In this document: in pieces, positions 1 through 64,000 of the stretch
Layout: each line of letters opens with the position of its first letter
Position numbering within the stretch: the stretch's first letter is position 1
Source of the DNA: a virus
Reading direction: 5' to 3' (one strand)
IMG/VR virus record: IMGVR_UViG_3300032282_005588
Location: 16,083-80,082 of that record
Length of the DNA: 64,000 nt
The notes under the pieces: model-generated
Told to the model about the DNA's origin: nothing
Database searches by the model: none
Seen by the model: the letters and a program-made list of their open reading frames with translations, nothing else
Made by a program: the position numbers and the translations under genes

Positions 1-1
1 A

Positions 2-598
2 AAATCTCATTGTTCTAAACTTACAGATAAAGATATTCAAGATATATTAGATGGAAGTAAATTAGGGATTGGTAATGATTTAATGGGAATCCAGAAAGGA
101 ATTGATGGAGTTTCTATTAGAAATATTAGAAAAAAGTTTTTAACATCTGAGGAATATGAAAAATACCATTCAATAAATCGTTTTTATGAAGGAGATTATA
201 ATTCATATTATAATGAAAGAGGAGATAAATTTTTGTCAACATGGGAAGAAAAAGTAGCAGATTTTTTATATCATAAAAATATAAAATATTATTCAAACGT
301 AAGACTTGATTATAAAAGTAAACATTATTCACCTGATATTTATATACCTGAAAATAGGGTATTTATTGAAATATTCGGAATGTCTAATATTAATTGTTAT
401 AAAGGAAATATGAATAAGAAATCTCAATATTATATTGATAATAAAATAAAATGTTTATTTTTATATGAAGAAGATTTTTTAGAAAACAGAAAACCAATAG
501 AAAAATATAAGATTAAATTAAATGAATTTTTAGAAGAAATTAAAAATATAATATTCAATAATCATATAAAAAATAATATAGTATTTAAAGATAGATAA
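2..598 (+). CDS. Putative PD-(D/E)XK (Vsr/DUF559-like) endonuclease, 5'-partial, possibly a homing endonuclease
   Basis: Frame is open from the window start. Motifs STWEEKVADFL, YSPDIYI, FIEIFG. Confidence 0.6.
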   Translation, partial: KSHCSKLTDKDIQDILDGSKLGIGNDLMGIQKGIDGVSIRNIRKKFLTSEEYEKYHSINRFYEGDYNSYYNERGDKFLSTWEEKVADFLYHKNIKYYSNVRLDYKSKHYSPDIYIPENRVFIEIFGMSNINCYKGNMNKKSQYYIDNKIKCLFLYEEDFLENRKPIEKYKIKLNEFLEEIKNIIFNNHIKNNIVFKDR

Positions 599-687
599 AT
601 AAATTAAAATATAAACAACTCAACAAAAGATGGAAAATAATTGGAATTATACAACAACATTCGGTATTTATAAAATAAATTATATAT

Positions 688-903
688 ATGTTAAATAATA
701 AAAATATATTATCATTATATGAATATTTAGGTCATGCCGCTGGACCTATCTTAGGTAAAGAAGTAGCCCAATCAGCTATAAAATCAAATATACAAATTTC
801 TTCACACGAAGTAAATAATAACAAATACACAGGAAAAATATTAAAATATCCTAAACAATTTTTAGAAGATTATTTCCAAAAAAACCCAACAACAAAATTA
901 TAA
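688..903 (+). CDS. Small hypothetical phage protein
   Basis: 71 aa ORF preceded by a TATTTATA motif and an A-rich leader. Confidence 0.6.
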   Translation: MLNNKNILSLYEYLGHAAGPILGKEVAQSAIKSNIQISSHEVNNNKYTGKILKYPKQFLEDYFQKNPTTKL

Positions 904-907
904 AATT

Positions 908-1765
908 ATGTCAATAAGAACAGATAAATTAAAAATTTCCCAAGATTTTTTTAGCTTACAAGGGGAAGGTAAAACAATGGGATATCCTTCATATTTTGTG
1001 CGCTTAGCTATTTGCAACTTAAGTTGTGGGATGTCAAGAAAATTTCTTAACCAATTAGTAAAAGATAATACCTTAAAAGAAGGAGAAATATTTACTGGAG
1101 ATTTACATGCTGAAGGAAAAGCTACATGGACTTGTGATAGTACATCTGAGTGGGCTTTAAAAGGTGAAGATAAAGACTTCCAATACTTGATTGATCAATG
1201 GAAAGAACAAGGCATCTATGAACATATTAAGAATGGTACTATCCATATTATTTGGACTGGTGGAGAACCTACCATTAAACAGCATCAAGAAGCTATTATG
1301 AATTTCCGCCAACATTGGTATAATTTAGAAACAAAATTACTAAGAGAAGTTGGATATACAGGAGATTTTACACCGTATGATGAAATAGAAACTAACTGTA
1401 CAGTTTATATTGATCAACCGTTATTTGACACATTAGATCAAATCAACTGCTCACCTAAACTATCTAATTCAGGTATGACAGCATCACAACGTATTAATCC
1501 AGATGCAATTAAACGTATTATGGAACATAAGAACTATCAATTCAAATTTGTTATCTCAACTGAGAATGATGTTAAAGAATTGTTCCGTGACTTTGTTGAA
1601 CCATTTAATATACCACTTGATAAAATATGTTGTATGCCGGGTTTAGATGATAGAGATAATTTTCATGAACGTACACATTTTGTATTTGAAATGGCTAAAA
1701 AATATAAATTTATAGCTTCAACTAGATTACATATAAGTGCTTATGGAGCAGTTACAGGAGTATAA
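908..1765 (+). CDS. queE: 7-carboxy-7-deazaguanine synthase QueE (radical SAM)
   Basis: FFSLQGEG..G.PSYFVRL, CNLSC...CDS, TGGEP, IETN, CSPKL, FKFVI, RLHI. folE is nearby. Confidence 0.85.
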   Translation: MSIRTDKLKISQDFFSLQGEGKTMGYPSYFVRLAICNLSCGMSRKFLNQLVKDNTLKEGEIFTGDLHAEGKATWTCDSTSEWALKGEDKDFQYLIDQWKEQGIYEHIKNGTIHIIWTGGEPTIKQHQEAIMNFRQHWYNLETKLLREVGYTGDFTPYDEIETNCTVYIDQPLFDTLDQINCSPKLSNSGMTASQRINPDAIKRIMEHKNYQFKFVISTENDVKELFRDFVEPFNIPLDKICCMPGLDDRDNFHERTHFVFEMAKKYKFIASTRLHISAYGAVTGV

Positions 1766-1786
1766 TTAATTAAAAAATATAATATA

Positions 1787-1936
1787 ATGATAACAGACTA
1801 CTTATTACAAACAATCATCAATACAGTAAAAAATACTGGTAATGATGCTGAATTAGGAGCTAAAATTAGAGCTCTAATTACACCAATTATTCAATCACAA
1901 GGGATCCAAGAAGGTAAAACATTATTAAAAGGTTAA
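1787..1936 (+). CDS. Small hypothetical protein (49 aa, MITDYLLQT...)
   Basis: Translated by hand. Fills the gap between queE and the next gene. Confidence 0.5.
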   Translation: MITDYLLQTIINTVKNTGNDAELGAKIRALITPIIQSQGIQEGKTLLKG

Positions 1937-1941
1937 CTATT

Positions 1942-2424
1942 ATGGGAAAAAATTTAAATCAGCTAAATCAATATTTGGATCAATTTAACCAAATTATTCT
2001 AGAATTAAAAAAAAGAGGAATTGAAGGTTCAAATAATGTTAGATTAGGAGGCTCACTAATGTTTAAAGTTCATGGTCTAAATTTCTCAAGAATCACAGAT
2101 GATTTAGATATTATTTTAACTAATCCTACTGAAGAACAAAAATCATACCTTAATTTAATTAAAGTTTTTTCAATTTTGAAAGGTAATTATAATTATGAAA
2201 CTCCTAATTATAAATTCATAAAAAATGGATTGATATTAAATATATTAGTAACAAATAAAATTTATATTGATGGAGAAGAAGAAAACTCATATGAAACATA
2301 CTATAAATTTAGAAATAATTTATATGAAATCGTTCCCATTAATGAAATCATTAAAGCTAAAAAACAATATGATAGAATCAAAGATAGAAATGATTTTTTA
2401 ATACTTAAAAAAGAAAATTTTTAA
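1942..2424 (+). CDS. Nucleotidyltransferase-fold protein
   Basis: LGGSL...R.TDDLDI motif and a C-terminal K....R.KD..D. Confidence 0.6.
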   Translation: MGKNLNQLNQYLDQFNQIILELKKRGIEGSNNVRLGGSLMFKVHGLNFSRITDDLDIILTNPTEEQKSYLNLIKVFSILKGNYNYETPNYKFIKNGLILNILVTNKIYIDGEEENSYETYYKFRNNLYEIVPINEIIKAKKQYDRIKDRNDFLILKKENF

Positions 2425-2426
2425 AA

Positions 2427-2708
2427 ATGGATAAAGTATTACTTAAAGAATCAATAAATAATAAAGATAATCTTTTATTATATTTTAAAGCTGATTGGTG
2501 TGGTTCTTGTAAAGAATCGAATCAATATATTAAAAAAATATCTGAGTCTAAAAAAGATTTTAAATTACATGAAATCGAATCTGATGAAGATAGAGATGAT
2601 ATAGGAGCATTATTTAAAGTAGAATTTCTACCAACATTAATTATCATTAATGAAACCGGATATAAAAAATATGTAGGTACTAAAAAAATTAAAGATTTGA
2701 CTAAATGA
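2427..2708 (+). CDS. Thioredoxin
   Basis: F.ADWCGSC active site and LPTL. Confidence 0.85.
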   Translation: MDKVLLKESINNKDNLLLYFKADWCGSCKESNQYIKKISESKKDFKLHEIESDEDRDDIGALFKVEFLPTLIIINETGYKKYVGTKKIKDLTK

Positions 2709-3199
2709 ATATATTATTTAATGAATATCAAATCCAATCAGCTGTTACCAAAATAGCTGATATTATTAATAATAAAAAACATGATGAACCCCCAATTTTT
2801 ATATGTTTATTGAATGGTGCATTTATGTTTTTTTCTGATTTAATAAAACAAATAGATAAATGTGAAATAGATTTTATGAGGGTAAAATCATACCCAAATG
2901 AGATATTAATAACAGCAAATAATACTAGTTATATAAAAGGGAAAGATGTTTATGTAATAGATGATATATGTGATTCGGGTAATACATTAGACTTTATTAT
3001 TAAAAATTTAAAAAATCAAGGGGTTAAATCAATTACACCCATTACTCTTTTTAAAAGATATAATATTGAATATGAAAATCTAATATATGGTATTGAATTA
3101 AAGAATGAACATTATATAATAGGATATGGACTTGATGATTTAGATGGTCTTAATAGAAATAAAAAATATATTGTGGGGTTAGAAGATGACAATAATTAA
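2705..3199 (+). CDS. hpt: Hypoxanthine-guanine phosphoribosyltransferase-like
   Basis: LNGAFMFFSDL, VIDDICDSGNTL (PRPP-binding loop), IIGYGLD. Confidence 0.85.
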   Translation: MNILFNEYQIQSAVTKIADIINNKKHDEPPIFICLLNGAFMFFSDLIKQIDKCEIDFMRVKSYPNEILITANNTSYIKGKDVYVIDDICDSGNTLDFIIKNLKNQGVKSITPITLFKRYNIEYENLIYGIELKNEHYIIGYGLDDLDGLNRNKKYIVGLEDDNN

Positions 3200-3242
3200 A
3201 AACAATTTGGTTTTATAAAAATTATTAATTATATTATAAATT

Positions 3243-3878
3243 ATGAAATATATAGAAAAAGCAAACGAAAACACACCTCGAACCTCAGAAGAAATTGAAA
3301 ACATGATTAGTGAGGCTTCCGAACACTATGGTAGATTTTTAAAATCAATGGGTTTTGATTATACTGCTGATCCTCAAACCATTGATACACCTCGTCGTGT
3401 GGCTAAGGCCTGGCTTAAAGATCTAATTATAGGATCTATTACAGAAGAACCATCTATGACTGTTTTTCCAAATGAAGAAAATTATGATGGTATAGTTATC
3501 CAAACAGGGATTCCTGTAGTTTCAATGTGCGCCCATCATAATTTACCATTCACAGGATATGCATCAGTAGCATATGTTCCTAAAGATAAAGTAGTAGGTC
3601 TATCTAAATTGAATAGGGTAGTTGACTGGTTCTCAAGAAGACCACAAATGCAAGAATCACTAACTCAACAAATACACTCATTTTTATCTGAAAAACTAGA
3701 ATGTGAATCTATAGCTGTAAGTATAGCTTCTAAACATATGTGTTGTGGATTAAGAGGCATAAAACACCCCACAAGTGTGATGTGTACTAATAAATTTAGT
3801 GGAGTATTTATGGAATCAGGAAATCTAATCCGTGAAGAATTCCTCCAAGCTATAAACAAAAATGGTCCTAAATTTTAA
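3243..3878 (+). CDS. folE: GTP cyclohydrolase I
   Basis: DTPRRVAK, SMCAHH.LPF, GLSKLNR, RPQMQE, HMC..LRG. Confidence 0.95.
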   Translation: MKYIEKANENTPRTSEEIENMISEASEHYGRFLKSMGFDYTADPQTIDTPRRVAKAWLKDLIIGSITEEPSMTVFPNEENYDGIVIQTGIPVVSMCAHHNLPFTGYASVAYVPKDKVVGLSKLNRVVDWFSRRPQMQESLTQQIHSFLSEKLECESIAVSIASKHMCCGLRGIKHPTSVMCTNKFSGVFMESGNLIREEFLQAINKNGPKF

Positions 3879-3892
3879 TTAAATTATAAAAT

Positions 3893-4426
3893 ATGTTAAA
3901 TAGTAATCAAATCATTTATGAAAATCTCCTCAAATTAGAAAATTCTAAAGGAAAACAAGCCCAAGTGGGGTATGATTTAAGTATTAAATCATTACAAAAA
4001 GTAAATTCATCTATTAAAATAGGTAAAATTTTAAAAGACAAAACAGAATTAGCAGAATATGTTCCTGTAATGTTAGGGAATTTAGATAATGTTGAAGGTT
4101 ACCTTTTACACCCAGGAGTATATGATGTTACATTTCATGAGGGATGTAAAATTCCAGGTAATAGAACTGGATTTATTAAACAACGTTCCTCATTATATAG
4201 AAATGGAAGTATAATTAATAGCCCTGTTTTTGATCCTGGATTTGAAACAGATAATATGGGAACATTTATGTATGTATATGAAACAATCTTCATCGAAAAA
4301 GATTCCCGCATCGCTCAAATATATTTCCATGAATGTGAATTAGTTAAGAAAGACCAACTATATGATGGGCAATTTCAGGGAGATTCTCAAAGGAAGGATT
4401 TTCGCAATCCATCAGTTCAACATTAA
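3893..4426 (+). CDS. dCTP deaminase / trimeric dUTPase family
   Basis: GYDL, QRSSL.R.G, VFDPGF, RIAQI, Y.GQFQ. Confidence 0.8.
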   Translation: MLNSNQIIYENLLKLENSKGKQAQVGYDLSIKSLQKVNSSIKIGKILKDKTELAEYVPVMLGNLDNVEGYLLHPGVYDVTFHEGCKIPGNRTGFIKQRSSLYRNGSIINSPVFDPGFETDNMGTFMYVYETIFIEKDSRIAQIYFHECELVKKDQLYDGQFQGDSQRKDFRNPSVQH

Positions 4427-4461
4427 ACAATAAACTTTTTATTTTCTTATTATAAACAATT

Positions 4462-4491
4462 AGGACCTATTTTTATAGGTCCTTTTGTTTT
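4462..4491 (+). terminator. Rho-independent terminator
   Basis: AGGACCTAT/ATAGGTCCT hairpin followed by a T-run. Confidence 0.7.
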
Positions 4492-4520
4492 TCCATAATC
4501 CAATCATATTTATTACTGAT

Positions 4521-4913
4521 ATGAAAACACCTGAATCAACTATTAAATTAAAAAATTATAGTGGTAAAAAAAATCCATTATTTGGTAATTCACCTTTTAA
4601 TTTAGGGAAGGTAAGAACCCCAAATAATACTAATAATTTAATTGCTCCATCCGATTTAGGGAAAATAACAAAATCTTCTTCTAAAATTAATCTTGAAAAA
4701 ATTCCTTCATCATTAGAAGCAAAATCAACCAATTCATCAAACGCATTATTAAGAAAAGTAGTTTCTACAACTATTAAAGGGAATGGAAGAATAGAAAAAC
4801 AAATAGTACAAGTAGCCATAGATTACATGACCCCTAATACTTATGTAACACCAAATCCTCAATGGCCAGACACTACAGGATATGTAGCTGATTCAACATA
4901 TATAGAAGTATAA
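4521..4913 (+). CDS. Hypothetical protein, likely a late gene
   Basis: ATG at 4521 follows an ATATTTATT motif. Confidence 0.6.
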   Translation: MKTPESTIKLKNYSGKKNPLFGNSPFNLGKVRTPNNTNNLIAPSDLGKITKSSSKINLEKIPSSLEAKSTNSSNALLRKVVSTTIKGNGRIEKQIVQVAIDYMTPNTYVTPNPQWPDTTGYVADSTYIEV

Positions 4914-4952
4914 TAAAAAATAAAAAATAAAAAACAAAAATAAAACATTAAA

Positions 4953-6860
4953 ATGGGAATAACATTAAGAAGTGTAAAAGGCACAGCCTTAACCTTTACT
5001 GAATTAGATGATAATTTTTTATATCTATCTCAGTCATATACTACTACTAGTTCATTTAATTCATTTAGTAGTTCATATAACTCAGGGAGTTTTACTGGTT
5101 CATTTACTGGTAATCTTTCAGGAACATCAAGTTGGGCTAGTAATGCTTCTACTGCTTCATACGTTTTAAACGCAGTTTCAAGTTCATTCGCAACAACAGC
5201 TTCATTTTCACAAACAGCATCCTACGTTTTAAATGCAATATCAAGTTCATTTTCTACAACTGCATCATTTTCACAAACAGCTTCATTTGTTAATAATGCT
5301 CAAACAGCATCCTACGTTTTAAATGCAGTTTCAAGCTCATTTTCTACAACTGCATCATTTTCACAAACGGCTTCATTTGTTAAAAATGCACAAACAGCTT
5401 CATATGTTTTAAATGCAATATCAAGTTCATTTGCAACAACAGCTTCATTTTCACAAACGGCTTCATTTGTTAAAAATGCACAAACAGCATCATATTTCCC
5501 TAAGGTTATAGTAGATAACTCAACCCAGAATACATTAATAGCATCTTCTCCCAATAATAATGGTCTTTATAATACATCTTTGGGTGATGGTACTCTATTT
5601 TCAAATTCATCTGGGAATAGTAATACAGCACTAGGTGGTGGTGTAATGTATAATAATATATCAGGAGATAATAATACAGCCATAGGAGCAGATGCATTAT
5701 CTAATAATACCACTGGTACTGATAATATAGCTGCTGGGATACAATCATTATATTCAAACACTTTAGGAAGTTATAATATAGCTGCTGGGATACAATCATT
5801 ATATTCAAACACTTTAGGTAATAATAATACATCTATAGGATATCAAGCAACTCAAGGAAATACAACAGGAAACTATAATGTAGCTATGGGGGATCAAGCA
5901 TTATATTCTAATCAAACAGGTAGTTCAAATGTAGCTATAGGTACTAATGCTTTAAGAGCAAATGTACAAAACTTAAATGTAGCTATAGGTACTAATGCTT
6001 TATTCCAAAAAACTACAGGAAATGGAAACACAGCTATTGGTCATTACTCTCTATACCTGTTAAATACAGGTTCAAATAACGTAGCATTAGGATACCAAGC
6101 AGGATATAATGAGACTGGAAATAATAAATTACATATATCTAATACTAATGCATATTCATTAATATATGGTGAATTTAATAACAGATATCTCCAAGTTCAA
6201 GGAACATTAGCAGTTTCTTCCTCAATGTCTGTAACAGGTAGTTTAAATGTTCAATCAGGAATTACTAGTAGTTTATTTGGAACATCAAGTTGGGCTAGTA
6301 ATGCTTCTACTGCTTCATATGTTTTAAATGCAGTTTCAAGTTCATTTGCAACTAGTGCATCATTTGCTCAAACAGCATCTTTTGTTGCATCTGCATCTTT
6401 ATCTGCAACTTCATCATATTTAAATAAATTAAATCAAAATATAATTAATACTGGTTCTATATTCTCAGGAAATGGTTCAGGAACTGAAATTAGAGTTTGG
6501 GGTGAGGAAGGAAGTATAGAGATATGTAGGGATAGTTCTAAAGGTGGAAATGCATATATTGACTTTAAAAATAACATATCAGATGATTATGATGTTAGAA
6601 TAGGCCAAGTAGGCAACACAGATGCATTCGGAGTAGCATGTGGATATCCCAATGAGTATAATTTTCAGATAACAAATACAAGTACTAATATAACTGGTAG
6701 TTTAAATGTAACTGGTAGTTTAAATATTAATAATATACTAACACTAACACGAAGAACCACCACCCCAACTCCTATAGAAGGAATGATAATAGCTTCAGGA
6801 TCAGCAGGAGCTAGTGTTCTATACTACTACAATGGAACAACTTGGAATGCATTATTTTAA
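4953..6860 (+). CDS. Tail-fibre/adhesin-like Ser/Thr-rich repeat protein
   Basis: N-terminal LR..KG..LT..ELD.NF, TASYVLNAVSSSF repeats, and N(T/V)A(I/L)G..AL repeats (YadA-head-like). Confidence 0.65.
   Translation: MGITLRSVKGTALTFTELDDNFLYLSQSYTTTSSFNSFSSSYNSGSFTGSFTGNLSGTSSWASNASTASYVLNAVSSSFATTASFSQTASYVLNAISSSFSTTASFSQTASFVNNAQTASYVLNAVSSSFSTTASFSQTASFVKNAQTASYVLNAISSSFATTASFSQTASFVKNAQTASYFPKVIVDNSTQNTLIASSPNNNGLYNTSLGDGTLFSNSSGNSNTALGGGVMYNNISGDNNTAIGADALSNNTTGTDNIAAGIQSLYSNTLGSYNIAAGIQSLYSNTLGNNNTSIGYQATQGNTTGNYNVAMGDQALYSNQTGSSNVAIGTNALRANVQNLNVAIGTNALFQKTTGNGNTAIGHYSLYLLNTGSNNVALGYQAGYNETGNNKLHISNTNAYSLIYGEFNNRYLQVQGTLAVSSSMSVTGSLNVQSGITSSLFGTSSWASNASTASYVLNAVSSSFATSASFAQTASFVASASLSATSSYLNKLNQNIINTGSIFSGNGSGTEIRVWGEEGSIEICRDSSKGGNAYIDFKNNISDDYDVRIGQVGNTDAFGVACGYPNEYNFQITNTSTNITGSLNVTGSLNINNILTLTRRTTTPTPIEGMIIASGSAGASVLYYYNGTTWNALF
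5121..5493 (+). repeat. Tandem coding repeats TASYVLNA(V/I)SSSF(A/S)TTASFSQ, with a further copy near 6280-6350
   Basis: Near-identical DNA units are visible in the sequence. Confidence 0.85.
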
Positions 6861-6880
6861 TCAATAATATAAAAATTTTG

Positions 6881-6956
6881 GCTTAGGACCAATATAGTTA
6901 CATAGTAACTAAAATTCCGAGTAAAGTGTCGCTACATTACTCGGAATTCCTTTTCC
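6881..6956 (+). terminator. Two-hairpin element (terminator or cis-RNA) between the fibre gene and PolB
   Basis: TAGTTAC-ata-GTAACTA, then AATTCCGAGTAA-N12-TTACTCGGAATT, then a pyrimidine run. Confidence 0.5.
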
Positions 6957-7000
6957 TATTATATTTGGTAATCTCAAACTTTATTAGTATATTATAATAT

Positions 7001-9745
7001 ATGTATCAATCAATATTTTATTCAAATCATGGTGAAGATAAAGGAACAGTTTATTTAAGAGATGATATAAAGGGATTTAGAGAATTCAAATATTATCCTA
7101 CTGTATATAAATTAGATCCTGATGGTGAATATGAAACACTATTTGGTGATATGTGTAGTCCTGTTCGAGGAAGATTTGATTGGAATGATCCTACTATATT
7201 AGAAAAAGACATTCAAAAAGATATTGCATGTTTAAGAGACTTATATTATAAAGATGATTCTGCTCCTTCATATCACAATATAATTTATTTAGATATTGAG
7301 ATAGAAATATTAGGTACTCTAACACCCCAATCAGTAAGAGAGGCAAAAGCAGAAGTAACTGCAATTGCCTTAATTGATGTTAATACTAAAACTAAATATT
7401 GTTATGTTTTAGATAAATCAAAAACTATAAAATCAATTAATCAGGATAATAAACAAATTGTACCTTGTGTTGATGAAAAAGAATTATTAAATAAATTTTT
7501 AGATAAATGGATTGAATTAGACCCAACCATAGTAGTTGGTTATAATAGTGATTTTTTTGATATACCTTACTTATATTTTAGAATAAAGAATATATTAGGA
7601 GAAAATACAGCTTTATTATTATCCCCTATTAAAAAAATAAATGATAATTTATATAATCCATATTCACCAATTCAAATTGGAGGAATAAATAGTTTAGATT
7701 ATATGTTGTTAGTTAAAAAATATATAGCTAAAGAAGAACCATCATATAAATTAGGAGACATAGGACAAAAATATGTTGATTTAGGAAAGATAGAATATCA
7801 AGGATCTTTAGATAGATTATTTAAAGAAGATCCAAATAAATTTATTGAATATAACTTACGAGACGTTGAAATAATAGAAAAATTAGAAGAAAAACTCCAA
7901 TTTATTAAACTAACCATATTAATATGTCATTTATGTCATGTTCCATATGAAAGTATTTATTATAATACTATATTAAATGAAGGTGCAATATTAACGTATC
8001 TAAAAAGGAAAAACATTGTATCACCTAATAAACCAACCACTACCAATAAATCAATTAAAGAATTATATGTTGGGGATGAAGTTATTCATCAAAGAGGAAC
8101 ACCAACAGTAGAAGGTACTATAGTTTATATAGATGAAGTAACAGGTAAAATACAAGTTAAAACTAAATCAGGTTCTATAAAAGATAGAAGTCCAAAAACA
8201 ATAAGAAAGAAAGAAAGCTATGCTGGGGGATATTTATTACCCCCCATTCCTGGCTTATATGAATATGTAAGTGATTCTGACTTTACTAGTCTATACCCAA
8301 GTATAATAAAATCATTAAATTTAGGTATTGAAACATTAATAGGAAGAATAGTTACAAAATCTAATTATGAACAATATAATAGTTTAGAAAAACTAAAAGA
8401 AAGAAATCAAGAAGAAATTATTCAAATAGAAAAATTAGATACTAAAACATATATTTTAAAACAAGGTAAATGTAAAATAAAAAACCTAATTAAACTAATT
8501 GAAACAAACAAATGGTCAATATCAGCAAGCGGAGCATTTTATAGAAACGATAAAAAAAGCATTACTTGTTTAGTCCTAGAAGATTGGTTTATACAAAGAG
8601 AACATTATAGAGACTTAAAAAAGAAAGCAGGTAAATCTAAAGATTGGGATAAATACTCATTATATGATTTGTATCAAATGGCCTTCAAAATATTACAGAA
8701 CGCATTATACGGTACATATGCTATAAATGGTTGGAGATATACTGATGGTCATAAAATATGTTCTTCATCTATCACTAATTCAGGTCAAAGATTAGTAAAA
8801 GAGAGTATTATCTATATAAATGAGGATTTAGAAAAAACTATTAATAGTGGTAGAAAAGAATTCGTAATAAGTTCAGATACTGATTCTGCTTATATTGAGT
8901 TAAAAGATTTATTAAATATAAAATATCCTGATGTTATCAATGAAGAAGAAAAGATAGAAAAATTAATAGAATTATCACAAGAACTCCAAGTAAAAACAAA
9001 TAAGAACTTATTTAAAATAAGTAAAGATTTATTTAATATTACTAATAAACATTATTTTGAACTCAAACAGGAAGTAATAGTTAAAAGAGCATACTGGTCA
9101 GGTAAAAGGAGATATGCAATGTGGGTAGTAAATAAAGAAGGAGTACCAATTCCCCCAGACCATAAAGATGCACTAGATATGAAAGGATTAGATATCATGA
9201 AATCAAACTTCCCACCCTATTTCAGAAAATTTGGGGAGGAATTAATTAAGAAAATATTATTTGATACTCCTAAATTAGAAGTAGATAAATATATATTAGA
9301 TTTTAAAAAATCACTAAATGATATAAGCTGGAAATATCTACTTAAACCAACAGGTCTTAAGAAGATAAAAGAGTACATATCATCACCACCCCAACCAGGA
9401 AATATATTCTCTAAATTAGCATTAAAATGCCCAATTAACACCAAAGCAGCAATATATTCATCCGATTTTATTAAGTTTAAAGGATTAGATAAACAATTTC
9501 CTCTTCCCCAAATAGGAGATAAAATATATATAGTATATCTAAAAAAGAACCCATATAATATAGATGTCATAGCTCTAAATGGATATAATGATCCACCAGA
9601 ATTATTAGAAATATCCGAAAAATATATTGATAGAGATAAAATATTTGATAGTGTTCTTAAGAATAAATTAGAAGGTATATATGAAGATTTAAATTGGGGG
9701 ATTTTAGTATTGAATAATAACATTAACAAATTTTTTAATTTCTGA
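7001..9745 (+). CDS. Family B DNA polymerase with proofreading exonuclease
   Basis: ExoI DIEIE, ExoII GYNSDFFDIPY, ExoIII YNLRD. Pol motifs DFTSLYPS, KILQNALYG, DTDS, KRRY. Confidence 0.95.
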   Translation: MYQSIFYSNHGEDKGTVYLRDDIKGFREFKYYPTVYKLDPDGEYETLFGDMCSPVRGRFDWNDPTILEKDIQKDIACLRDLYYKDDSAPSYHNIIYLDIEIEILGTLTPQSVREAKAEVTAIALIDVNTKTKYCYVLDKSKTIKSINQDNKQIVPCVDEKELLNKFLDKWIELDPTIVVGYNSDFFDIPYLYFRIKNILGENTALLLSPIKKINDNLYNPYSPIQIGGINSLDYMLLVKKYIAKEEPSYKLGDIGQKYVDLGKIEYQGSLDRLFKEDPNKFIEYNLRDVEIIEKLEEKLQFIKLTILICHLCHVPYESIYYNTILNEGAILTYLKRKNIVSPNKPTTTNKSIKELYVGDEVIHQRGTPTVEGTIVYIDEVTGKIQVKTKSGSIKDRSPKTIRKKESYAGGYLLPPIPGLYEYVSDSDFTSLYPSIIKSLNLGIETLIGRIVTKSNYEQYNSLEKLKERNQEEIIQIEKLDTKTYILKQGKCKIKNLIKLIETNKWSISASGAFYRNDKKSITCLVLEDWFIQREHYRDLKKKAGKSKDWDKYSLYDLYQMAFKILQNALYGTYAINGWRYTDGHKICSSSITNSGQRLVKESIIYINEDLEKTINSGRKEFVISSDTDSAYIELKDLLNIKYPDVINEEEKIEKLIELSQELQVKTNKNLFKISKDLFNITNKHYFELKQEVIVKRAYWSGKRRYAMWVVNKEGVPIPPDHKDALDMKGLDIMKSNFPPYFRKFGEELIKKILFDTPKLEVDKYILDFKKSLNDISWKYLLKPTGLKKIKEYISSPPQPGNIFSKLALKCPINTKAAIYSSDFIKFKGLDKQFPLPQIGDKIYIVYLKKNPYNIDVIALNGYNDPPELLEISEKYIDRDKIFDSVLKNKLEGIYEDLNWGILVLNNNINKFFNF

Positions 9746-9823
9746 TAAAACTAACTTATAAATAACGAATATTAATTTAAGCTTGGATATATAAATAAAA
9801 ACCCATACATTTTAAATATAATA

Positions 9824-10564
9824 ATGAAAATACCAAAAAACATACTACAATCAATTATTTCAAAATATTATTTAGGCGGACTTATAGAGTCTGTAAAATG
9901 GTCAATAAATCAAGATAAACAATTGATTATCAATTTTATTTCACCTAGTGGGGAGATGATTGGTAATGTAACATGTAATGATTTTGATATAGAATCTACA
10001 GATATTGGGATTAGTAATACTTCCCAATTAATAAAATTACTACAAGTAACAAATGAAGAATTAGAATTAAATTTTGTTAAACAAAATAAAATTTATACTA
10101 AATTAAATATATCTGATAAGCAATTTAATGTTAGTTATACATTAGCAGATTTAATGATAATACCAAAACCAGCTACTATTGGTGATGTTGATTTTATTAT
10201 TGAATTTCCATTAATAGTAAATGATATCAATGCTTTAATAAAAGCTAAAAACGCATTACCTGATAGTGAAACAGTAGTTATATCTCATGACATTTTGAAT
10301 GGAAATAAAATTAAATTAGAATTTGGAGGAGATATTGAGTACGCTAATAAGATATTATATAATATTGATATGTCTGATGATAATTTAAATATGGATTTTG
10401 ATATTAATTCATTATATAATTCAAATATAATAAAAGAAATATTATCTAATAATAAAGACACAGATTATGCTACTATGGCTTTAAATCCTGAAGGTATAAT
10501 GAGATTATCATTTCATAAAGAAAACATAACATCAATTTATTTTCTTGTGGCTAAGGAAAAATAA
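9824..10564 (+). CDS. Sliding clamp (T4 gp45/PCNA-like)
   Basis: 246 aa with an alternating beta/alpha pattern, located between PolB and the clamp loader. Confidence 0.65.
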   Translation: MKIPKNILQSIISKYYLGGLIESVKWSINQDKQLIINFISPSGEMIGNVTCNDFDIESTDIGISNTSQLIKLLQVTNEELELNFVKQNKIYTKLNISDKQFNVSYTLADLMIIPKPATIGDVDFIIEFPLIVNDINALIKAKNALPDSETVVISHDILNGNKIKLEFGGDIEYANKILYNIDMSDDNLNMDFDINSLYNSNIIKEILSNNKDTDYATMALNPEGIMRLSFHKENITSIYFLVAKEK

Positions 10565-10605
10565 TTATGTATATTTATAAATAAAGTTTTAATAAATAAA
10601 AGTAT

Positions 10606-12545
<1,940 letters not shown>

Positions 12546-12546
12546 T

Positions 12547-12780
12547 ATGAATATTATAGAAACATTAATAGCTACTAGAATAAAGGGTGATACTTGGAAA
12601 TTATTAGAAGATGATTCAATTCACCCAAATCTAACAGAAACACTGGAAGCATATTTCCAATTAATACAAAAACCAGTCGAATTTAAATTAACTCCCTTTA
12701 AGGGAGAATTATATGTTATATCAACAGAAAATGAAGAAATTATACCTCCTAAAAAGTATAATATATATGGAGATTTTTAA
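12547..12780 (+). CDS. Hypothetical protein
   Basis: 77 aa ORF in the operon. Confidence 0.6.
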   Translation: MNIIETLIATRIKGDTWKLLEDDSIHPNLTETLEAYFQLIQKPVEFKLTPFKGELYVISTENEEIIPPKKYNIYGDF

Positions 12781-12798
12781 ATAAAACAAAAATAAGTT

Positions 12799-13716
12799 AT
12801 GAAAAGAGAACACACAATTTGGAATGAATTATACAGACCAAATTCAGTAGAAAGTTATATATGTAATGATGATTTAAAATCACAATTAGAATCTTATATA
12901 TCTAATCAAGATATCCCACATTTGATGTTAGTAGGAAAACCAGGCTCTGGGAAAACTACATTAGGTAAACTTTTAGTAAAAAATATAGATTGTGATTGTT
13001 TATATATAAATGCTGCTGATGAGAGAAGTATAGATGTAATGAGAGATAAAGTTGGAGCGTTTGCCTCATCAAATACATTCAAATCTCTTAAAATTGTTAT
13101 ATTAGATGAAGCATCAAATTTATTACAAGCATCCCAAGTACTTCTTCTTAATATGATTGAAACATATAGTTTAAAAACTAGATTTATTTTAACAGGAAAT
13201 TATATAGAAAGATTTATTGATCCTTTAAGAAGTAGATGTACTGAATTAGATTTATCTCCACCACCTAAAAAAATTATAGCTAAACATCTAGCAAATATAT
13301 TAGATAAGGAATCTATAAAATATGAATTGGAAGATATTGTTAAAGTAATTAATAAATTTTATCCTGATTTTAGGAAAATAATTAATTATTCACAAAAATT
13401 TAGTCTAAACGGTACTCTAGAATTAGATAATAAAGCTGAGTTAAGTGAAGATTATAATAAAGATATACTAAAAGAATTATCTAAACCTAAACCAAACTTC
13501 ACAACTATCAGACAAATAATTAGTGACTCAGGATATTCAGAATTTGATGATTTATATAGATTTTTATATGATAATTCATCTACATTTATCCCAGGAAAAG
13601 AGGGACAATTATCATATATAATTAATGAACATATATATCAATCTAATTTTAGACTTGATAAGGAAATTAATATAGCTTCTTGTATAGCAAAAATCATTGA
13701 ATTAAAACTAAATTAA
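12799..13716 (+). CDS. Clamp loader AAA+ subunit (RFC / T4 gp44-like)
   Basis: W.ELYRP, GKPGSGKTT, INAADER, ILDEA, LRSRC. Confidence 0.92.
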   Translation: MKREHTIWNELYRPNSVESYICNDDLKSQLESYISNQDIPHLMLVGKPGSGKTTLGKLLVKNIDCDCLYINAADERSIDVMRDKVGAFASSNTFKSLKIVILDEASNLLQASQVLLLNMIETYSLKTRFILTGNYIERFIDPLRSRCTELDLSPPPKKIIAKHLANILDKESIKYELEDIVKVINKFYPDFRKIINYSQKFSLNGTLELDNKAELSEDYNKDILKELSKPKPNFTTIRQIISDSGYSEFDDLYRFLYDNSSTFIPGKEGQLSYIINEHIYQSNFRLDKEINIASCIAKIIELKLN

Positions 13717-13737
13717 TAAAAATTATAACAACATAAA

Positions 13738-13986
13738 ATGCAACAACCACAAATCGATTTAGCATCAACCACCCCTCTATTATCTCCTAATGGTAATAGA
13801 GTATTTGCCCAAGGATTTATTTTACAAAAATTATCTAAATTTATAGCAGGAACCCCAGAAGACGCTATCATACCAGTACCAGTCTTCTATGATATTGAAA
13901 CCAATAAGGTATTAATTGAAATGTTACCTAAAGAATTTAGACAAGAATTCCAAGATAAATACGATGAACAAGACCCAAGTAAATAA
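13738..13986 (+). CDS. Hypothetical protein
   Basis: 82 aa ORF in the replication operon. Confidence 0.6.
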   Translation: MQQPQIDLASTTPLLSPNGNRVFAQGFILQKLSKFIAGTPEDAIIPVPVFYDIETNKVLIEMLPKEFRQEFQDKYDEQDPSK

Positions 13987-14335
13987 ATCTAAAGATATAT
14001 TTTCATGGTTAAAAGAAATAACATATATTAAATCACCATGGAAATCCTTTAATGAATATGATAAAAAAACATTTGAGGTTTATATGATTCATAGATTAAT
14101 ATCAATGTATGAACCATATTTAACTATAGCTAATACTGCTCAATTATTCCCATACTCAGATAAAGAAAAAATATATAATTTTTATTGTGAAATGTTACCT
14201 AAAAAATATATATTTGCTCCATATATTAAAGGTAAAAAAGAAAAAAAATACACAGAAGAAGTATTAAAAGAAATATCTCAATTATATCAATGTTCAATAA
14301 GAGAAGCTAAAGAATATATAGAATTAATAAAATGA
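13964..14335 (+). CDS. Clamp loader small subunit (T4 gp62-like)
   Basis: YMIHRLISM, LPKK..F..YIK, YQCSIREAKEY. Confidence 0.7.
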   Translation: MNKTQVNKSKDIFSWLKEITYIKSPWKSFNEYDKKTFEVYMIHRLISMYEPYLTIANTAQLFPYSDKEKIYNFYCEMLPKKYIFAPYIKGKKEKKYTEEVLKEISQLYQCSIREAKEYIELIK

Positions 14336-14673
14336 AAAATATAGACAAATTAAAAGAAGAATTCCCAACAATATCTGGGGGTTATAAAAATATTATAGGT
14401 GAACAATATGAATTATTTGCATCTAAACATCTCTCGTATGGTATGGATAATATTAGTATGGGAACCCAACTAAAAACCCCAGAAGAAAAAAAATTAGCAC
14501 TAACAGCTGTTTGGATAAGGATGAATGATAAAATGAATAGATTGAAAAATCTGGTTCTCTTAAATAAGGAAAACACAATCCAAGATGAATCAATTGAAGA
14601 TACTTTTAAGGATTTATCCAATTATGCCATTATAGCTCAATTAGTTATTAAAGACCAATGGGTTAAAGAATAA
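14332..14673 (+). CDS. DUF1599 / nucleotide-modification-associated domain protein
   Basis: K...YG, IRMNDK..RL, ESIEDT..DL.NYAII. Confidence 0.7.
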   Translation: MKNIDKLKEEFPTISGGYKNIIGEQYELFASKHLSYGMDNISMGTQLKTPEEKKLALTAVWIRMNDKMNRLKNLVLLNKENTIQDESIEDTFKDLSNYAIIAQLVIKDQWVKE

Positions 14674-15620
14674 TGTCTAAAAAAATCCCCCAAATAGTAA
14701 AAAATATACAAAATACTATATTCAATGAAATTGATTATAGATATCAAAAAAATATATCATATAGTCAATTAGCTATGTTTACTAATTGTCCCCATAAATG
14801 GTCACTACAATATAGAGATGGAAATTATATATATGAACAAACAATCCATACAATATTCGGGACAGCTATGCATAACACTATCCAAAATTATTTAACTCAA
14901 GCTTATAATATAAGTGGTGCTGAAGCTAATAGGATTGATTTAAATGAATATTTTGAATCAGAACTTAGTAAAATATATAAGGAAAGTTATGCTAGTAATA
15001 ACAAAACCCATTTTACTAATCCTGCTGAATTAAGAGAATTTTATGATGATGGTGTTGAGATATTAGATTTTCTTAAAAAAAGAAAAAATGAATATTTTAA
15101 TAAAAACGGGTGGTATTTAGTAGGATGTGAAATCCCAATCCAATTAGTACCAAATTCAGAATATAAAAATACAATATATAAAGGATTTTTAGATATGGTA
15201 TTATATCATGAACCTACTAATAAATTTAAAATATATGACTTTAAAACGAGTAGATCGGGTTGGAATGATTTAACTAAAAAGGATGAATTAAAACAATTCC
15301 AATTAATATTATATAAACATTTCTTCAGTGTTTTACATAAAATACCCATTGATAATATAGATGTTGAATTTATTATTTTAAAAAGAAAATTATGGGAAAA
15401 AAGTGAATTCGTACAAAAACGAATACAAACATTTTCTCCCCCAAGTGGAAAAATTAAATCCAAAAAAGCACTACAATTATTAGATAATTTTATAACATCT
15501 TGTTTTAATATTGATGGTTCATATAAAACAGATATTTTTAACCCAACACCTGATAAAACCAACTGTTCATATTGTCCATGGAAATCTAAAAAAGATTTTT
15601 GCTCTGAAGGTATATCTTAA
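14673..15620 (+). CDS. PD-(D/E)XK exonuclease (Cas4/RecB-like)
   Basis: ISYSQL...CP, FGTAMH, GFLD, IYDFKT, QL.LY, C..CPW....C. Confidence 0.8.
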   Translation: MSKKIPQIVKNIQNTIFNEIDYRYQKNISYSQLAMFTNCPHKWSLQYRDGNYIYEQTIHTIFGTAMHNTIQNYLTQAYNISGAEANRIDLNEYFESELSKIYKESYASNNKTHFTNPAELREFYDDGVEILDFLKKRKNEYFNKNGWYLVGCEIPIQLVPNSEYKNTIYKGFLDMVLYHEPTNKFKIYDFKTSRSGWNDLTKKDELKQFQLILYKHFFSVLHKIPIDNIDVEFIILKRKLWEKSEFVQKRIQTFSPPSGKIKSKKALQLLDNFITSCFNIDGSYKTDIFNPTPDKTNCSYCPWKSKKDFCSEGIS

Positions 15621-15665
15621 ATATATATCAATATATTTATATATGTATATATTAATATAAATAAA

Positions 15666-15848
15666 ATGGTAGCAACAAATAAAGACAGAATAACAACATC
15701 TGTTAGAATAGATCCTTTGTTATTTGAGGAATTTAAAATAACATCTATTAAATATAAATTCTCTTTTCAAAAATTATCTGATAGAGTATTACATTTATAT
15801 AACACAGATCCTGAATTTCGTAAACTTATCCACAACACAAAAATTTAA
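15666..15848 (+). CDS. Small ribbon-helix-helix-like DNA-binding protein
   Basis: TTSVRIDP.LFEEFK strand-helix pattern. Confidence 0.5.
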   Translation: MVATNKDRITTSVRIDPLLFEEFKITSIKYKFSFQKLSDRVLHLYNTDPEFRKLIHNTKI

Positions 15849-15856
15849 ATAAAAAA

Positions 15857-17296
15857 ATGTATAAAGAAGGTTATATACCAAAAGAACAACGAAAACGTAT
15901 TCTCTTAATCACAGATGATATAAGAGTTCATTCTGGGGTAGGTTCAATAGGAAGAGAAATAGTTCTCCATACATCCCATAGATATAATTGGGTTTGTATA
16001 GGAGGAGCAATCCAACATCCAGATATAGGTAAACGATTTGATTTATCTGATGAAACTAATAAAATGGTAGGGATTGATGATTCTAATATTATTTTATACC
16101 CAACAAATGGTTATGGGGATCCTGATTTGATTAGATATATGATTAAGAATGAAAAAATTGATGCTATATTTTTAATTACGGACCCAAGATATTTTACTTG
16201 GTTATTCCAAATGGAAAATGAAATTAGAAAGAAAGTACCAATAACTTATCTTAATATTTGGGACTCAGTACCAGCCCCAATGTATAATAAAGAATTTTAT
16301 GAATCATGTGATTCTTTATTAGGTATATCTAAACAAACAGTTAATATTAATAAAATAGTTTTAGGAGATAAATCCCAACAAAAAATAATAAGTTATGTTC
16401 CTCATGGTTTAAATCATAATTTTTTCTTCCCAATAGATGAAAATCATAAAGATTGGGATAAATTTAAAGAATTTAAGAAAACATTATTTGGAGAAAAAGA
16501 ATACAAATACACAGCTATATTTAATTCTCGTAATATTAGAAGAAAACAAGTATCAGATGTTATATTAGCTTGGAGAATGTTTTGTGATAAAATTGGGGAA
16601 GAACAAGCCAAAGATTGTGCTTTAATACTTCATACACAACCCCAAGATGAAAATGGTACAGATTTACAAGCATTAATAGAATACTTATGTCCCGATTATT
16701 GTAATGTACTTATATCACATAATAAATTAGCTACTGAACATATGAATTATTTATATAATTGTGCTGATATAGGAATATTATTATCATCAAATGAGGGTTG
16801 GGGATTAATGTTAACTGAATGTTTATTAACAGGAACACCATTCATAGCTAATGTTACTGGAGGGATGCAAGATCAAATGAGATTTGAAGATGAAGATGAA
16901 GAATGGATTGATTTTAATGAAGATTTTCCATCAAACCATAAAGGTACCTATACAAAGTGTGGTGATTGGGCATTTCCAGTATTTCCTAAAGTAAATACTT
17001 TAGTAGGTTCTATTCCAACTCCATATATATTTGATGATATTTGCAATACTGGTGATGTGGTAGATAGATTAATACAAACATATTATATAGGTAAAGAAAA
17101 ATTATCTAATAAAGGTTTAAAAGGAAGAAAATGGGCAACATCATCAGAAGCTGGATTTACAATGGAATATCAAGCTGATAGAATTATTGAAAATATGGAT
17201 AAATTATTTGAAACATGGACTCCTAGGGAGAAATATGAATTATTAGCAGATACAGATTATCAACCTAGGGTTTTAAAACATAAACTTACTTATTAA
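15857..17296 (+). CDS. Glycosyltransferase (GT-B, GT4-like)
   Basis: HSGVG, VPHG, RNIRRK, NEGWGL..TE. Confidence 0.85.
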   Translation: MYKEGYIPKEQRKRILLITDDIRVHSGVGSIGREIVLHTSHRYNWVCIGGAIQHPDIGKRFDLSDETNKMVGIDDSNIILYPTNGYGDPDLIRYMIKNEKIDAIFLITDPRYFTWLFQMENEIRKKVPITYLNIWDSVPAPMYNKEFYESCDSLLGISKQTVNINKIVLGDKSQQKIISYVPHGLNHNFFFPIDENHKDWDKFKEFKKTLFGEKEYKYTAIFNSRNIRRKQVSDVILAWRMFCDKIGEEQAKDCALILHTQPQDENGTDLQALIEYLCPDYCNVLISHNKLATEHMNYLYNCADIGILLSSNEGWGLMLTECLLTGTPFIANVTGGMQDQMRFEDEDEEWIDFNEDFPSNHKGTYTKCGDWAFPVFPKVNTLVGSIPTPYIFDDICNTGDVVDRLIQTYYIGKEKLSNKGLKGRKWATSSEAGFTMEYQADRIIENMDKLFETWTPREKYELLADTDYQPRVLKHKLTY

Positions 17297-17303
17297 TAAA
17301 AAT

Positions 17304-18641
17304 ATGAATACAAATAAAAATACATGCGTAATATCATGTCCTATAGATTGTTATAGTGGTTATAGTTCTCGTAGTCGTGATCTAGTTAAATCAATAATTG
17401 AATCTAAAAATGAAGAATGGGATATAAAAATTTTACCTCAACGTTGGGGAAATTGTTCTTGGGGATTTATTGAAGATAATATTGAACAATGGGGTTTTTT
17501 AAAAAATTATCTACTACCTCAAGGTCCATTAACACAACAACCTGATATTTGGATGCAAATTACTGTTCCAAACGAATTCCAACCTATAGGAAAATACAAT
17601 ATAGGTATTACAGCAGGAATTGAAACAACATTGGCTCATGGGTCTTGGATTGATGGATGTAATAGAATGAATTTAGTATTAGTATCATCTAAACATTCAA
17701 AAGATGTTTTATTAAATTCAAAATATAATAAAGTAAACCCTCAAACAAATCAATCAGAAGGTATTCTAGAATTAAAAACTCCAATAGAAGTATTGTTTGA
17801 AGGTACTGATGTTAATATATATAAACCAATTACTTCAACCAATAAAAATATTAACTTAAAAGATATTCCTGAGAGTTTTTGTTTTCTATATACTGGGGCT
17901 TGGTTACAAGGTGATATAGGTCAAGATAGAAAGAATACTGGGTTGTTAATTAAAGCTTTTTATGAAACATTTAAAAACCATCCATCACCTCCGGCTTTAA
18001 TTTTAAAAACAAATGGCGCTAATTCATCATATATGGATAGAAGAGAAATCCTTAGAAGAATTAATATTATTAAAAGTAGTGTTATAGCTAAAACTTTACC
18101 TAAAATTTATTTACTCCATGGGGATTTTACAGATGAAGAAATAAACGAATTATATAACAATAATAAGGTTAAAGCCATGATTAATTTAACTAAAGGAGAA
18201 GGATTTGGTAGACCATTACTTGAATTTAGTATGGTGGGTAAACCAATAGCTACTAGTAATTGGTCAGGACATTTGGATTTTTTAAGTTCTGAAAATACAT
18301 TTTTAATCGATGGTAAATTAGAAAATGTCCATCCATCAGCATTAATGGAAAATATTATTATACCTGAATCACAATGGTTTTCTCCTGATACTATCCAAGC
18401 AAGTACGGCAATGCAAGATATATTTTTAAATTATAAAAAATGGGAAAAATTAGCTATAAAACAAAGACAATATAATTCCGAGAACTATTGTTGGGAGAAA
18501 ATGAAAGCGTTAGTAAACGTTTATTTTAGCAAATATATACCTGAATTGCCTAAAAAAGTTCAATTGGTTCTTCCAAAATTGAAAAAAATAGAATTACCAT
18601 CTTTAAAAACTAAAGAAATCTCTTTGGAAGAGCAAAAATAA
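17304..18641 (+). CDS. Glycosyltransferase (GT-B, GT4-like)
   Basis: SGYS, DRKN, GEGFGRPLLE, WSGH.DF. Confidence 0.85.
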   Translation: MNTNKNTCVISCPIDCYSGYSSRSRDLVKSIIESKNEEWDIKILPQRWGNCSWGFIEDNIEQWGFLKNYLLPQGPLTQQPDIWMQITVPNEFQPIGKYNIGITAGIETTLAHGSWIDGCNRMNLVLVSSKHSKDVLLNSKYNKVNPQTNQSEGILELKTPIEVLFEGTDVNIYKPITSTNKNINLKDIPESFCFLYTGAWLQGDIGQDRKNTGLLIKAFYETFKNHPSPPALILKTNGANSSYMDRREILRRINIIKSSVIAKTLPKIYLLHGDFTDEEINELYNNNKVKAMINLTKGEGFGRPLLEFSMVGKPIATSNWSGHLDFLSSENTFLIDGKLENVHPSALMENIIIPESQWFSPDTIQASTAMQDIFLNYKKWEKLAIKQRQYNSENYCWEKMKALVNVYFSKYIPELPKKVQLVLPKLKKIELPSLKTKEISLEEQK

Positions 18642-18658
18642 TATAATATATTAATAAT

Positions 18659-19186
18659 ATGAATGATAATTTAATTAAATGTGATAAATGTGGTGATACT
18701 TGGTGTTATGAAACCATTATCCCTTCAATAAACCCCGATGTTCCTAACATTAAATCATATCATTGTTTTTCATGTGGTTTTATAACTAATACTTTAATGG
18801 AAAAAGGTGAAGAATTTTTTGATAAACAAATGGAAGTCCTCCCAGAACTATATAAAGATATAGCTTTTATTGATGCTAATAATAAAACATGGATTCCATC
18901 AACTACAAATATATCTAATCAAGGTATGGTATTTATAGATGGTAAAGATAATGAAGATTGGGGATGGGCTGGGGTAAAAGCAATACCTGTTAAAGAAGAA
19001 GAAAAACATAAATATCCAATGCCTGGTAAGAAAGGAGAGTTCTATTCTTATAGAATGGATATGAGTACATTAAAGAATTTTGGTCAGGAAGGTTATATTG
19101 AAGCTTTATGTTATGTTGGAATTATAACTGAAGAATTTATCAAATCCTTTATTCCAAAACAAGAACCTAATTATAATATTAATTAA
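18659..19186 (+). CDS. Hypothetical protein with an N-terminal Zn-ribbon
   Basis: CDKC...CFSCG. Confidence 0.6.
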   Translation: MNDNLIKCDKCGDTWCYETIIPSINPDVPNIKSYHCFSCGFITNTLMEKGEEFFDKQMEVLPELYKDIAFIDANNKTWIPSTTNISNQGMVFIDGKDNEDWGWAGVKAIPVKEEEKHKYPMPGKKGEFYSYRMDMSTLKNFGQEGYIEALCYVGIITEEFIKSFIPKQEPNYNIN

Positions 19187-19209
19187 ATCTATATTCATTT
19201 ATATAAAAT

Positions 19210-19839
19210 ATGAGAACATTAAAAATTTCATATGGGATAACAGTTTGTAATGAATTAGAAGAAATAAAACGTTTAATTCCATTTCTTCATGAGCATATTC
19301 GTCCTGAAGATGAAATTTGTGTTTTATTAGATAAACCAAAAGCATCTCAATCATTATTAGATATACTTTATTGGTGGTCATCAAATGATTGGATTAAATT
19401 AAAAGAAAGTATATTTCAAGGGCATTTTGCTGAATGGAAAAATGAATTAGGAGATATGTGTTCTGGAAATATAATTTTTCAACTTGATGCAGATGAAATT
19501 CCTCATATCAATTTAATTGAAAACTTACCTTTTATTTTAGGAAATAATGAATCAGATATTATATTAGTACCTAGAGTAAATATTGTATATGGGATTACTG
19601 AACAACATCTTAAAGCATGGGGTTGGAAACAAAATGAGAAATTATGGCAACAATGGCCTGATTTTCAGTGGCGTATTTATAAAAACACTCCTAACATTAA
19701 ATGGAAAAATAAAGTTCATGAAGTTTTAGATGGATTCAAAACTTATTCTAATTTACCTGAAATGGAGGAATATGCTTTATATCACCCAAAAACAATAGAA
19801 AAACAAGAAAAACAAAACAGTTATTATAATACATTATGA
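19210..19839 (+). CDS. Glycosyltransferase family 2
   Basis: ISYGITVCNE, FQLDADE, VHE. Confidence 0.85.
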   Translation: MRTLKISYGITVCNELEEIKRLIPFLHEHIRPEDEICVLLDKPKASQSLLDILYWWSSNDWIKLKESIFQGHFAEWKNELGDMCSGNIIFQLDADEIPHINLIENLPFILGNNESDIILVPRVNIVYGITEQHLKAWGWKQNEKLWQQWPDFQWRIYKNTPNIKWKNKVHEVLDGFKTYSNLPEMEEYALYHPKTIEKQEKQNSYYNTL

Positions 19840-20654
19840 AATTATTTATAAATCACCTTAATAAAGAAAATATAGAAAGTAATCTAGAAAAATGCAAACA
19901 TATTGATTTTTCACTTTTTATTGATGACGTTCCTAAATCTCAAGATGATTTATCCTCAATTAATATTTTAGTTCTTCAAGAACCAAATGAATATTTTGGT
20001 TTACATGATTATGCAATTCAAAATAAACATCTGTTTTCATTTATTTTAACTTGGGATGATAAAATGCTAAATAATTGTGAAAATGCTTTATTTTTACCAT
20101 TTGGGCATACTTGGTTTAAACCAGACCAATATGAAAAAAATCATACTAAAAAATTCCAAATTTCCCATCTATGTGGAAAATTATTAAAAACATATGGTCA
20201 GTCTATTCGTCATGAGGTTTTAGCTAGAAAAAACGAAATCAAAACACCTACTAAATTCTTTGACGTTTATGGAGATAGATATAATATTGAAGATGCTAGA
20301 AAAGGAAAAGAAGAAGTATTTGGTGATTCAATGTTTGGAGTAGCTATTGAAAATACTTCACATAATGGTTATTTTACTGAGAAAATTTTAGATTGTTTTT
20401 TACTTAAAACTATTCCTATATATTGGGGATGTACAGACATAGGTAAATTCTTTAATAAAGAAGGTATAATAACATTTGGAAATGTAGATGAATTTATTTA
20501 TATTTCAAATAATTTAACAAAAGATTTTTATAATTCGAAAAAAGATATAATAGAAGAAAATTATCAAAAAGCACTTTATTATGTTGATTATGAACAAAAT
20601 ATAATAAATAAAATAACTGAGGTGTTTGAATTAAATAATTTAATACAAAAATAA
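19836..20654 (+). CDS. Glycosyltransferase, GT10-like
   Basis: AIEN....GYFTEKI.DCF...TIPIYWG. Confidence 0.75.
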   Translation: MKLFINHLNKENIESNLEKCKHIDFSLFIDDVPKSQDDLSSINILVLQEPNEYFGLHDYAIQNKHLFSFILTWDDKMLNNCENALFLPFGHTWFKPDQYEKNHTKKFQISHLCGKLLKTYGQSIRHEVLARKNEIKTPTKFFDVYGDRYNIEDARKGKEEVFGDSMFGVAIENTSHNGYFTEKILDCFLLKTIPIYWGCTDIGKFFNKEGIITFGNVDEFIYISNNLTKDFYNSKKDIIEENYQKALYYVDYEQNIINKITEVFELNNLIQK

Positions 20655-20657
20655 ATT

Positions 20658-21974
20658 ATGAAAGAAATTTTAGACTTAGTTGATAAGTATATAAAAGAAA
20701 AACATTCCCAGAAAAAATGGGAAGCTGGAAAAGATTGGGTCCAATATGCTGGACCTTATTTTTCTTCAGATGAATATGTAGCAGCGGTCAAAACATTATT
20801 AGGAGAATGGTTAGTATTAGGAGCTGAAGCAATTAAGTTTGAAACTAAATTTCCTAAATACTTTGATAAGAAATTTGGTTTACTAACTAATAGTGGCTCA
20901 TCAGCTAATCTACTTATGATGTTAGTAATGACTTCTAAACGTGGTTACAATTTACCTAAAGGAACTAAAGTAATAACACCTATAGCTGGGTTTCCAACAA
21001 CAATTAATCCTATTATACAATTAGGATTTACTCCTATATTTGTTGATATTGAATTAGAAACACTTAATCTAGACCTAGATCAAGTAGAACAAGCATGTAT
21101 TGACAACCCAGACACTAAAATTATTACATTCGCACACGTATTAGGAAATCCTCCTGATATGAAACGTTTAATGGAGATAGTAGAAAAATATAAATTAATT
21201 CTATTAGAAGATTGTTGTGATGCTTTAGGATCAACTTATGAAGGTAAAAAATTAGGTTCATTTGGTGAAATGGCTTCATGCTCATTTTACCCAGCACATC
21301 ACATGACAATGGGTGAGGGTGGATTTGTAGCATGTAAAGATGAAAAAACAGAACGAATTATTCGTAGTTTTAGAGAATGGGGTAGAGGATGTTATTGTGT
21401 TGGTAAACAAAACTTATTAGAAAAAGGAACATGCGATTGTAGATTTAGTAACTGGTTACCATCACTCCCAGATTATGTTTTTGATCATAAGTACACTTAT
21501 GAAGAGATTGGTTATAATTTAAAACCAATTGAATTACAAGCATCTATTGGTTTAGTACAAATAGAAAAACTAAAAGATATAGGTGAAAAAAGAAGAGAAA
21601 ACTATACTAATTTATTTAAAGTATTTTCTAAATATGAAAAATATTTTCACTTACATAGAGCACAACCAGGATCAGACCCAGATTGGTTTGCATTCCCCGT
21701 AACAGTTAGAGATGATGCTCCATTCAAACGATCAGATATTTGTCAGTTCTTTGAAGCAAATAAAATCCAAACAAGACCATATTTTGCAGGAAATATTATG
21801 TTACAACCTGCTTACGCTGGATTAATGGATCCTAAAGAAGTTATAGAAAAATATCCTGTAGCTAGAAAAGTAACAACTGATACATTCTTTTTAGGAACAA
21901 GTCCAGTTATTAATAAAGAAAAAATAGATTACATTGAAACAATTTTAGATAAGTTTATAAATGAATACAAATAA
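20658..21974 (+). CDS. rfbH: NDP-4-keto-6-deoxyglucose 3-dehydrase (E1, RfbH/DdhC)
   Basis: NSGSSANL, EDCCDALG, SFYPAHH.TMGEGG (His in place of the PLP Lys), WGR.CYC, CDCRF, DHKY.Y.EIGYNLK. Confidence 0.9.
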   Translation: MKEILDLVDKYIKEKHSQKKWEAGKDWVQYAGPYFSSDEYVAAVKTLLGEWLVLGAEAIKFETKFPKYFDKKFGLLTNSGSSANLLMMLVMTSKRGYNLPKGTKVITPIAGFPTTINPIIQLGFTPIFVDIELETLNLDLDQVEQACIDNPDTKIITFAHVLGNPPDMKRLMEIVEKYKLILLEDCCDALGSTYEGKKLGSFGEMASCSFYPAHHMTMGEGGFVACKDEKTERIIRSFREWGRGCYCVGKQNLLEKGTCDCRFSNWLPSLPDYVFDHKYTYEEIGYNLKPIELQASIGLVQIEKLKDIGEKRRENYTNLFKVFSKYEKYFHLHRAQPGSDPDWFAFPVTVRDDAPFKRSDICQFFEANKIQTRPYFAGNIMLQPAYAGLMDPKEVIEKYPVARKVTTDTFFLGTSPVINKEKIDYIETILDKFINEYK

Positions 21975-22776
21975 TGTTAACTTTTTAATAGGTGGTAAAT
22001 TAGGTGATTTTTTACTTGCATTATATGGTGTTAGAGGTTATTGTGAATCTAATAATAAAAAAGCAACTATATATATGATTGATATAGGGTGGGATTTTGG
22101 GATAAATAATACATATGAAGCTTTAAAAAATATTATTTTAAATCAAGTATATGTAAATGATTTTAAAATATTAAATAAAGAAGATTATTATTTAGATCCT
22201 ATTCAAACCCCTTCTAAAAATAGTCCTATAATAATTTATAATAAAAATTTACTAAAAGAAGGATATATTTCAAATGATTATTTAAATTCACCTTATCTTT
22301 ATAAAAAATGTTGGCCCATAATATTCAGTCATTTATATAATTTTAATATAAAAAAACCAACAATATGGATTAAATATGACCAAATAGATAATAAATTTAA
22401 GAATAAAATAATCATACATCGAAAATACGCCCCAGAAAGATTTAATAATCAATTTCCATATGAATTAATTATAGAAAAATATAAAGACAACATTATATTT
22501 GTATCTACAACAATAAACGATTATGAAAAATTTCCATATAAAAATAATATTGAATTTCATCAAATAAAAAATATTGAAGAATGGTTCACAATAATAAATT
22601 CTTGTTCAATATTTGTAGGTAACTTAACTGCGCCTATAGTGATAGCAGATTCTATGAATAAACTACGTATAGTAGAATTACCCCATAATGAAGATGCATA
22701 TCACTGGATAGGAGCAGAACAATACTCAGACACAATTAAGTGGTTTTTAACAGATCAATATCACAATTTAAACTAA
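21961..22776 (+). CDS. Glycosyltransferase (GT9-like)
   Basis: GKLGDFL and INSCSIFVGN.TAP. Confidence 0.55.
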   Translation: MNTNNVNFLIGGKLGDFLLALYGVRGYCESNNKKATIYMIDIGWDFGINNTYEALKNIILNQVYVNDFKILNKEDYYLDPIQTPSKNSPIIIYNKNLLKEGYISNDYLNSPYLYKKCWPIIFSHLYNFNIKKPTIWIKYDQIDNKFKNKIIIHRKYAPERFNNQFPYELIIEKYKDNIIFVSTTINDYEKFPYKNNIEFHQIKNIEEWFTIINSCSIFVGNLTAPIVIADSMNKLRIVELPHNEDAYHWIGAEQYSDTIKWFLTDQYHNLN

Positions 22777-22783
22777 TAATAAA

Positions 22784-23428
22784 ATGTTACACAATTACTC
22801 TATTAATCAAGATGGTATTATAAAACAAGATAAAATAATACATCAAATCCAACCTTACAATGTAGATTATGTTAATACAAGATACAATACATATGGTGAA
22901 AAAGGTTTACAAATGGCTTTCTACAGGTTAGGTTTTATTTTAGGACATATAAAATTTATCCCTAATTCTATACTTGATATAGGATATGGTAATGGTGATT
23001 TTTTAAAAGTAGCAAAATCTATAGTACCAAATTGTTATGGTAATGATATTACTGATTATCCTCTTCCTGATGGAGTTGATTTTATCAACGATATAATGAC
23101 ACAACATTATGATGTTATAACATTTTTTGATGTATTAGAGCATTTTGAAAACATAGAATTTATATCAAATCTTAAATGTAATTATATTGTTATAAGTTTA
23201 CCATGGTGTTATAATTTTAATGATGAATGGTTTGAAAATTGGAAACATAGAAGACCTGATGAACATTTATGGCATTTTAATGATAAATCACTAATAGCAT
23301 TTTTTGATCGTATGGGTTATAATTTAATATCTATAACTAATTTTGAAGATGCTATTCGTAAAGATAATAATGCTTTGAAATATAATTATAATAATATATT
23401 AACTGGTGTATTTAATAAAAGAAACTAA
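22784..23428 (+). CDS. Class I SAM-dependent methyltransferase
   Basis: ILDIGYGNG, FFDVLEH, EHLWHF. Confidence 0.85.
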   Translation: MLHNYSINQDGIIKQDKIIHQIQPYNVDYVNTRYNTYGEKGLQMAFYRLGFILGHIKFIPNSILDIGYGNGDFLKVAKSIVPNCYGNDITDYPLPDGVDFINDIMTQHYDVITFFDVLEHFENIEFISNLKCNYIVISLPWCYNFNDEWFENWKHRRPDEHLWHFNDKSLIAFFDRMGYNLISITNFEDAIRKDNNALKYNYNNILTGVFNKRN

Positions 23429-23439
23429 TTTTATATAAT

Positions 23440-24390
23440 ATGACAAAAGTAGTATATATAACAGGTTGTTTAGGATTTATAGGATCTTATGTAACAAAAA
23501 TGTGTCTTGAAAAAGGTTGGTATGTTAAGGGTATTGATAAAATAACATATGCCGCTAATAAAGATTTATTAAATGAGTTTAAACAATTTCCTAACTTTTC
23601 ATTTGTATATTGTGATATAAATGATTTAAAATTTTTATATGATTGTGATTATATTATTAATACAGCAGCTGAAACTCATGTTGGTAATAGTATAGCAAGT
23701 AGTACTGAGTTTGTTAAATCAAATATAGATGGTGTTCATAATATTTTAGAATTAATTAAAAATCATAGAGGTGAAAATGTTAAAAAACCTACTCTTATTC
23801 ATTTTAGTACAGATGAAGTATATGGAGATATTGAAGAAGGAGCCCATACTGAAAATGATTTATTAAAACCATCAAATCCATATTCAGCAACTAAAGCAGC
23901 AGCGGATATGTTAGTAATGGCTTGGGGTAGAACACATAAAGTACCTTATGTTATTGTTAGACCGACTAATAATTATGGAGCAGGACAATATGTAGAAAAA
24001 CTTATTCCTAAAGCATGTAAATATATTAAATTAGAAAGAAAAATACCATTACATAATAATGGAACACCAATCCGAAATTGGTTACATGCTCAAGATACAG
24101 CTGATGCAGTTATCACTATAATTGAAGCTGGGGTTGAAAATGAAATATATAATATATGCGGAGGATTTGAACAATCTAACATCACTACAGTAGAAAAAAT
24201 ACTTAAAGAATATTTTGGAGATATAGATCCTTATAATTATATTGATACGTCCTATAGTAGAAAAGGACAAGATGTTAGGTATGCTTTGGATGATTCTAAA
24301 TTAAGAATGTTAGGTTGGGAACCTAAAAAACAATTTGATCAAGAACTAAAATATATAGTAGAATATTATAAAAATAAATTTATATGGTAA
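23440..24390 (+). CDS. NDP-glucose 4,6-dehydratase (RfbB/RmlB-like)
   Basis: GCLGFIG, AAETHV, STDEVYG, PYSATK, NNYG, EKLIP. Confidence 0.9.
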   Translation: MTKVVYITGCLGFIGSYVTKMCLEKGWYVKGIDKITYAANKDLLNEFKQFPNFSFVYCDINDLKFLYDCDYIINTAAETHVGNSIASSTEFVKSNIDGVHNILELIKNHRGENVKKPTLIHFSTDEVYGDIEEGAHTENDLLKPSNPYSATKAAADMLVMAWGRTHKVPYVIVRPTNNYGAGQYVEKLIPKACKYIKLERKIPLHNNGTPIRNWLHAQDTADAVITIIEAGVENEIYNICGGFEQSNITTVEKILKEYFGDIDPYNYIDTSYSRKGQDVRYALDDSKLRMLGWEPKKQFDQELKYIVEYYKNKFIW

Positions 24391-26135
24391 AGATTAGTGA
24401 TGTAATAGCAGATTTTTTAGTAAAACAAGGAATCGAGGTTGTTTTTGGGATTATAGGATCAGCCAATTCATATATTTACAATTCTATTGATAAACAAACT
24501 AATATTAAACTTATACCTACTCATCATGAGCAGGCAGCTGTGATGGCTATGGGAGCTTATTATAGAGCCACAGGTAAAATGGCGGCTGCTTTAGTTACAG
24601 CAGGAGGAGGTTCATCAAACGCTTTCACAGGGATATTATCAAATTGGGCAGATTCTATTCCTGGTATTATAATAGCAGGTCAAGAACAAACTTATTATAT
24701 TGATGAATATAAAGATATGAGAATGTATGGTATTCAGGGTTATGATTCAGTAGAAACTTATAAAAATTGCACTAAATTGTCTGTTCGTATAACTAAAGAA
24801 AATATAAAGGAAATGTTATCTTTAACATATACTGTTACAAATAGTAAAAGACCAGGTCCAGTGTATTTAGAAGTTCCATTTGATATTCAAAGCCAAATGG
24901 TTGAAAATACAGACTATCCTACATTTAATTACTATGATACTGAGCCAATTGAAGAAGCAGAATATATCGCTTATAAATTATGTAAAGCTAAACGCCCATT
25001 AATTTTAGGAGGACATGGAGTAAAATTATCACATGCTGAATCTTTATTTGAAAAATTTATTACTGAACATAATATACCTACAGTATTAAGTTGGTCAGCG
25101 GTTGATTTATTAGCAACAGATAATATAAATAATTTTGGTAGACCTGGTGTTCAAGGTCAAAGAGCAGCTAATTTCATTATACAAAATTGTGACTTATTAA
25201 TTGTATTAGGTAGTAGATTATCTCTTTTACAAACAGGTTATTCAAGAAATGATTTTGCTCCTAACGCGGAAATTATTCATGTTGATATTGATCCAACTGA
25301 AACTAAGAAATTTAATGGAAAAAATTATAACATAGATGTTAATTTATTGCTAAAAGCTCTTAATAAACTTGAATCTAATATTAAATTAGATATTCAATCT
25401 TGGAGAGATTATTGTAATAAAATGAAAACAAATTATCCATTAGTAATACCTGAACATTTAGCTGATCCAACTAACTCATATACTTTTATAGATAAACTTT
25501 CTAAAGCATTACCTGATAACTATACTATTGTAACAGATATGGGAACTGCTTTATTAAGTGGATTTTATGGATTTAATATTAAACCAAACCAAAAAATGTT
25601 TACATCATTAGGTCTAGGAGAAATGGGTTATGGATTAGCAGCGGCTGTAGGAGCAGGATTTGGAGATAAACCAGTAATATGTTTAAATTGTGATGGAGGA
25701 ATGATGATGAATTTACAAGAACTGCAAACAATCAAAACACATAATCTACCAGTTAAAATTGTCATTTTTAATAATGATGGTTATCTTATGATTAAACATA
25801 CACAGAAAATGCTATTTCAAGGTCATAAAACATGTGTTGATAAGAGTACAGGTGTTGAACTTCCAAACTATAAAAAAGTAGCAAAAGCTTTTAATTATAA
25901 TTATTATACTGAAGATCAAATGGATAATTTTTTAAATGATCCATCTCAAGCTATAATGGAAGTATTTATGGATCCTAATCAAGAATTTATACCAAAAGTA
26001 AAAGGTATGAAACAACAAGATAATACTATTAAAGCAGGATTATTAGAAGAAATGTCTCCTCTTCTTCCAATTGAAAAAATAGAAGAAGCAATGATATCAG
26101 GAATTAATGAACGAAGTAAACAAGCAATAAGATGA
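24384..26135 (+). CDS. ThDP-dependent carboligase (acetolactate-synthase fold, YerE-like)
   Basis: HHEQAA.MA, RPGPVYLE.P.D, GEMGYGL.AA.G, DGG.MMNLQEL, NNDGY. Embedded in a sugar cluster. Confidence 0.85.
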   Translation: MVKISDVIADFLVKQGIEVVFGIIGSANSYIYNSIDKQTNIKLIPTHHEQAAVMAMGAYYRATGKMAAALVTAGGGSSNAFTGILSNWADSIPGIIIAGQEQTYYIDEYKDMRMYGIQGYDSVETYKNCTKLSVRITKENIKEMLSLTYTVTNSKRPGPVYLEVPFDIQSQMVENTDYPTFNYYDTEPIEEAEYIAYKLCKAKRPLILGGHGVKLSHAESLFEKFITEHNIPTVLSWSAVDLLATDNINNFGRPGVQGQRAANFIIQNCDLLIVLGSRLSLLQTGYSRNDFAPNAEIIHVDIDPTETKKFNGKNYNIDVNLLLKALNKLESNIKLDIQSWRDYCNKMKTNYPLVIPEHLADPTNSYTFIDKLSKALPDNYTIVTDMGTALLSGFYGFNIKPNQKMFTSLGLGEMGYGLAAAVGAGFGDKPVICLNCDGGMMMNLQELQTIKTHNLPVKIVIFNNDGYLMIKHTQKMLFQGHKTCVDKSTGVELPNYKKVAKAFNYNYYTEDQMDNFLNDPSQAIMEVFMDPNQEFIPKVKGMKQQDNTIKAGLLEEMSPLLPIEKIEEAMISGINERSKQAIR

Positions 26136-26995
26136 AAATAAAAGCAGCAATATTAGGTACAGGTAATATAGGTACAGATTTATTACTTAAAGCCTTAAAA
26201 ACAGACTTTATTGAAATAGTAGCTTTTGTAGGACGAAGATTAGATTCAGATGGGATGATAATAGCTATAAATAAAGGAATTAATACATCAGATCAAGGAA
26301 TAAATTATTTTATTAATAATCCAAAATGTTGTGATGTAGTTTATGATTGTACAAGTGCTTTAGATGCATGTGAACATGCTAAAATATTTAAAGAACAAGG
26401 AATAAAAGTAATTGACTTAACACCAGCTAAAGTAGGTGATATGTGTGTTCCTGATATAAACTCAGAAATTATATTAACTGATATGAATGTTAATATGATT
26501 ACTTGTGGAGGACAAGCATCAATGCCTATGTTACATCTTTTATCAAAATATTGTAAAGGATTAGAATATATTGAGATTGTATCTCAAATAGCCTCTAAAA
26601 GCGCTGGAATGGCTACTCGAATCAATGTTGATAATTATATTAATACAACAAAAAAAGCTATTACTAAATTTACAGGATGTAATAATACAAAAGTTATTCT
26701 TAATCTTAATCCAGCTGAACCTTGTGTTGATATGCAGACTACAATTTTTATTAAAACAAAACATATTGAATTTAAAAATTTAACTGAAAAATTATTGGAT
26801 AAAATTGAGGAATTAAAAACATATATTCCTTATTATGAATTAGTACTTCCACCAACAATGAATGAAAATGGTATTGTAGTATTAAGTATAAGAGTAAAAG
26901 GTACAGGAGATTATTTACCTGAATATGCTGGTAATTTGGATATTATAAATTGTGCAGCTATAAAAGTAACAGAAAAATTAAAAGAAACTCTATGA
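26132..26995 (+). CDS. Acetaldehyde dehydrogenase, acylating (DmpF/MhpF family)
   Basis: GTGNIGTDL, IDLTPA, NVNMITCGGQA, SKSAG.ATR.N.D, GDYLP.YAGNLDI. Confidence 0.92.
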   Translation: MKIKAAILGTGNIGTDLLLKALKTDFIEIVAFVGRRLDSDGMIIAINKGINTSDQGINYFINNPKCCDVVYDCTSALDACEHAKIFKEQGIKVIDLTPAKVGDMCVPDINSEIILTDMNVNMITCGGQASMPMLHLLSKYCKGLEYIEIVSQIASKSAGMATRINVDNYINTTKKAITKFTGCNNTKVILNLNPAEPCVDMQTTIFIKTKHIEFKNLTEKLLDKIEELKTYIPYYELVLPPTMNENGIVVLSIRVKGTGDYLPEYAGNLDIINCAAIKVTEKLKETL

Positions 26996-27990
26996 AAAAA
27001 ATTATTATAACTGATTCAAGTCTTAGAGATGGAAATCATAGTGTTAAACATACTATAAGTTTAGATAGTATTGAAAAATATTGTCAATTTGCTGATAAAG
27101 CAGGAATACCAATTGTTGAAGTAGGACATGGAAATGGTTTAGCAGCTTCATCTTTATTGATAGGAAAATCTCCTAATACTGATAAAGAAATGCTTACAGT
27201 TGCTAGAAAAAATTTAAAAAATAGTAAATTAGGAGTACATACTATTCCTGGGTTATCTACAATAGATGATGCAAAAGCTGCTATTGATTATGGAGTTGAT
27301 GTTTTTAGGGTTGCAACTCATTGTACTGAAGCTACATTATCAAAATCTCATATAGAATATCTTGCTAAAACTGGTAAAACAGTTTATGGAGTACTAATGA
27401 TGAGTGCTTTAATAAGCGCTGATGAATTAGTTGAACAAGCTAAAATAATGGAAAGTTATGGGGCTGAAGCTATTATTATTATGGATTCAACTGGGACATA
27501 TTTACCAAATGATGTAGAAGAAAGAATTAAAAAATTAAAAGCTTATACTGATATTAAAGTAGGGTTTCATGCTCACAATAATTTAGGATGTGCTATTGCA
27601 AATTCATTAACAGCAGTCGAGTGTGGAGCTGATTTAATTGATGCTTGTATTCGGGGATTTGGAGCGGGAGCTGGGAATGCTTCATTAGAATTATTACTTC
27701 CAGTATTAGAAAAGAGTGGATTTGAAACAGGAATTGATTTTAAAGAAACAATTAAAGAAGCAGATCACGTAATGGATTATTTAGTCCCTGAAGCCCCAAT
27801 TATTACCCCAATTAATGTTTTAACAGGCTTAACCAAACTATTCTCAGGATTTGAGAAACCAATTATTAAAGCATCTAAAATATATGGTATTGAATATTCT
27901 TCTTTGATATTTGAATTAGGCAATAGAAAATTAGTAGCAGGGCAAGAGGATTTAATATTAGAAATAGCTCAAAATCTAAAAAACAAATGA
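26992..27990 (+). CDS. 4-hydroxy-2-oxovalerate aldolase (DmpG/MhpE family)
   Basis: LRDGNH, EVGHGNGL, RVATHCTEA, GFHAHNNLG, GFGAGAGN, VAGQED.I. Confidence 0.92.
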   Translation: MKKIIITDSSLRDGNHSVKHTISLDSIEKYCQFADKAGIPIVEVGHGNGLAASSLLIGKSPNTDKEMLTVARKNLKNSKLGVHTIPGLSTIDDAKAAIDYGVDVFRVATHCTEATLSKSHIEYLAKTGKTVYGVLMMSALISADELVEQAKIMESYGAEAIIIMDSTGTYLPNDVEERIKKLKAYTDIKVGFHAHNNLGCAIANSLTAVECGADLIDACIRGFGAGAGNASLELLLPVLEKSGFETGIDFKETIKEADHVMDYLVPEAPIITPINVLTGLTKLFSGFEKPIIKASKIYGIEYSSLIFELGNRKLVAGQEDLILEIAQNLKNK

Positions 27991-28766
27991 AAATATTAAT
28001 TACAGGAGGTGAAGGTTATGTAGCAAAAAGTTTATATAATGCTTTTAAAGATAAATATAATGTTACTTCTATAAGTCGAAAAGATTTTGATTTAACTGGT
28101 TTTGAAGCGATGAATAAGTTTTTTCAAGGAAAATATTTTGATACAGTCATTCATTGTGCTGTTGTGGGAGGTAGCAGACTAAAAATAGATTCATATAAAG
28201 ATATGGATATTAATTTATCTATGTATTATAATCTTCTTCAACATAAATCTCATTTTAATAGATTAATACATTTTGGTTCAGGAGCAGAAATACATAACTC
28301 AGAATCACCATATGGTTTAAGTAAAAGAATAATAGCTAAATCAATATCAGAAATAGATAATTTTTATAATATAAGAATATATGGGCTGTTTGATGAAAAT
28401 GAATGGGATACTAGGTTCATTAAAGCATGTATTAAAAAATATATCAATAAAGAACCAATGCTAATTCAAGATAAGAAAATGTCTTTTTTTTATATGAAAG
28501 ATTTAATAACATTAGTAGAATATCATATTTTAACTTCTTCTGATTCATTATTAAAAGAAAGTAATTGTGCATATATTAATTTAACTTCTTTATTAGATAT
28601 AGCTAATATTATAAATGAATTAGATGATTATAAAGTTCCTATTTATATGGATATACAAACAGGTAAAAATTATGAATCAAATTTTAATGTTCCTTATGGA
28701 TTAAAATATATTGGATTAAAACAAGGAATTATAGAAACATATAATAAATTAAAAAATGAACATTAA
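27987..28766 (+). CDS. NAD-dependent epimerase/reductase (extended SDR)
   Basis: ILITGGEGYVA, GSGAE, YGLSK. Confidence 0.85.
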   Translation: MKILITGGEGYVAKSLYNAFKDKYNVTSISRKDFDLTGFEAMNKFFQGKYFDTVIHCAVVGGSRLKIDSYKDMDINLSMYYNLLQHKSHFNRLIHFGSGAEIHNSESPYGLSKRIIAKSISEIDNFYNIRIYGLFDENEWDTRFIKACIKKYINKEPMLIQDKKMSFFYMKDLITLVEYHILTSSDSLLKESNCAYINLTSLLDIANIINELDDYKVPIYMDIQTGKNYESNFNVPYGLKYIGLKQGIIETYNKLKNEH

Positions 28767-29667
28767 AATAATATATCATATAATGCCTTGGGAAATAGAC
28801 TATGCTCTATTAACCTTTACTCAATTAAAAAAATCTAAATATTATTTATCAAAAGATGATAATATCTCAATTGAGACTGTTTTGAATTTATCTTCATATA
28901 TTATTGATTGGGAAAAAAGTAAACTACCAAAAGAATTTTTTATTGAAAAATATAATCAAATTTCTAATTTATTAATAGATTATAACCATATAAAAAGAAT
29001 ATATGATGGTGATAAACTTTATGGACACCTGAATCTTCAAAGAGAATGCATTTCAACTGAAATTGACTATTATATGACTATATGTCCTGATATGTATTTT
29101 AGTGAGTATTCATTATCATATATGATTGAGGGTGCTAAAACTATTAAAAATAAGCATTTTGTAATTACTCCTCAAATTTCCAAACTTTGGGATAACACAT
29201 GGGATATATTAGTTAATCCTTTATATAATGATAAATCATATGAAAATTGGTTTGAAACAGATATATTTGATATAATATATAATGATTCTTTAGATTCATC
29301 TATAATTTTGACTCCCATTAATCAAAGTAAATATGCTGGGTGGTTTGATTTATATAGTAAAGAATTTTACGAAAACTTAGTTCCTGTTTGGGATGAATGG
29401 GAAGGATATGGATCTTGGGATTGGTATACTTTGTTAGTAACAGAAAAATATAAACAATTCGGAGGAGATTTTCAACAATATCTTTTAGAAGGAAAAACTA
29501 TATTTGAATATTCTATTGGTCCTCTTAAAGAAGGATTTGGTTTTTATTATAAAAACTTTTTACATTTAAATGATATACCTGACCAAAAAGAAAATTTTAA
29601 AAAGAAAATTGTTGAATATGCCAATATCAGATTAAATCAATTACTAAATAAATCAATTACTAAATGA
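28756..29667 (+). CDS. Putative glycosyltransferase (GT-A-like)
   Basis: PD.YF and GYGSWD motifs, plus cluster context. Confidence 0.5.
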   Translation: MNIKIIYHIMPWEIDYALLTFTQLKKSKYYLSKDDNISIETVLNLSSYIIDWEKSKLPKEFFIEKYNQISNLLIDYNHIKRIYDGDKLYGHLNLQRECISTEIDYYMTICPDMYFSEYSLSYMIEGAKTIKNKHFVITPQISKLWDNTWDILVNPLYNDKSYENWFETDIFDIIYNDSLDSSIILTPINQSKYAGWFDLYSKEFYENLVPVWDEWEGYGSWDWYTLLVTEKYKQFGGDFQQYLLEGKTIFEYSIGPLKEGFGFYYKNFLHLNDIPDQKENFKKKIVEYANIRLNQLLNKSITK

Positions 29668-30500
29668 ATCAAATAATAATAGCAGCTCCTTGTTATAATG
29701 AATCTGTTGGAGGAATAGTAGTTCAACATAAATTATGTCATATTCTAAATGAATTAGGATATAATTCCTCATTAACTACTACCTTAAAATTAAGTGGTCA
29801 AACTGAGTTTTTTGTATTAAATGAAAATCAAAATACAAAAATAGCAACAAATTTTGATCCTAAAGAAGATATTATTATATATCCTGAGATAGAACCTGGG
29901 AATCCATTCGGAGGTAAAAATGTCGTAAGATGGATATTAAATGATTATCATTTACCTGAAAAGGATAATACAATTAGTACTTGGGATGAAAAAGATTATT
30001 GGTTATATTATGATGATATGTTTTATGATGGATTAAAAGAAAAAAATATTTTATGTGTGCGAGAAACCAAATTAAATATTTTTAAAAATTATAATTTAGA
30101 AAGGAAATTCAAAGCATGTTTCACATATAGAAAAAATCATCACCTAAGATCTATATTACCAATAATACATCCTGATAATTCAATTGAAATACCTCATATA
30201 ATATCTGATGAAGAATTAGTTAGTATCTTTAATTCATGTGAGAAATTTTATAGTTATGATACTGAAACATATCTAAATGAACTTGCAGCATTATGTGGAT
30301 GTGAAAGTATTATTGTACCCCATAAAGATGCTAAGTTCAATCCTGTTCCAAGATGGGGGATAGCTTATGGGATTGAAAATATTCAATTTGCTTTAGATAC
30401 CCGTGAAAAATTAATAGAAACACTAACTCAACAAGAAACTGATAATTATTCTAATACTAGAATGGCTTTTGAAAAAATATTTAAATATTTTAACTTATGA
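29664..30500 (+). CDS. Putative glycosyltransferase (WavQ-like)
   Basis: GG.VV.HKLC..LN..G, IIYPEI..GNP....VVRWIL, YD..TYL..LAALCGC. Confidence 0.55.
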   Translation: MNQIIIAAPCYNESVGGIVVQHKLCHILNELGYNSSLTTTLKLSGQTEFFVLNENQNTKIATNFDPKEDIIIYPEIEPGNPFGGKNVVRWILNDYHLPEKDNTISTWDEKDYWLYYDDMFYDGLKEKNILCVRETKLNIFKNYNLERKFKACFTYRKNHHLRSILPIIHPDNSIEIPHIISDEELVSIFNSCEKFYSYDTETYLNELAALCGCESIIVPHKDAKFNPVPRWGIAYGIENIQFALDTREKLIETLTQQETDNYSNTRMAFEKIFKYFNL

Positions 30501-31225
30501 AAATTATATACAGAATTTCAGATATAGGATACTCTAAAGTAAAACCAGATTATATTAATAATGAAAATTGTTTAAAAAACTTTGTTCATATATTTGGTAA
30601 TCAAAATCTTCAAGTTATAGCAGATAATTGTAGTAAAGAAACACTACAAATGATTACTAAATATGTCCACCCACATAGTATAACAAATGTATCAGTAGGA
30701 CATGGAGCAGGAACATTTAACTTAGCCTTAGATATGGCTTTAAAAGGATTAGATGATGAAATAATTTATTTTGTAGAAAATGATTATATTCATATGCAAG
30801 GATCCCCAGAAATTTTAGAAGAAGGATTTGAATTAGGAGCATCATATATGACTTTATATCTTCATCCTGATAAATTTATTCCTCCATTTAGTGGTGGAAA
30901 TCCAGAAGTAGATCAAGATGGAGGATATATGACTAAAATCTTTAGAGGTGAAACTCAATTATTTGGAATGTTCAACAGCACAACTATGACATTTGCTGCT
31001 AAAGTAAAAACATTAAAAGAAGATGAAGCAATATTAAGAAAATATACAAATGGAACTCATCCAAATGACTTTCCTATGTTTTTAGAATTAAGAGATAAAG
31101 GTAGCGCTTTATTATGTCCTTTGAATACATTTAGTACTCATGCTGAAACAGCTTGGTTAGCACCATTATATAAAGTAAAACAAGAAAATTTAATTGAAGA
31201 ATGGAAAACACACCTATTTCAGTAA
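30497..31225 (+). CDS. Putative glycosyltransferase (GT2-like)
   Basis: IYFVENDYIH, STTMTFA, STH.E. Confidence 0.65.
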   Translation: MKIIYRISDIGYSKVKPDYINNENCLKNFVHIFGNQNLQVIADNCSKETLQMITKYVHPHSITNVSVGHGAGTFNLALDMALKGLDDEIIYFVENDYIHMQGSPEILEEGFELGASYMTLYLHPDKFIPPFSGGNPEVDQDGGYMTKIFRGETQLFGMFNSTTMTFAAKVKTLKEDEAILRKYTNGTHPNDFPMFLELRDKGSALLCPLNTFSTHAETAWLAPLYKVKQENLIEEWKTHLFQ

Positions 31226-31962
31226 TTATACCTACATTTCGCAGTCCAGAATCTCTTGATTTATGCTTACGTTCTGCTATTGAAGGACAACAAAACAAAA
31301 ATCAAATTGTTGTTGTTGTAGATGGTCATTATGATCTTAATAAAGAAGTGCTTGAAAAACATGTAAAATCAATTGATATACTTAATTTAGAACAAAATGT
31401 AGGATTATGTCGAGCTACTAATTTAGGTGTATATAACGCAAAGTATGACCGAATTTTAATAGTAAATGACGATAATATATTTCCATTAAATTGGGATATA
31501 AAACTATTAAAAGATTATACTCCCAACTCAGTTATATCACCAAATCAAATTGAACCTACACCAAGTATATTTAAACAATTCCATATTAAAGATTGTGGAC
31601 GTGATCCTAAAACATTTAGTTTAGAGAATTATTGGAAATACGAAGAACCACTACGTGGACTTTTCCCTGATGAAACAGGTTCAACACTCCCAATATTCAT
31701 GTCTAAAATAGATTATTTAAAAGTAGGTGGATGGGATGAAAATTATGAACAAGGAATGGTTGCCGATTGTGATTTTTTCCTTAAATGTAGATTAAATGGA
31801 ATGAAAATGTTAAGAACATATAATTCCCACTTTTATCATTTTGCATCTGTTTCAGTTAATGGAGAAAAAAGAATGTTAGCTGAACAAACAGGACATGAAT
31901 ATTTCAAATATAAATGGAGTGGATATATGAGAAGAGATCAAAACAATAATATAATTTATTAA
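31201..31962 (+). CDS. Glycosyltransferase family 2
   Basis: ISVIIPT, VVVDG, NLGV, VNDD, VGGWDE. Confidence 0.85.
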   Translation: MENTPISVIIPTFRSPESLDLCLRSAIEGQQNKNQIVVVVDGHYDLNKEVLEKHVKSIDILNLEQNVGLCRATNLGVYNAKYDRILIVNDDNIFPLNWDIKLLKDYTPNSVISPNQIEPTPSIFKQFHIKDCGRDPKTFSLENYWKYEEPLRGLFPDETGSTLPIFMSKIDYLKVGGWDENYEQGMVADCDFFLKCRLNGMKMLRTYNSHFYHFASVSVNGEKRMLAEQTGHEYFKYKWSGYMRRDQNNNIIY

Positions 31963-31991
31963 TTCAAAATATTTATAATTAAAAAATAATT

Positions 31992-32306
31992 ATGGGACAA
32001 ACTAAAAAATCTCTCCCTCATAATATTGATCTATTTTTCATTTCAGAAAATGAATTAGATCAATTATTACATAATGATGAATTTAAAGAAATTCTTATAA
32101 AAGAATCATATAAGGCTATATTAAAATCTATTAGGAGAAAAACTTTAAAAGCAACTATTGTTACTATAAACAATTTAGGAGTTTCTATAAATGTTGATAA
32201 AAAAGATTTTAAACCAATATTAGAAAAAGCTATCAAATATTTTGAAATAGATGAAAATTATAATGAATGTTCTAAAATAATTAAACTAATTAAAAAGTTA
32301 TCATGA
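31992..32306 (+). CDS. Hypothetical protein with a C-terminal UVR-like helix pair
   Basis: YFEIDENYNECSKI. Confidence 0.55.
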   Translation: MGQTKKSLPHNIDLFFISENELDQLLHNDEFKEILIKESYKAILKSIRRKTLKATIVTINNLGVSINVDKKDFKPILEKAIKYFEIDENYNECSKIIKLIKKLS

Positions 32307-32467
32307 AAAAATATATATTTTGTTACAAGTCTAACCCCAATGAAATAATTGGAATAGCACCAGCGGCTAAATTAGAAGCAGCTATAGATTATTTTGCATC
32401 TATAAAACAACTTCATCCAGGAGATTTTTTAAAAATATTTGACGTTAAAGAATATGAGCGAAAATAA
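32303..32467 (+). CDS. Small hypothetical protein (54 aa)
   Basis: Translated by hand. ATGA overlap with the upstream gene. Confidence 0.5.
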   Translation: MKKYIFCYKSNPNEIIGIAPAAKLEAAIDYFASIKQLHPGDFLKIFDVKEYERK

Positions 32468-32858
32468 TAAAATTAAAGATATCTTTGAAAAAGTATTAGG
32501 AACTAATATTGAAATAGAAGATATAAAAACTAATGGTCTTAGTGATAAAGAAACATTCACCAGTTTTATAAATATGTTTGATGATGTAAATCAAATAGAT
32601 AATGATGTATATGAAATGTTTAGTATGGATTTATCATCAATAACGAGTCCATATAATATATTAATTGAGAGTTTACTTTTAGTAATATATCCTCCAGGAA
32701 TAGTTGAACTTATATTGTGGTATATATATGACAGAAGAACACCAGAAGGAGAAATAAATCTCTTAGAGGATGAAACAGGAAAAAAATATAAACTTAAAAA
32801 TTCTAATGATTTATGGAATTTCCTCCAAAAACTTAAAATAAGTAATGAGACAAGCTAA
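32454..32858 (+). CDS. Hypothetical protein
   Basis: Coupled ORF in the operon. Confidence 0.6.
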   Translation: MSENNKIKDIFEKVLGTNIEIEDIKTNGLSDKETFTSFINMFDDVNQIDNDVYEMFSMDLSSITSPYNILIESLLLVIYPPGIVELILWYIYDRRTPEGEINLLEDETGKKYKLKNSNDLWNFLQKLKISNETS

Positions 32859-33498
32859 ACCAATATCTAAAGAAATGTGTTTAGATGCTATGAATAAAAC
32901 TAGATCAATTAAGGCAGCAGCTAGATATTTAAATTGTTCATATCAGCATTTAAAACCTTATATGAAAATGTATATAGATGAAAATTCTGGAAAGAGTTTA
33001 TTTGAAATACATAAAAATCAAGCAGGTAAGGGTATATATAAATATCTAAGATATAGTCCTAAAAAACAATTAGCACTGAGTGATTTAATGGAGGGTAAAA
33101 TAGATTCATCACATTATGATCCTCAAAAAATTAAATTTAGATTATTTGAAGAAGGATTTCTTAAGGAAGAATGTGGTGTTTGTGGTTTTCATGATAGAAG
33201 ATTATTAGATTATAAAGTACCTGTTTTATTACATTTTAAAGATGAAAATAGACAAAATTATAAATTAACTAATTTAGAAATATTATGTTATAATTGTTAT
33301 TTTTTAATATGTGGTGATATTTTTAATAAAAAGGATATAATATCTATAGAGGGTAAAAATGATGTTAATAGTGTAACAATTGCATCAGATTTTCAAATGG
33401 ATGATTACCATATTCAAAGATTAAAGGATATCGGTATGTGGGGAGAAGATAATGATGAGGATGATAGTCCATATTCGTTAGTTAGTAGAAAAAAATGA
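32845..33498 (+). CDS. HTH plus HNH-like Zn-binding protein
   Basis: SIKAAARYLNCSY, then C..CG, LLHFKD.N..N....NL.ILCYNC. Confidence 0.65.
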   Translation: MRQAKPISKEMCLDAMNKTRSIKAAARYLNCSYQHLKPYMKMYIDENSGKSLFEIHKNQAGKGIYKYLRYSPKKQLALSDLMEGKIDSSHYDPQKIKFRLFEEGFLKEECGVCGFHDRRLLDYKVPVLLHFKDENRQNYKLTNLEILCYNCYFLICGDIFNKKDIISIEGKNDVNSVTIASDFQMDDYHIQRLKDIGMWGEDNDEDDSPYSLVSRKK

Positions 33499-33650
33499 AA
33501 CATAAGAAACACGATAAAATATTAAGAGATTTTGATTCACAAAAATCCAAAAATCTTGAAAAATTAGCCACTAAAATGTTAGATAGAGATGAAAAAAATC
33601 AAAAATTAAAAAGGAAATTCACTAATACGAAATGGCTAGATATATTTTAA
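33495..33650 (+). CDS. Small basic hypothetical protein (51 aa)
   Basis: Translated by hand. ATGA overlap with the upstream gene. Confidence 0.5.
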   Translation: MKHKKHDKILRDFDSQKSKNLEKLATKMLDRDEKNQKLKRKFTNTKWLDIF

Positions 33651-33943
33651 AAGAAGATCAATTTATTTTTGAAACAATAAATGATTTTGAAAGAGCAATT
33701 GAGGAAGGTGATTTTGAAATATCTAAAATTATAGTTGAAACTATACTAAGTAATTTAAATACTAAAAAGAAAAACATTTATGTAATGAATTTTTACATAG
33801 AAGAAACAGAAGAATCAATTGACTTTACAGTGCTAAGAAGTAACTTTTCAGAAGTTTTAGAAAAAAATTTAAAATTTTATGAAAAAGAAGAATTATATGA
33901 AATGTGTTCCGTCATTCAAAAAACAATAGAATTATTGAAATAA
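33632..33943 (+). CDS. Hypothetical protein, paralog-like to 31992..32306
   Basis: FYEKEELYEMCS.I. Confidence 0.55.
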   Translation: MARYILKEDQFIFETINDFERAIEEGDFEISKIIVETILSNLNTKKKNIYVMNFYIEETEESIDFTVLRSNFSEVLEKNLKFYEKEELYEMCSVIQKTIELLK

Positions 33944-34140
33944 AACACAAATATAACAAAAAAACTATCACAAGGATCTTGGCTACCCAGGATCCTTTAC
34001 TTATATTTATAATGTAATGGAAAATGAGAAAATTAAAATTAATGGTTTAAATATTCGTCATGTTGCCGCTATTGTACGACGAAACATGATCACTAAAACA
34101 AAACCATCAGATAAAGTCTATAACAGAAAAAAATCAAAAT

Positions 34141-34443
34141 ATGACTGAGAAGAAAGGATTTACGGGGCAACTTCGTTATGAATTTGATACATCTAAAAAT
34201 TTAGAAATATTGCTCCCTAGTAATAAATGGCATAGAGTAATACCAAATGAATTTCGTTCATTTAATGGAAAAAGACGAATAACAACATATTTAAAAAACG
34301 ATCCAATATACTCCGATTATAATGGTCCTATTTATTTATTTAAAACAAACCAAATAATTAAAAATCCTACCAAACAAGGTCTTCAGTACATTAATGATGA
34401 ATTACCTATATCAAAACCTCGATTATTTGAAAAGTTAAATTAA
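34141..34443 (+). CDS. Hypothetical protein
   Basis: 100 aa ORF. Confidence 0.6.
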   Translation: MTEKKGFTGQLRYEFDTSKNLEILLPSNKWHRVIPNEFRSFNGKRRITTYLKNDPIYSDYNGPIYLFKTNQIIKNPTKQGLQYINDELPISKPRLFEKLN

Positions 34444-34521
34444 TTATAAAAACTTTTTTAAAAATGTGCGGTGGAAAATGTAATTTCAAATATTTATATA
34501 TAAATAAAACTATTTATTAAT

Positions 34522-34875
34522 ATGGAACAAAATAAAAAATTAAAGAACTTCATAAAAACTACAATAAGAGAGTTTTTGAATGAAGGTGATATAAATTGGA
34601 GTAAAGAAAAATCATGGAAGATAAAAGACCAATTTCCAATTGAAGTATTTGTTGAAAAGAGTTGGACTGGTAAATATTATGTTGTGAAAGTTCCAACTAT
34701 GAGTATGAGTTATGAAACATATATGGATTTAGATAATTTTGGTAAAGTAGATATTTCAACCTATGATTATGAAAATGGTGAAGCGAAATTCACTTCATAT
34801 ACATTAGATGATATAAAAGAATGGGGTGAAAAAAATAAAGATAGAATTACTATTAATTATTCAAAGGTTAGATAG
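34522..34875 (+). CDS. Hypothetical protein with an IKTTIREFLNE N-terminus, flanked by an inverted repeat
   Basis: Upstream ATATTTATA motif. IR at about 34449-34465 / 34876-34891. Confidence 0.6.
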   Translation: MEQNKKLKNFIKTTIREFLNEGDINWSKEKSWKIKDQFPIEVFVEKSWTGKYYVVKVPTMSMSYETYMDLDNFGKVDISTYDYENGEAKFTSYTLDDIKEWGEKNKDRITINYSKVR

Positions 34876-34960
34876 ATTTTTAAAAAGTTTTCATCTCTAA
34901 ACTTAATTTGAAACACGAATGTAGTATTGTGTATAATATTTATTATAAAACAAACAATGT

Positions 34961-35314
34961 ATGTTAATAATAAAAACCAAATTAGATAATTCATCAATTC
35001 ATGGAATTGGGTTGTTTTCATTAGAAAAAATAGAAAAAGAACAAGTCATTGCTGAATTGAGTGAATTTGATATTAAAATTAAAAAAGATGATGTTCCACA
35101 AAAACATATTGAAATGTTTGAGTTTTATTTTGGTGTTGAAAAAGATTGTTATCAAACATATTTTGACAACATGCGTTTTATGAATCATTCAGATTATCCA
35201 AATTGTATTGACGCAAAAAATGGTTTATGTATTGCTATTAAAGATATCGAAATAGGTAAAGAACTTACTTGCGATTATTCTTTTTTTTGTGATTTATGGG
35301 AAAATATTGATTAA
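34961..35314 (+). CDS. SET-domain protein
   Basis: S.IHG.GLF, RFMNHSD.PN, A.KDI..G.ELT.DY. Confidence 0.88.
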   Translation: MLIIKTKLDNSSIHGIGLFSLEKIEKEQVIAELSEFDIKIKKDDVPQKHIEMFEFYFGVEKDCYQTYFDNMRFMNHSDYPNCIDAKNGLCIAIKDIEIGKELTCDYSFFCDLWENID

Positions 35315-35338
35315 ATATTAATTTTTTTTTCATTTTTA

Positions 35339-35370
35339 TTAGGAATATCGAAATAAGTTTATTACCTTTG
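35339..35370 (+). promoter_or_regulatory. Bacteroidota-type promoter (-7 box TACCTTTG) pointing into the cassette array
   Basis: TAnnTTTG at 35363-35370. Confidence 0.5.
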
Positions 35371-35383
35371 AAAAAAAATAGAT

Positions 35384-35557
35384 ATGAAAGAAATAAATTT
35401 GAAACTTGAAACAAAGAAAGTGGAGTGCGAAACCATTTCAATAAAAACTGCGATAGTGGTTGAAGAAGGAACACCAGAAATAGTTATACCGAAAAAGATT
35501 AGAAAAGAGGTTGAGAAACTTTTGATTGATGAACTTAAAATCTCAAAACAAAAATAA
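35384..35557 (+). CDS. Small hypothetical protein (57 aa), probable remnant of a distal cassette
   Basis: MKEINLKLETKK..., followed closely by the first ATAAC core. Confidence 0.55.
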   Translation: MKEINLKLETKKVECETISIKTAIVVEEGTPEIVIPKKIRKEVEKLLIDELKISKQK

Positions 35558-35565
35558 CATTTCAT

Positions 35566-35615
35566 ATAACGGTTGCAAATAAAACATCGTTTTAATGTGT
35601 TTTATTTGTTGTTAT
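35566..35615. repeat. attC-like hairpin 1
   Basis: ATAAC-GGTTG-CAAATAAAACA-tcgttttaatg-TGTTTTATTTG-TT-GTTAT. Confidence 0.85.
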
Positions 35616-35656
35616 GTTTTAGTTTTAAAAATTTTATACAAATAAAAAATAAATAT

Positions 35657-36025
35657 ATGGAAACAAAAAAAGCAGAAATAGAAATAAAAAACTTACTTGA
35701 TAGTGGTTTAAGTTTTGAATATGATTTTGATTACAATAATGTAAATAAAGTTAATTTAGCAATTAACAGAGAAGGATATTCTATAAAAGATATTATTTCA
35801 AAACTTAAACAAGGTGAGAAAATTACTTTTATGATAAATGATGGTGAAACTTGGAATGAAAAACAAGGCAATGAAAGTAAGTTTTTATACAATGAAAAAT
35901 ATGATGGTTCTATTTATTGGGAACACAAAACTTATGGTGATTGGGTAAGGGTTGATAGCAATATGGGTTCGTTACAAGAATGGTCAAAAGAATTAAATGA
36001 TAAGTTTTGTATAAAACAATCATAA
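35657..36025 (+). CDS. Cassette 1 hypothetical protein
   Basis: METKKAEIEI..., lying between GTTAT 35611 and ATAAC 36043. Confidence 0.7.
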   Translation: METKKAEIEIKNLLDSGLSFEYDFDYNNVNKVNLAINREGYSIKDIISKLKQGEKITFMINDGETWNEKQGNESKFLYNEKYDGSIYWEHKTYGDWVRVDSNMGSLQEWSKELNDKFCIKQS

Positions 36026-36042
36026 AATTTTTAAAATTAAAC

Positions 36043-36357
36043 ATAACGGTTGCGGATATATGAATGTAAAAAATTAATAATTAGAAAGATGATAACAATA
36101 CAAAATTTAACGGAATTAGGTTTTAGTGAGATACTTGATATATTCACTGGAAAACAAGTTTGGGTTTTAGGTGAAGAAGATACGGAGATATGTGGAAACC
36201 CCTGTAGATTACCAATATTATATTACAACATAGAAACTCAAACTTGTAAAGTAGTTAGGGGTGAATTTTGTGTTGTTCAACGAGAATGTAAATCGGAGGA
36301 AGAAATTAGAAAGTTTGTAGAATCTATTAATTTTTTATTTCATATATCCGTTGTTAT
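36043..36357. repeat. attC-like hairpin 2 with a ~250 bp coding loop
   Basis: ATAAC-GGTTG-CGGATATATGAA.TAAAAAATTAATA ... TATTAATTTTTTA.TTCATATATCCG-TT-GTTAT. Confidence 0.8.
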
Positions 36358-36418
36358 AAATAGTAAATTAAAATGGTATCAAAAATTGATTGGTGCATTT
36401 AAGAACAGAAGATTTTAA
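36089..36418 (+). CDS. Cassette 2 hypothetical protein
   Basis: MITIQNLTELGF..., mostly inside the hairpin loop and reading through GTTAT. Confidence 0.65.
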   Translation: MITIQNLTELGFSEILDIFTGKQVWVLGEEDTEICGNPCRLPILYYNIETQTCKVVRGEFCVVQRECKSEEEIRKFVESINFLFHISVVINSKLKWYQKLIGAFKNRRF

Positions 36419-36428
36419 TTTATTGTTT

Positions 36429-36555
36429 ATAACGGTTACAGATATATGTAGTTTTTTTCTTAAATTGAAACACAAAACTTAAATAATATGAACAAAGATA
36501 ATAAGAACACGGAAGTTGATAACACAGATAAAAAATTACATATATCTGATGTTAT
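36429..36555. repeat. attC-like hairpin 3
   Basis: ATAAC-GGTTA-CAGATATATGTAGTTTTTT ... AAAAAATTACATATATCTG-AT-GTTAT. Confidence 0.85.
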
Positions 36556-36709
36556 GAAACGTATTGACGAACTGATAGATGAATATAAACAAGCGAAAAT
36601 TAATATAGACACGTGTACAGATGACTTTGAATGGAATAATTTAGATAGAAGGATAAGTCATTTAAAACGCTTGTTTATAGAAATTGGTGTATGGAAATAT
36701 GTTTCATAA
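36488..36709 (+). CDS. Cassette 3 hypothetical protein
   Basis: Starts in the hairpin loop. Its stop TAA is part of ATAAC. Confidence 0.65.
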   Translation: MNKDNKNTEVDNTDKKLHISDVMKRIDELIDEYKQAKINIDTCTDDFEWNNLDRRISHLKRLFIEIGVWKYVS

Positions 36710-36793
36710 CGATTGGGTATATATGAAGTACCTAACGATAAACTTAAATAATTAGTAGAAACTTTATGAGGTATTTCATATATACCTTGTTAT
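36706..36793. repeat. attC-like hairpin 4
   Basis: ATAAC-GATTG-GGTATATATGAAGTACCT ... AGGTATTTCATATATACC-TT-GTTAT. Confidence 0.85.
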
Positions 36794-36805
36794 AAAACGT
36801 TTATT

Positions 36806-37048
36806 ATGAGATTTAAAAAATTGATTTATAAAAATTTCTTTGGAGAATACAACATTTTGATAACCATAACAGATGATGGTAAAACACCACACAGAGACAC
36901 ATTAATTCCAGATAGGGAAATATATAATTCACATATTTGGATTCACGATAATATTGTAAAAAAGAATCACACAAGAAAAGAAATTTTTATTCTTGATTCT
37001 ATTGTGAGTGATGACGAACTTAAAAGTGTTCTTGGAAATGTTTTATAA
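36806..37048 (+). CDS. Cassette 4 hypothetical protein
   Basis: Stop TAA lies within ATAAC 37045. Confidence 0.65.
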   Translation: MRFKKLIYKNFFGEYNILITITDDGKTPHRDTLIPDREIYNSHIWIHDNIVKKNHTRKEIFILDSIVSDDELKSVLGNVL

Positions 37049-37126
37049 CGTTTTGCACATAAGCGAAGGCACAAATTGCGTTGGCATTGTGCGGTTGGAT
37101 TTGGGCTTTTGCTTATGTGCTGTTAG
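37045..37126. repeat. attC-like hairpin 5
   Basis: ATAAC-GTTTT-GCACATAAGCGAAGGC ... GCTTTTGCTTATGTGC-T-GTTAG. Confidence 0.85.
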
Positions 37127-37163
37127 CAGTAGTACGGATTATTAACAAATAAATATAAATAGA

Positions 37164-37385
37164 ATGAGAATTTATCAATTAAGAACAGCAAAAGAGTTTT
37201 ACAACTCAATTAAAGGAAACTTCACAACAGAAGAATTAATGCAAATGTATGCAGAAGATGTAGCAAAAAGATTTGCTGCTGAATGTGTAAATGAGGCACT
37301 CGGTAATAAGATGGAAGTGTCAAACTCTTTGCATCACGCAATAGAAGGAAAGTACAAATCTATCATTTGGGAGAACGAAGGTTAG
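37164..37385 (+). CDS. Cassette 5 hypothetical protein
   Basis: Lies between GTTAG-CAGTAGTAC and GTATTACTG-CTAAC. Confidence 0.65.
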   Translation: MRIYQLRTAKEFYNSIKGNFTTEELMQMYAEDVAKRFAAECVNEALGNKMEVSNSLHHAIEGKYKSIIWENEG

Positions 37386-37393
37386 TATTACTG

Positions 37394-37521
37394 CTAACGG
37401 TCGGGTATTGTTGTCTGTTGGCGACTTAAACCACAAATGTTAAATTGAAAAACAAAATTAGATATGAGTACAAAAGTTAAATCGAAGCACAAAACCGCCA
37501 ATAGCAACAATACCTTGTTAT
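37394..37521. repeat. attC-like hairpin 6
   Basis: CTAAC-GGTCG-GGTATTGTTG.CTGTTGGCG ... CGCCAATAGCAACAATACC-TT-GTTAT. Confidence 0.85.
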
Positions 37522-37796
37522 CGGCTGCCTTTCTTATTAGCAAGGGCTTCAAGTTGGTAGAAGAAAGTCAAAGTCCGTTTGAAAATTTCAAAATGGATTA
37601 TTTTGTAAAAGAAGGGGTACTGCTTTTTTTCAATACGCCTGTAACCGAATGGAACGAAAATGATTTCCTTGTTGGATGTGCTGAAATGAGATGTGGGAAG
37701 TATTACGTTGTTGCTTTTAGGTGGATAAAAGAGCAAAAAGATATTATTGAAATTTACAAATCGGTAAAAGGTAAGGATTTGGATGGTGTCGGTTAA
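37464..37796 (+). CDS. Cassette 6 hypothetical protein
   Basis: Starts in the hairpin loop and reads through GTTAT. Confidence 0.65.
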   Translation: MSTKVKSKHKTANSNNTLLSAAFLISKGFKLVEESQSPFENFKMDYFVKEGVLLFFNTPVTEWNENDFLVGCAEMRCGKYYVVAFRWIKEQKDIIEIYKSVKGKDLDGVG

Positions 37797-37804
37797 GGTT
37801 GCCG

Positions 37805-37861
37805 CTAACTATTATATATACGCAACTACGTTTAATCACCAATAAAATCAACGGTTTTAAT
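37805..37861. other. attI-like site: last CTAAC core, not followed by a hairpin, abutting the integrase start
   Basis: CTAAC-tattatatatacgcaac..., which reads GTTAG on the minus strand. Confidence 0.55.
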
Positions 37862-38659
37862 ATGAAAATTCTTAAAATATTTGAGGAAAAGTTAAGATAT
37901 AAAAACTACTCAGATAAGAGTATTAGGTTATATATTTCATATTTGAGGCTCTTTTTAGAAAAAGAAAAGATAAAAGACCCATATCAAGTTAGAACCCAAC
38001 AAATAGTCTCATTTCTTGAAAACTACCCATTCACCAGTATAAGTCAACAAAATCAATATATTGGTACTCTTAAATTATTTGCTAAATATATATTAAGTAA
38101 AAAAGACATCCATTTAAGTAAAATGGAGAGACCCAAATCGGAAAAGAAACTACCCAGAGTTATTGATGGGGAATTTATCAAAGAAAAATTATCTAAAATT
38201 GAAAATATAAAGCACAAAGCAATACTTACCTTAACTTACTCTGTTGGATTAAGAGTGTCTGAAGTAGTTAATTTAAAGATTGAAGATATTGATTCCAAAA
38301 GAATGTTGATTCATATCAAAAACGCAAAGGGTAGGAAAGATAGATTGGTTCCGTTATCACCAAATGTTCTCAATCTATTAAGAGAATATTTTAAAGAATT
38401 CAAACCGACTCAATATCTATTTAATGGTCAAAACTCAAATCAATACTCAATAGGTAGTTGTCAACAAATTTATAAAAAATATATTGATAAAAACAGTTCA
38501 ATACATACTTTAAGGCATTCATCTTTTACAGGTTTACTAGAAAACGGAACTGATTTAAGAATAATACAAAAAATAGCGGGACATTCCTCATCCAAAACAA
38601 CAGAAATTTATACTCATGTCTCCAACCAAATGCTTTCAAAAATTAATTTGGTTATTTAG
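37862..38659 (+). CDS. Tyrosine recombinase (XerD/IntI-like with N-terminal SAM-like domain)
   Basis: Catalytic residues intact: GLRVSE (R), KGRKDR (K), HTLRH (HxxR), GHSS (H), TEIYTH (Y). Confidence 0.93.
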   Translation: MKILKIFEEKLRYKNYSDKSIRLYISYLRLFLEKEKIKDPYQVRTQQIVSFLENYPFTSISQQNQYIGTLKLFAKYILSKKDIHLSKMERPKSEKKLPRVIDGEFIKEKLSKIENIKHKAILTLTYSVGLRVSEVVNLKIEDIDSKRMLIHIKNAKGRKDRLVPLSPNVLNLLREYFKEFKPTQYLFNGQNSNQYSIGSCQQIYKKYIDKNSSIHTLRHSSFTGLLENGTDLRIIQKIAGHSSSKTTEIYTHVSNQMLSKINLVI

Positions 38660-38689
38660 GATGTTTCACATACATTAACATCATAATAA
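38647..38689 (+). promoter_or_regulatory. Early promoter TTGG-N19-TACATTAACATCATAATAA (first full copy)
   Basis: Full motif recurs at about 43632, 50559, 52698, 56833, 58435 and 58756, and on the minus strand at about 50405. Shorter TTGG-N19-TAYATT versions occur at 6965 and 9783, among others. Confidence 0.75.
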
Positions 38690-38707
38690 ATAAAAATAAA
38701 AATAAAA

Positions 38708-39502
38708 ATGATAAATCTACAGGCTCAATTCAAAACAAAAGAAGAAATTCGTTCTTTAGCTCCAAGTATCTTTACTGAAAATGGTGCTTCAAATGTATCA
38801 GAAAATTATACACATATTCCAACATATAAAATTATTGATGATATGGAATTGTTAGGTTGGAAACCAATTGATGCAAAAGAAGTTAAAGCAAGAAAATCAA
38901 TAGGATATCAAAAACACCTAATTGTATTCCGTAATGAAGATATTTTTATTAATGGAGAAGATGGAGACAATGTGTTTCCCCAAATATTACTTACAAATTC
39001 TCATGATGGGAAGAATGCATTTACATTTACAGCAGGTCTTTTTAGAATGATATGTGAAAATGGATTAGTACTTTCAACTAAGGAATTTGAAAATATAAAA
39101 ATTCGTCATTATGGTTATAATTTTGAAGAATTGCAAAACACAATTGAAATGATGGTTAACAAACTACCCCTAACAATTGATTCTATGAATAAATTTAAAC
39201 AAATTCAATTAGGTCAAGACCAAATGATGAAGTTTGCTGAGGAAGCTGTTAAGATTAGATTTAATAATGATATTGATAATATTAAAATTGATTTAGGTGA
39301 TTTACTTACTCCAACACGTATAGAAGATAGAGGGAATGATCTGTGGAGTGTATTTAATGTAGTTCAAGAAAAATTAACACATGGTGGGTTTAATTATAAT
39401 ATTGGTTCTAAAAATCGAAAAGCAAGAAAAATAAAAAATTTCAAACAAGATTTAGATATGAATATTAAATTACATGATTTGGCTTTAGAATATGCTAATT
39501 AA
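38708..39502 (+). CDS. DUF932/DUF945 family protein
   Basis: APSIF, YTHIPT, KHLIVFR, NSHDG, AGLFRMICENGLV, R.ED...DLWSVFNVVQE. Confidence 0.85.
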   Translation: MINLQAQFKTKEEIRSLAPSIFTENGASNVSENYTHIPTYKIIDDMELLGWKPIDAKEVKARKSIGYQKHLIVFRNEDIFINGEDGDNVFPQILLTNSHDGKNAFTFTAGLFRMICENGLVLSTKEFENIKIRHYGYNFEELQNTIEMMVNKLPLTIDSMNKFKQIQLGQDQMMKFAEEAVKIRFNNDIDNIKIDLGDLLTPTRIEDRGNDLWSVFNVVQEKLTHGGFNYNIGSKNRKARKIKNFKQDLDMNIKLHDLALEYAN

Positions 39503-39513
39503 TTTATAATACA

Positions 39514-39909
39514 ATGAATAGAATACAAATAAATGGTGATTGGTATATTAAAGAAGACCAATTAGTTGAAATAAAAAATGTTCCACAAAATCTTATAGAT
39601 GAAGATGATATAATACATGCTAAATCATGTTTATATGAAAGTGATAATTATGCTTGGGAAGCAACATCCATTCGTAAAGATAATTCTGATGCCTATTATG
39701 ATGGGGTTGATATTAAATTCACAGATAAACGAATTAAACCATTTAAAGAAGAATATTGGGATAACAATATATGGGTGATGGATATTTATAATAATTTCCC
39801 TACAGGTGAATCATCATTATCAGCTTTAGAATCTATGGATATTAATGGGGTACAGATATTTAGGGAGTTTATAGGTTATCTAATTAAAATTGGTTGGATT
39901 AAAAATTAA
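39514..39909 (+). CDS. Hypothetical protein
   Basis: 131 aa ORF. Confidence 0.6.
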   Translation: MNRIQINGDWYIKEDQLVEIKNVPQNLIDEDDIIHAKSCLYESDNYAWEATSIRKDNSDAYYDGVDIKFTDKRIKPFKEEYWDNNIWVMDIYNNFPTGESSLSALESMDINGVQIFREFIGYLIKIGWIKN

Positions 39910-39913
39910 TAAT

Positions 39914-40204
39914 ATGATAAAATGGAAATATAAACCCTCAGGTATGTGTCCAGTACAAGCTGAGGGTTGGTTTATGGATTATTATTTTTATTTTAGGGCT
40001 AGATGGGATGAAGCATCAATTGAATTCTCTAAAACAGAACCTGGGTGGGAAAACGATCTTATACATGCTCGATATATTCTATGGACTACTTATAATAAAC
40101 CATATAAAGCTGGATACTTGAATAAGTGGTTTTGTATATTTTTAATATATATAGGGTGTATTAAGTTTTTATTACATAAAAATAAACATAAATCATTATC
40201 ATGA
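39914..40204 (+). CDS. Hypothetical protein
   Basis: G.CPVQAEG....FYFRARW. Confidence 0.6.
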   Translation: MIKWKYKPSGMCPVQAEGWFMDYYFYFRARWDEASIEFSKTEPGWENDLIHARYILWTTYNKPYKAGYLNKWFCIFLIYIGCIKFLLHKNKHKSLS

Positions 40205-40455
40205 CATTTAAAGAAATTATAATATATTGTTTCATCCTACCCGTGGTAACACTTTTCCTTGGGCTTTGGATTGGTTTAAATGGTAATAAAGGTGTTCCAT
40301 CAAAACATTATCCAATTGAGGTACGATGTTATTGGAGTACTAATGGTTATCAATCATATCCAGAAATGGAATGTGACTCGATAAAAGGAGATACATTATG
40401 GAAAGATGGTGTTAGTATTGTTCCTAAAAATATAATTCAAATAAGTTTTAAATAA
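40201..40455 (+). CDS. Hypothetical membrane-anchored protein
   Basis: N-terminal hydrophobic helix. Confidence 0.55.
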   Translation: MTFKEIIIYCFILPVVTLFLGLWIGLNGNKGVPSKHYPIEVRCYWSTNGYQSYPEMECDSIKGDTLWKDGVSIVPKNIIQISFK

Positions 40456-40685
40456 TGAAAGGCATTTTACATAAAGGTGAATATAATGAATGGTTAGTAA
40501 CATGTCAGGATATATTTCAATTACATCCTGATGATGCTAATGAATTATTTGAATTAGAACAAATATTCGATAACTTAGAAGCAAGAATAAGAATACAACC
40601 TATAGTAGAATTTGATGTTGTAGAATATAAAAAATTAACGGGAATTATTAAATACGCTAAATTAATAAAAAATGAAATTCACTGA
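40455..40685 (+). CDS. Hypothetical protein
   Basis: Coupled ORF. Confidence 0.55.
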   Translation: MKGILHKGEYNEWLVTCQDIFQLHPDDANELFELEQIFDNLEARIRIQPIVEFDVVEYKKLTGIIKYAKLIKNEIH

Positions 40686-41265
40686 CACCTTCAAAATATC
40701 ATCAAATAATTTATATTATAAAAATACTTGGTTATATAAAACATATTCTTTTTTGAGATATAATTTCCCTCATTTTTGTAAAAATATTTGGAAATTCAGA
40801 AAAGCACTTTATAATCATTATTGGTTTGATCATTATGGGGTTCTCACATTTATGGAAATAGGTCTTACTGATATGGCTACTAATATTGAAAAATATGGTA
40901 TTGAAGTTGATTCTTCACGATTAAAAAAGGTTGAAAAAATGCGAAGAGTAATTCAATTAATTAAGAATTATAATGACGATTTATATATTGAAATGGCAGA
41001 AAAGGAATTAGGAGAATTAACAACATATAAATTGGAATTTAAACCATCAGAAAATAATCCTGATTTTTTTGAGTTAGTGGATAAAGATACACCAGAAGAA
41101 AAAGAACATAATAAAAAAATATATAATAGAGCAAGAGAAATTGAGGAACAAGAATGGAATGAATTATGGGAAATACTTAAAGGACAAAATTATAATATAT
41201 TCAATAAAGACGAAGACTTTGATGAGCAAAATGATGGATCAGGGATAAGAATATGGTGGGATTAA
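40672..41265 (+). CDS. Hypothetical phage protein
   Basis: 197 aa, ending in WWD. Confidence 0.65.
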   Translation: MKFTDTFKISSNNLYYKNTWLYKTYSFLRYNFPHFCKNIWKFRKALYNHYWFDHYGVLTFMEIGLTDMATNIEKYGIEVDSSRLKKVEKMRRVIQLIKNYNDDLYIEMAEKELGELTTYKLEFKPSENNPDFFELVDKDTPEEKEHNKKIYNRAREIEEQEWNELWEILKGQNYNIFNKDEDFDEQNDGSGIRIWWD

Positions 41266-41326
41266 AGATAGGTTTGGTATTTCTAGATAATTTACTTATA
41301 TTAATATTATAATAATATTAACAATC

Positions 41327-44311
41327 ATGGTAAAAATAATAATGGAATTTGATAGCTCAGATGAAGCCCAAGAAGCAATTGATGGTAGTAAATGGAAACA
41401 AGCATTTTGGGAATTAAATAATGAGCTTAGAAACACTACCAAATATGATGTTAGTATTATCAATAATAACTTACAAGCAACAGATATTGAACAAGAAATA
41501 TGTTCTAAAGTTAGAGATATGATGTTTGAAATCCTTAATAGATGGAATTTAAAAATAGATTAAATTAATTGTGAAAACACGAATTCATGTTAATCAACAC
41601 CATATACGTTCTAATAAAACAAAAGGCACTACACTCCCAGTAATTACTATTAAACAAGGTAAAAATAATACTTATTGTAATGAAGTAGAAATATTAGGAC
41701 CTAGTAAAATTATTTATGGTGGTAGTGGTTGTGATGCAAAACCACTTTTAAGTTGTGGAGCTAGAGTTGTAATCGAAACGGAAAGTGCAATCAAAATTAT
41801 AAAATAGTTTTTATACTTGGATTTGATAAAAAATTAACATATATTAATATTATAATAAATTAATAATAAAAATGAAAAATAAATTAAAGAATGGACGATT
41901 AGTATTTATGATGTGGAGTATATTCCATATTATCACCCTTTTATATTTTGGTTGGAATTTAGTTCCTCAACCATTTGTTACCATTGATGCTATATTATTT
42001 GGGGGATTTATTGGATTTTATTTTGTACAACCTTTAAGTGAAATTTATGAACAGTGGGTTAATAATAAACTAAATAAATAATGATTAATAATATATTATT
42101 ACAAATTTTTGTTAAATCCTTTTTTATTACTATAACTCTCACTAGTGTAGTGTATGGGTTTATTGCTTATTTAAATAAAACTATAATTTACAATAAATGG
42201 CCACAACATGCTCAACATAGTATGTTAGTTACTGGGGTTATGATATTATTGATGATTATTTTTATTGGGTTTGTTGACTTTAAATATAATAAATAAATAT
42301 AATGGATATAAATGTAGATTTAGATGATATTTTATGGGGAATGAGTGATTGGGAAAAACAAGAAATGTGTGATAATTTATGTGATGATGGTTATACCCCA
42401 TCAACTCAATCAATCGATGATATTAAATCATTTTTCTTTGAGGTTGAAGGGAGAATTACTCATAATGAAAGAGAATTATTAGATATATTAATTAGAATTT
42501 GGTATAATAAACATTTTATAAATAATAAAGACATTGAGCAACTCAAAATATATGCTAAAAAAGGATTATAATAATCCAATTAAAATGACTTTTAATCAGT
42601 GGTTAAATCATTATCAAAACCTAAATGACCATCAATATACTAAATTTAAACCATATGGAAGTTCAATTGATTATTTTTTTCATCATAAAAAAGATGGTTA
42701 TAACACATATGGTGTAATAATTTAAATAATCAATCAATGAAAGAAATAATAATCAAATATTGTAAGGGAGAACCATTACAAATAACTGAAGCAGTATCCA
42801 TAATTGAAGAATACATGCATTATGTTAAAAAATATAATCGTGAATTAATAATTCAATTGTTGAATCCAATGAACCCAATGGGAAGATCAATGTTAGATAT
42901 AGCACTACAGACCTCCATGATTTATCTTCAATGGAAATATTCAATAAATAAATTATATAGTAAAGACGGGCAATTACTAATGGTATTTTAACGTGGAAGA
43001 TTTAAAAAATTTGAGAAATTTTTGTGATAAACAAATTAAAAAACATCCCCAATTAAAAGTGGATATTATAACTTGTTATAATCTTTGTTTAGATAATATT
43101 GAAGAAGGAGAATCTGTTGTTAATGAAATTGAATTATGTTTAACTAATATAAACTATATATTGAACATGTATTATTTAAAATAACATTAAATATAAACCG
43201 TTAATTATCAATATTATATAAAAAGCTACAATCAATTATTTGATTTTGTAGCTTTCTTTATGTATATTGACATTATAATAAAAATAAAAAATGACTAAAA
43301 AAGAATATCATAAACAAATCAATAAAAGATTTTATGAATATATTAATCAACATTTTCCAAATTATGAGCTTGATTTCAATGAAGGTTATGGTTATGTATA
43401 TTTAATGTGTGAAAATAAAAATGATTTAATTGAATATCACCAATCAAGACATGATTTATGTATACATAATTATTCTACAGATAAAGCAAAACAGGACATG
43501 CTACAAATGGAAAGATATATCAATGAGAATATTATTCCATATGTTAACATGGTTACTGAAGTTTAGATTGTTAATTACTAACGCTCTATAAAAACTGTAG
43601 ATGAATATTTGGATTTACAAAATTTATTACATACATTAACATCATAATAAAAATTAAAAAAATGAAAAAATCAGAAAAATTAATCTACAGTTTAGAAATA
43701 CTTAAAGAGGTATTACAAAACCAACTAAAAGAAGGTAGAGAATATGGTCAAAAAACAAATGCGGATTGTGAATCCGGTTGGTATATTGGTACTATCAAAA
43801 CAGCAATTGAAGAAATAGATCGTATTACTAAAATCACTAAATAATCTATGAAAACATCAAATTTAAAATCAGGATTTTCCCTTTATGGAAACAAAGGTAA
43901 TGTTTGGGAAAATAATGCTCACATTTATCAATCCGGTAAAGGAAATTTATGTGGTACTCCAGCATTAGCATCTAATTGGGCTAAGGAAATGAAGATGGAA
44001 GAAGCAAATTGTGAGAAATGTAATAAATTATATAATACTCTAGAATATAAAGTATAATAAACAATAAAATGCTTGTAGAGTGTATAGATATATCAAACAG
44101 ACCTGAAGACATACCAACATCAATGTGGTTAAAGAAAAAGGTTTACACTGTGGTGAGTAGAACATTTCATCCAATTCATAATTATTACTCACTTCAACTA
44201 GAAGAAGTACATCCACCCCCACCTTATATTGGATATAAGGAATCAAGATTTAAACCTATAGAAGATATTAGTATAATAGAATTAATAGAAGAAAAAATAG
44301 AAACAATATGA
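41327..44311 (+). other. Run of small hypothetical genes: 41327-41563, 41571-41807, 41872-42081, 42081-42296, 42302-42571, 42585-42725, 42737-42991, 42993-43184, 43291-43566, 43662-43844, 43848-44057, 44069-44311
   Basis: Tightly packed co-directional ORFs with A-rich leaders, several behind early promoters. Confidence 0.6.
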
Positions 44312-44616
44312 AGAATAAACTAGATAAACAATATACAGACCTGCTCCAAGATATCTTAGATAATGGAGTAAAAAAACAAACCAGAAATGGTGAAGTGTTA
44401 TCAATATTCGGTAGACAAATTCGTCACAACATGAAAGATGGTTTCCCACTTCTTACAACTAAGAAGATGGCTTGGAAATCAATTGTAACTGAGTTACTCT
44501 GGTTTCTCCGTGGTTCAACTCGAGGTGATGAGTTAGTAAGGCAAGGGTGTAATATTTGGGTAGGGGATATGTATGCTAATTATTTAAAAGAGTATGAAAA
44601 ACATAAAGAAAATTAA
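44308..44616 (+). CDS. thyA: Thymidylate synthase, N-terminal fragment
   Basis: QY.DLL..IL.NG, R, FG.Q.R, GFPLLTTKK, ELLWFLRG, NIW. Ends in its own stop. Confidence 0.9.
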   Translation: MKNKLDKQYTDLLQDILDNGVKKQTRNGEVLSIFGRQIRHNMKDGFPLLTTKKMAWKSIVTELLWFLRGSTRGDELVRQGCNIWVGDMYANYLKEYEKHKEN

Positions 44617-44752
44617 AAATAAATGGGTTTTTTAAGTAAAAGTACAATATTTATAAATGTAGAGTTGCGGCTACATGTAAGATATTTAATTAACTAAATG
44701 CTAATGGTGAGTAGAGTACCGCAATCTCGAAAGCCTTAGTATTTTTTATTTT

Positions 44753-45607
44753 ATGAATTACCTAAAAATTTACGAACAATTAATTGATAAAGCTAAGAGA
44801 GAAGATAGAGATTACATAAGTAATAAAATCTACGAAAGACACCACATACTTCCTAAATGTATGGGAGGGGATGGGAAAGTTAATCAATGGAGAACTCACC
44901 CCAATATAGTAATTTTAACTCCTCGAGAACATTATTTAGCTCACACTCTATTATGTGAGATATATCCTGAAAATTCTAAATTAAAGTTTGCATTATGGGC
45001 TATGTCTAATCAATTAGGAGAAAACAGAAAATATAAAATATGTTCTAGACAGTATGAAAGAGTGAGAGAAAACTATGTAAAACTAGTAAGAGGAGTACCT
45101 AAGACTGATGAGCATAAAATAAAGTTAAGTGAGGCATTAAAAGGAAGGGAAAGAGAGGAATTTACTGAATTACACAAAATTAATATCAGTAAAAATATTA
45201 AAGGAATTAAAAAATCAAAAGAACATAGAAAAAATCTCTCTAAATCCAAAAGCATTCCTGTATTTCAATATACTTTAGACGGTGTGTTTTTAAAACAATG
45301 GGAATCTGCCAAAAAAGCAGGAAATATATTAAATATAGACCCTGGAGATATTACAGGTTGTAGAAGAGGAGTAAAAAAGAGTGCTGGGGGATTTCTTTGG
45401 AAAGAAAATAAGATAGAAGTTAAACCCTACAAACATAATAACTCATCTAATATATTGCAGTATACTCTCGAAGGAGAGTTTATACAAGAATTTCAAAGTA
45501 TATCTAAAGCTTCCAAAATCTTAAAACTCAATCCCTCAGGAATATCTAATTGTGCTAATGGAAGATCTAAATATTCTGGTGGGTTTATTTGGAGATATAA
45601 AAAATAG
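44753..45607 (+). CDS. Free-standing HNH homing endonuclease with NUMOD3/NUMOD1 DNA-binding repeats
   Basis: YERHHILPKCMGG, LTPREHYLAH.LL, HK.K.S repeats, two QYTL.G.F...(W/F).S...A...L...GGF.W units. Confidence 0.88.
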   Translation: MNYLKIYEQLIDKAKREDRDYISNKIYERHHILPKCMGGDGKVNQWRTHPNIVILTPREHYLAHTLLCEIYPENSKLKFALWAMSNQLGENRKYKICSRQYERVRENYVKLVRGVPKTDEHKIKLSEALKGREREEFTELHKINISKNIKGIKKSKEHRKNLSKSKSIPVFQYTLDGVFLKQWESAKKAGNILNIDPGDITGCRRGVKKSAGGFLWKENKIEVKPYKHNNSSNILQYTLEGEFIQEFQSISKASKILKLNPSGISNCANGRSKYSGGFIWRYKK

Positions 45608-45633
45608 TTATTATTTTTAATAAATTAAAAGTT

Positions 45634-46509
45634 ATGAAATTTAAAAAAGAAGATTTACACCCAGATGGGAGACCATTCACCAAAGAAGAATTTATCAACA
45701 AAATAAAAACCGATGGTGAGTTTGCCAAGAGGTGGGGTGAATTAGGACCTGTGTATGGTAAGCAATGGAGACAATGGAGTACTCATAAAACTGTAGTAGT
45801 AGGGCATAATGGAAATCATAATGAATTTGGGACAATTGTTATAGACCAAATCCAAAACCTAATCAACGACCTTAAAACAAACCCAGACTCAAGACGACTA
45901 ATGGTTTCAGCTTGGAATGTAGGCGAATTAGACCAATGCGTGCTTCCACCTTGTCATTATGGATTTCAAGTTTATACAAGAGAGTTGAGTTTAAGTGAAA
46001 GAACTTTTTGGATTATGTCCAACAGACCTGAACAATTAGGGAGTCAAAATTATTTAGACGGAGATAGGCAAGGTATGAAATCAACTGATTATTATGGAGT
46101 ACCAACCAGAGCAATCTCTTTAATGTATAATACCCGAAGTCAAGATGTTCCATTAGGTACACCATTTAATATATCATCATATGCTCTATTGTTAGAAATT
46201 ATTGCGAAGATGGTTAATATGGTTCCTGAAGAGTTGATTACTAATATGGGTGATTGTCATATCTATCTAAACCAAATTGATGGGATTAAGGAACAATTAA
46301 CAAGAGAACCATATCCACTACCTAAATTGAATATTAATACAGAATGGTGGCCAACAGAAGGTGGTTCATGTGGTGAAGGTCCTTTAGATGTTCAAGCAGT
46401 ACTAGATGGTTTTTCTAGTGATTCTTTTGCAAGTTGTTTAATTGAAGAAGATATTCAGTTATATAATTATAAAAGTCATCCGGCAATCAAAATGCCTTTA
46501 TCAAATTAA
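45634..46509 (+). CDS. thyA: Thymidylate synthase, C-terminal catalytic fragment
   Basis: LGPVYGKQWR, DQI, PDSRRLMVSAWN, LPPCH, RSQDVPLG.PFN, GDCHIY.N. Confidence 0.92.
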   Translation: MKFKKEDLHPDGRPFTKEEFINKIKTDGEFAKRWGELGPVYGKQWRQWSTHKTVVVGHNGNHNEFGTIVIDQIQNLINDLKTNPDSRRLMVSAWNVGELDQCVLPPCHYGFQVYTRELSLSERTFWIMSNRPEQLGSQNYLDGDRQGMKSTDYYGVPTRAISLMYNTRSQDVPLGTPFNISSYALLLEIIAKMVNMVPEELITNMGDCHIYLNQIDGIKEQLTREPYPLPKLNINTEWWPTEGGSCGEGPLDVQAVLDGFSSDSFASCLIEEDIQLYNYKSHPAIKMPLSN

Positions 46510-46521
46510 TAAATAAAAATT

Positions 46522-47085
46522 ATGAAATCAAATTTAACAGAAAAATTATCGTCTATTTGCGGGAGTGCAGATAAGACTTATGGTTGTAATGATATTGAAT
46601 CAATAACACAACTAACAGAAGAGCAACGTATTCAAGTAGAAGCAGAATTAATTAACCATTTTGGGTTTGATAAAATTATATGGATGCAACTTCCCTCAGG
46701 TCTTACAGAAGACAAAAAAACAACAATAGTTGCAGAAACTAGAAAAATATCAGATTCAGACGATCCAACTCACAAACATAAAGTAGGATATATTTACACT
46801 TTAAACTTTATTCCAAAAATGTATGAATCGGGAGAAATGTATAAACCAGTAAAAGATGGTTGTGTGTTTGCTCCTATCATCTTCGATCCAGTAACTTTTA
46901 CGCCTACACAAAGTATTACATTAACTTGGTCACCTGAATTTCCTCAAGACATTAATGCACCAGAAAGAACTCTTGAAGACGAAAAGCAAATGATTCGTGA
47001 TATGTTAGAAAAGGTATTGGACAATCCTGAAGAGTATAGACCGGTTGGATATACAGGATGTTTACTAAGGTATGTGGCAGTCTAA
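46522..47085 (+). CDS. Hypothetical protein (thyA-array cargo 1)
   Basis: 187 aa between repeat copies 1 and 2. Confidence 0.65.
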   Translation: MKSNLTEKLSSICGSADKTYGCNDIESITQLTEEQRIQVEAELINHFGFDKIIWMQLPSGLTEDKKTTIVAETRKISDSDDPTHKHKVGYIYTLNFIPKMYESGEMYKPVKDGCVFAPIIFDPVTFTPTQSITLTWSPEFPQDINAPERTLEDEKQMIRDMLEKVLDNPEEYRPVGYTGCLLRYVAV

Positions 47086-47136
47086 TCACACCCAACAATT
47101 AAAGCGCCTTTAAGTAACTGATGCATATTTATTAAC

Positions 47137-47685
47137 ATGATAAAATTAATTGATTTGTTACGTGAAGTGAAAGCTGCAATCACTGATGATATGGTTATTG
47201 TACTAGACAAAGGGCCTACTTTGATATTATATAATAATAAAGAAGATGGCGTTTTAGGTTCGATAAATGTTTATAATAATGAGGTAACAGGTGTAGCTGC
47301 TGAAAAAGGTTTTGGGCCTATCATGTATGAATTAGGTATGGCTATGGTGTATCCAAAGCCATTACAATCAGATCGACGAGGTAATACTACAGAAGCAGCT
47401 GCAAATATTTGGAATAGGTTTATAGACGGTATCAACCCAAAAATAAAAGTGGAGAAAGTTAAACCAAGTGATAAGGATTATATGTCAGTATGGCCTGAGA
47501 CTGGAGAGGCTATTGACCCTTACTATTTAGATGGTTTTATTAACTATAAGTTTTACAATCCTGATAAATCAGTCCTCGATAAGTTAATTAAGAAAGGAGA
47601 TATTATACCAAAAGACAAACAAAAGGATATAATTAAGAGAGCTAATGATTTTTATCAAAGAAAAGTTAATCATCCCTACAACTAA
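47137..47685 (+). CDS. Putative GNAT-like protein with an MIKLIDLLRE N-terminus
   Basis: VAAEKGFGPIMYE and L.SD.....T.AA..IW. Late motif upstream. Confidence 0.5.
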   Translation: MIKLIDLLREVKAAITDDMVIVLDKGPTLILYNNKEDGVLGSINVYNNEVTGVAAEKGFGPIMYELGMAMVYPKPLQSDRRGNTTEAAANIWNRFIDGINPKIKVEKVKPSDKDYMSVWPETGEAIDPYYLDGFINYKFYNPDKSVLDKLIKKGDIIPKDKQKDIIKRANDFYQRKVNHPYN

Positions 47686-47735
47686 TCACACCCAGCAATT
47701 AAAGCACCTTTATCAAATTAACCATATTTATTAAC

Positions 47736-48167
47736 ATGATAAGATTAATTGATTTATTGAGTGAATCTCAGAATATACCTGAAGTATTATATCATTTTAC
47801 ATTACCTAAATATTTTGTAAATATGATAAAAACAAATACCATTAAGGCAGATCCTAAATTTAAACAAATATCATTCACTTCAGATCCTAATTTATGGGCT
47901 TTTAGAGAATTTAATGATGAGGATCAAGAAGTAGGAGTAAGATTAACTTTTAATAGTAAAGATTTACCTCCATTAACTCCATTTAAATATTCAGGAGCGC
48001 CAGGTGAAGAATATGGATATGAAGAAGAATATACTACAAATGTTGGAGATTTAAGACCATCAAATATTATGAATTTGATTAAAGATGTAACAGTAAATAA
48101 TTATTGGAAAGAATATCTCCAAAATAATCTTCCCAAAGACATATTTAATAAAATTAAATTTATATAA
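47736..48167 (+). CDS. Putative ADP-ribosyltransferase-like protein with an MIRLIDLLSE N-terminus
   Basis: LYHFT...ISFT...EEE arrangement. Confidence 0.4.
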   Translation: MIRLIDLLSESQNIPEVLYHFTLPKYFVNMIKTNTIKADPKFKQISFTSDPNLWAFREFNDEDQEVGVRLTFNSKDLPPLTPFKYSGAPGEEYGYEEEYTTNVGDLRPSNIMNLIKDVTVNNYWKEYLQNNLPKDIFNKIKFI

Positions 48168-48186
48168 AATAACAAAAAAATAAATT

Positions 48187-48396
48187 ATGGAAAATTTCGA
48201 AAAATTAAATTTAAAAGTTAGAATTCAAATTCTTGATGCTAATGACCAAATTCTTTTACAATCTACAATTAATCAAAATGATGTAAATGATTTAAGAGTT
48301 TATCAAGGTGTTAGTCTTGTAGATGAAACTTACCTGATGTTGTTAGAAACATTAAAACAAAAAATAGATAGTGAATCAATCACACCCAACAATTAA
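48187..48396 (+). CDS. Hypothetical protein
   Basis: 69 aa. The 3' end overlaps thyA repeat copy 4. Confidence 0.55.
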   Translation: MENFEKLNLKVRIQILDANDQILLQSTINQNDVNDLRVYQGVSLVDETYLMLLETLKQKIDSESITPNN

Positions 48397-48441
48397 AGCA
48401 CCTTTATCAAATTAACCATATTTATTATAAAAAAATAAACT

Positions 48442-48945
48442 ATGAAAAAAACAGAATTACAACAAATTATTAGAGAAGAGATTAGTAAAATAATAGGAGA
48501 GATAGGCGAAGCAACATCAAATCCATATTCATATAAATTAACATATGAAGATGGAAACAATGAAGACGAAGGTTATTATACATATGAATTCGAGACCAAT
48601 TCAGGAACAAAATATGAGGTGAGTGTAAAACTTAGTACAACGTATAGAGAAAAAAGTGGTGGCAAGAATACTAAGGAGATTGTAGTTGCATTTAAAACCA
48701 AGAATGGTGAATATGAGGATGTAACTCAGGAAAATGATAGTTATAGGATAATGGCTACTGTTATACAAATTGTTAAGGATTATTTAAAAGAAACACCTGA
48801 TGTTGATATAATAGAGTTTTCACCTGCAAAATCTAAAGATAATGATTCTCGTAGAGAAAATATGTATAAAGCTTATATATCAAAACAGTTACCTGGTTCT
48901 AAAGTTAGTGTAAATGGTTCTTGGTATTTTGTTGAATTAAAATAA
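48442..48945 (+). CDS. Hypothetical protein with an MKKTELQQIIREE N-terminus
   Basis: Late motif upstream. RIMATV..IV..Y...F.P....R..Y. Confidence 0.6.
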   Translation: MKKTELQQIIREEISKIIGEIGEATSNPYSYKLTYEDGNNEDEGYYTYEFETNSGTKYEVSVKLSTTYREKSGGKNTKEIVVAFKTKNGEYEDVTQENDSYRIMATVIQIVKDYLKETPDVDIIEFSPAKSKDNDSRRENMYKAYISKQLPGSKVSVNGSWYFVELK

Positions 48946-49269
48946 TGTAATGGTATGGTAATGGTATATGTGGAAACTCAAGTATAGGATGGAAACATAG
49001 TGGGGGTGGTGATATAACGGGTGAATATTTGAGGTATGGTGGGGGTTAGGGGAGTTCGCGGATCCCACACATTTTCGGCGCTATCCCGCATCTTCTCGTC
49101 GATAAAGTATATACTTTCATAAACCATTTATAACCACCTATCAAATAATATAATTAAATATCAAAAAAATAATATAAATAAACGTGTTTAAACGCATACT
49201 AATGCAAAACCGATAAAAACATTAACTATGGAAAAACAGTTGTTTAAATCGCATAATTTAATACAACAA

Positions 49270-49301
49270 AGAAAGTCGCCCAAAAGGCGACTTTTACTTT
49301 T
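49270..49301. terminator. Terminator hairpin, probably for the minus-strand operon
   Basis: AAAGTCGCC-caaaa-GGCGACTTT with A/T tracts on both sides. Confidence 0.7.
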
Positions 49302-49455
49302 TCTCACATACGTATCAACGAATTACCTCAACCAGTAAGGGATCTTCAGCGTAAGACAACGGCAGGAAATGTATGTTCTCCGGCAGCCAACCACAAAATT
49401 GATATTAATTCACCACTAGTCTGTTTCTTTTTCAAACACGCATTAAATTGCAATG

Positions 49456-49623
49456 TCATTTTCTTGTTTTATAAAATACAGTATCGTTTTCATGATACTC
49501 AACTGTTGTGTGTAATACACCAACAATATTTTTATCTAAATCTCTTACTTGGTAAGAATATACCCCGTCAGGGGTTTTTGTGTCACAACACAATACTAAA
49601 AATAACTTAATTATAATTTCCAT
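49456..49623 (-). CDS. Small hypothetical protein
   Basis: MEIIIKLFLVLCC..., starting right after a tRNA-like element. Confidence 0.55.
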   Translation of the reverse strand: MEIIIKLFLVLCCDTKTPDGVYSYQVRDLDKNIVGVLHTTVEYHENDTVFYKTRK

Positions 49624-49627
49624 TTTG

Positions 49628-49701
49628 TAGTCAGGACAGGATTCGAACCTGTATCTCAATACAATAAAGCAAAGTCGTTACCAATTACTAGCCACCTGAC
49701 T
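49628..49701 (-). ncRNA. tRNA-like element with a degenerate anticodon arm
   Basis: Acceptor AGTCAGG/CCTGACT and T-arm ACAGG-TTCGAAT-CCTGT. No good anticodon stem. Confidence 0.7.
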
Positions 49702-49711
49702 ATGGTTTAAA

Positions 49712-49861
49712 TCATAGTAGATTCCAAACCTTTCGAATATATTTCCTTGCGTTCGCATACTGCGATTCACTCAACCCATAAAACAACCTCCATGTCTCAA
49801 GCATATCCATGGCGTCTTTCTTTGATGGTGCTGTTTCGATCATTTCTTTTATTTTTTTCAT
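49712..49861 (-). CDS. Small hypothetical protein (49 aa, MKKIKEMIETAPSKK...)
   Basis: Translated by hand. Sits between the two tRNA-like elements. Confidence 0.55.
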   Translation of the reverse strand: MKKIKEMIETAPSKKDAMDMLETWRLFYGLSESQYANARKYIRKVWNLL

Positions 49862-49876
49862 AACTTTTATTTTTTG

Positions 49877-49975
49877 TAGTCAGGACAGGATTCGAACCCG
49901 TATGATAAGTAACTTTAAGACCATATTGTAAACCTATCTTATTGTGGTCAGCGTCTACCATTCCGCCACCTGACT
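49877..49975 (-). ncRNA. tRNA-like element (Leu-type D-arm) with an enlarged 21-nt anticodon loop
   Basis: AGTCAGG-TG-GCGGAATGGTAGACGC-T-GACCA-N21-TGGTC-N17-ACGGG-TTCGAAT-CCTGT-CCTGACT-A. Confidence 0.75.
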
Positions 49976-49980
49976 ATATT

Positions 49981-50367
49981 TTAATTCATAACATAGGCTT
50001 TATCAGCCCATGTTTTTGCATTTACTGCTTTGTATTGGTCTTGACTATATAATTCAGTATTAAAATAAGTAGAATTAATATCACCAACAGTTATATTTCT
50101 TAATATTTCTTCATCTATGCATATAATTTTTTTACCTTTTATAGCAAAAACAGTAAACCACATATTCATACCTTCAGGTTTAAATTCAATTGATTGAAGG
50201 GCACCTTTTTGATAAACATTAAAAACCTCCATCACATTTTTAGCCATTGTGTTTTCAGAAATAACCAGAAAACCTGCTTTACATTTAACTATAGATCTAT
50301 AGCTACCATGTTGGTTACCAATCCACTCAGTTGTTCTTAATTTATTGATGTTAATTATTTTATTCAT
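49981..50367 (-). CDS. Hypothetical early protein
   Basis: 128 aa, with a minus-strand copy of the early promoter at about 50387-50428. Confidence 0.7.
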   Translation of the reverse strand: MNKIININKLRTTEWIGNQHGSYRSIVKCKAGFLVISENTMAKNVMEVFNVYQKGALQSIEFKPEGMNMWFTVFAIKGKKIICIDEEILRNITVGDINSTYFNTELYSQDQYKAVNAKTWADKAYVMN

Positions 50368-50448
50368 GATATTTATTTTTAATTCCTTATTACAACGTTA
50401 ATGTATGAAATTAGATCCGCATTGCCACATATTTCTCACAGTTTTCTA

Positions 50449-50514
50449 TAGCGCGTTAATTACTAACGCACTAAAATTTCATTGAAAGTTAGCGCGTTAA
50501 TTACTAACGCTCTA
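50449..50514. promoter_or_regulatory. Pair of palindromic operator-like sites between divergent promoters (consensus TAGAGCGTTA-ATTAC-TAACGCTCTA)
   Basis: Other copies at about 43570, 52576, 52594, 52634, 56728, 56769, 58371 and 58692. Confidence 0.75.
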
Positions 50515-50586
50515 CATATTTTGTTACAATCTTGGTTGGATTCCCAGAATACGTTGCATACATTAACATCATAATAAGAAAATAAA

Positions 50587-50907
50587 ATGAAAAAATTTAA
50601 TTACACCCAACTAGTAACAATTATTAATCAAGAAAAAGTAGTTAATTGGTTAAACTTAAGAGGTAAATCAGAACTTGCTAATAAAGTTGATGATATTAGT
50701 TATATGATTGGACATAAAGGTGAACGTTTTCCTGAATATGTTTTAATACAAACTATTAGGGAAATAGTTGGAGATAAATTAACAAATGAGATTGAATGTG
50801 ATATTATACAAATGATGGGTGAACCTAAGGATTTGTATTTCATTGGGATTTTACCTCATGATGTAAAAATTGAGAAAAAAGAAAGTAAATTAAATTTGGT
50901 TAAATAA
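50587..50907 (+). CDS. Hypothetical early protein
   Basis: Lies behind an early promoter. Confidence 0.65.
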   Translation: MKKFNYTQLVTIINQEKVVNWLNLRGKSELANKVDDISYMIGHKGERFPEYVLIQTIREIVGDKLTNEIECDIIQMMGEPKDLYFIGILPHDVKIEKKESKLNLVK

Positions 50908-50954
50908 AAAACAGAACGTATATTAACATTATAATAAAAATAAATAAAAAGGTT

Positions 50955-51296
50955 ATGAAAAATCAAGAAAGAAACGAGTTAATCACTCAAGCAACAAAAT
51001 TAGGAATAGCTAAAGCTTCCAATTTAAAAACAACAGCTCTTAGAGAAATGATTGCTGAAAAATTAGGTGTAAATTCTAAAGAACCAAAACCGGAAACACG
51101 TGGACGTAAAGTTGATCCGAATTCAGCTCGTCAAGCCCGTTTAACAGCAGGTCCAAAACAACGTGGTAGAAAACCAAATGCTGAATCAGCTCGTCAAGCC
51201 CGTTTAAGTCGTTGGGATGAAATGAAATCAAATGGAATTGAAGTTAAAAGAGGTCGTCCTGTAGGAACTAAAAAACAAGAAGAGGTTACCAAGTAA
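50955..51296 (+). CDS. Basic AT-hook-like DNA-binding protein
   Basis: RGRKV, RGRKP, KRGRP and a duplicated SARQARL. Confidence 0.7.
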   Translation: MKNQERNELITQATKLGIAKASNLKTTALREMIAEKLGVNSKEPKPETRGRKVDPNSARQARLTAGPKQRGRKPNAESARQARLSRWDEMKSNGIEVKRGRPVGTKKQEEVTK

Positions 51297-51306
51297 CCTT
51301 TTCTTT
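51282..51306 (+). terminator. Terminator hairpin
   Basis: AGGTTAC-caa-GTAACCT followed by a T-run. Confidence 0.55.
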
Positions 51307-51348
51307 AAATTTGGCTTATTAAAATAATTTCCGTATATTAACACCGTA

Positions 51349-52008
51349 ATGAAAATAATAGAAAAACCATTATCAGATAAACATAGTTGGTTGCTTAGAA
51401 AAGCATATGATGATATTCCATCTGAATTTGTTCCTGTAATTAAAGGTACACGTGTATTACCTATTAATTATATTGATTCTCCTAATGTTTTTTTCGAATT
51501 ACGAAATCGTTGGGAGCCAGGACAAAATGATTTATTTCCTGATGGTGGTTATGAGGTAGTAGATGTTAATGGGGGTGTACATAATTGTTTTTTAGATCAG
51601 GTGATAACTCACCCCCAAACGTTAGGTATGCGTAATTTTAAATTCGGTGAAACAAATGAATTAAAACCGGTTAAAATTAAGGTAATCAGAGATGGTAAAC
51701 GTGGTCGTAAACCATTAGATCCTGAAGTTAAAGCGCTTAGAGACGCTGAAATAGCTAAGCGCAAAGGTGGATCAAGAGGCCGTAAACCATTAGATCCTGA
51801 AATTAAAGCACAACGTGATATTGAATCAGCTAAACGTAAAGGTGGTAAGCGCGGTCGCAAACCATTAGATCCCGAAGTTAAAGCATTAAGGGATGCAGAA
51901 ACACTTAAACGTAAAGGTGGAAAACGAGGCCGTAAACCTAAAAAATCAACACCTAAATCACAATATATACCAACAGGTGGTAAACGTGGTAGACCTAAAA
52001 AGAAATAA
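51349..52008 (+). CDS. Protein with repeated AT-hook-like motifs (RGRKPLDPE x3, GKRGRP)
   Basis: Three 24-aa repeats. Confidence 0.75.
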   Translation: MKIIEKPLSDKHSWLLRKAYDDIPSEFVPVIKGTRVLPINYIDSPNVFFELRNRWEPGQNDLFPDGGYEVVDVNGGVHNCFLDQVITHPQTLGMRNFKFGETNELKPVKIKVIRDGKRGRKPLDPEVKALRDAEIAKRKGGSRGRKPLDPEIKAQRDIESAKRKGGKRGRKPLDPEVKALRDAETLKRKGGKRGRKPKKSTPKSQYIPTGGKRGRPKKK

Positions 52009-52035
52009 AATTGTGGGGTAGAGCAGTGGTAGCTC

Positions 52036-52297
52036 GGTTGAGTGTAAAAAATCGTTTTAATGTTTTTTACACTTTGTTATAAGTATGTAAAACAAAAATT
52101 ATACAATATGAAAGAAAAAATTGAAAATAGGTTAAAAGAGTTATATGATGAATACAAACATGTAACTGATAAAGATAGAGTTTGGATTAAACAAACAGGT
52201 GGTTTAACAAGAAGAGAACGAATTGAAAAATGTAAAATTCTAATAGAAGAGTTAGAAACATTATTAAATTCATAATTTTTGTTTTATTACTTATAAC
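52036..52297. mobile_element. Solo hairpin-first cassette inserted in the tRNA gene
   Basis: GGTTG-AGTGTAAAAAA-tcgttttaatg-TTTTTTACACT-TT-GTTAT-arm-gene-arm'-ATAAC. Confidence 0.85.
52108..52275 (+). CDS. Cassette-borne small helical protein (55 aa)
   Basis: MKEKIENRLKELYDEY... Confidence 0.65.
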   Translation: MKEKIENRLKELYDEYKHVTDKDRVWIKQTGGLTRRERIEKCKILIEELETLLNS

Positions 52298-52361
52298 GTT
52301 AGGCTCATAACCTAAAGGTCAGTGCGTTCGAATTTACTCCCCGCAACTAAATTAAATAAAT

Positions 52362-52571
52362 ATGTCTAAATTAAATTGTACCGCAAAACAAGCATTTTGG
52401 AATGCTCGTAAAAAAGATGGTGATGTTCAAACCATCTCAGAAGTAACAGGATACTCTGTATCTCATGTTTCAAACATTATTAGTGGAAGACGTAGAAACA
52501 ATGATATTATTGCTGATGCAATGTATAAAGTTTCACGTCGCCGAATTAAGAATTCAGAGCGAGTTCGATAG
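52362..52571 (+). CDS. Helix-turn-helix protein (Cro/XRE-like)
   Basis: VQTISEVTGYSVSHVSNIISGRR. Confidence 0.7.
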   Translation: MSKLNCTAKQAFWNARKKDGDVQTISEVTGYSVSHVSNIISGRRRNNDIIADAMYKVSRRRIKNSERVR

Positions 52572-52730
52572 TCCATTAGTAATTAACACGCTATAGAGCG
52601 TTGGTGATTAGTACCCTAACATAAACCTTTAGGGCGTTAATTACTAACGCTCTATATTTTTTCCGACTATTTATGTGGCCCATCGAATATTGTTTCATAC
52701 ATTAACATCATAATAAGAAATAATAATAAA

Positions 52731-53591
52731 ATGAAAATAATTAAATCAACCGAACCTAAAAAACGTGGTCGTAAATCTAAAGTAAGCGTTATTAAACCGT
52801 TTAATGCAGAACCTAAAAAACGTGGTCGTAAATCTAAAGTAAGCGTTATTAAACCGTTTAATGCAGCAGATATTAAATTGTTTCGTGGTAGTGATCTTAA
52901 ATTTAATGATTCATTATTTAAATCAATTCGTACTAATAGAGAGTTAGATGTTATATTGTCAACTGAAGGTGGTTTAATGCCTGGAACAAATATGATTATG
53001 GTTGGTGGTCCTGGATCTGGTAAATCAACTGTTGTGTTAGATATGTTAGCTGATTTTACACGTAAAGGTTTTAAATGTTTATTTGTTAGTGGAGAGATGG
53101 ATGAAATAGCTCATTACAAATATTGTAAACGATTACCTAAATTTTCTATTGTACAAACATTGTTTTTAAAGAACTATGCTTCGAATGTTATGGAAACGCT
53201 TGAACATGTTTTTAGTCAAGGTTATGATGTTATAGCAATTGATAGTATAGCTGAAGTAATTGAAATGCTTAGAGATAATTGTAAGTTAACTGAATCAGCA
53301 TCAGAAAGTTGGTTTTTAGGTTTACAAGATAGAATGAAAAAAGGTGAAAATAAAAATAAATATTACACTTCATTCATCAATATTCAACAAGTAACTAAGC
53401 AAGGTGATTTTGTAGGTAGCAATAGATTGAAACATATGACTGATGCTATGGCTCATATTGAGCGTTCTAAAGATGGTTTACAACGCAGTATACATTTCAG
53501 TAAGAATAGAGATTGTGATAAAGATTTTAAAATGTATTTTACAATATCTAAAGATTCAGTGTATTACAGTTATGAAACAGTATCAGAATAA
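52731..53591 (+). CDS. RecA-superfamily ATPase (RadA/Sms-like) with a duplicated basic N-terminal repeat
   Basis: ELD.IL..GG..PG, GGPGSGKST, FVSGE, IDSI, QVTK.GDFVG...LKHMTDA, SKNR. Confidence 0.8.
   Translation: MKIIKSTEPKKRGRKSKVSVIKPFNAEPKKRGRKSKVSVIKPFNAADIKLFRGSDLKFNDSLFKSIRTNRELDVILSTEGGLMPGTNMIMVGGPGSGKSTVVLDMLADFTRKGFKCLFVSGEMDEIAHYKYCKRLPKFSIVQTLFLKNYASNVMETLEHVFSQGYDVIAIDSIAEVIEMLRDNCKLTESASESWFLGLQDRMKKGENKNKYYTSFINIQQVTKQGDFVGSNRLKHMTDAMAHIERSKDGLQRSIHFSKNRDCDKDFKMYFTISKDSVYYSYETVSE
52752..52865 (+). repeat. Exact 57-bp tandem duplication encoding EPKKRGRKSKVSVIKPFNA
   Basis: Directly visible. Confidence 0.9.
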
Positions 53592-53643
53592 ATTTGGAAA
53601 ATTAAATTAATTAACGTACATTAACATTATAAAATAAAAAGTT

Positions 53644-54429
53644 ATGAGAAAAAATATAAATATAATTCCATTAAATAATGATATTAATAAACTACAAGCG
53701 TTTATCCCATCATTGAATCGTGAATGGAGAGATTCACAACGCATTAAATCAAAACCGGTTATGATTGAAACGATTGATGCTGTTAAGTATTTTCAAAATG
53801 AAGGATGGAATATAGCTGGTGCATATGAACAACGCTCTAAGAATCGTAAAATTGATTCACATTTTATTAGAATGGAACACCCAGATTTTAATATTAAAAA
53901 TAATAAAGGTAAAATAGATGCTGTTGCAACTATGAATCTAAGAAATAGTTGTAATGGAAATAAACCATTGGATGTTGATTTAGGTGTATTCCGACAAGTA
54001 TGTTCTAATAGATTATGGGCTAATACATCATATTCAAATCAAACAATTAGCCATTCAAATAGTGGTTATAGTGAATTATATAATATTTTAGGTAAATTAA
54101 ATATTTATACCCAATCTATATTAGATGAATTTAAAGATTTAAAACAACGAAAATTAACACCTCGTGAAATGATGCAATTATCTATTAAAGCAGCTGAATT
54201 AAGATTTGATGATAAACGTGAAGTAAAACATTATGCTAATCAATTACTTAATGTAGTAAGAGATGAAGATCAAGGAAATGATTTATATACAGTATATAAT
54301 AGGATTCAGGAAAATTTAACACAATCAGATCGTATGATTGATATGAATGGTAATATAATTGGTGGTGTAGATAATATGTTTGATGATGTGAGATTAAATA
54401 AAGAATTATTTGAATTAGTAACTATTTAA
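53644..54429 (+). CDS. DUF932/DUF945 family protein (second paralog)
   Basis: NSCNG, GVFRQVCSN, R.EDQGNDLYTVYNRIQENL. Confidence 0.75.
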   Translation: MRKNINIIPLNNDINKLQAFIPSLNREWRDSQRIKSKPVMIETIDAVKYFQNEGWNIAGAYEQRSKNRKIDSHFIRMEHPDFNIKNNKGKIDAVATMNLRNSCNGNKPLDVDLGVFRQVCSNRLWANTSYSNQTISHSNSGYSELYNILGKLNIYTQSILDEFKDLKQRKLTPREMMQLSIKAAELRFDDKREVKHYANQLLNVVRDEDQGNDLYTVYNRIQENLTQSDRMIDMNGNIIGGVDNMFDDVRLNKELFELVTI

Positions 54430-54441
54430 TATATTATAATT

Positions 54442-54543
54442 ATGAACAATCAAGAATTAAAAGAAGAAATTATATATGGAACTGGTATTTTGATTTTATT
54501 ATTTGGATTATTATGGTGTGTATTATGGTTGGGTTGTAACTAA
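54442..54543 (+). CDS. Small membrane peptide (33 aa)
   Basis: MNNQELKEEIIYGTGILILLFGLLWCVLWLGCN. Confidence 0.45.
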   Translation: MNNQELKEEIIYGTGILILLFGLLWCVLWLGCN

Positions 54544-54883
54544 CCCTTCCATATATACGTACGTATATATATCGAAATACCTACGATATAATTATATAAT
54601 ATCCCCACGGTAATTGATGTCGCTATACGGCGGGGTATGGTATAAAAGGGGGTTAGATTAACCTGCAGATCGAATACGATCTTACACCATCGATTTATAT
54701 ATACATATATACCCATAACAAATACATGAATATCTAAAATTCGAACCCAACCATGTATCATCGATGAATATATACATATATACCCCCACAACGCATTGCG
54801 GTTTCCAAAAATGCCAATTTTTTAAAAACATATGATTCTACAAATCTCTCTTTTAAATAAACTTCAAATTTTAAATAAATAAT

Positions 54884-55549
54884 ATGAAAAATATATATAT
54901 ATTACCAATAAATAAACCAAGTAGGTTACATTTAGGAAATTCAGGTTTAGTCTTATGTGATTTGAATTTTAATCCAACTACTATAAATCCTCAACACATC
55001 TACATCACTAATTCAGAAGAAATTAAAGAAGGAATTAATCAATGGTATTTAGATAAATTTATAAATAAACCAAGAAATTCAAGTGGTTCTCAATATGGAG
55101 AAAAGCAAGATGTAATCATCCTAACAACAGACCAAGACTTAATCAAAGATGGAGTTCAGAGTATTGATGATGAGTTTTTAGAATGGTTTGTGAAAAATCC
55201 AAGTTGTGAAGAAGTTGATATTTATAAAGATAAAAGACTTGAAATAGAACAAGATTTTGAGTTTTATGAAATAATCATTCCAAAAGAAGAACCTAAACAA
55301 GAAACTCTTGAAGAAGCTGTTATGTCGTATCTTAACAGAACCTATTCACTTTCTTACGAAAGAACTACTGTGAAAAAATTTCATGAAAAAACATTTTCAG
55401 CAGGTGCTAAATGGCAAGAAAAACAATTAATACTTTCAGATGAAGAAATAACAAAAATTGCGTATGATTATGTACTATATAATGATATTAAAAGACAATG
55501 GGTTATAGAAGGAATGAAACTTTATCGTGAACAATTTAAAAAGAAATAA
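54884..55549 (+). CDS. Hypothetical protein, modular ETLEEA/GAKWQ/EQFKKK family
   Basis: Shares motifs with neighbouring genes. Confidence 0.7.
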   Translation: MKNIYILPINKPSRLHLGNSGLVLCDLNFNPTTINPQHIYITNSEEIKEGINQWYLDKFINKPRNSSGSQYGEKQDVIILTTDQDLIKDGVQSIDDEFLEWFVKNPSCEEVDIYKDKRLEIEQDFEFYEIIIPKEEPKQETLEEAVMSYLNRTYSLSYERTTVKKFHEKTFSAGAKWQEKQLILSDEEITKIAYDYVLYNDIKRQWVIEGMKLYREQFKKK

Positions 55550-55550
55550 T

Positions 55551-55769
55551 ATGGACTGGATAAAATTAGAAACCGAAACCCCTAAGATTGGGCAAACTGT
55601 TTTTTCTTGGGGCAAACAAGGAATGAGAATTTGTATTTACACAAATGAAATTGGGTTTTTTGGTAAGCCTAAAAAAGATGCAAAATTTTGTAACCTAATG
55701 AGTAAATGGAGAATTATTGATGAGGATGTTACCCATTGGATGCCATTACCTAAACCCCCAACAGAATGA
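55551..55769 (+). CDS. DUF551-like protein
   Basis: MDWI....P ... VTHWMPLPKPP. Confidence 0.7.
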   Translation: MDWIKLETETPKIGQTVFSWGKQGMRICIYTNEIGFFGKPKKDAKFCNLMSKWRIIDEDVTHWMPLPKPPTE

Positions 55770-56140
55770 AAAATACAATTACAAAAACAGTTGATTCAAT
55801 AAGGATTGACATTGATAACATGATTGAAGACTTAAGGCAAGAACGAGATGCTTGGCGTGATAGATTCAATGAAGTTGATAAATTAAGGTTGAAAGAACTT
55901 TACACTATATCCAAAAAACTAAGTCGGCTCTCGAATACACTACAAAAGGAGAAAATCAAAAAAGGATTTGTGACTAAAAACGATTGTAAAGATGGTTTTA
56001 TTGCAGGTGCTAAATGGCAACAAGAAAGAATGTATAGTAAAGAAGATTTAAAAGAAATTTGTGATAAATATCATAACCAAATGTGTTTATATGGTAATGC
56101 AAAAGCGCAAGAATGGTTTGAACAATTTAAAAAGAAATAA
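55766..56140 (+). CDS. Hypothetical protein, modular family
   Basis: FIAGAKWQQERMYS...WFEQFKKK. Confidence 0.65.
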   Translation: MKNTITKTVDSIRIDIDNMIEDLRQERDAWRDRFNEVDKLRLKELYTISKKLSRLSNTLQKEKIKKGFVTKNDCKDGFIAGAKWQQERMYSKEDLKEICDKYHNQMCLYGNAKAQEWFEQFKKK

Positions 56141-56141
56141 G

Positions 56142-56471
56142 ATGAAACAAGAGCAGAACAATATTACAATCAAATATATGGAAAATAGAAAAACATCAAT
56201 GCAAGAATTATTTGATAATTTAGAAACACTTGAAGAAGCTATTGAAAAATATGCAGAAATTTATAGATGCCCTGCAACAAATACAGATGAATATTGTAAA
56301 CACGACATTATATCAGCAATAAACTTTGGTGCTAAATGGAGACAACAGAATAGTTATAGTGAGGAAGATATTGAAAATATTTGGAATGAGTTTGTAAAAG
56401 AATTACCTCCAATAAACAATGGAGCATCTTCTGATTTTTTAGTTTATTTAAAACAATTTAAAAACAAATAA
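56142..56471 (+). CDS. Hypothetical protein, modular family
   Basis: ETLEEA, GAKWRQ..SYSEED, KQFKNK. Confidence 0.65.
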   Translation: MKQEQNNITIKYMENRKTSMQELFDNLETLEEAIEKYAEIYRCPATNTDEYCKHDIISAINFGAKWRQQNSYSEEDIENIWNEFVKELPPINNGASSDFLVYLKQFKNK

Positions 56472-56476
56472 GACTT

Positions 56477-56695
56477 ATGGAACAGATAAAACAAACAGCA
56501 GTAGAATGGCTTTTGAATGAATTAATATCATGTAATGAATTAATTTTAAAGGGGGAAAATTATAAACTTATGAAACAAGCTAAATCAATAGAAAAAGAAC
56601 AAATATTAAATGCTTGGTGTGATGGTTTAGATAAAGTAAATCCTTTACAAAAAATAGCAGCAGAAAAATATTATAATAAAACATATAATAAATAA
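56477..56695 (+). CDS. Hypothetical protein
   Basis: KQTAVEWL...AK.IEKEQI..AW...YYNKTY. Confidence 0.65.
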   Translation: MEQIKQTAVEWLLNELISCNELILKGENYKLMKQAKSIEKEQILNAWCDGLDKVNPLQKIAAEKYYNKTYNK

Positions 56696-56860
56696 AATTC
56701 TTATTCTTATTATTCAAGATATGTAGGGTGTTAATTACTAATGTCCTACATTTTTGTTGAAAGTTAGTACGTTAATTATTAACGCTCTATAAAAGCTGTG
56801 AAGAATTGTTTGGAAATGTGGAATATGTTTCATACATTAACATCATAATAAGAAAATAAA

Positions 56861-57939
56861 ATGAATATTCAAAAAGTACAAAAAGCAGTAGATTTGCAAA
56901 ATAAAGCAAATCACCAAATCGATGTTTATGGTCAGTGTTCTGAAGATGTGATGGATGAGCTTATTGAGATTACTGATTCATTTACAGCAGAAGAAGATAG
57001 TAAGTTTATTGAGTTAATGTATCAAACCCGATAATTTATTAAAAAAATGAACATAACATATAAAGAAACCTTTACAACTACAAGATGTTTAGTTGAAACC
57101 GAAGTTGGAGAATTTATAGTAACACATAGTACTGATTATATGGATCCGTTTATGAATGATTGGATTGTTGAAGATGAAGATGGTGAGCAAGTTAATGATC
57201 AGTTTGCTTATGATATTATTCAATTTGTTAAAAATTCAAAATAATTAGTTATGAGTAAAAATAATATGTTAAAATCAACACTAAATAAAGGATTTTCTTT
57301 AACCTTTGAAAATGGAATTACCATTTCAGTTCAATTTGGTAGTAGTAATTACTGTGAAAGAAAAAATTTACATTCACATTATGGTTCTGAGATGTTAAAT
57401 GATATTATTGAATCTTCAGATGCTGAAATAGCTATTTGGGATGAAGATGACAATTGGTTTAATTTTGGGTCAGATACGGTAAAAGGTTATTGTACAACAA
57501 ATGAAGTAGCTAAGTGGATTTATATAGTATCTACTAGTAATAATATTGATGAAATTCACTATAGTAATTTACCCGAATAATTTATTAATATCAAATAATA
57601 TGCCTTTATTACAAATAATTGAAATTAAAATATATAGAGAAAGTTATGAATGATAATAAATCAAAAAGAGGAAGACCTCCTGCTGTTAAAAATTTAGATG
57701 TTAATTTAAATATTTTTAATCGAGTTTATAGTAATAATGATGGTAGTGTTGAAACTTGGAAATACGATTTATTAATAACTAAAAATGGTCCTATTGAAGT
57801 TGATATTACTTACCCCAAGGGATTTAAATCTATGGATGAAATTCAAGATGAACTTCCAAAAACAAAGAGAAAGTACTTCTATGAAGATGGGGCTAAATGG
57901 ATTAATTATACTAGAGCTAAAGGATTAGGAATAATATGA
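56861..57939 (+). other. Small early genes: 56861-57034, 57047-57244, 57251-57580, 57646-57939 (the last has a KRGRPP AT-hook)
   Basis: Co-directional ORFs behind an early promoter. Confidence 0.6.
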
Positions 57940-58352
57940 TATTAAATTATAAAACACAATTAAATTCCTTAAACAGGACCCAATTAAGAAAAATAACTAA
58001 ATTATCATTGGATTGGTGTTTTATTAATATTAAACCTACTGTTTATAAAACATCACCCGAATTTAGAATTTCTAAAAAGGAAAGTGATTGTTATGGGGAA
58101 TATTTAAGGTTTGAAGAAAATAAAAAACATTTTATAACATTATATCCTAATGAATGTAAAATATTAGCTAGATTTATTTCTACTATTATTCATGAATATA
58201 TACATAGTACTCAAAAATTACTTGAAAGAGACTATGATTCCTATAATTTTAAATATGGTTCATGGGAAAATCCATTTGAAGTTGAATCCAGAAATTTGGA
58301 AAAAGAATATCGTAAACAATTATTAGAATACATTTTAAATATAATACATTAA
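57936..58352 (+). CDS. Putative zinc metallopeptidase-like protein
   Basis: TIIHEYIHS.Q ... NPFEVE. Confidence 0.65.
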   Translation: MILNYKTQLNSLNRTQLRKITKLSLDWCFINIKPTVYKTSPEFRISKKESDCYGEYLRFEENKKHFITLYPNECKILARFISTIIHEYIHSTQKLLERDYDSYNFKYGSWENPFEVESRNLEKEYRKQLLEYILNIIH

Positions 58353-58462
58353 TACATATTAACTTTTAGCGCATTAATAATTAACGCTCTATAAAAGCTG
58401 TAGAGAATTGCTTGGAAATGTGGAATATGTTTCATACATTAACATCATAATAAGAAAATAAA

Positions 58463-58681
58463 ATGACTAAGTTAATTAAAAAATCAGAAACACCTCGCAT
58501 AAAGTATTTTGTAGGTGATCAAGTTGAATGGAGTAAAATATTCCACGATGGTAGATCATATGAATCTATTACCTTTTCCGGTGAAGTTATTAAAGTATGT
58601 CCTGTAAATTTACATGTTAAGGATAGTAAAGGAAACATCTATTCTGTAAACAGAGAAACAGAAGCCCGTAAAATTAAATAA
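58463..58681 (+). CDS. Small SH3/KOW-like early protein
   Basis: VGDQVEW...GEVIKV. Has its own promoter. Confidence 0.55.
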   Translation: MTKLIKKSETPRIKYFVGDQVEWSKIFHDGRSYESITFSGEVIKVCPVNLHVKDSKGNIYSVNRETEARKIK

Positions 58682-58785
58682 AACCTTTAGAGTGTTAATT
58701 ACTAACGCTCTATAAGAGTTATGAAGAATTGTTTGGCTTTACATGATTCATTACATACATTAACATCATAATAAGAAATAATAAT

Positions 58786-59631
58786 ATGAATACAATTGAA
58801 TTAACTCCATCGGAATTTGAACTTATCAAATTAAAACGTGAACAAGAAGATTTACTTGAAAAGCAATTAAAAATTAAAAAAGAAATTGCTCTTGAAAAAG
58901 AAATAATTGAAAAAGAAGCCATTATTAGTAAATACCAAGAAAAAGACAGTCAACAAATAAAAGCAACTAACTTTTTTGCAGAAAAGTTAGGTAAAAATTA
59001 TGAAATAATTCTTCGTAAATATGACCAACAAATGGTTATAGAGGGTGATTATATTAATAAATTAAATCCAAGTGAAGAGAATTATAAAAGACATATTATT
59101 TGGATAAAAACATTTGAACGAATATCAGCTAAAATTAAATATGATAATTATCATATAGATGTAGTAGAATTTATTACATATGGTAAATATGGAAAATTGA
59201 AGGAAAATAAAGGGTATAGAATGTATGTTTCAGGACCAGGAATTTCTTCTAATAGAAGAAGTTATATTAATATTAAAAAAATAAGTGATTTAATTGAGAA
59301 TGCTATTAATAAAATAAATAATGAAAAGCAATTAGAAGAAAAAAAGAAAGGAGCTTTACAGATTACAGTAGATAAAATGAAAACATTATATCCTAATGCA
59401 AATATTATTACGGGTTATGATTATGAAAGAAATAATTATATGAAAAGGGCTTTTGGGGATCGTTATGATACTGTTGCTATTTGTTTTGAAAATGGTTCAT
59501 CTATAAAATATAGAGTATACTCAGATGCCTCTTTAGGAAGATTAAGTATTAATTTTCCTAGTAATATAAACGATAGTTGGTCTTTAATGGAATTACTATC
59601 TCAAATAAACTTTACTTTAATAACTAATTAA
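58786..59631 (+). CDS. Hypothetical early protein with a coiled-coil N-terminus
   Basis: 281 aa with its own promoter. Confidence 0.65.
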   Translation: MNTIELTPSEFELIKLKREQEDLLEKQLKIKKEIALEKEIIEKEAIISKYQEKDSQQIKATNFFAEKLGKNYEIILRKYDQQMVIEGDYINKLNPSEENYKRHIIWIKTFERISAKIKYDNYHIDVVEFITYGKYGKLKENKGYRMYVSGPGISSNRRSYINIKKISDLIENAINKINNEKQLEEKKKGALQITVDKMKTLYPNANIITGYDYERNNYMKRAFGDRYDTVAICFENGSSIKYRVYSDASLGRLSINFPSNINDSWSLMELLSQINFTLITN

Positions 59632-59643
59632 AATAATTATAAA

Positions 59644-60318
59644 ATGAAAACTTGGTTAATTTCAGACACCCATATGCAACATGATACATTAAACTTACCA
59701 AATAATGTAGATTGTGTTGTACATGCTGGTGATAGTACAAATTATAAAGATTTATTACGCAATCAGCAAGAATTTGAACTGTTTTTAATATGGTATGCAA
59801 ACTTACCAATTAAACATAAAATACTTATTGCAGGTAATCATGACTGTTGGGCTATAAAAAAGTACAATATTGACAAAGTTAAAGATCATGGTATAATATA
59901 CTTAGAACATGAATATTTTGAACTTGAAGGAAGATTAATATTTGGTAGTCCTTATACACCTACTTTTCATGATTGGCATTTTATGAAAGATAGAAATAAA
60001 TTATCAAAATATTGGGAAGCATTAATTGAAGGAATAGATTTGCTTATTACACATGGTCCACCAAAAGGAATATTAGATTTAAGTCATGATAAAAAACATA
60101 AATTAGAATTTTGTGGTGATAGTGCTTTAAGAAAAGCTGTTTTTAAAAATCAACCTAAAGTTCACCAGTTTGGTCATATTCATAACAGTAAAGATTGTTA
60201 TAATTCAGGTCAATTAAAACTTTCAATATTACCAACTTTATTTGTTAATGCTTCATGTGTAAGTGATGGTGAATTCGATAAAGGTTGCTCAAGTCATGGT
60301 CAAATAATAGAAATTTAA
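59644..60318 (+). CDS. Calcineurin-like metallophosphoesterase
   Basis: SDTH, HAGD, GNHD, THGPP, FGHIH. Confidence 0.9.
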   Translation: MKTWLISDTHMQHDTLNLPNNVDCVVHAGDSTNYKDLLRNQQEFELFLIWYANLPIKHKILIAGNHDCWAIKKYNIDKVKDHGIIYLEHEYFELEGRLIFGSPYTPTFHDWHFMKDRNKLSKYWEALIEGIDLLITHGPPKGILDLSHDKKHKLEFCGDSALRKAVFKNQPKVHQFGHIHNSKDCYNSGQLKLSILPTLFVNASCVSDGEFDKGCSSHGQIIEI

Positions 60319-60332
60319 AACAAATTAATAAA

Positions 60333-61046
60333 ATGATAATAACATTTATATCAGATACACATAATAAACATAAATATCTTACTAAAGATTTACCTGGAGG
60401 AGACTTACTTATACACGCTGGGGATATATCTTCAATGGGGTATAAATACGAAATACAAGAATTTTGTGATTGGTTTGATGAAATTAATAACTACGATACA
60501 AAAGTGTTTATCGCGGGAAATCACGATTGGGGTTTTCAAACAAAACCAGATCAATGTAAAGGTTTATTAACTGGGTATAAAACTATTGATTATTTGGAAG
60601 ATGAAGAATTGGTGTTATATTTTGACGGACTGAATGGGGATAGATCAGAAGATAATATTAGAATATATGGCACACCTTGGCAACCTGAATTTTATAACTG
60701 GGCGTTTAATTTACCAAAAAATGGTGAAGAATTACAATCTAAATGGAATGCTATTCCTGAAGATACAGATATACTTATAACACATGGTCCCGCTTGGGGT
60801 ATTTTAGATGATGTTATAGATAGACGAGGTCTACATTTAGGATGTGAGTTACTAGCTAAACGTGTGCAGAAAATAAAACCCAAGATTCATGTTTGTGGAC
60901 ATATTCATACTGGTAGAGGTATCTATGAAAAAGATGGAACTTTGTATATTAATGCTTCTGCATTAAATGAACAATATCAATACACTTATAATCCTATTAC
61001 TATCGATTATAATTTTAATAATAATAAATACGAAATAATACTTTAA
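60333..61046 (+). CDS. Calcineurin-like metallophosphoesterase (tandem paralog)
   Basis: SDTH, HAGD, GNHD, THGP, CGHIH. Confidence 0.9.
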   Translation: MIITFISDTHNKHKYLTKDLPGGDLLIHAGDISSMGYKYEIQEFCDWFDEINNYDTKVFIAGNHDWGFQTKPDQCKGLLTGYKTIDYLEDEELVLYFDGLNGDRSEDNIRIYGTPWQPEFYNWAFNLPKNGEELQSKWNAIPEDTDILITHGPAWGILDDVIDRRGLHLGCELLAKRVQKIKPKIHVCGHIHTGRGIYEKDGTLYINASALNEQYQYTYNPITIDYNFNNNKYEIIL

Positions 61047-61058
61047 TAAATAATTAAT

Positions 61059-61649
61059 ATGTTTAAATTAAATCAAATCCATTTTTATAACTCAGTTAAA
61101 TTAAGTTATGAAAAAATAAAAACAAAACAACTCCTAACTTATGTAGGATCTACTATTATGTCAGCTATATTAATTGGAATAATAGCTGGATTTATATCAA
61201 GTAAATTATCTACAACACAAATTACTGAACAGGAAAGGGTTTATATTATAAATGAATATAATAAGTTTTCCAATGAAGCATTAATTGATTATATGCAAGA
61301 ATTAAAAATAAAATTCCCATATATTGTATTAGCCCAATCTATGGTTGAAACTGGGAATTTTACATCTAAAATATTTAAAACTAATCATAACTTATTTGGG
61401 ATGAAAGTTGCAACTATCAGACCTACTACAAATTTAGGAGAACAATCAGGTCATGCTTATTATAGTAATTGGAAAAATTCAGTTATTGATTATGCTTTAT
61501 GGCAATGTAGAGTATTGAATGTTATTCAAACAGAAAATCAGTATTATGAATATTTATATGAACACTATGCTGAAGATAAGTCATATGTAGCTTTGGTTAA
61601 AAAGATTATTGAGGATAATAAATTAAAAGATAAATTCGATGAAAATTAA
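61059..61649 (+). CDS. Membrane-anchored glucosaminidase (GH73-like) peptidoglycan hydrolase
   Basis: TM helix, then LAQS.VETG, NLFGMK, YAED..Y. Confidence 0.8.
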   Translation: MFKLNQIHFYNSVKLSYEKIKTKQLLTYVGSTIMSAILIGIIAGFISSKLSTTQITEQERVYIINEYNKFSNEALIDYMQELKIKFPYIVLAQSMVETGNFTSKIFKTNHNLFGMKVATIRPTTNLGEQSGHAYYSNWKNSVIDYALWQCRVLNVIQTENQYYEYLYEHYAEDKSYVALVKKIIEDNKLKDKFDEN

Positions 61650-62186
61650 AAAAACATTTATAAATTATAAACATTATGCTGATTACTTGTTAAAACAAGA
61701 GGGTGTAGATGATAAAATATTAGATGATCTTTTAAATAAAGGTCTCTTAAAAAGAATTAATACTCTAAGCAAAGATGGATATACAGTAATTGGATTTAGT
61801 CCCATGACTAAAGATGAATTTAAAAAAAGTAAATTTTATATAATTAATAAATTAATACCATGGTTAAAATAATTAAATTAAACGATAATAATCGTATTTG
61901 TATTACTAAAAAAATGTTTGAATCTTATATAAATATTGATTATATGGATCCAATTAATATTACATCAATTAGATTAGGAACGTTATCTGATGGAAAATGG
62001 GAATATCCTAATATAGGTTCTTTTAATAAATTAATACAGTTAAGTAAACAAAATGGTGGAATAAAATATTTTATAAAACGAGGTCAATTTGAAGATGTAG
62101 TTGATTTCGATATTAATTTAAGATGGAATTGTTTTAAACGTCGTTTTAATATTCAAGTTCATAAATTAACTAAAAATATATTTTAA
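61639..62186 (+). other. Two hypothetical genes (61639-61872, 61860-62186)
   Basis: Overlapping coupled ORFs. Confidence 0.55.
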
Positions 62187-62629
62187 TGAAAAAATTAATA
62201 TTAATACCTTTATTATTTATTTGTCTTTATTTAAAAGCACAAGTAACATTTGATTCTATTTATCACGAACTTAAAAGACAAGAAATCAAATACCCAGAAT
62301 TATTTACAGCATTAGCTATAACTGAAAGTGGATTAGGTACTTATGATGAAGATATTTTTCTTATTAGTATTAATAATTTTTGGTTATTAGAATATGAAAA
62401 AAAATGTAATTGTATTAATAAGGAAGGATTTTGTTCTTATAAAGACTTAACAACTGCTATAAAAGATTTAAAAAAAAGATTTGCTCCAACATTAAAAAAA
62501 GTACATTCTGAAGAACAAATGATTAAATATTTATGTATGTATTATGTGGGTGTAAGTCCTCAATCATTTAAAGGTGAATTATGGGTACGTAAATTAATAA
62601 CAATATATAACGATTCATTTTTTGAATAA
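62186..62629 (+). CDS. Secreted lysozyme/glucosaminidase-like protein
   Basis: Signal peptide, A.AITESG, NNFW. Resembles 61059. Confidence 0.5.
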   Translation: MKKLILIPLLFICLYLKAQVTFDSIYHELKRQEIKYPELFTALAITESGLGTYDEDIFLISINNFWLLEYEKKCNCINKEGFCSYKDLTTAIKDLKKRFAPTLKKVHSEEQMIKYLCMYYVGVSPQSFKGELWVRKLITIYNDSFFE

Positions 62630-62814
62630 TGAAAATACTTATTTCAATTTTATTATTATCACCACCAAAAGGATTAATAATAACTACTATACAAAGTAAT
62701 TTATCTGACTCTTGTAGGACAACTATTAGATTATTAGATAATAATAAAGATACTATTGTTTATTTTCCTAAAAATAAATGTCCTGAGATCAGGACTATAA
62801 TAACATTAAAATGA
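62629..62814 (+). CDS. Small hypothetical protein
   Basis: Coupled ORF. Confidence 0.45.
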   Translation: MKILISILLLSPPKGLIITTIQSNLSDSCRTTIRLLDNNKDTIVYFPKNKCPEIRTIITLK

Positions 62815-64000
62815 AAAAATTTATATTATTACTATCATTTTTTATAACTTTAAAAATCCAGGCTTCGCACGTAATGGGGGCTGACTTTGAGTACCAATGT
62901 TTAGGTAAAGACTCTTTTTACATAACAGTAAAAGTTTACAAAGACTGTAAAGGAGTAAACTTATCACCCATTGCTTTAATTATTACTCCGCTTTCAGCTG
63001 GATGTAGTTGGAGTACTTCAGCATCAATGACTCAAGTATCATGTGAAGATATTACACCTGTTTGTAAAAAATCTTGTTCTAAATGTGACAGACAGAATTG
63101 TAATGCAAATGGATATCCTAATGGAAGTAATTCTGGTTGTGCTTTTCAATATGGAATGGAAAAATTAACATTTAAATATTTGTTAGTTTTCCCTTCTAGT
63201 ATCAATAGTAAATGTTGTAAATTTAGAGTTAGTTATGAGCAATGTTGTAGAAATGGAAATATTACTACCTGTTGTGCAGGAGATAATTTCTTTTCATATG
63301 CAGAGTTTGACCGTTGTGTTAAACCTTGTAATTCTTCTCCAGTATTAGCTAATGATCCTGTTGCCATTCTTTGTGCAGGAAATTGTATTTGTTTAAACAA
63401 TGGAGCACGTGACACAGCAAACTTTGACTCAATTTCTTACAATCTTAGTTCAGCATTAGCTGCTTTTGGAACTCCAACATCATATAATAACCCATATACA
63501 GCTGTTCCAGGAAAACCAGGAGCTGCATCAGGAGGGCCTTTACAATACAAAGGTTTCCCTAAATACAAACCTAATCCAGCCCAACAATGTAGTGGTTTTG
63601 TGTTAGACTCAGTTACTGGAGATTTATGTTTTACACCACAAATACAACAAGTAGGTGTATTGGCTATAGATATTATAGAGTGGCGACGAGACTCTGTAAC
63701 AGGTAAGATGGTAAAAATTGGGCTCACACGGCGTGATATGCAAATTATCATCATGGCCAATTGCACCAACAAACCACCTGTAATTAAAGGTCCATTTTCA
63801 CAAATAGTTTGTGCAAACGATTTGGTTTGTTTTACTGATATGCAGATTACTGATCCTGATATGCTCAATGGTGCTCAAAAAGATTCAGTTAGGGTAAAAT
63901 GGAACTTTGGTATACCTAAAGCAACTTTTACTAAAAAATGGAATGGAAAGAATGAAGAATGGACACTTTGTTGGCAAACTACAAACAAAGACGCTCCTAA
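62811..64000 (+). CDS. Secreted Cys-rich Bacteroidota-type surface protein (T9SS-cargo-like), 3'-partial and absent from the ORF track
   Basis: Frame is open to the window end. MKKFILLLSFFITLKIQA-SHVMGADFEYQCLG...YKDC.G, CCRN, NSSP, LDSVTGD..FTP, EWR, RRDMQ. Confidence 0.75.
   Translation, partial: MKKFILLLSFFITLKIQASHVMGADFEYQCLGKDSFYITVKVYKDCKGVNLSPIALIITPLSAGCSWSTSASMTQVSCEDITPVCKKSCSKCDRQNCNANGYPNGSNSGCAFQYGMEKLTFKYLLVFPSSINSKCCKFRVSYEQCCRNGNITTCCAGDNFFSYAEFDRCVKPCNSSPVLANDPVAILCAGNCICLNNGARDTANFDSISYNLSSALAAFGTPTSYNNPYTAVPGKPGAASGGPLQYKGFPKYKPNPAQQCSGFVLDSVTGDLCFTPQIQQVGVLAIDIIEWRRDSVTGKMVKIGLTRRDMQIIIMANCTNKPPVIKGPFSQIVCANDLVCFTDMQITDPDMLNGAQKDSVRVKWNFGIPKATFTKKWNGKNEEWTLCWQTTNKDAP

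Follow-up and report, generated by a model that had tools for sequence, protein, structure and literature searches.

Integrons, the textbook bacterial device for gene capture and reshuffling, are defined by one enzyme lineage, IntI, and in the strict sense require an IntI integrase whose patches II and III are separated by an additional domain, the intI_Cterm signature. Their attC sites are imperfect palindromes with RYYYAAC...GTTRRRY cores; it is the structure of these sites that is conserved, not the sequence, and they fold as single strands. Crossover occurs at AA|C of the folding strand (G|TT on the other), which makes the two ends of a cassette complementary. Extrahelical bases in the L-box of attC sites set strand choice and contact this IntI insert, and classical cassettes carry promoterless ORFs on the non-folding strand, which are expressed from the Pc promoter near attI. 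The dif and pdif sites are duplexes of about 28 bp, in which a spacer of 6-8 bp separates two conserved 11-bp arms, and in the pdif modules of Acinetobacter plasmids gene units are bounded by alternately inverted recombination sites. The promoter-early stem-loop cassettes (PeSLs) of T4-type phages combine a promoter with an intrinsic-terminator stem-loop and are exchanged through homology; they have neither a recombinase nor an attI, and their units lack complementary ends (PMC2839356, PMC4122927). Furthermore, clusters of attC sites without an integron integrase (CALINs) have been described in virulent phages, Polaribacter phage P12002L among them (Qi et al. 2023, PMC9892861). There, the P12002L site was regarded as a common attC that phages had acquired, without mention of a dedicated recombinase, an attI or a system shared among phages (PMC9892861). 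No description of the present cassette system was found in our literature search, whose coverage left out most subscription journals.

The locus studied here lies in a window of 64,000 nucleotides from a lake-water phage, where six small genes are arranged as cassettes on the + strand at 35566-37809. A sequence-only reading had proposed an integron-like system, which our follow-up supports: the link of the hairpins to one recombinase clade, the variable cassette content and the absent IntI insert are all in its favour, and we put the probability of a phage-borne integron-like platform that captures and shuffles genes at roughly four in five. The seven (A/C)TAAC cores, with their T at 35567, 36044, 36430, 36707, 37046, 37395 and 37806, and the six GTTA cores (35611, 36353, 36551, 36789, 37122 and 37517) were all located on the + strand as claimed. 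A detector for the pattern TAAC, 3-7 nt, stem of at least 9 bp, loop, stem, 0-3 nt and GTTA recovered all six sites with the geometry proposed: the unpaired spacer is 5 nt long on the 5' side and 2 nt long on the 3' side, or 1 nt in site 5. In the remainder of the 64 kb, the detector matched four times on the + strand, always weakly (9-match), and four times on the - strand, three times weakly and once with 16/19. The latter match (58363-58721) was rejected as a member of the system, as it belongs to another palindromic repeat at 58.3-58.8 kb, a direct-repeat pair with inner palindromes flanking a small - strand ORF. When the six hairpins were folded as single strands, their z values ranged between -2.2 and -5.1. 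The last core had been called hairpin-free and has indeed no hairpin (z +0.8). The unit ends are complementary as well, since the outer arms following GTTA(n) and preceding TAAC(n+1) form inverted repeats of 15-24 nt, and each of the six units carries a single small ORF on the + strand. The stems had been said to differ in sequence each time, which did not hold; the hairpins belong to length and sequence families (about 48, 80, 88, 117 and 126 nt) that recur across phages.

All six cassettes are on the + strand. Cassette 1 (35567-36043, 477 bp) comprises a hairpin of the 48-nt class (35567-35614, loop TCGTTTTAATG) and an ORF of 122 aa (35657-36025). In cassette 2 (36044-36429, 386 bp), the hairpin (36044-36356, stem of ~25 bp, z -5.1) has a 260-nt loop within which most of the ORF is found (36089-36418, 109 aa). 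The ORF of cassette 3 (36430-36706, 277 bp; hairpin 36430-36554; ORF 36488-36709, 73 aa) starts in the loop and uses the TAA of the following core as its stop codon, as does that of cassette 4 (36707-37045, 339 bp; ORF 36806-37048, 80 aa), whose hairpin (36707-36792, 88-nt class, z -4.6) is also the first row of the covariation alignment described below. Cassette 5 (37046-37394, 349 bp) encodes 73 aa at 37164-37385, and its hairpin (37046-37125, z -4.5) was deeper than its own ORF in metagenome runs X2 and X9 (~24x and ~20x, hairpin bin relative to adjacent ORF bin), indicating that it is a member of a widely shared hairpin family. Finally, cassette 6 (37395-37805, 411 bp) has a hairpin at 37395-37520 and an ORF of 110 aa (37464-37796) starting in the loop. 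None of the six ORFs had a Pfam or PHROG match.

The array ends at an attI-like site (37805-37821, + strand), which consists of CTAAC followed by TATTATATATAC, has no hairpin and lies 55 nt before the ATG of a tyrosine recombinase gene (37862-38659, + strand). The 265-aa product (Pfam Phage_integrase and Phage_int_SAM_4) is intact, as had been proposed, with the catalytic residues R131, K156, H215, R218, H241 and Y250 all present. It was placed using HMM scores and PDB alignments. The NCBIfam model XerA_Arch scored 177 bits, followed by integron integrase (148), XerD (147) and XerC (146.5), all below their cut-offs, and the XerA structure 4a8e gave 115 bits; the closest recombinases in sequence are thus those of the Xer/dif and archaeal XerA systems. 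The predicted lack of the IntI-specific insert was borne out: TIGR02249 matched in two stretches with 148 bits against a cut-off of 265, leaving profile positions 182-252 unmatched. When aligned to VchIntIA (2a3v), residues 8-176 of the phage protein corresponded to 10-180 of the chain and residues 206-256 to 258-308, and the ~48 aa between the aligned pieces are absent from the phage protein. No IntI was found in the control genomes. From these scores and alignments, the enzyme is a Xer/XerA-like recombinase without the IntI insert, and with that insert missing the phage system is not a classical integron by membership.

In the 80 related phage contigs examined, the 302 kb that precede the recombinase gene contain 316 hairpins, compared to 2 in the 409 kb downstream, and 56 of the 61 loci with at least 1 kb of upstream sequence had a site within 1.5 kb. 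The association is also strand-specific: of the sites found in 808 kb, 338 are on the strand of the recombinase gene and 8 on the opposite one. The motif (A/C)TAAC-TATNATATATA was present at the same distance (~55 nt before the ATG) in 75/77 relatives, the sequence to its left being unrelated in each, and homology between loci begins exactly at the TAAC of this site. The same cassette end can abut attI in one place and a hairpin in another (L069, L021/L024), and the attI-like site is probably the insertion point for cassettes. In a search of one genome each from 185,579 species, relatives with at least 51% identity were mostly found on short MAG contigs, an isolate match (L097, 59% identity) being located at the start of a 144-kb contig. 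Among these genome-contig relatives, the attI motif was present at 51% identity and above and absent at 47% and below. Arrays were not found around the chromosomal relatives of 38-47% identity, where detector matches were at background (24 on the + strand and 43 on the - strand). Hairpins of the 48-nt class occurred in 5 of 301 sampled Flavobacteriaceae genomes, as solitary copies with no arrays within 1.5 kb.

Cassette content and order vary between relatives, with 275 clusters among 322 units and shuffled orders (L021, L022 and L024) that keep exact unit boundaries. One locus (L069) contains the same unit twice, as an internal copy and as a copy adjoining attI. Over its full length of 477 bp, cassette 1 shares 99.8% identity with unit L037_408, which is flanked by different neighbours on either side and resides in a phage whose recombinase gene is just 75% identical; cassette 2 is 94.8% identical to L013_1294, also with different neighbours. 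The breakpoints of homology blocks (at least 200 bp and at least 85% identity) fell on TAAC in 37 of 168 cases; the figure for random positions was 2.3%, and GTTA showed no enrichment. Junctions between units are confined to the TAAC tetranucleotide, the exact phosphodiester bond being beyond resolution. In contigs from other lake metagenomes, cassette 1 was found alone in other contexts, with breaks at 35565-67, 36043 and 37043-45, and a contig from run X2 covers exactly 35567-36048 in another context; the runs were used in the form of Logan contigs, in which neither circle junctions nor rare excision events would be visible, and joints with a short side were left out of the evidence. Unit-exact presence/absence, shuffling, duplication and horizontal transfer are all apparent from the compared genomes. 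Some of the cassettes in relatives encode DNA methyltransferases, Tad6 or Lar. Some homology blocks and contig breaks end just past GTTA, so that hairpins also recur as modules alone, which the cassette model leaves unexplained.

Related phages, cultured ones included, evidently trade whole cassettes at these sites. The Polaribacter phages Freya_1, 2, 5, 6, 8 and 10 are distinguished from one another by blocks 842, 902, about 470 and 3200 bp long, and one attI is joined in them by five different cassette ends, exactly after ...AAC. Freya_8 equals Freya_10 minus one block, which is cleanly deleted. Cassette ends share ATT-N4-(A/C)-(C/T)AAC, and the Freya deletions could in principle reflect microhomology for that reason.

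The structure of the sites was studied with our own geometric detector, including strand and position controls, and with RNAalifold on one length class; a geometric detector was chosen because loops of 9-260 nt defeat MAFFT alignment across classes. A total of 259 unique hairpins with fixed geometry were obtained, with A at -7 in 254 and T at -1 in 256 of them. Each site is made up of a 5-bp R-box (TAACG pairing with TGTTA), a bulge on the 5' arm, a stem of 10-25 bp carrying a conserved TA/AT step, and the loop, and only TAACG/TGTTA and the TA step are conserved across sites, the flanks being different at every site. Compensatory changes were seen in 17/25 pairs in an alignment of 63 hairpins of one class, where G.T was fixed at four positions, and + strand stem mismatches were of the G.T type in 361 cases and of the A.C type in 28. 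As the stems covary and carry fixed G.T wobbles on this strand, the + strand is the one that folds. The consensus fold has a continuous 3' arm and a bulge of 3-4 nt on the 5' arm only, and contains fixed G.T wobbles instead of single flipped-out bases. Such wobbles suit an RNA hairpin equally well, since the strand that folds is the mRNA strand as well. The arm after GTTA(n) and the arm before TAAC(n+1) paired without interruption over 7.6 nt on average, with 64% reaching at least 6 nt, compared to 1.2 nt for the hairpin's own left flank and 1.3 nt for shuffled partners. The longest ORF was on the folding (+) strand, directed towards attI, in 257 of 267 non-redundant units; it starts within the hairpin loop in 96/267 and ends in the TAA of the following core in 45/267, so that only TAAC-to-TAAC units keep the genes whole. 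A shufflon or inverton, in which segments flanked by inverted repeats occur in both orientations, was rejected on account of this ORF orientation and the strand bias of the hairpins (338 to 8), and no inverted copies of any unit cluster were seen in a search limited to the + strand.

The same cassette system could also run on ordinary double-stranded site-specific chemistry, where the (A/C)TAACG direct repeats would be the crossover region, as in Xer/dif or lambda-type recombination, and the hairpins would have another role or be cruciform or architectural elements. This would agree with an enzyme closest to Xer/XerA, which act on duplex sites, with an attI free of hairpins and with cores that are direct repeats. 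In L021, L022 and L024, the spacer bases +5 to +7 sometimes appear to go with the upstream unit, like a heteroduplex overlap region; however, the hairpins involved are near-identical, making conversion or mutation equally good explanations, and at the Freya junctions the spacer stays cleanly with the downstream unit. The phage units resemble pdif modules in being bounded by recombination sites, but unlike in dif/pdif the site arms vary and pairing alone is conserved. The variable flanks outside TAACG/TGTTA leave no conserved duplex arms for two monomers, and the compensatory changes and strand-specific G.T bias further argue against duplex chemistry, which we consider unlikely.

Very improbable, in our view, is that the hairpins are regulatory stem-loops like the PeSLs, that shuffling occurs by homologous recombination between repeats, and that the recombinase is unrelated. 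The likeness lies in repeated stem-loops beside small variable ORFs, marking gene gain and loss, and PeSLs are known to flank variable ORFs in hyperplastic phage regions, where they bring about modular shuffling with no enzyme dedicated to it (PMC2839356, PMC4122927). The hairpin families of the phage system are moreover repeated and far commoner than the genes, and the loops have an A-rich leader and often a start codon. On the other hand, cassette ends join to attI, which has only TAAC in common with the hairpins, and 4 nt is too short for homologous exchange. The arrays also stop precisely at a conserved site that precedes recombinases of one clade, to which the link is strict. No intrinsic terminator was found in 35200-38000, where the stems are not followed by a T-run, and the end-to-end complementarity of the units is foreign to PeSLs. 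Least probable of all is a lysogeny integrase with the conserved site as attP and the array as an mRNA-level feature (stability, processing or translation control), for although the protein matches phage integrase families, attP typically adjoins int and the G.U-compatible bias suits RNA folding, most relatives with 51% identity or more are on short MAG contigs, the chromosomal ones of at most 47% are without motif and arrays, and the five different Freya cassette ends abutting the site demonstrate that cassettes join there.

In the integron-like reading, the small Xer-type recombinase follows directly on a conserved double-stranded attI-like site with the cassette array upstream, and each cassette pairs a recombination site of the folded strand with a single small gene that comes after it on that strand. 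Exchange would take place within TAAC, the core at the hairpin's 5' foot on the + strand, and the movable unit would consequently extend from one TAAC to the next. Both ends of an excised and closed unit would pair and lengthen the hairpin outwards. New units would enter at attI beside the recombinase, and units would exit through core-to-core recombination. The recombinase is presumably the catalyst and circles the intermediates, and by analogy with attC the substrate may be single-stranded DNA.

As in classical integrons, a tyrosine recombinase adjoins attI and an array of one-gene cassettes, the sites are structure-conserved with AAC...GTT cores and a probable crossover in the 5' AAC of the folding strand, and the two ends of each unit are complementary. 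Structure is kept over sequence, as in attC, although sequence families exist, as they do in chromosomal integrons, and the huge cassette diversity, duplication and shuffling are especially reminiscent of sedentary chromosomal integrons with homogeneous attC families. Unlike integrons, the host replicon is a phage, the enzyme lacks the IntI insert and scores best with XerA, and the sites have a one-arm bulge of 3-4 nt and fixed G.T wobbles in place of the extrahelical bases of attC. The outer complementarity spans 15-24 nt in the phage units and 4 in integrons, and the phage cassette genes are on the folding strand and transcribed towards attI and the recombinase, many of them starting in the loop. 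The sequence-only reading had treated gene direction, the hairpin preceding its gene and the hairpin-first units as separate differences from integrons; all three are present, but they amount to one. On the folding strand, the order of hairpin, gene, attI and integrase is that of the integron bottom strand, and hence only the ORF orientation is inverted.

Phage P12002L has hairpins of the Freya type and no integrase. The oligonucleotide P12002L_attC1 (PMC9892861 supplement) is of the 48-nt class, with TAAC, a 5-nt spacer, stem, loop TCGTTTTAATG, stem and TGTTA. One P12002L site, a member of the phage hairpin family, was called by HattCI, and the P12002L site was the sole tested site that did not recombine with IntI1 (PMC9892861). 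As arrays of this site family occur in phages without any recombinase, P12002L being an example, the enzyme may act in trans or be one of several.

With less assurance than for the platform itself, we lean towards the view that Bacteroidota phages run an integron class of their own, in which a minimal Xer-type recombinase without the IntI insert would recognise folded single-stranded hairpins and maintain a common stock of small cassettes, numbering in the hundreds and in many cases carrying counter-defence genes, which would move singly between unrelated phages. The small recombinase with its structured sites may serve as a tool, and as cultures exist of both the Freya phages and their Polaribacter host, the claims are directly testable. 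The system would represent integron logic in viruses with a simpler enzyme, and the platform would account for the one-by-one gain and loss of small accessory genes in large phages. It also suggests that counter-defence genes such as anti-restriction methylases and a Thoeris inhibitor circulate in the form of cassettes, in parallel to the defence cassettes of bacterial chromosomal integrons. The finding raises the question of structure-specific single-strand recombination without the IntI insert and, should phages indeed have their own integron class, attC-style recombination would have arisen outside the IntI lineage or would predate IntI.

The array at window positions 35567-37805 is best explained as part of a phage-borne integron-like platform that captures and shuffles genes. 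On the plus strand it has seven (A/C)TAAC and six GTTA cores in alternation, exactly at the positions proposed in a sequence-only reading of this DNA. That reading had also described each TAAC...GTTA interval as a hairpin of near-fixed geometry and the last core as hairpin-free, and both descriptions held: every interval folds single-stranded (z -2.2 to -5.1 against dinucleotide shuffles), with a 5-nt spacer between TAAC and the stem in all six sites and 2 nt between the stem and GTTA (1 nt in site 5), and the stretch 3' of the seventh core shows no fold (z +0.8). The predicted complementary unit ends were likewise present, the sequence after each GTTA being the inverted repeat of that before the next TAAC over 15-24 nt, and each TAAC-to-TAAC unit (277-477 bp) carries, as claimed, one small plus-strand ORF of 73-122 aa. 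The start codon falls in the hairpin loop for two of these ORFs, one is almost entirely contained in a 260-nt loop, and the stop codon of two is the TAA of the next core. A site detector written for the purpose and run over all 64 kb on both strands returned only weak 9-match hits elsewhere, except for one 16/19 match on the minus strand that was rejected as an unrelated repeat.

Genes are oriented on a single strand throughout the 64 kb, which come from a virus contig of 80 kb. A SET-domain protein is encoded just upstream of the array (34961-35314; Pfam 2.8e-13) and a DUF932 protein directly after the recombinase (38708-39502; 3.7e-31). The minus strand at 58340-58800 contains a pair of direct repeats of about 40 bp, both enclosing a palindrome (TAGAGCGTTA...), as well as another, shorter repeat (TTATTATGATGTTAATGTATG); these repeats flank a small minus-strand ORF, the rest of the genome being all plus, and together they might form a small unit with a mobile or regulatory function.

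The 265-aa recombinase (37862-38659) comprises the SAM-like and catalytic domains typical of simple tyrosine recombinases, with all catalytic residues in place (R131, K156, H215, R218, H241 and Y250). Its best profile score was to archaeal XerA (177 bits), with IntI, XerD and XerC at 146-148 bits, all under the cut-offs. Comparison with VchIntIA and the IntI profile gave a two-piece alignment missing about 48 residues (profile positions 182-252), the location of the IntI-specific insert. The earlier suggestion that this insert is absent was thus correct, and the recombinase is not an IntI by its defining feature. Relatives with 52-86% identity were found on 80 contigs in IMG/VR, the longest of 362 kb. 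In 75 of 77 loci an (A/C)TAAC-TATNATATATA motif, the attI-like site (37805-37821 in the window), precedes the start codon by about 55 nt; what lies to the left of the motif differs in every phage. As a duplex, this site (TAAC, 6 nt, ATA) would resemble the continuous arm of the hairpin. Recombinase relatives of at least 51% identity on bacterial genome contigs retain the attI motif; neither the motif nor arrays were found for chromosomal relatives of at most 47% identity. One 144-kb contig of Sunxiuqinia indica, a cultured Bacteroidota isolate, carries a 59%-identical recombinase and the attI motif at its very start (L097, 1-974), and this may be a chromosomal or prophage copy with an array that interrupted the assembly. 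The attI of Freya_10 (CTAAC ACCCCT ATAACAACAATAAGTAT; L001, 4098-4240) pairs at 15 of 17 positions with a stretch in the 5' end of the integrase gene, enclosing the start codon, which could reflect autoregulation or an attI that is also able to fold.

An association of the hairpins with this recombinase clade, on which the sequence-only reading had been made to depend, was clear: the 80 contigs hold 338 hairpins on the recombinase strand versus 8 on the other. When one GTTA partner was kept per TAAC, 316 sites were counted in 302 kb upstream of the recombinase gene and 2 in 409 kb downstream. A site lies within 1.5 kb in 56 of the 61 loci having at least 1 kb upstream, and arrays reach at least 14 sites within the fetched flank.

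Cassette content and order differ among these relatives. Three loci (L021, L022 and L024) carry the same units in a different order, another (L069) has one 388-bp unit twice, internally and against attI. In each of these cases, the flanking sequences cease to match inside TAAC or immediately next to it. Window unit 1 is identical at 476 of 477 positions to a unit of locus L037, with different neighbours on both sides and recombinase genes only 75% identical; in other pairs, the corresponding values are 97-99.9% and 75-87%. In comparisons of the loci, blocks of homology (200 bp or more, at 85% identity or more) began or ended on TAAC in 37 of 168 cases, compared to 2.3% of random positions, and the same blocks showed no excess of ends at GTTA. 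One contig from other lake metagenomes contains exactly 35567-36048 in a foreign context, and metagenome contigs diverge leftward of 35565-67, 36043 and 37043-45. In lake-water metagenomes, the hairpin bins (35528-35641, 36440-36553, 36668-36895 and 37010-37123) exceeded most of the neighbouring ORF bins in depth about ten- to fifty-fold (570 versus 24 in metagenome run X2); the hairpin families are common to many cassettes and phages in those lakes.

Cutting the arrays at TAAC gave 322 units (median length, 382 bp), which group into 275 sequence clusters, 241 of them singletons. In 257 of 267 units, it is the plus strand that has the longest ORF, and in 96 this ORF starts in the loop; genes are intact only when units are defined hairpin-first. 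In 272 non-redundant units, the arm that follows GTTA is complementary to the one ahead of the next TAAC, the mean paired run being 7.6 nt, compared to 1.2 nt for the hairpin's own left flank and 1.3 nt for shuffled partners; such complementarity is the signature that would be expected of a unit once closed on itself. We infer that the recombinase is the catalyst, that its substrate is single-stranded and that the intermediates are circular. Hairpins flanked by TAAC and GTTA are also found repeatedly as modules, for which the model does not account; possible reasons are a common route of cassette genesis, or conversion among similar hairpins. In L021, L022 and L024 (units 0, 1 and 26), spacer bases +5 to +7 after TAAC (GTCT, GTCC, GTAT) seem tied to the upstream unit and not to their own hairpin, which may reflect heteroduplex overlap, conversion between near-identical hairpins, or chance.

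The stem sequence had been said to differ each time, but the 259 distinct hairpins found fall into classes of about 48, 80, 88, 117 and 126 nt, each with a loose sequence consensus. RNAalifold analysis of a 63-member alignment of one length class gave a fold of 25 pairs, in which TAACG pairs with TGTTA, followed by a 4-nt bulge on the 5' arm only and 20 continuous pairs; compensatory double changes occur in 17 of the 25 pairs and G.T is fixed at four positions. Across all stems, plus-strand mismatches are of the G.T type in 361 cases versus 28 of the A.C type, indicating that the plus strand is the one selected to fold; since it is also the sense strand, the bias is consistent with folding of either DNA or RNA. 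An A at -7 from GTTA (254 of 259), with T at -8, forms a conserved TA step at a distance of about 7 bp from the core, the presumed position of a second recombinase monomer. Solitary hairpins of the 48-nt class, with the conserved loop TCGTTTTAATG and compensating stems, were seen in 5 of 301 sampled Flavobacteriaceae genomes (L177-L181; none with a reversed-pattern control) and might mark landing sites in hosts or be remnants of cassettes there.

The recombinase of the cultured Polaribacter phages Freya_1 to Freya_10 is 37% identical to that of the window, and the genome length differences of these phages equal the length of the stretch upstream of it. Among six isolates compared, Freya_1 has no array blocks, Freya_2 has block a (842 bp), Freya_5 a+b (b, 902 bp), Freya_6 a+b+c (c, about 470 bp), Freya_8 a+d (d, 3.2 kb) and Freya_10 a+b+d. 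The same attI (ACCCCTATAAC...) is joined at ...AAC| to five different cassette ends, and Freya_8 corresponds to Freya_10 with b cleanly removed, the spacer remaining with the downstream unit. Hairpins are present (AAC, 5-6 nt, stem ... stem, 2-3 nt, GTT), and ATT-N4-(A/C)-(C/T)AAC is common to Freya cassette ends and the window family. The array region is not discussed in the paper describing these phages (PMC8776804). Freya-type hairpins (ATT-N4-x-(C/T)AAC, 6 nt, stem ... stem, 2-3 nt, GTTG) also lie among small genes and methyltransferase genes on the minus strand of Polaribacter phage P12002L (L176; 32798-32924, 39516-39709 and 40152-40948). This phage has no annotated integrase, and its hairpins make up an array of the same site family that lacks a recombinase.

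In class 1 and Vibrio integrons, the attC bottom strand folds, with cleavage in the 5' arm at AA|C, and also encodes intI, beyond attI. The integron bottom strand reads, 5' to 3', hairpin, antisense gene, ..., attI, intI, and the window plus strand reads hairpin, sense gene, ..., attI, recombinase, the crossover being placed within the TAAC on the 5' side. The two agree in polarity and order, and the sole architectural change is that the genes are on the folding strand, so that any cassette, once inserted, has the direction of phage transcription and the hairpin is carried in the mRNA too.

An IntegronFinder and HattCI screen of 10,705 phage genomes reported canonical integrons and CALINs, attC clusters without an integron integrase (Qi et al. 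2023; PMC9892861). Its P12002L_attC1, the one tested site not recombined by IntI1, is a 48-nt-class hairpin of the window family. Our literature search found no description of the recombinase, the attI or the system.

The six window ORFs matched no family. The 150 longest cassette ORFs of relatives, some from long units that may hide missed sites, matched 18 Pfam families, including the DNA methyltransferases N6_N4 (in 4), MT-A70 (2), D12 (2) and Eco57I (1), as well as the Thoeris inhibitor Tad6 (4.6e-41), Lar, RNA ligase, ADP-ribosyltransferases and exonucleases. Judged by these homologies, the cassette cargo points to a probable role in counter-defence.

Follow-up and report, generated by a model that had tools for sequence, protein, structure and literature searches.

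A thymidylate synthase gene divided by a homing endonuclease gene in an uncultured freshwater phage, probably encoding a two-chain enzyme

The thymidylate synthase (TS) gene thyA of an uncultured freshwater phage is present as two genes with a homing endonuclease gene in between, as seen from the ORF list and the sequence. This arrangement raises the question of whether the phage still makes a TS and, if so, whether the enzyme is restored by splicing of RNA or protein or is built from two separately translated chains. TS itself has long served as a drug target and as a selection marker. The window analysed here is the whole stretch of 64,000 nucleotides (positions 16,083 to 80,082 of IMG/VR record IMGVR_UViG_3300032282_005588), and the features of its thyA locus are as follows.

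44308-44616, + strand: thyA N-piece, 102 aa plus its own TAA stop (ORF list, Pfam)
44584-44613, + strand: new C-terminal tail of the N-piece, LKEYEKHKEN (alignments)
44617-44752, + strand: spacer 5' of the endonuclease gene, 136 nt (sequence)
44753-45607, + strand: free-standing homing endonuclease gene, 284 aa, HNH plus NUMOD (Pfam, phrog_655, tblastn)
45608-45633, + strand: leader before the C-piece ATG, 26 nt, A/T-rich (sequence)
45634-45681, + strand: new N-terminal head of the C-piece, MKFKKEDLHPDGRPFT (motif comparison)
45634-46509, + strand: thyA C-piece, 291 aa plus TAA (ORF list, Pfam)

Anatomy of the split gene

Each thyA piece scores above the Pfam cut-off. Of the PF00303 thymidylate synthase profile, the N-piece covers positions 1-82 (E 5.7e-26) and the C-piece positions 81-265 (E 3e-57); a single TS domain is thus tiled by the two pieces. 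The N-piece can be aligned to residues 2-80 of E. coli TS, and the C-piece aligns to solved TS structures, with 4dq1 at the top (E 1.4e-39). The N-piece has R26, E62 and W84, which correspond to R21, E58 and W80 of the E. coli enzyme. The C-piece has Y41 (Y94 in E. coli), R87 and R88 (R126 and R127), C107 (C146) and N179 (N177), together with R168, S169, D171, H209 and Y211 in its own numbering; in E. coli numbering its catalytic set is Y94, R126, R127, C146, H147, R166, S167, D169, N177, H207 and Y209. Gln165 of E. coli TS is replaced by Thr in the C-piece (NTRSQD), at a position that is variable across the clade. At position 177 of TS enzymes, Asn is associated with dUMP specificity and Asp with dCMP specificity. 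The ThyA of the window has N177 and not Asp, as expected of a dUMP-type TS.

The break is located between ..NIW-GDMYANY.. and ..KEEFINKIK..LGPVYG, in a region that is a hypervariable insert in the ThyA of Flavobacterium phage immuto and in most IMG/VR relatives. Immuto is the nearest cultured relative and its ThyA is intact (423 aa), as is thyA in 243 IMG/VR loci. A preliminary description, made from the letters of the window, had reported a stop codon of its own for the N-half, an A-rich leader with an ATG 26 nt past the endonuclease stop for the C-half, a break between NIW and LGPVYG in a variable insert, and intact catalytic motifs; the stop (TAA after 102 aa) and the 26 nt are exact in the sequence, the insert is variable as described, and all catalytic residues are found across the two pieces.

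Two contigs from other sequencing runs, belonging to two further studies, join the N-piece, spacer and HNH gene (1962 nt, covering 44401-45647) and the HNH gene and C-piece (826 nt, covering 44907-45668), so the split arrangement is not an assembly artefact. No terminator-like site is found within 44000-46800.

The middle gene product is a predicted HNH homing endonuclease of the MobE/MobB type, in agreement with the free-standing HNH endonuclease that was first proposed for this ORF. The HNH motif (HH..N..H) lies near the N-terminus at residues 30-63, and the C-terminal part has tandem NUMOD DNA-binding modules, matching the Pfam NUMOD1 and I-HmuI NUMOD-like models. The protein matches phrog_655 'homing endonuclease' (E 2.7e-40) and, by tblastn, is 28-33% identical to T4 MobB and RB3/T-even MobE over 80-99% of the query, with E values of 2e-20 to T4 mobB and 1e-15 to mobE loci. 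The MobE/MobB family is known as free-standing in T-even phages.

The peptides at the broken ends are shared with other split alleles. The tail of the N-piece belongs to a ..Y(L/M/I)KE(Y/C)EK.K.. type common to split alleles and stands where intact alleles have the variable insert; the best matches of its DNA include the split loci L012 and L088 (76%), and there are weak matches to two intact loci and to two loci split at another site (site C, below). The head of the C-piece is of the M(K)..K.DLH..GRP type and is followed by the native helix KEEFINKIKTD. Among about 400 loci compared, this motif occurs only at the C-piece starts of split alleles, the six best matches of the head DNA are all split or partial loci, and the start codon and head are conserved among split alleles. 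The spacer is unique to the allele of the window and has no blastn match in about 400 related loci. It contains a ATATTTAT motif at 44647-44654, for which a motif census was made, and an imperfect inverted repeat (44662-44670 and 44719-44728).

Searches for an intron or an intein

A group I intron carrying the HNH ORF, as in T4 td with I-TevI, would give a spliced mRNA and a single ThyA chain. Such an intron is present in T4 td, HNH-NUMOD endonucleases such as I-HmuI are intron-encoded, and the spacer with its inverted repeat, peculiar to this allele, could be read as part of one. However, the fold of the spacer is no more stable than that of shuffled sequence (z +0.88). The preliminary description had named an Rfam intron match as one of the observations that would refute a two-chain enzyme, and there is no Rfam match across 43800-47000 even at E≤10; in seven related split loci Rfam gives nothing but a tRNA at E≤1. 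These covariance-model searches detect no group I ribozyme core (P3-P9) in the window locus or in the seven others, although the Rfam model for group I is insensitive where an intron contains a large ORF.

The non-coding sequence around the endonuclease gene, 136 plus 26 nt, is well under the size of a group I core. The preliminary description had excluded an intron from the 26 nt of the leader, an argument which is weak by itself because endonuclease ORFs can extend into intron cores (PMC2988022); its conclusion stands on the searches and on the overlapping ORFs of relatives. In alleles whose tail, head and break point are the same, the non-coding sequence is 38 nt long or absent. The endonuclease ORF runs over the stop of the N-piece, the ATG of the C-piece or both in L158, L031 and L075, and in L158 it overlaps both neighbours, which leaves no room for an intron. 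In addition, the fused protein P0022 implies a junction ..KEYEK-V-MKF.., which cannot arise in the window sequence if the 5' splice site is to be preceded by U and the intron is to end in G. From the searches, the ORF spacing and this junction, a spliced single chain is highly improbable. In a single RNA run the contigs are short and lie within the N-piece, the HNH ORF or the C-piece; no joint across the gap is seen, and none of the contigs reaches a junction.

Joining of the two chains by protein trans-splicing is the other possible route to a single chain. In 'fractured genes', split inteins flank a free-standing endonuclease (Dassa et al. 2009, PMC2677866), and the thyA locus has the same order of host N-part, endonuclease and host C-part, with added peptides at the broken ends. 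The added peptides of fractured genes are intein halves that ligate the chains, whereas the thyA ends extend only about 10 and 16 residues beyond the TS homology, which is far too short, and have no intein motifs. The junctions lack Cys, Ser or Thr and a terminal His-Asn, and Pfam finds no intein/Hint domain; the preliminary description had likewise seen no intein motifs. The probability of a split intein at this locus is close to nil.

Recurrence, mobility and selection

The split at this site (site A) is widespread in related wild phages, where it is mobile and kept by selection, as judged from the comparison of alleles. Fourteen IMG/VR loci (11 distinct alleles) and 4 metagenome loci have the same break. 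At least four types of endonuclease occupy the gap across these alleles, namely a phrog_655 HNH, a phrog_314 GIY-YIG, a NUMOD protein whose N-domain is degenerate and a phrog_3339 type of 323 aa, and several of these ORFs overlap the C-piece ATG. Stand-alone N-pieces are also abundant: a search with the N-piece gives 1722 clusters of proteins 56-179 aa long at E≤1e-5, and 97 of the 120 best have their C-terminus at this site, with a length of 101-112 aa in most.

In the tree of core columns, 10 rows split at site A need 10 changes, at least 7 of which are forced by well-supported branches. Split alleles are scattered on the enzyme-core tree, so the cassette moves between thyA backgrounds. The thyA of the window is itself a mosaic in which the best-matching intact allele changes from segment to segment, at 78-98% identity (86-98% except for the final 180 nt), and thyA appears as a recombination hot spot in these phages. 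At another site, the split alleles L089, L239 and L117 have lost the endonuclease and kept the split.

Both thyA pieces are under purifying selection in the comparisons of split alleles. Here the N core has a pN/pS of 0.25, the helix-LGPVYGKQWR block 0.21, the remainder of the C-piece 0.49, the moderately constrained tail and head of site A 0.35 and 0.55, and the variable loop 1.04, values which come from comparisons with synonymous sites near saturation (pS 0.5-0.77) and with variable regions partly misaligned. The strongest selection in both pieces is on the catalytic blocks.

These observations bear on the possibility that thyA was inactivated by the insertion and that the ORFs are decaying relics, with the phage using the TS of its host or another gene. 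Gene disruption by homing endonucleases does occur, and host dTMP synthesis is usable by phages. Searching the 80-kb record, about 50% complete, turns up no second TS of either the ThyA or the ThyX kind; another TS may lie elsewhere in the genome. Against inactivation, every catalytic residue is kept in the pieces, purifying selection acts on both of them across alleles with saturated synonymous sites, stand-alone N-pieces of the same length are many, and the head and start codon of the C-piece are conserved. We consider inactivation unlikely. A second possibility is that the pieces are kept for new and separate functions, for example as a regulatory or binding fragment, and are not reassembled into a TS. 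It is very unlikely, since N- and C-pieces lie side by side in every split locus examined and the most strongly selected parts of both are the catalytic blocks.

A probable two-chain enzyme and its known counterparts

Beside the established gene anatomy, the lack of a detectable intron or intein, the recurrence and mobility of the split and the purifying selection on both pieces, the reading that we regard as probable is a two-chain (N.C)2 thymidylate synthase, rebuilt from separate chains without RNA or protein splicing. An endonuclease gene would have inserted in the surface 'small-domain' insert of a phage thyA, by which the upstream part gained a short new tail and a stop codon and the downstream part was left with an ATG of its own plus a short new head. 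The three genes probably share one transcript, from which each would be translated on its own. The N-chain (102 aa) and the C-chain (291 aa) would associate non-covalently to form the TS fold, and two N.C pairs would form the usual dimer. In the composite active site, predicted to be active, the N-chain would provide R21, E58 and W80 and the C-chain Y94, C146, R166, S167, D169, N177, H207 and Y209, while R126 and R127 of the C-chain would be donated to the partner protomer. The cassette, which consists of tail and stop, endonuclease, and start and head, spreads between thyA alleles, probably by endonuclease-triggered gene conversion.

The closest counterpart is the nrdA gene of Aeromonas phage Aeh1, an analogy already drawn in the preliminary description and borne out by the MobE-like endonuclease between two ORFs. 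Aeh1 nrdA-a/mobE/nrdA-b is described as a ribonucleotide reductase of the 'genes-in-pieces' type (Friedrich et al. 2007, cited in PMC2988022; Crona et al. 2010, PMC3045599), and NrdA, divided by mobE, has activity with its chains translated separately (PMC2988022; PMC3045599), with activity and the need for tails demonstrated biochemically (Crona et al. 2010, PMC3045599). In both systems an essential nucleotide-metabolism gene is divided into two ORFs with a free-standing MobE-type HNH endonuclease between them, the active-site residues are divided between chains, the broken ends carry short new tails, no intron or intein is detected, and the endonuclease ORF abuts or overlaps the downstream piece. 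By analogy, the split thyA would be of the same kind as the genes-in-pieces of Aeh1. The two differ in the host enzyme, ThyA instead of NrdA, and ThyA is known here from sequence whereas NrdA is known from biochemistry; the Aeh1 tails are oppositely charged and those of the window are not. Aeh1 is also a unique case among 1200 nrdA sequences (PMC3045599), whereas many wild alleles of thyA are split, and at least four types of endonuclease fill their gaps.

Other interrupted phage genes share some of these features. T4 gene 39/60 with mobA and gene 43, split in Aeromonas phages 25 and 44RR, are replication genes split by, or lying beside, free-standing endonucleases, and their polypeptides reassemble (PMC2988022). 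The 44RR gene 43 split persists without an endonuclease, as in L089 and L239. These are different enzymes, and there is no evidence for them of one cassette with the same ends being reused at several sites. In cultured Felix O1-like phages another nucleotide-metabolism gene, nrdD, is annotated as split by a homing endonuclease gene, and the passage on this split gives no analysis of ends, mobility or selection (PMC4837284). T4 td with I-TevI is also a phage TS gene interrupted by a mobile element, and its homing endonuclease has NUMOD-type modules. The td gene is restored by RNA self-splicing and is interrupted elsewhere in the gene. Unlike td, the thyA of the window has no detectable intron and its relatives have no room for one.

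With the two-chain reading, thyA joins a short list of essential phage enzymes that survive an endonuclease split without splicing, with the split seen in many wild alleles and not in one phage. The 'truncated' thyA calls of about 100 and 290 aa in freshwater viromes are probably functional halves and not pseudogenes, which is of use to annotators. The natural split points of ThyA and the candidate helper peptides could be tried directly in split-enzyme or complementation designs. The alleles also offer extensive comparative material for the proposal of Crona et al. (2010) that gene fragmentation is neutralised by tails derived from the insertion.

By analogy with Aeh1 NrdA, the end peptides at two other split sites (B and C, below) and in a TS-like paralog may be reassembly tails. 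A wider proposal, which we hold tentatively and rate at slightly below an even chance, is that a pair of selected 'reassembly' peptides belongs to the cassette itself, one on the new C-terminus upstream and one on the new N-terminus downstream. Both would come from the arms flanking the variable small-domain insert of ThyA (D.D.Y..YLK and (T/S).EEF..K.KTD..F....G), and ThyA, as well as a TS-like paralog, could be cut at surface sites, at least three of them in ThyA, with the enzyme still working. Such arms, if real, would be a portable and splicing-free way for a selfish element to spare its host gene, and a natural many-allele test set for the 'tails' mechanism of Crona et al., proposed from the single Aeh1 case. 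Related cassettes split thyA at two other sites (B and C) and also split the TS-like paralog, which is 33% identical. The same arms are present at sites B and C, with different endonucleases or none, and the head is homologous to a native helix of the same protein. The arms at these two sites have pN/pS of 0.06-0.20 at pS 0.34-0.58, and the short end peptides at the other sites and in the paralog are as constrained as the catalytic core. The native inserts next to the arms, and the residues after ..YLK, are near-neutral, with pN/pS of 0.9-1.05.

The divided thyA gene of the window

The thyA gene of the window is divided into two open reading frames (ORFs), here called the N-piece and the C-piece, by a full gene that codes for an HNH endonuclease.

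Features of the split thyA locus
44308-44616, same strand as the other two: thyA N-piece, 102 aa, PF00303 profile positions 1-82
44753-45607, same strand as the thyA pieces: HNH ORF, 284 aa, two NUMOD-type DNA-binding modules (Pfam)
45634-46509, same strand as the other two: thyA C-piece, 291 aa, PF00303 profile positions 81-265

Aligned to solved thymidylate synthases (TS), the N-piece covers residues 2-80 of the E. coli enzyme and the C-piece starts at about residue 77 of it, or at residue 129 of the long-form S. aureus enzyme 4dq1, therefore the break is located within the insert that follows the IW motif of long-form TS enzymes. The full set of catalytic residues is present and is shared out between the two pieces, and the ATG of the C-piece is found 26 nt 3' of the endonuclease stop, the latter as stated in the preliminary description. 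The split with its intervening HNH gene, also reported there, is confirmed by the ORF list, the sequence, Pfam and contigs from other public runs of two other studies, which bridge both junctions. The split arrangement is real DNA, and none of the DNA contigs of public runs skips over the endonuclease. The two-chain interpretation proposed earlier is supported. In another sequencing run, X3, a strain variant carries one additional C behind 44614, together with the change A44617C (window 44614-44617). Read from the sequence, this places the stop of the N-piece about 8 codons further 3', which means that the tail, the added C-terminal end of the N-piece, has no fixed extreme end.

The HNH ORF is assigned by PHROGs to the homing endonucleases (phrog_655, E 2.7e-40). 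Among proteins of cultured phages it is closest to T4 MobB and T-even MobE, with 28-33% identity over 80-99% of the query, and its HH..N..H motif comprises residues 30-63. Together with the NUMOD modules, these matches agree with its earlier identification as a free-standing HNH endonuclease.

The window belongs to an 80-kb IMG/VR record with an estimated completeness of 50%, and this half-complete record contains neither ThyX nor any PF00303 match beyond the two TS pieces. Among cultured phages, the Baltic Sea Flavobacterium phages ‘immuto’ are the nearest relatives, and their ThyA is a single ORF of 423 aa. No relative in a metagenome scan exceeded 83% identity (residues 1-92), or 80% over nearly the full length. 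Public runs containing parts of the stretch mostly have freshwater or lake-water metagenome labels. Two 151-nt contigs of a salt-marsh metatranscriptome, whose habitat label is at odds with the otherwise freshwater sources, match the HNH ORF at 44873-45023 and 45110-45260 with 0 and 1 differences, respectively; they are short, reach no junction and may come from transcription or from DNA carry-over.

Each of the three genes has an A/T-rich leader that lacks a Shine-Dalgarno sequence, as is usual in phages of Bacteroidota. The motif ATATTTAT is present at 44647-44654, 106 nt 5' of the HNH ATG, and has 19 + strand sites in the window, about ten of which are 12-35 nt ahead of ORF starts, which makes it a candidate promoter element of the phage. 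A terminator scan found no terminator-like site between the three genes, and promoter-like sites in a sigma-70 promoter scan were no commoner than in shuffled sequences. The simplest model, tentatively drawn by analogy with Aeh1, would be co-transcription and independent translation of the three genes.

Intron, intein and bypass readings of the break

In a first set of 162 IMG/VR loci, thyA is intact in 136 and split in 16. The exact break of the window (site A) is found in 14 loci (11 distinct alleles) of the enlarged IMG/VR set, with four more from the metagenome scan, and the gap is occupied by genes of several types.

Genes filling the site-A gap in the window and in related thyA loci (L-numbers)
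phrog_655 HNH: window, L158
GIY-YIG enzyme (phrog_314): L012, L085
NUMOD protein of 230-240 aa with a degenerate N-domain: L031, L042, L051, L059, L066, L219
phrog_3339-type endonuclease of 323 aa: L075, L435, L451, L457

An intron needs space for a ribozyme core, and many site-A alleles have just 38-45 nt before the endonuclease and an endonuclease ORF overlapping the ATG of the C-piece, and in L158 it overlaps the stop of the N-piece as well as the start of the C-piece. These alleles without ribozyme room also have the tail of the window and its head, the added N-terminal end of the C-piece. Rfam searches gave no match in 43800-47000 (E<=10) and, in seven related split loci (E<=1), nothing except a tRNA, so the intron match that the preliminary description had named as contrary evidence was not found. 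RNA folding of 44560-44800 gave a stability not above that of shuffled sequence (z +0.88), and the 136-nt spacer 5' of the endonuclease has no counterpart among about 400 related loci. An intein would extend the pieces with its own motifs; the ends go only about 10 and 16 residues past the TS homology and have no intein motifs (Pfam), as had been noted before. Translational bypass of the T4 gene 60 type would have to cross a gap of about 1 kb that contains a full gene. The intron, intein and bypass readings are therefore rejected as very unlikely, and on the intron question the anatomy of the related alleles says more than Rfam or folding.

Function and mobility of the split alleles

The N-piece search, limited to proteins of 56-179 aa with E<=1e-5, gave 1722 clusters, and among the best 120 of these, 97 end at the site of the window (mostly 101-112 aa), another 15 end at a second site, and the remaining 8 comprise truncated and other forms. 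Selection was compared among 11 split alleles.

pN/pS by region in the 11 split alleles (pS 0.5-0.77, close to synonymous saturation)
N core: 0.25
N tail (site A): 0.35
C head (site A): 0.55
Helix-LGPVYGKQWR block: 0.21
Rest of the C-piece: 0.49
Variable loop: 1.04

The N- and C-pieces are adjacent, in unchanged order, in all split loci examined. Aeh1 NrdA, which is split by mobE, has full activity with its chains translated separately (PMC2988022; PMC3045599). Prevalence, selection, adjacency, persistence without an endonuclease and the Aeh1 precedent are indirect evidence which suggests that the split thyA is functional.

Crona et al. showed that Aeh1 NrdA needs the tails born with the mobE insertion both to be active and to assemble as (alpha-a/alpha-b)2, and predicted that such tails are perhaps general, yet hard to find (PMC3045599). 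The thyA system fits this prediction and, beyond Aeh1, would add a large number of alleles, several endonucleases and sites, and arms (tail and head together) traceable to the small domain of the enzyme. These arms may touch each other or be needed. Judged from its sequence, the thyA of the window belongs to the already known kind of genes in pieces made through a free-standing homing endonuclease; full-text literature searches found no description of a naturally split ThyA, and nothing relevant on TS and fragment complementation.

On a tree of core columns, from which junction regions were excluded, ten distinct split-A alleles need ten state changes, and well-supported branches force at least 7 of these; the split alleles thus do not cluster at all. 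The window thyA is a mosaic, with best matches to L083/L086 in the N core (88%), L299 in the helix block (96%), L035/L306 in the loop (98%) and other loci in the later segments (78-95%), every one an intact allele. For the head segment, the six top matches all come from split or partial loci; for the tail segment, the best ones (76%) are at split loci, and intact loci and loci split at another site, site C, match it weakly in a few cases. Endonuclease-driven gene conversion with short co-conversion tracts, together with frequent recombination, would give such a pattern. P0022, a truncated database protein, has the tail joined in frame to the head (..KEYEK-V-MKF..) and may represent an empty target site or a re-fusion; it has no relative above 68% identity in IMG/VR.

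Sites B and C and their terminal arms

Two further break sites are found in the ThyA clade of the window. Site B, after the QWRxW loop, is split in seven loci by HNH and small ORFs. Site C, between AWNV.DL and MVLPPCH and just before the catalytic Cys, is split in about 12 loci, and its gap contains a GIY-YIG enzyme, an HNH enzyme or no endonuclease. At both sites, N-pieces end in an added ..DD(E/K)LY.DYLK.. tail and C-pieces start with an added ..(T/S)KEEFL.KLKTD..F...(Y/F)G.. head. This head and the native helix of the same protein are homologous (12/30 identical, E 2e-6), and the tail is similar to the native GDAY..YL segment. The arms resemble duplicates of the sequences on either side of site A. 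No natural in-frame fusion of a site-B/C tail and head was found when all loci were searched.

The pN/pS values are 0.11 (tail), 0.20 (head) and 0.11-0.29 (core) at site C, and 0.11 (tail) and 0.06 (head) at site B; the constraint on these arms equals that on the catalytic core. Their synonymous divergence is pS 0.34-0.58, and native variable inserts and the residues from after ..YLK to the stop are neutral (0.9-1.05), therefore the arms are conserved at the protein level and are not a by-product of recent copying. The site-A tail and head of the window are under weaker constraint, and their charges are not opposite. Complex prediction for the isolated 34-residue tail and 34-residue head of the site-C allele L164 (alignments A2/A3) gave a score of 0.16, the mark being 0.32, a result that speaks neither for nor against contact between the arms.

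Some alleles remain split after losing the endonuclease. The N-piece of L089 (4100-4360) ends in ..NKNFKNWNYEN, which matches ..KNKNFKNWSYE, the C-terminus of the L145 GIY-YIG endonuclease (4220-4957). This end is the trace of an internal deletion by which the GIY-YIG gene was lost and thyA stayed split. The endonuclease is also lost in L239, with thyA still split.

When scanned for as a DNA pattern, the head motif was found in 19 loci, 17 of which are site-C thyA C-pieces. L422 (4931-6831) codes for a TS-like paralog, 33% identical to ThyA and without the DSRR motif, possibly a different pyrimidine-modifying enzyme, which is split at the site-C position just before its HPCH motif and has a phrog_655-like HNH gene and the site-C tail and head peptides. 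L421 (4275-5384, minus strand) has, at a distance of about 1 kb on the downstream side of an intact thyA (6460-7737), a 37-aa ORF that is a truncated version of the site-C head and adjoins the small cargo ORFs that occupy the thyA gap in L117/L167; therefore gap contents and arms can also be located outside thyA. Taken together, the scan results indicate that the arms travel with the cassette.

Among about 400 related loci (for example L001-L404), the length and sequence of intact alleles are hypervariable at precisely the three cassette sites, which are after GDAY..Y, after QWRxW and, in some alleles only, before LPPCH. Some intact inserts retain tail-like motifs, such as YLKKYEQDK at site A of L089 itself. 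The variable inserts may have been left behind as cassettes were gained and lost, or may result from escape from cleavage.

The last 11 codons and stop of the window thyA (46474-46509; SHP(A/T)IK(A/M)PLSN*) recur three times, at 47086-47121, 47686-47721 and 48380-48415, and the copies at 47086 and 47686 are directly 3' of the stop of a downstream gene. In L077 and L312 a GIY-YIG endonuclease is present just 3' of thyA, and in L077 the thyA 3' end is repeated after it; thus, the 3' end of thyA looks like a further insertion site, with cargo and a duplicated flank.

Follow-up and report, generated by a model that had tools for sequence, protein, structure and literature searches.

How did the 3' end of thyA, a conserved metabolic gene, come to be repeated among the unrelated small genes that follow it in a lytic T4-like phage genome? 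The stretch of DNA analysed here (the window) comprises 64,000 nucleotides of a metagenome-assembled IMG/VR contig of 80 kb that is ~50% complete, and the order of cassettes across repeats is given as assembled. A preliminary description reported that the last 12 thyA codons recur three times (at 47086, 47686 and 48380), each copy being followed by a CATATTTATT box (at 47124, 47723 and 48417) and then a new gene, and all of these elements are present as described (Table 1). The recurrence of thyA-end relics in many related phages points to a recombination hotspot downstream of thyA. We consider it likely that this region is a hyperplastic hotspot gaining modules of a thyA end plus gene by recombination, without an integrase. 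The hotspot is common to a large group of freshwater and brackish T4-like Bacteroidota phages, relatives of Flavobacterium phage immuto.

thyA, its tail copies and the cargo genes

The thyA gene is split in the window by a homing endonuclease gene, whose product has an HNH-type HH..C motif at its N-terminus and is similar to the HNH endonuclease of locus L027. The C-terminal piece is an 'M-type' allele according to its allele-type blocks (LMYNTRSQDVPLGT, MGDCHIYLNQIDG and IKMPLSN), and for its end, T1, the nearest foreign attached tail (the end of a real thyA gene in another phage) has 6 differences in 39 positions. A codon-degenerate pattern finds the four tail copies in the 64 kb, against an expected count of 0.01, and one match with two mismatches elsewhere. 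The ORFs upstream of T2 and T3 stop at TAA codons (47083-85 and 47683-85) in frame and immediately 5' of the relic, as was noted earlier for two cargo genes, and ORF 48187-48396 enters T4 in the +1 frame and ends at the internal AAT-TAA of the relic. The T2 and T3 repeats do not end at the box but take in the 10 initial codons of the gene that follows each, with 47124-47166 and 47723-47765 being 91% identical. The resident thyA ORF is complete, and the relics are ends that formerly belonged to other thyA alleles.

Table 1. Features of the thyA region, with coordinates in the window.
Feature	Coordinates	Strand	Basis
thyA N-terminal piece, 102 aa	44308..44616	+	PF00303 positions 1-82, E 6e-26
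HNH/NUMOD homing endonuclease gene splitting thyA	44753..45607	+	NUMOD domains PF22083, PF07453
thyA C-terminal piece, 291 aa	45634..46509	+	PF00303 positions 81-265, E 3e-57
T1, resident thyA end, SHPAIKMPLSN*	46474-46509	+	codon-degenerate pattern
Cargo g5, 187 aa, no known family	46522..47085	+	without Pfam or PHROG match
T2, relic thyA end, SHPTIKAPLSN*, ends AGT AAC TGA	47086-47121	+	pattern search
CATATTTATT box after T2	47124..47133	+	
Cargo g18, 182 aa, leader MIKLIDLLRE	47137..47685	+	
T3, relic thyA end, SHPAIKAPLSN*	47686-47721	+	comparison with attached thyA ends
CATATTTATT box after T3	47723..47732	+	
Cargo g19, 143 aa, leader MIRLIDLLSE	47736..48167	+	
Cargo g4, 69 aa, last 6 codons read from T4 in +1 frame	48187..48396	+	
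T4, relic thyA end, SHPTIKAPLSN*, CAA before it as in real thyA	48380-48415	+	
CATATTTATT box after T4	48417..48426	+	
Cargo g0, 167 aa, leader MKKTELQQIIREE	48442..48945	+	weak DUF6934 match

No cargo gene could be placed in a PHROGs or Pfam family (the match of g0 to PF22028, E 2e-5, is below the cut-off), and a search of the ESM Atlas yielded no hint of function for either g5 or g18. Homologues of g5 are found in 25 IMG/VR loci with varied contexts, several of them with a thyA tail before or after the gene; those of g4 (in L117, L128, L184 and L058) have a tail next downstream, and no relative of g18 was found in IMG/VR. What g19 has in common with g18 and with proteins of L143, L146 and L067 is the leader only, and the body of g0 is 38% identical (E 2e-30) to a thyA-adjacent protein of L067 that has the other leader. 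Several cargo proteins have leaders resembling capsid-targeting sequences, and relatives encode a gp21-type prohead protease. The box is present in 11/11 leader genes and 10/11 endonuclease genes behind a tail, compared with 16/140 other genes, and follows the tail at a constant spacing of 1-3 nt. It is co-oriented with the genes in complete relatives (28 versus 2 in G001, 12 versus 1 in immuto). Enrichment of a SATATTTATW box in the window itself was rejected (12 found, 7.5 expected). Of the 'late promoter' proposed previously, the co-oriented and over-represented box stands, and nothing beyond that is supported.

Origin of the relics and variation among relatives

The relics are of foreign origin. 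Of the 39 positions compared, T2 has 15 that differ from T1 and 4 that differ from its nearest foreign attached tails; T3 differs at 10 from T1 and at a single one from the thyA ends attached in immuto 2-6A (L063/L001), L070 and L105; and T4, with 11 differences from T1, matches the attached ends of L016, L065 and L100 at all 39. The comparison of tails with thyA alleles that was suggested at the outset therefore places T2-T4 away from T1 and near foreign alleles. The 45 distinct relics show 128 codon differences, of which 66 are synonymous when read in the thyA frame, against a random expectation of 24% (p = 3e-11) and a share of 13-17% in the other frames. This coding-frame signature, together with the nearness to foreign attached ends, bears out the claim that the copies evolved as real thyA ends. 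A nucleotide-level constraint on the canonical tail in all thyA alleles was considered and rejected, as synonymous codon identity is 0.50 in the tail and 0.54 in the body; differences between attached tails grow in proportion to the divergence of the thyA body.

All four tail-to-gene junctions of the window are known as genuine thyA-to-gene junctions in other phages. The g5 junction has its counterpart in L210, those with MI(K/R)L leaders in L143, L146 and L067, and the one with an MKKxEL leader in L023, L070 and L031. The earlier proposal that an incoming unit restores the thyA end while the old end is displaced agrees with these data, the relics being former ends of other alleles and the resident ORF being complete.

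We surveyed 155 unique related thyA loci from IMG/VR and GenBank, scanning ~555 kb per category. The tail core occurs 33 times within 6 kb downstream on the thyA strand, and is absent from the other strand and from upstream of thyA across all 155 loci. Twenty-five loci have a downstream core, and about 20% of loci show the pattern, including the cultured Flavobacterium phages immuto 2-6A and 3-5A; L052, L184, L027 and L022 have at least two downstream relics each. Cargo families appear in changing order from contig to contig. Between immuto 2-6A and 3-5A, whose flanks are 95% and 99% identical, the segment from the thyA stop to the next shared gene is replaced (741 versus 282 nt), with a partial relic in each. 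The arrangement varies among relatives, sister isolates and lake populations. The preliminary description placed the hotspot in an essential gene; the hotspot is upheld, but thyA is not indispensable in all relatives, as it appears truncated in L058 and L117.

Relic boundaries range from -24 to beyond -45 among relatives, with junctions clustering at -36 to -39. In three unrelated cargo families the cargo TAA abuts TCACACCC with zero spacer, and right junctions are more precise than expected from random illegitimate joins. The relics are all of one type, the A-type (IKAPLSN, ATTAAAGC), and 31 of 55 attached ends in an unbiased sample are another type. The precise right junctions and the single relic type together hint at some site preference or selection. 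Partial relics also persist, with the 5' half only in L204 and the 3' half only in L002 and L063.

A 1609-nt contig of lake run X2 joins 48168 straight to 48442 and hence lacks g4 and T4. The absence of this internal unit from a sister population, and the presence of cargo-plus-tail units in other contexts, indicate that cassettes also move within arrays. The foreign origin of the modules agrees with the integration first proposed; the data do not establish strictly serial accretion at a single point. A search for sister genomes gave no match to the window-specific tail in IMG/VR or JGI metagenome contigs. In a low-depth X2 contig, which may represent a relative's thyA and is therefore given no weight here, position 46469 of thyA is joined to T3.

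Proposed recombination at the thyA end

In the proposed mechanism a module copied in from a co-infecting phage would bring the terminal 25-45 nt of a thyA allele together with a promoter-like ATATTTAT box and a small orphan gene or two. The left crossover would fall in the homologous thyA body, so that the functional thyA end is now the incoming one; the right end would be joined at or beside the start of the resident end, which would then stay as an untranslated relic before the older cargo. Cargo between two tails could later enter, leave or change place through the phage's ordinary homologous recombination acting on the tail copies. This would be served by a phage-encoded RecA/UvsX-like protein, with no site-specific recombinase taking part; G000, immuto and G001 each have a RecA-like gene. 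The basis of the hotspot reading is comparative, with recombination events seen through sequences rather than directly, and it is from such comparisons that we infer the crossover mechanism, the trigger of breaks and the order of acquisition.

The slot after thyA is also used by homing endonuclease genes. In 13 of 116 loci a free-standing I-TevI-like GIY-YIG or HNH endonuclease gene lies 44-63 nt after thyA, with a leader containing a hairpin and a promoter-like box. The endonuclease ORF ends in frame in a relic in L082, in L167 and, as a remnant of the ORF, in L058, and in L021 the spacer found ahead of the endonuclease gene persists as a scar. Relics are found in 12 of 26 loci with a non-A-type attached end and in 11 of 90 with an A-type end (p = 4e-4). 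A non-canonical end is present in 12 of the 13 endonuclease-linked alleles, an association confounded by allele type; since the endonuclease-bearing alleles share that type, it is not a set of independent events, nor does the Fisher test on these alleles (p = 3e-8) count such events. A tree of the C-terminal part suggested that the endonuclease-linked alleles form a true clade. This was rejected, as they are alike only in three non-contiguous short blocks within the last 105 codons; the rest of thyA is without clade signal, and in the N-terminal part these alleles do not cluster. Also rejected was the interpretation of L123 as a mosaic of an L202-like thyA and an endonuclease-linked 3' end, the shared stretch (92-97%) being a generally hyper-conserved core block with unrelated flanks. 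No GIY-YIG/NUMOD3 gene was found in the complete relic-bearing relatives immuto 2-6A, 3-5A and G001, and the window has no endonuclease gene downstream of thyA, its HNH gene lying inside thyA instead. Given that such genes repeatedly colonise the exact slot, and that one splits thyA in the window phage, double-strand breaks made by free-standing I-TevI-like GIY-YIG/HNH endonucleases are our tentative candidate for the trigger of many of the events.

Other origins of the array can be weighed against these observations. The copies are direct repeats in one orientation, ~600-700 nt apart, as would be expected if the resident end had been duplicated in tandem by slippage or unequal crossing-over within one lineage and had then diverged. 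This is hardly credible: relics closer to foreign ends (0-4 of 39 differences) than to the resident end (10-15) are not local duplicates, the relics are A-type and the resident end M-type, and the genes between the copies are unrelated to each other. The window does encode a tyrosine recombinase (37799-38659, PF00589), 8.7 kb upstream and beside an integron-like array whose adjoining cassettes are bounded by inverted arms of CATAACGGTTGC type, and the thyA tail could be its attachment site. Arms of this type are missing from 46.4-49.0 kb, however, the array and cassette borders have no inverted repeats, and the tail regions fold no better than shuffles except for an AT hairpin after T4. The varying relic boundaries are unlike a fixed crossover point. 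Moreover, no match to PF00589 or PF00239 (tyrosine or serine recombinase) was obtained in the three complete relic-bearing genomes (immuto 2-6A, immuto 3-5A and G001), the PF00589 profile search having found its positive control in G000. Site-specific insertion of the cassettes by this enzyme is thus close to refuted, and its involvement in any way is very unlikely. The preliminary description noted no adjacent integrase, and these complete relatives bear out that none is needed; its 'attB-like' site is not borne out, as relic starts vary without a fixed core and the data fit homologous or illegitimate recombination, possibly started by homing endonucleases. An assembly chimera, in which cassettes of several co-occurring phages were joined through shared 36-90-nt repeats, would account for the module order in a metagenome-assembled contig. 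The repeats are common to many co-occurring phages, Logan contigs break exactly at tails in four lake metagenomes, and depths are unequal (41-107x for the g18 contig, 10-17x for the backbone, 670-990x for the canonical tail bin). We regard this as improbable, given that the repeats are below normal read length, T2 has diagnostic differences of its own, run X1 contains 96% of the sampled words of the stretch, and tail-cargo-tail units occur in the cultured complete genomes and in many independent contigs, four of the surveyed loci having multiple relics.

Two further readings concern the role of the tails within the hotspot. It is unlikely, though compatible with the main explanation, that the relics are kept as functional DNA or RNA signals rather than as passive scars, for example as the upstream part of the ATATTTAT promoter, as a supply of stop codons for incoming ORFs or as an operator for I-TevI-like proteins. 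The constant spacing, distribution and co-orientation of the box favour such a role, as do the cargo ORFs that end at the relic start or its internal TAA, and, at its own late promoter, I-TevI binds an operator similar to its homing site (PMC2988022). Against it, elsewhere the box accompanies many genes that no tail precedes, partial relics missing one or the other half persist, relic variation tracks the thyA codon frame and not a nucleotide motif, and conservation at synonymous sites is no higher in attached tails than in other parts of thyA. A more specific, and doubtful, form of the endonuclease hypothesis is that the A-type thyA end is a shared target of trans-acting homing endonucleases that circulate among these phage communities, such that any orphan-gene cassette with a tail on both sides could 'home' into a genome that has been cut, without a nuclease of its own. 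If true, this would explain the restriction of relics to the A-type, the clustering of junctions at -36 to -39 and the recoding of endonuclease-linked alleles. It would amount to an endonuclease-powered cassette exchange in lytic phages that is functionally integron-like, and would provide the phage with late-expressed proteins that are targeted to the capsid and injected, for example anti-defence factors.

Under the hotspot reading, the relics are a datable trace of gene gain and of how lytic phages collect accessory genes; as each acquisition leaves a gene-end copy with the codon choices of its donor, donors and events can be traced across metagenomes. The hotspot is tied to a conserved gene that homing endonucleases have colonised repeatedly. 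Its orphan cargo, with interchangeable leaders resembling T4 capsid-targeting sequences, provides candidate injected anti-defence proteins, and immuto 2-6A and 3-5A on Flavobacterium sp. LMO8 offer a culturable test system.

Comparison with known systems

Integron-type arrays have attC-like folding inverted repeats at cassette borders, which the thyA-tail array lacks, and require a recombinase encoded with the array, whereas the relic-bearing immuto 2-6A, 3-5A and G001 are without one. Integrases inserting into gene 3' ends (at tRNA, tmRNA and protein-gene att sites, including those with tandem islands) restore the target end. As in that system, the incoming DNA at thyA supplies a new 3' end, the old end is pushed downstream, and serial events yield an array of repeated gene ends; the thyA hotspot differs in having no integrase in complete relatives and no fixed core site, and in its cassettes of 0.2-0.7 kb in a lytic T4-like phage genome. 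The hypervariable internal-protein (ipI) locus of T-even phages reportedly encodes proteins with shared capsid-targeting leaders. Similarly, the thyA cargo includes unrelated small proteins with a short N-terminal leader ending (L/I)-x-E and a common promoter-like box, the same body can have different leaders, and the relatives have the prohead protease noted above. Unlike ipI, the cassette locus is tied to the thyA end.

PeSL shuffling in T4-type phages (Arbiol et al. 2010, PMC2839356; Comeau et al. 2014, PMC4122927) shares several features with the thyA region. Both concern hyperplastic regions in which orphan genes lie between short conserved repeats, and in both the repeats mark the limits of the insertions, deletions or replacements that distinguish close relatives. 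The repeat also brings expression signals, and the phage's own homologous recombination is invoked in place of a dedicated recombinase. The PeSL repeat, however, is a sigma-70-type early promoter with a stem-loop terminator (PMC2839356, PMC4122927), whereas the thyA repeat joins coding sequence from the 3' end of a conserved metabolic gene to a ATATTTAT box and has no stem-loop. Its relics show the coding-frame signature of different donor alleles, and the array has a fixed polarity relative to a single anchoring gene, lying downstream of it and on its strand in every case. SegB drives segmental amplification in phage T6, with UvsX/UvsY being required (Chihara et al. 2026, PMC13096335). There too, endonuclease breaks and recombination between short repeats change accessory-gene copy number in a T4-like phage, as we infer for the breaks and events of the thyA array; the T6 system amplifies one segment in tandem, whereas the thyA units are unrelated genes from different donors.

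Intronless homing by the free-standing endonucleases SegF, SegG and MobE involves co-conversion (Edgell et al. 2010, PMC2988022), and nuclease genes are found at boundaries of exchange (Barth et al. 2023, PMC10448857). The thyA loci resemble these systems in that 13 of 116 have I-TevI-like GIY-YIG/HNH genes directly after a conserved nucleotide-metabolism gene, with linked alleles that are distinct in sequence beside the endonuclease gene, and in that the hotspot coincides with endonuclease insertion sites; the endonuclease leader, with its hairpin and promoter-like box, is like those of T4 endonuclease genes. They differ in that most thyA-tail cassettes have no endonuclease gene, the window having none downstream of thyA, and in that the displaced thyA end stays as a relic and builds up into an array, a feature for which we found no earlier description. 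The thyA-end relic array is best read as a new variant of PeSL-type shuffling and of intronless homing.

The thyA gene and the array behind it

The thyA gene of the window (44308-46509) consists of two ORFs, a 'gene in pieces' layout made by an HNH/NUMOD endonuclease gene. Downstream lie three additional copies (T2, T3 and T4) of its last 12 codons (the resident end, T1), referred to here as relics, and each is followed 1-2 nt later by CATATTTATT and then a new ORF, as reported in the preliminary description. All four tails are matched in the window by a codon-degenerate pattern with 0.01 matches expected. The TAA codons of the first two cargo genes directly abut T2 and T3 in frame, and T4 is entered in the +1 frame by g4, which ends at the internal TAA of the relic. 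The T2 and T3 repeats also take in the ten codons that open the following genes (MIKLIDLLRE and MIRLIDLLSE). The last cargo gene is followed by a short G-rich non-coding stretch, made up of tandem GGTAATGGTATGGTAATGGTAT and then GGGGGTGGTG .. GGGGGTTAGGGG, past which composition and gene strand switch. The record holding the window is an 80-kb IMG/VR contig with a completeness rating of about 50%.

Features of the window, with the differences over 39 nt that separate each relic from thyA ends still attached to their gene
Feature	Position	Strand	Differences from closest foreign attached ends	Differences from T1
Tyrosine recombinase gene	37799-38659			
thyA N-terminal piece	44308-44616	+		
HNH/NUMOD endonuclease gene splitting thyA	44753-45607			
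thyA C-terminal piece, ends SHPAIKMPLSN*	45634-46509	+		
thyA catalytic core (..DSRRLMVSAWN..LPPCHYGFQVY)	45840-46073			
T1, last 12 codons of thyA	46474-46509	+		
Cargo g5	46522-47085	+		
T2	start 47086	+	4	15
Cargo g18	47137-47685	+		
T3	start 47686	+	1	10
Cargo g19	47736-48167	+		
Cargo g4	48187-48396	+		
T4	start 48380	+	0	11
Cargo g0	48442-48945	+		
G-rich non-coding stretch	48946-49110			

Origin and variability of the relics

The closest cultured relatives of the window are the Flavobacterium phages vB_FspM_immuto, with about 73% nucleotide identity in thyA, and isolate immuto 2-6A has an attached thyA end that differs from T3 by a single change. The relics are all nearer to foreign thyA ends (0-4 of 39 nt) than to T1 (10-15), which argues against a simple local duplication of the resident end. 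The 45 distinct relic 33-mers gathered across all loci show 128 codon differences from the consensus, 66 of them synonymous when read in the thyA frame, compared with a random expectation of 24% (p = 3e-11) and with 13-17% in the other two frames, and the relics also show serine TCA/AGT switches and alternation of TAA, TAG and TGA. This synonymous excess indicates that the variation arose while the sequences were working thyA ends. Only relics of the A-type (IKAPLSN) occur; 31 of 55 attached ends in an unbiased sample are not A-type.

Related loci were fetched both by the tail pattern and by the ThyA protein, the latter carrying no bias towards the tail. A 24-nt tail core, allowing up to 4 mismatches, was sought around 155 unique thyA loci: the 6 kb downstream contain it 33 times on the thyA strand, and neither the opposite strand nor the upstream side contains any, each category covering about 555 kb. 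At least one relic is present in 25 of the 116 loci whose downstream sequence is 1.5 kb or longer, and two or more follow thyA in, for example, loci L052, L184, L027 and L022. Most relics, including those of the window, start at xAATCA, some retain NYQSHP, and some comprise just the last 24-27 nt. Up to the thyA stop, isolates immuto 2-6A and 3-5A share 95.2% identity, and from the next gene common to both onward 99.3%; the intervening segment has been replaced (741 vs 282 nt), with a partial relic behind the first cargo gene in each. The arrangement varies both among the relatives' loci and between the immuto isolates. Two other arrays (L058 2088-3901 and L117 4768-6065) accompany an apparently truncated thyA, of which about the first 115 and 170 codons remain, respectively; in L058, moreover, some ORFs are chimeric, the g5 N-terminus being followed by the C-terminal part of another cargo, and what is left of an endonuclease DNA-binding domain (54 aa) is joined to a tail.

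The window stretch is nearly whole in one metagenome run, probably its source, and is partly represented in about 20 lake-water metagenomes. Logan contigs of four runs, aligned to the stretch, end at the tails; contig depth for g18 is 41-107x compared with 10-17x for neighbouring cassettes, and the T4 bin reaches 670-990x because the tail is common to many phages. The segment encoding the thyA catalytic core, which adjoins the HNH insertion and is the kind of sequence typical for homing sites, has a summed contig depth of 6,500-14,400x against 10-40x for the backbone, and is ~93% identical in nucleotides among thyA alleles less than 70% identical in protein. In run X2, a contig of 1609 nt passes straight from 48168 to 48442, pointing to a sister population without g4 and T4, and thus to gain or loss of cassettes within the array, not just beside thyA. 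The proposal that foreign modules had integrated serially at one position is largely right as to origin and hotspot, but its strict serial order is not supported by these data.

Cargo genes, leaders and the box

The 134 cargo ORFs cluster into 94 families, several of which recur in an order that differs between contigs. Homologues of g5 are present in 25 further loci, after, before or far from thyA, a subset of them with a tail before and/or after, and the T1-to-g5 junction is also the attached end of L210. The arrangement of tail, box and a gene with an MI(K/R)LxDLL leader, as at T2 and T3, is attached to thyA in L143, L146 and L067, and that with an MKKxELxQIIxEE leader, as at T4, in L023, L070 and L031; the body of g0 is related to the thyA-adjacent protein of L067 (38% identity, E 2e-30). 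Since junctions of the window recur as real thyA junctions elsewhere, these data support the suggestion that a module comprises a thyA end, a box and a gene, derived from different phages. The ATATTTA box lies behind the tail for 11/11 leader-bearing genes, 10/11 endonuclease genes and 16/140 other genes. SATATTTATW is strongly co-oriented with genes in G001 (28 vs 2) and in immuto (12 vs 1), both complete relatives (controls 7/1 and 1/2), and is not enriched within the window.

No Pfam or PHROG family was matched by the cargo proteins of the window. The leaders MI(K/R)LxDLLxE and MKKxELxQIIxEE form the N-termini of unrelated proteins (window 47137-47166, 47736-47765 and 48442-48480; L067, L143, L146, L023 and L070), and a DUF6934-like body is found with either leader (g0 and the L067 protein). 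The leaders resemble capsid-targeting sequences that can be exchanged: they end in (L/I)-x-E, the gp21 cleavage motif of T4, and complete relatives encode a T4 gp21-type prohead protease (PF03420). Together with the pairing of one body with either leader, this suggests that the cargo may be capsid-targeted internal proteins.

Phages of other groups have an intergenic repeat of another kind, aacattaaacgtataata.., on either side of g5 (L224-L226, around 5001-5567) or, ahead of it, a tandem ATAAAAATA array together with a ATGAAATC start region in triplicate (L215/L223, upstream of 5001/608). These repeats are further signs of repeat-mediated shuffling.

Endonucleases, recombinases and the proposed route of accretion

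An attB-like hotspot with no adjacent integrase had been suggested for the array. The recombinase gene of the window adjoins an array with inverted arms, which are absent from the thyA array, and the tails have neither inverted repeats nor folding. No PF00589 or PF00239 gene is present in the complete genomes of immuto 2-6A, immuto 3-5A and G001 (169 kb), all of which bear relics; G000, which matches PF00589, provided a positive control for the profile search. Neither the site-specificity nor the role of the recombinase is borne out, and an integrase system was rejected.

Of 116 loci, 13 have a free-standing homing endonuclease gene 44-63 nt past the thyA stop, and these genes constitute one cargo family. 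Most have an I-TevI architecture (GIY-YIG, zinc finger, NUMOD3 and I-TevI DNA-binding domain) and one is an HNH enzyme; their leader contains a GATATTTATA box enclosed by a hairpin, as is known from T4 endonuclease genes (PMC2988022). In the spacer before the GIY-YIG genes (first 63 nt past the thyA stop; L135, L177, L123 and L192) inverted arms GGACTACC .. GGTAGTCC enclose a GATATTTATATTAAA box, which resembles the control of T4 endonuclease genes by a late promoter within a hairpin. In L082, L167 and the L058 remnant, the endonuclease ORF finishes in frame within a relic (..KYENYKSHPSIKAPLSN*), and L021 retains a scar of the endonuclease spacer joined to the final 13 nt of a relic. Endonuclease-like matches also occur within 3 kb before the thyA stop (L134, L151, L171, L088, L186, L080, L066, L091 and L200) which, with the endonuclease inside the window thyA, indicates colonisation of thyA at more than one position.

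Non-canonical thyA ends (IKM, IKF, IKL or IYF) are present in 12/13 endonuclease-linked loci and 15/103 others, and relics lie behind 7/13 of the endonuclease-linked loci and 16/103 others. Relics follow 12/26 non-A and 11/90 A alleles (p = 4e-4), or 6/20 and 2/26 in the unbiased subset (p = 0.06), although such allele counts are not independent events, since the endonuclease-linked alleles share three short blocks in the last 105 codons (LMYNARSQDVPLGT, MGDCHIYLNQIDG and IKM). They are alike only there, with no clade signal in thyA outside the blocks, which could reflect resistance or co-conversion, or a functional subtype. The window thyA belongs to this endonuclease-linked allele type. The complete relic-bearing relatives have no GIY-YIG or NUMOD3 gene, and a resident endonuclease is thus unnecessary for keeping relics.

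The array is explained most simply by recombinational accretion at a hyperplastic hotspot. In this reading, the 3' part of thyA would be replaced by a phage segment that brings in its own thyA end together with the gene(s) behind it, and the segment would be joined before the resident end, which would remain as a relic. The tail-flanked cargo would then be mobile through homologous recombination between tails; G000, immuto and G001 all carry RecA/UvsX-like genes. Homing endonucleases could plausibly act as a trigger by making double-strand breaks, for which marker exclusion and co-conversion (PMC2988022), the presence of nuclease genes where exchanged segments end (PMC10448857) and amplification dependent on SegB and UvsX/UvsY (PMC13096335) are precedents. 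The cargo-stop/relic junction is precise, with TAA abutting TCACACCC in three unrelated cargo families, and this, with the restriction of relics to the A-type, leaves room for the A-type end itself being a nuclease target. PeSL shuffling (PMC2839356) follows the same logic, although here the portable homology is a coding gene end, and the thyA-end array is a variation on PeSL-type modular shuffling, homing-endonuclease hotspots and gene 3'-end restoration.

Follow-up and report, generated by a model that had tools for sequence, protein, structure and literature searches.

A solitary cassette in a split phage tRNA-Met gene, probably inserted off platform by an integron-like system

We report that a tRNA-Met(CAT) gene in a 64,000-nucleotide stretch of viral DNA (the window) is interrupted by a 262-nt segment that is, with high probability, a cassette of a phage integron-like system, inserted as DNA at an off-platform site and inactivating the phage's own tRNA-Met. 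Our comparisons establish the exact ends of the unit, a copy of it in an array elsewhere, an empty allele of the locus, covariation and strand bias in the hairpin sites, and the linkage of the arrays to a family of recombinases. We further infer that catalysis was by a 265-aa recombinase, that the substrate was single-stranded DNA, and that the folded tRNA gene mimicked a site. The off-platform insertion into a tRNA gene, together with its empty allele, is new.

The window comprises bases 16083 to 80082 of an 80-kb IMG/VR viral contig that is about 50% complete, so that another enzyme could be encoded elsewhere. Its G+C content is 26%, and its plus strand carries nearly all of the genes, which include a family-B DNA polymerase with 26 to 32% identity to T4-like gp43 proteins, a Cpn60 chaperonin, and sugar-pathway genes. 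Judged by sequence affinities, the host phage is a distant T4-like virus. Lake and freshwater metagenomes contain the same sequence as the window, no RNA run does, and a DNA search with the region 50000 to 54000 recovered no match among cultured phages. Several other features of the window were recorded in passing. A conserved intergenic motif (TTGG, about 17 nt, CATACATTAACATCATAATAA) is found just upstream of genes in at least eight copies (38644 to 38709, 43236, 43605, 50532, 52671, 56806, 58408, 58729, and others) and looks like a phage-specific promoter class. Two minus-strand tRNA-like genes in this otherwise plus-strand genome (49627 to 49701 and 49877 to 49975) have the same acceptor and T arms (GTCAGG...CCTGAC) and differ in the middle, with small minus-strand ORFs between them; one, of 99 nt, scored 36.9 bits against the Rfam tRNA model and was missed by ARAGORN, and the other was called as a tRNA-Asn with the odd anticodon ATT. 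A thymidylate synthase gene is apparently interrupted within 44308 to 48427, where an I-HmuI/NUMOD-type endonuclease ORF (44753 to 45607) is accompanied by a ThyA match (45634 to 46509) covering profile positions 81 to 265 only, and the thyA 3' end recurs four times (46472, 47084, 47684, and 48378).

The cassette array and its adjoining elements are as follows:

35566 to 37809, plus strand: cassette array of six full units, delimited by junction cores
37810 to 37821, plus strand: attI-like box TATTATATATAC, directly after the last TAAC and about 50 nt before the recombinase ATG
37862 to 38659, plus strand: Xer-type tyrosine recombinase of 265 aa, without the IntI insertion

Seven (A/C)TAAC cores punctuate the array (35566, 36043, 36429, 36706, 37045, 37394, and 37805). 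Behind every core but the seventh come, in order, a 5-nt linker beginning with G, a hairpin (termed H), TT or T, GTTA(T/G), and a stem, with a small ORF that is enclosed or ended by the arms of the stem. None of the cassette ORFs matched Pfam or PHROGs. At the end of the array (a caret marks the junction here and below), the box TAAC^TATNATATAT (likewise TAAC^TATTATATAT) is conserved about 50 nt before the recombinase, and TAAC^TAT(N)ATATAT occurs 50 to 60 nt before the recombinase start at most of about 60 related loci. We infer this box to be the counterpart of attI; with its function as an insertion site thus inferred, the integron criterion of a fixed attI next to the integrase gene is met. 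In several cassettes, the stop codon is the TAA of ATAAC. A second hairpin class, seen at 36434 to 36556 and in H modules of five other contigs (L007, L039, L068, L030, and L014), contains, within the recombination-site hairpin itself, both a start codon and a run of about 23 conserved codons (MNKD...KKLHISD), so that different cargo ORFs are fused in frame to a portable N terminus and translation start. Two DUF932-family genes are also present (38708 to 39502 and 53644 to 54429), one of them directly after the recombinase and behind a strong promoter-like motif.

The recombinase is matched by Pfam Phage_integrase (8e-33) and a Phage_int_SAM_4 N-terminal domain; the RxxE, HxLRH, GH, and Y motifs are present, and its best matches of solved structure are archaeal XerA proteins. 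In NCBIfam it scored 177 bits for XerA against a cut-off of 220, about 147 bits for XerD and XerC against cut-offs of 330 and 335, and 148 bits for the integron integrase TIGR02249 against a cut-off of 265, with only profile positions 1 to 181 of 315 covered. It has 29 residues where Vibrio IntI4 (2a3v) has 77, indicating that the IntI-specific insertion is absent, and the criterion of an IntI-family integrase with that insertion (the I2 helix region) is not met. The likeness to integrons drawn by an earlier sequence-only reading of this DNA consequently holds for the layout of the system but not for its enzyme, which fails the IntI membership test. Homologues 52 to 86% identical to the recombinase are encoded in more than 80 viral contigs of up to 362 kb, and the closest integrases in cultured phages, those of Polaribacter and Cellulophaga phages, reach only 34 to 37% identity. 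Junctions of the ATAACGGTTG type are found almost only upstream of the recombinase and co-oriented with it, at about 60 of 80 related loci, and are rare downstream of it or on the other strand. Motif matches downstream of recombinase genes, considered as candidate off-platform cassettes, were discarded as chance matches inside genes.

Array cassettes recur at 95 to 99% DNA identity (84 to 99% protein identity for their ORFs) in phages whose recombinases are only 64 to 68% identical to that of the window:

Unit 1: 99.4% DNA identity with a cassette of L039 (recombinase of that phage 66% identical)
Unit 2: 94.8% DNA identity with a cassette of L015 (recombinase 68% identical)
57-aa gene: 84% protein identity with a gene of L053 (recombinase 64% identical)

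Between the window and the phages with the closest recombinases, no shared array segment reached 100 nt at 88% identity or above, bar one match to an H module, in L007.

The split tRNA gene lies 14 kb from this array and is organized thus:

52012 to 52035, plus strand: 5' part of tRNA-Met(CAT), with the acceptor 5' strand and the D arm, ending in the D-stem GCTC (ARAGORN on the rejoined sequence)
52036 to 52297, plus strand: solo cassette, 262-nt mobile unit, ends ambiguous by one base either way (from identity with L014 and the empty-allele joints)
52036 to 52040, plus strand: unpaired 5-nt linker GGTTG (from the linker tally)
52041 to 52073, plus strand: H hairpin, with an 11-bp stem (52041 to 52051 and 52063 to 52073) and an 11-nt loop TCGTTTTAATG at 52052 to 52062 (from covariation)
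52076 to 52102, plus strand: GTTAT core (52076 to 52080) and 5' arm (52081 to 52102) of the gene-enclosing A stem (from DNA folds)
52108 to 52275, plus strand: cassette ORF of 55 aa, function unknown
52272 to 52297, plus strand: 3' arm (52272 to 52292) and ATAAC core (52293 to 52297), with the crossover beside the final C
52298 to 52346, plus strand: 3' part of the tRNA-Met, with G26, the anticodon arm, variable loop, T arm, acceptor 3' strand, and discriminator

As it stands, the locus is not recognized as a tRNA by ARAGORN or Rfam. The sequence-only reading had asserted that removal of the insert restores a cloverleaf, and this is borne out: with 52036 to 52297 deleted, ARAGORN calls a tRNA-Met(CAT), a cloverleaf with an anticodon loop that meets the requirement for membership among tRNA genes. 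The call persists when the deletion is moved one base to the left or right, the two ends having C and G in common. As a control, we made 4,706 brute-force joins of cassette-like starts to TAAC ends across about 280 loci and the whole contig, and only the 52036-to-52297 join gave a tRNA, apart from one marginal spurious match; the restoration is not a matter of chance. Over its 5' two-thirds the rejoined tRNA does not differ from intact tRNA-Met genes of other viral contigs. In both the occupied and the empty allele (see below) the T arm is non-canonical, in agreement with the imperfect T stem noted earlier; it is weaker in the occupied one, and that of the empty allele is also unusual, having either a bulged C or a stem of only 4 bp. 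The gene immediately preceding the tRNA (51349 to 52008) has 75-bp tandem repeats rich in GGKRGRKP (AT-hook-like) units, and a similar motif occurs at 51098 to 51207 and 52752 to 52865.

Every element of the array architecture that the insert had been said to possess is found in order at 52012 to 52346. The claimed identity of its loop with that of the first array hairpin also stood, the loop TCGTTTTAATG being the same as that at 35587 to 35597. TT separates the H hairpin from GTTAT, and 52076 to 52102 pairs with 52272 to 52297 in DNA folds of either strand. The stem-plus-loop pattern of the solo cassette is unique in the window, and no matches are expected from shuffled sequences. The 55-aa ORF had no match in Pfam or PHROGs, and in IMG/VR a protein identical to it was found only in the array of the contig L014.

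It is this array that fixes the ends of the mobile unit. Positions 52035 to 52298 of the window are 100% identical over 264 bp to an array cassette at L014:1917 to 2180, in a phage whose recombinase is 71% identical in protein and 78% in DNA to that of the window. The left edge of the identity is the C before GGTTG (ATAAC in L014 versus GCTC in the window), and the right edge is the G after ATAAC, from which L014 continues as GTCAC and the window as TTAGG. The mobile unit thus consists of the linker, H, the GTTAT-arm, the gene, and the complementary arm with ATAAC, a block running from the linker G to the C of ATAAC that confirms the hairpin-plus-downstream-gene unit of the sequence-only reading. 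Independent support for a site-first, gene-second cassette comes from the pairing partners of GTTAx: in 152 of 166 cassettes its variable base x is complementary to that of the xTAAC within the same unit, whereas pairing with the xTAAC of the upstream neighbor is possible at only 19 of 38 junctions. With a 100% identical unit in two contexts and an empty allele in three metagenomes, the mobility formerly inferred for the cassettes is established, and the criterion that they move as discrete units is met.

After ATAAC the locus reads G-TTAGG-CTCATAA-CCTAA, followed by the rest of the tRNA, so that the plus-strand GTTAGGC previously pointed out at the target is indeed there, at 52298 to 52304. 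The donor core and the target CTC^G have only CG in common, and the tRNA junctions are compatible with three registers, TAA^CG, TAAC^G, and TAACG^. The last junction of the array reads TAAC^TAT, without a G, which removes the TAACG^ register and places the exchange 5' of the G. The earlier placement of the crossover at the shared CG is accordingly upheld and narrowed: comparison of the junctions supports TAA^C or TAAC^G, that is, either side of the C in TAAC^G. Both remaining registers would require a plus-strand exchange between a donor ...ATAA(C)^G... and a target ...GCT(C)^G.... An alignment by way of CTAAC^G on the minus strand of the tRNA was rejected, as it would give the opposite cassette orientation, which is not seen.

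The empty allele that the sequence-only reading had proposed to search for was recovered from metagenomes. Logan contigs from four runs of four studies were aligned to 51400 to 52900; these are assembled contigs, which hide rare variants. In the lake metagenomes X2, X7, and X16, from three studies, contigs join 52034 to 52297 with 2 nt shared and, by record coordinates, no extra letters. The depths of these empty joints (39.2, 5.3, and 10, respectively) are close to those of the flanks, and the depth of the cassette ORF in the same runs is 0 to 7. In X1, which is probably the source sample of the window, contigs cross both cassette junctions, with a cassette depth of 34 versus 37 to 40 for the flanks. 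A further X1 contig (depth 6.4, with a 21-nt side) joins 52034 to 52300 with TGC between; it is probably the tRNA-Met of another organism admitted at the 85% threshold, the other possibility being a minor variant empty allele, and it remains unresolved. An orthologous empty site was not found in IMG/VR: the five contigs with the closest recombinases are without the tRNA-locus region, homologues of the downstream 69-aa gene (L277 to L284) have no tRNA upstream, and 68 viral contigs with the same anticodon arm have no flanking genes in common with the window.

The two alleles also differ in the state of the tRNA. Their flanks are about 99% identical (9 differences in 1,007 nt, or 0.9%), and positions 52012 to 52035 are identical in the empty-allele contigs, whereas the 3' half of the tRNA with its trailer has 3 differences in 51 nt (P = 0.011 against the 0.9% of the flanks). 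At all three positions (52334, 52335, and 52348), the occupied allele has T and the empty alleles have C; the first two changes turn two T-stem G-C pairs into G.T, and the third, just beyond the tRNA, turns an encoded CCA into CTA. These C-to-T changes fit a relaxation of constraint after knock-out and speak against rescue at the RNA level, so that the knock-out earlier envisaged is favored over splicing; the unusual T arm of the empty allele keeps us from reading more into them. Restoration by excision, the other fate that the sequence-only reading put forward, is conjectural. In the nearby RecA/KaiC-like ATPase gene (52731 to 53591), a perfect 57-bp tandem duplication (52752 to 52865) is likewise polymorphic, the X2, X7, and X16 contigs having a single copy (joint of 52751 to 52809).

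Across the loci of the family, distinct short sites number 101 on the gene strand versus 3 on the opposite strand. Among these 101 unique sites GGTTG is the linker of 35, other G-initial pentamers following, and hardly any linker of the family departs from G at its first position (alignment A1 has an invariant G6). The 38 unique sites with the loop TCGTTTTAATG, which is itself nearly invariant within its class, show compensatory changes in 10 of 11 stem pairs and 98.8% of cells paired, and none of 500 shuffles reached their covariation score. Non-Watson-Crick stem positions comprise 99 G(5')-T(3') combinations versus 5 C-A and 5 T-G, a bias indicating that it is the plus strand, as DNA or RNA, that is selected to fold. 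Although TAAC/GTTA cores and covarying stems are present, the integron criterion for attC is not met: the H stems are ungapped and without bulged bases, the 7-nt boxes RYYYAAC/GTTRRRY are not conserved in full, and strands are exchanged at the 5' box and not at G^TT of the 3' box. The H-plus-arm module is 10 to 20 times deeper than its flanks in metagenomes, so that it must front many different cassettes. A scan of the viral collection with the pattern ATAACGGTTG...TTGTTAT recovered more than 114 loci; the pattern has only 17 fixed bases, and by a rough estimate a comparable number is expected by chance, so these loci were used only as extra sequence for the site tallies and not as counts.

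Insertion of a cassette has to be weighed against other origins of the split gene. The segment could be a tRNA intron (group I, bulge-helix-bulge, or of a new kind) that is spliced from the RNA, leaves the tRNA functional, and spreads by homing. Its exact removal does restore the cloverleaf, presence/absence polymorphism is typical of mobile introns too, and the plus-strand G.T bias fits RNA folding; but we found no Rfam intron or ribozyme match in the window (E up to 1), and the ORF takes 165 of the 262 nt, leaving no room for a group I core. The fold puts the junctions between hairpins and not in 3-nt bulges around a 4-bp helix, for which reason bulge-helix-bulge was dropped, and neither form of the intron criterion (ribozyme core or bulge-helix-bulge at the junctions) is met. 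In addition, the identical unit in the L014 phage sits in a cassette array and not in a tRNA, and the loss of two T-stem G-C pairs and the CCA in the occupied allele is unexpected for a working tRNA, all of which makes an intron very improbable in our view. An assembly chimera arising from the repeated hairpin module would be compatible with the excess depth of the hairpin-plus-arm region, which marks it as a repeat, but scarcely with the independently assembled Logan contigs of X1, which cross both junctions by about 30 nt at a cassette depth near that of the flanks and among which no empty joint of this kind was seen; we give it almost no credence.

Harder to set aside, if still unlikely, is an insertion made without the array's recombinase, by illegitimate or microhomology recombination or by template switching at hairpins while the genome undergoes T4-like recombination-dependent replication. 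T4 is a distant relative of this phage, donor and target are alike in no more than the 2 nt CG, and a single event is at issue, no other split tRNA or off-platform cassette having been found in about 280 loci. Moreover, such a mechanism has been proposed for the PeSL cassettes of T4-type phages, the shuffling of which reportedly needs no dedicated recombinase (PMC2839356, PMC4122927). However, the ends of the insert are those of the array junctions to the base, the arrays are tightly linked to the recombinase gene and the attI-like box in dozens of phages, and random microhomology events would not reproduce the exact unit. For a single event, recombinase-independent illegitimate recombination nevertheless cannot be excluded. 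Transposons with terminal inverted repeats and those of IS200/IS605 or MITE type were rejected: the inverted arms are internal, with the linker and the H hairpin outside them and still in the unit, and beyond the shared CG nothing is duplicated. The ORFs scanned, which were not all of those in the window, included no transposase.

Our preferred reading, the insertion of a cassette as DNA, may be cast as the following sequence of steps, each of them inferred from the anatomy and from what is known of IntI; the end products alone are observed. The cassette would be excised as a circle. The plus (coding) strand of this circle is predicted to fold into one rod comprising, in order, the gene loop, a long A stem ending in GTTAx/xTAAC, an internal loop of 5 by 2 nt, the H stem, and the conserved loop. 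The Xer-type recombinase would bind both helices, cleave beside the C of TAAC, and exchange that strand with a target, which would usually be the TAAC^TATNATATAT box before its own gene and, in the tRNA, CT(C)^G between the D-arm and anticodon-arm sequences on the same strand. The product would be resolved by replication, as in integrons. When the plus strand of the occupied locus is folded as DNA, one crossover point falls between the D-arm hairpin and the linker, and the other separates the A stem from the anticodon hairpin. More speculatively, the folded tRNA gene, which presents a helix, a one-base spacer, and a hairpin at the target point, may mimic a site, and the abutting GTTAG/CTAAC duplex, identical to the R-box helix, may also have helped. 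Of the secondary structured site postulated by the sequence-only reading, the location 14 kb from the array is a fact, and targeting on account of structure is an inference. The link between the recombinase and the event is backed by no experiment and by no circle or excision junction at the level of reads, and the plus-strand G.T bias fits an RNA fold equally well as a single-stranded DNA fold.

The movement of integron cassettes is usually inferred from comparing arrays. Here, the occupied site, the empty site, and a donor-type copy are all available, base-exact, from nature. This natural before-and-after pair fixes the unit as site first and gene second, locates the crossover to within one base of the C of TAAC^G, and shows the system acting outside its platform, at a cost to the phage of a lost tRNA gene. 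We are inclined to go further, with rather less assurance, and propose that large freshwater T4-like phages run their own analogue of the integron, with a minimal Xer-type recombinase that can dispense with both the I2 helix and extrahelical bases, recombination of site-first cassettes by way of their folded coding strand, and off-platform integration into any DNA folding into a helix, a short spacer, and a hairpin, a tRNA gene being one case. If true, this would be a general route for cassette spread and gene knock-out across phage genomes. The cassette junction, the attI-like box, and the tRNA target form a concrete set of substrates for bench tests on a recombinase that performs an integron-like task although it lacks the insertion considered indispensable for recombining attC, and such tests would bear on the origin of integrons from Xer-type enzymes.

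Full-text literature searches found no published description of a recombinase-plus-hairpin platform of this kind. Tyrosine integrases of phages and genomic islands target tRNA genes, the symmetry of whose stems is a plausible lure. The present case is comparable in that an element with a tyrosine recombinase is found in a tRNA gene, but those integrases enter the gene near its 3' end and make it whole again by means of a duplicated segment, whereas the solo cassette lies between the D and anticodon arms, with nothing duplicated and the gene broken. Integrons and clusters of attC sites (CALINs) have been reported in phage genomes (Qi et al. 2023, PMC9892861), with phage-carried attC-type sites and cassettes that include those of a Polaribacter phage; these, however, are bacterial-type attC sites found with IntegronFinder and recombined by the bacterial IntI1, and neither a recombinase platform of the phage's own nor a site-first unit is described in that work. 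The PeSL elements (PMC2839356, PMC4122927) are reported likewise to involve small ORFs of T4-like phages that are bounded by conserved stem-loop motifs and shuffled between phages, but the motifs are of promoter-terminator type, joining an early promoter to a stem-loop terminator, and are thought to recombine by homology, whereas the present system has unit ends exact to the base, an attI-like box, and a tyrosine recombinase dedicated to it. This recombinase and this box speak for a mechanism other than that of PeSL.

A further close comparison is with bacterial integrons themselves. In both systems, single-gene cassettes stand in a row and point the same way, and the gene for a tyrosine recombinase adjoins a fixed insertion site. 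The sites of both are folded hairpins in which AAC/GTT cores are accompanied by an unpaired spacer and another helix, and folding favors one strand. Both also have cassettes common to otherwise divergent genomes and, on rare occasions, insertion at a site off the consensus, where a solo cassette is left stranded. Cassette insertion at secondary integron sites was reportedly documented in the 1990s by the groups of Francia and Recchia. The phage rod resembles a folded attC in that its TAAC/GTTA helix is like an R box and its hairpin like an L box, with an unpaired spacer as well, although it is without extrahelical bases. Unlike its integron counterparts, the phage recombinase lacks the IntI insertion, and the phage hairpins are without bulged bases; the crossover is at the 5' box, which makes the units site-first and gene-second, the strand that folds is the coding one, and long gene-enclosing arms extend the R helix. 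The recombinase gene, moreover, lies downstream of the array and is co-directional with it, and the host of the whole system is a virulent-type T4-like phage.
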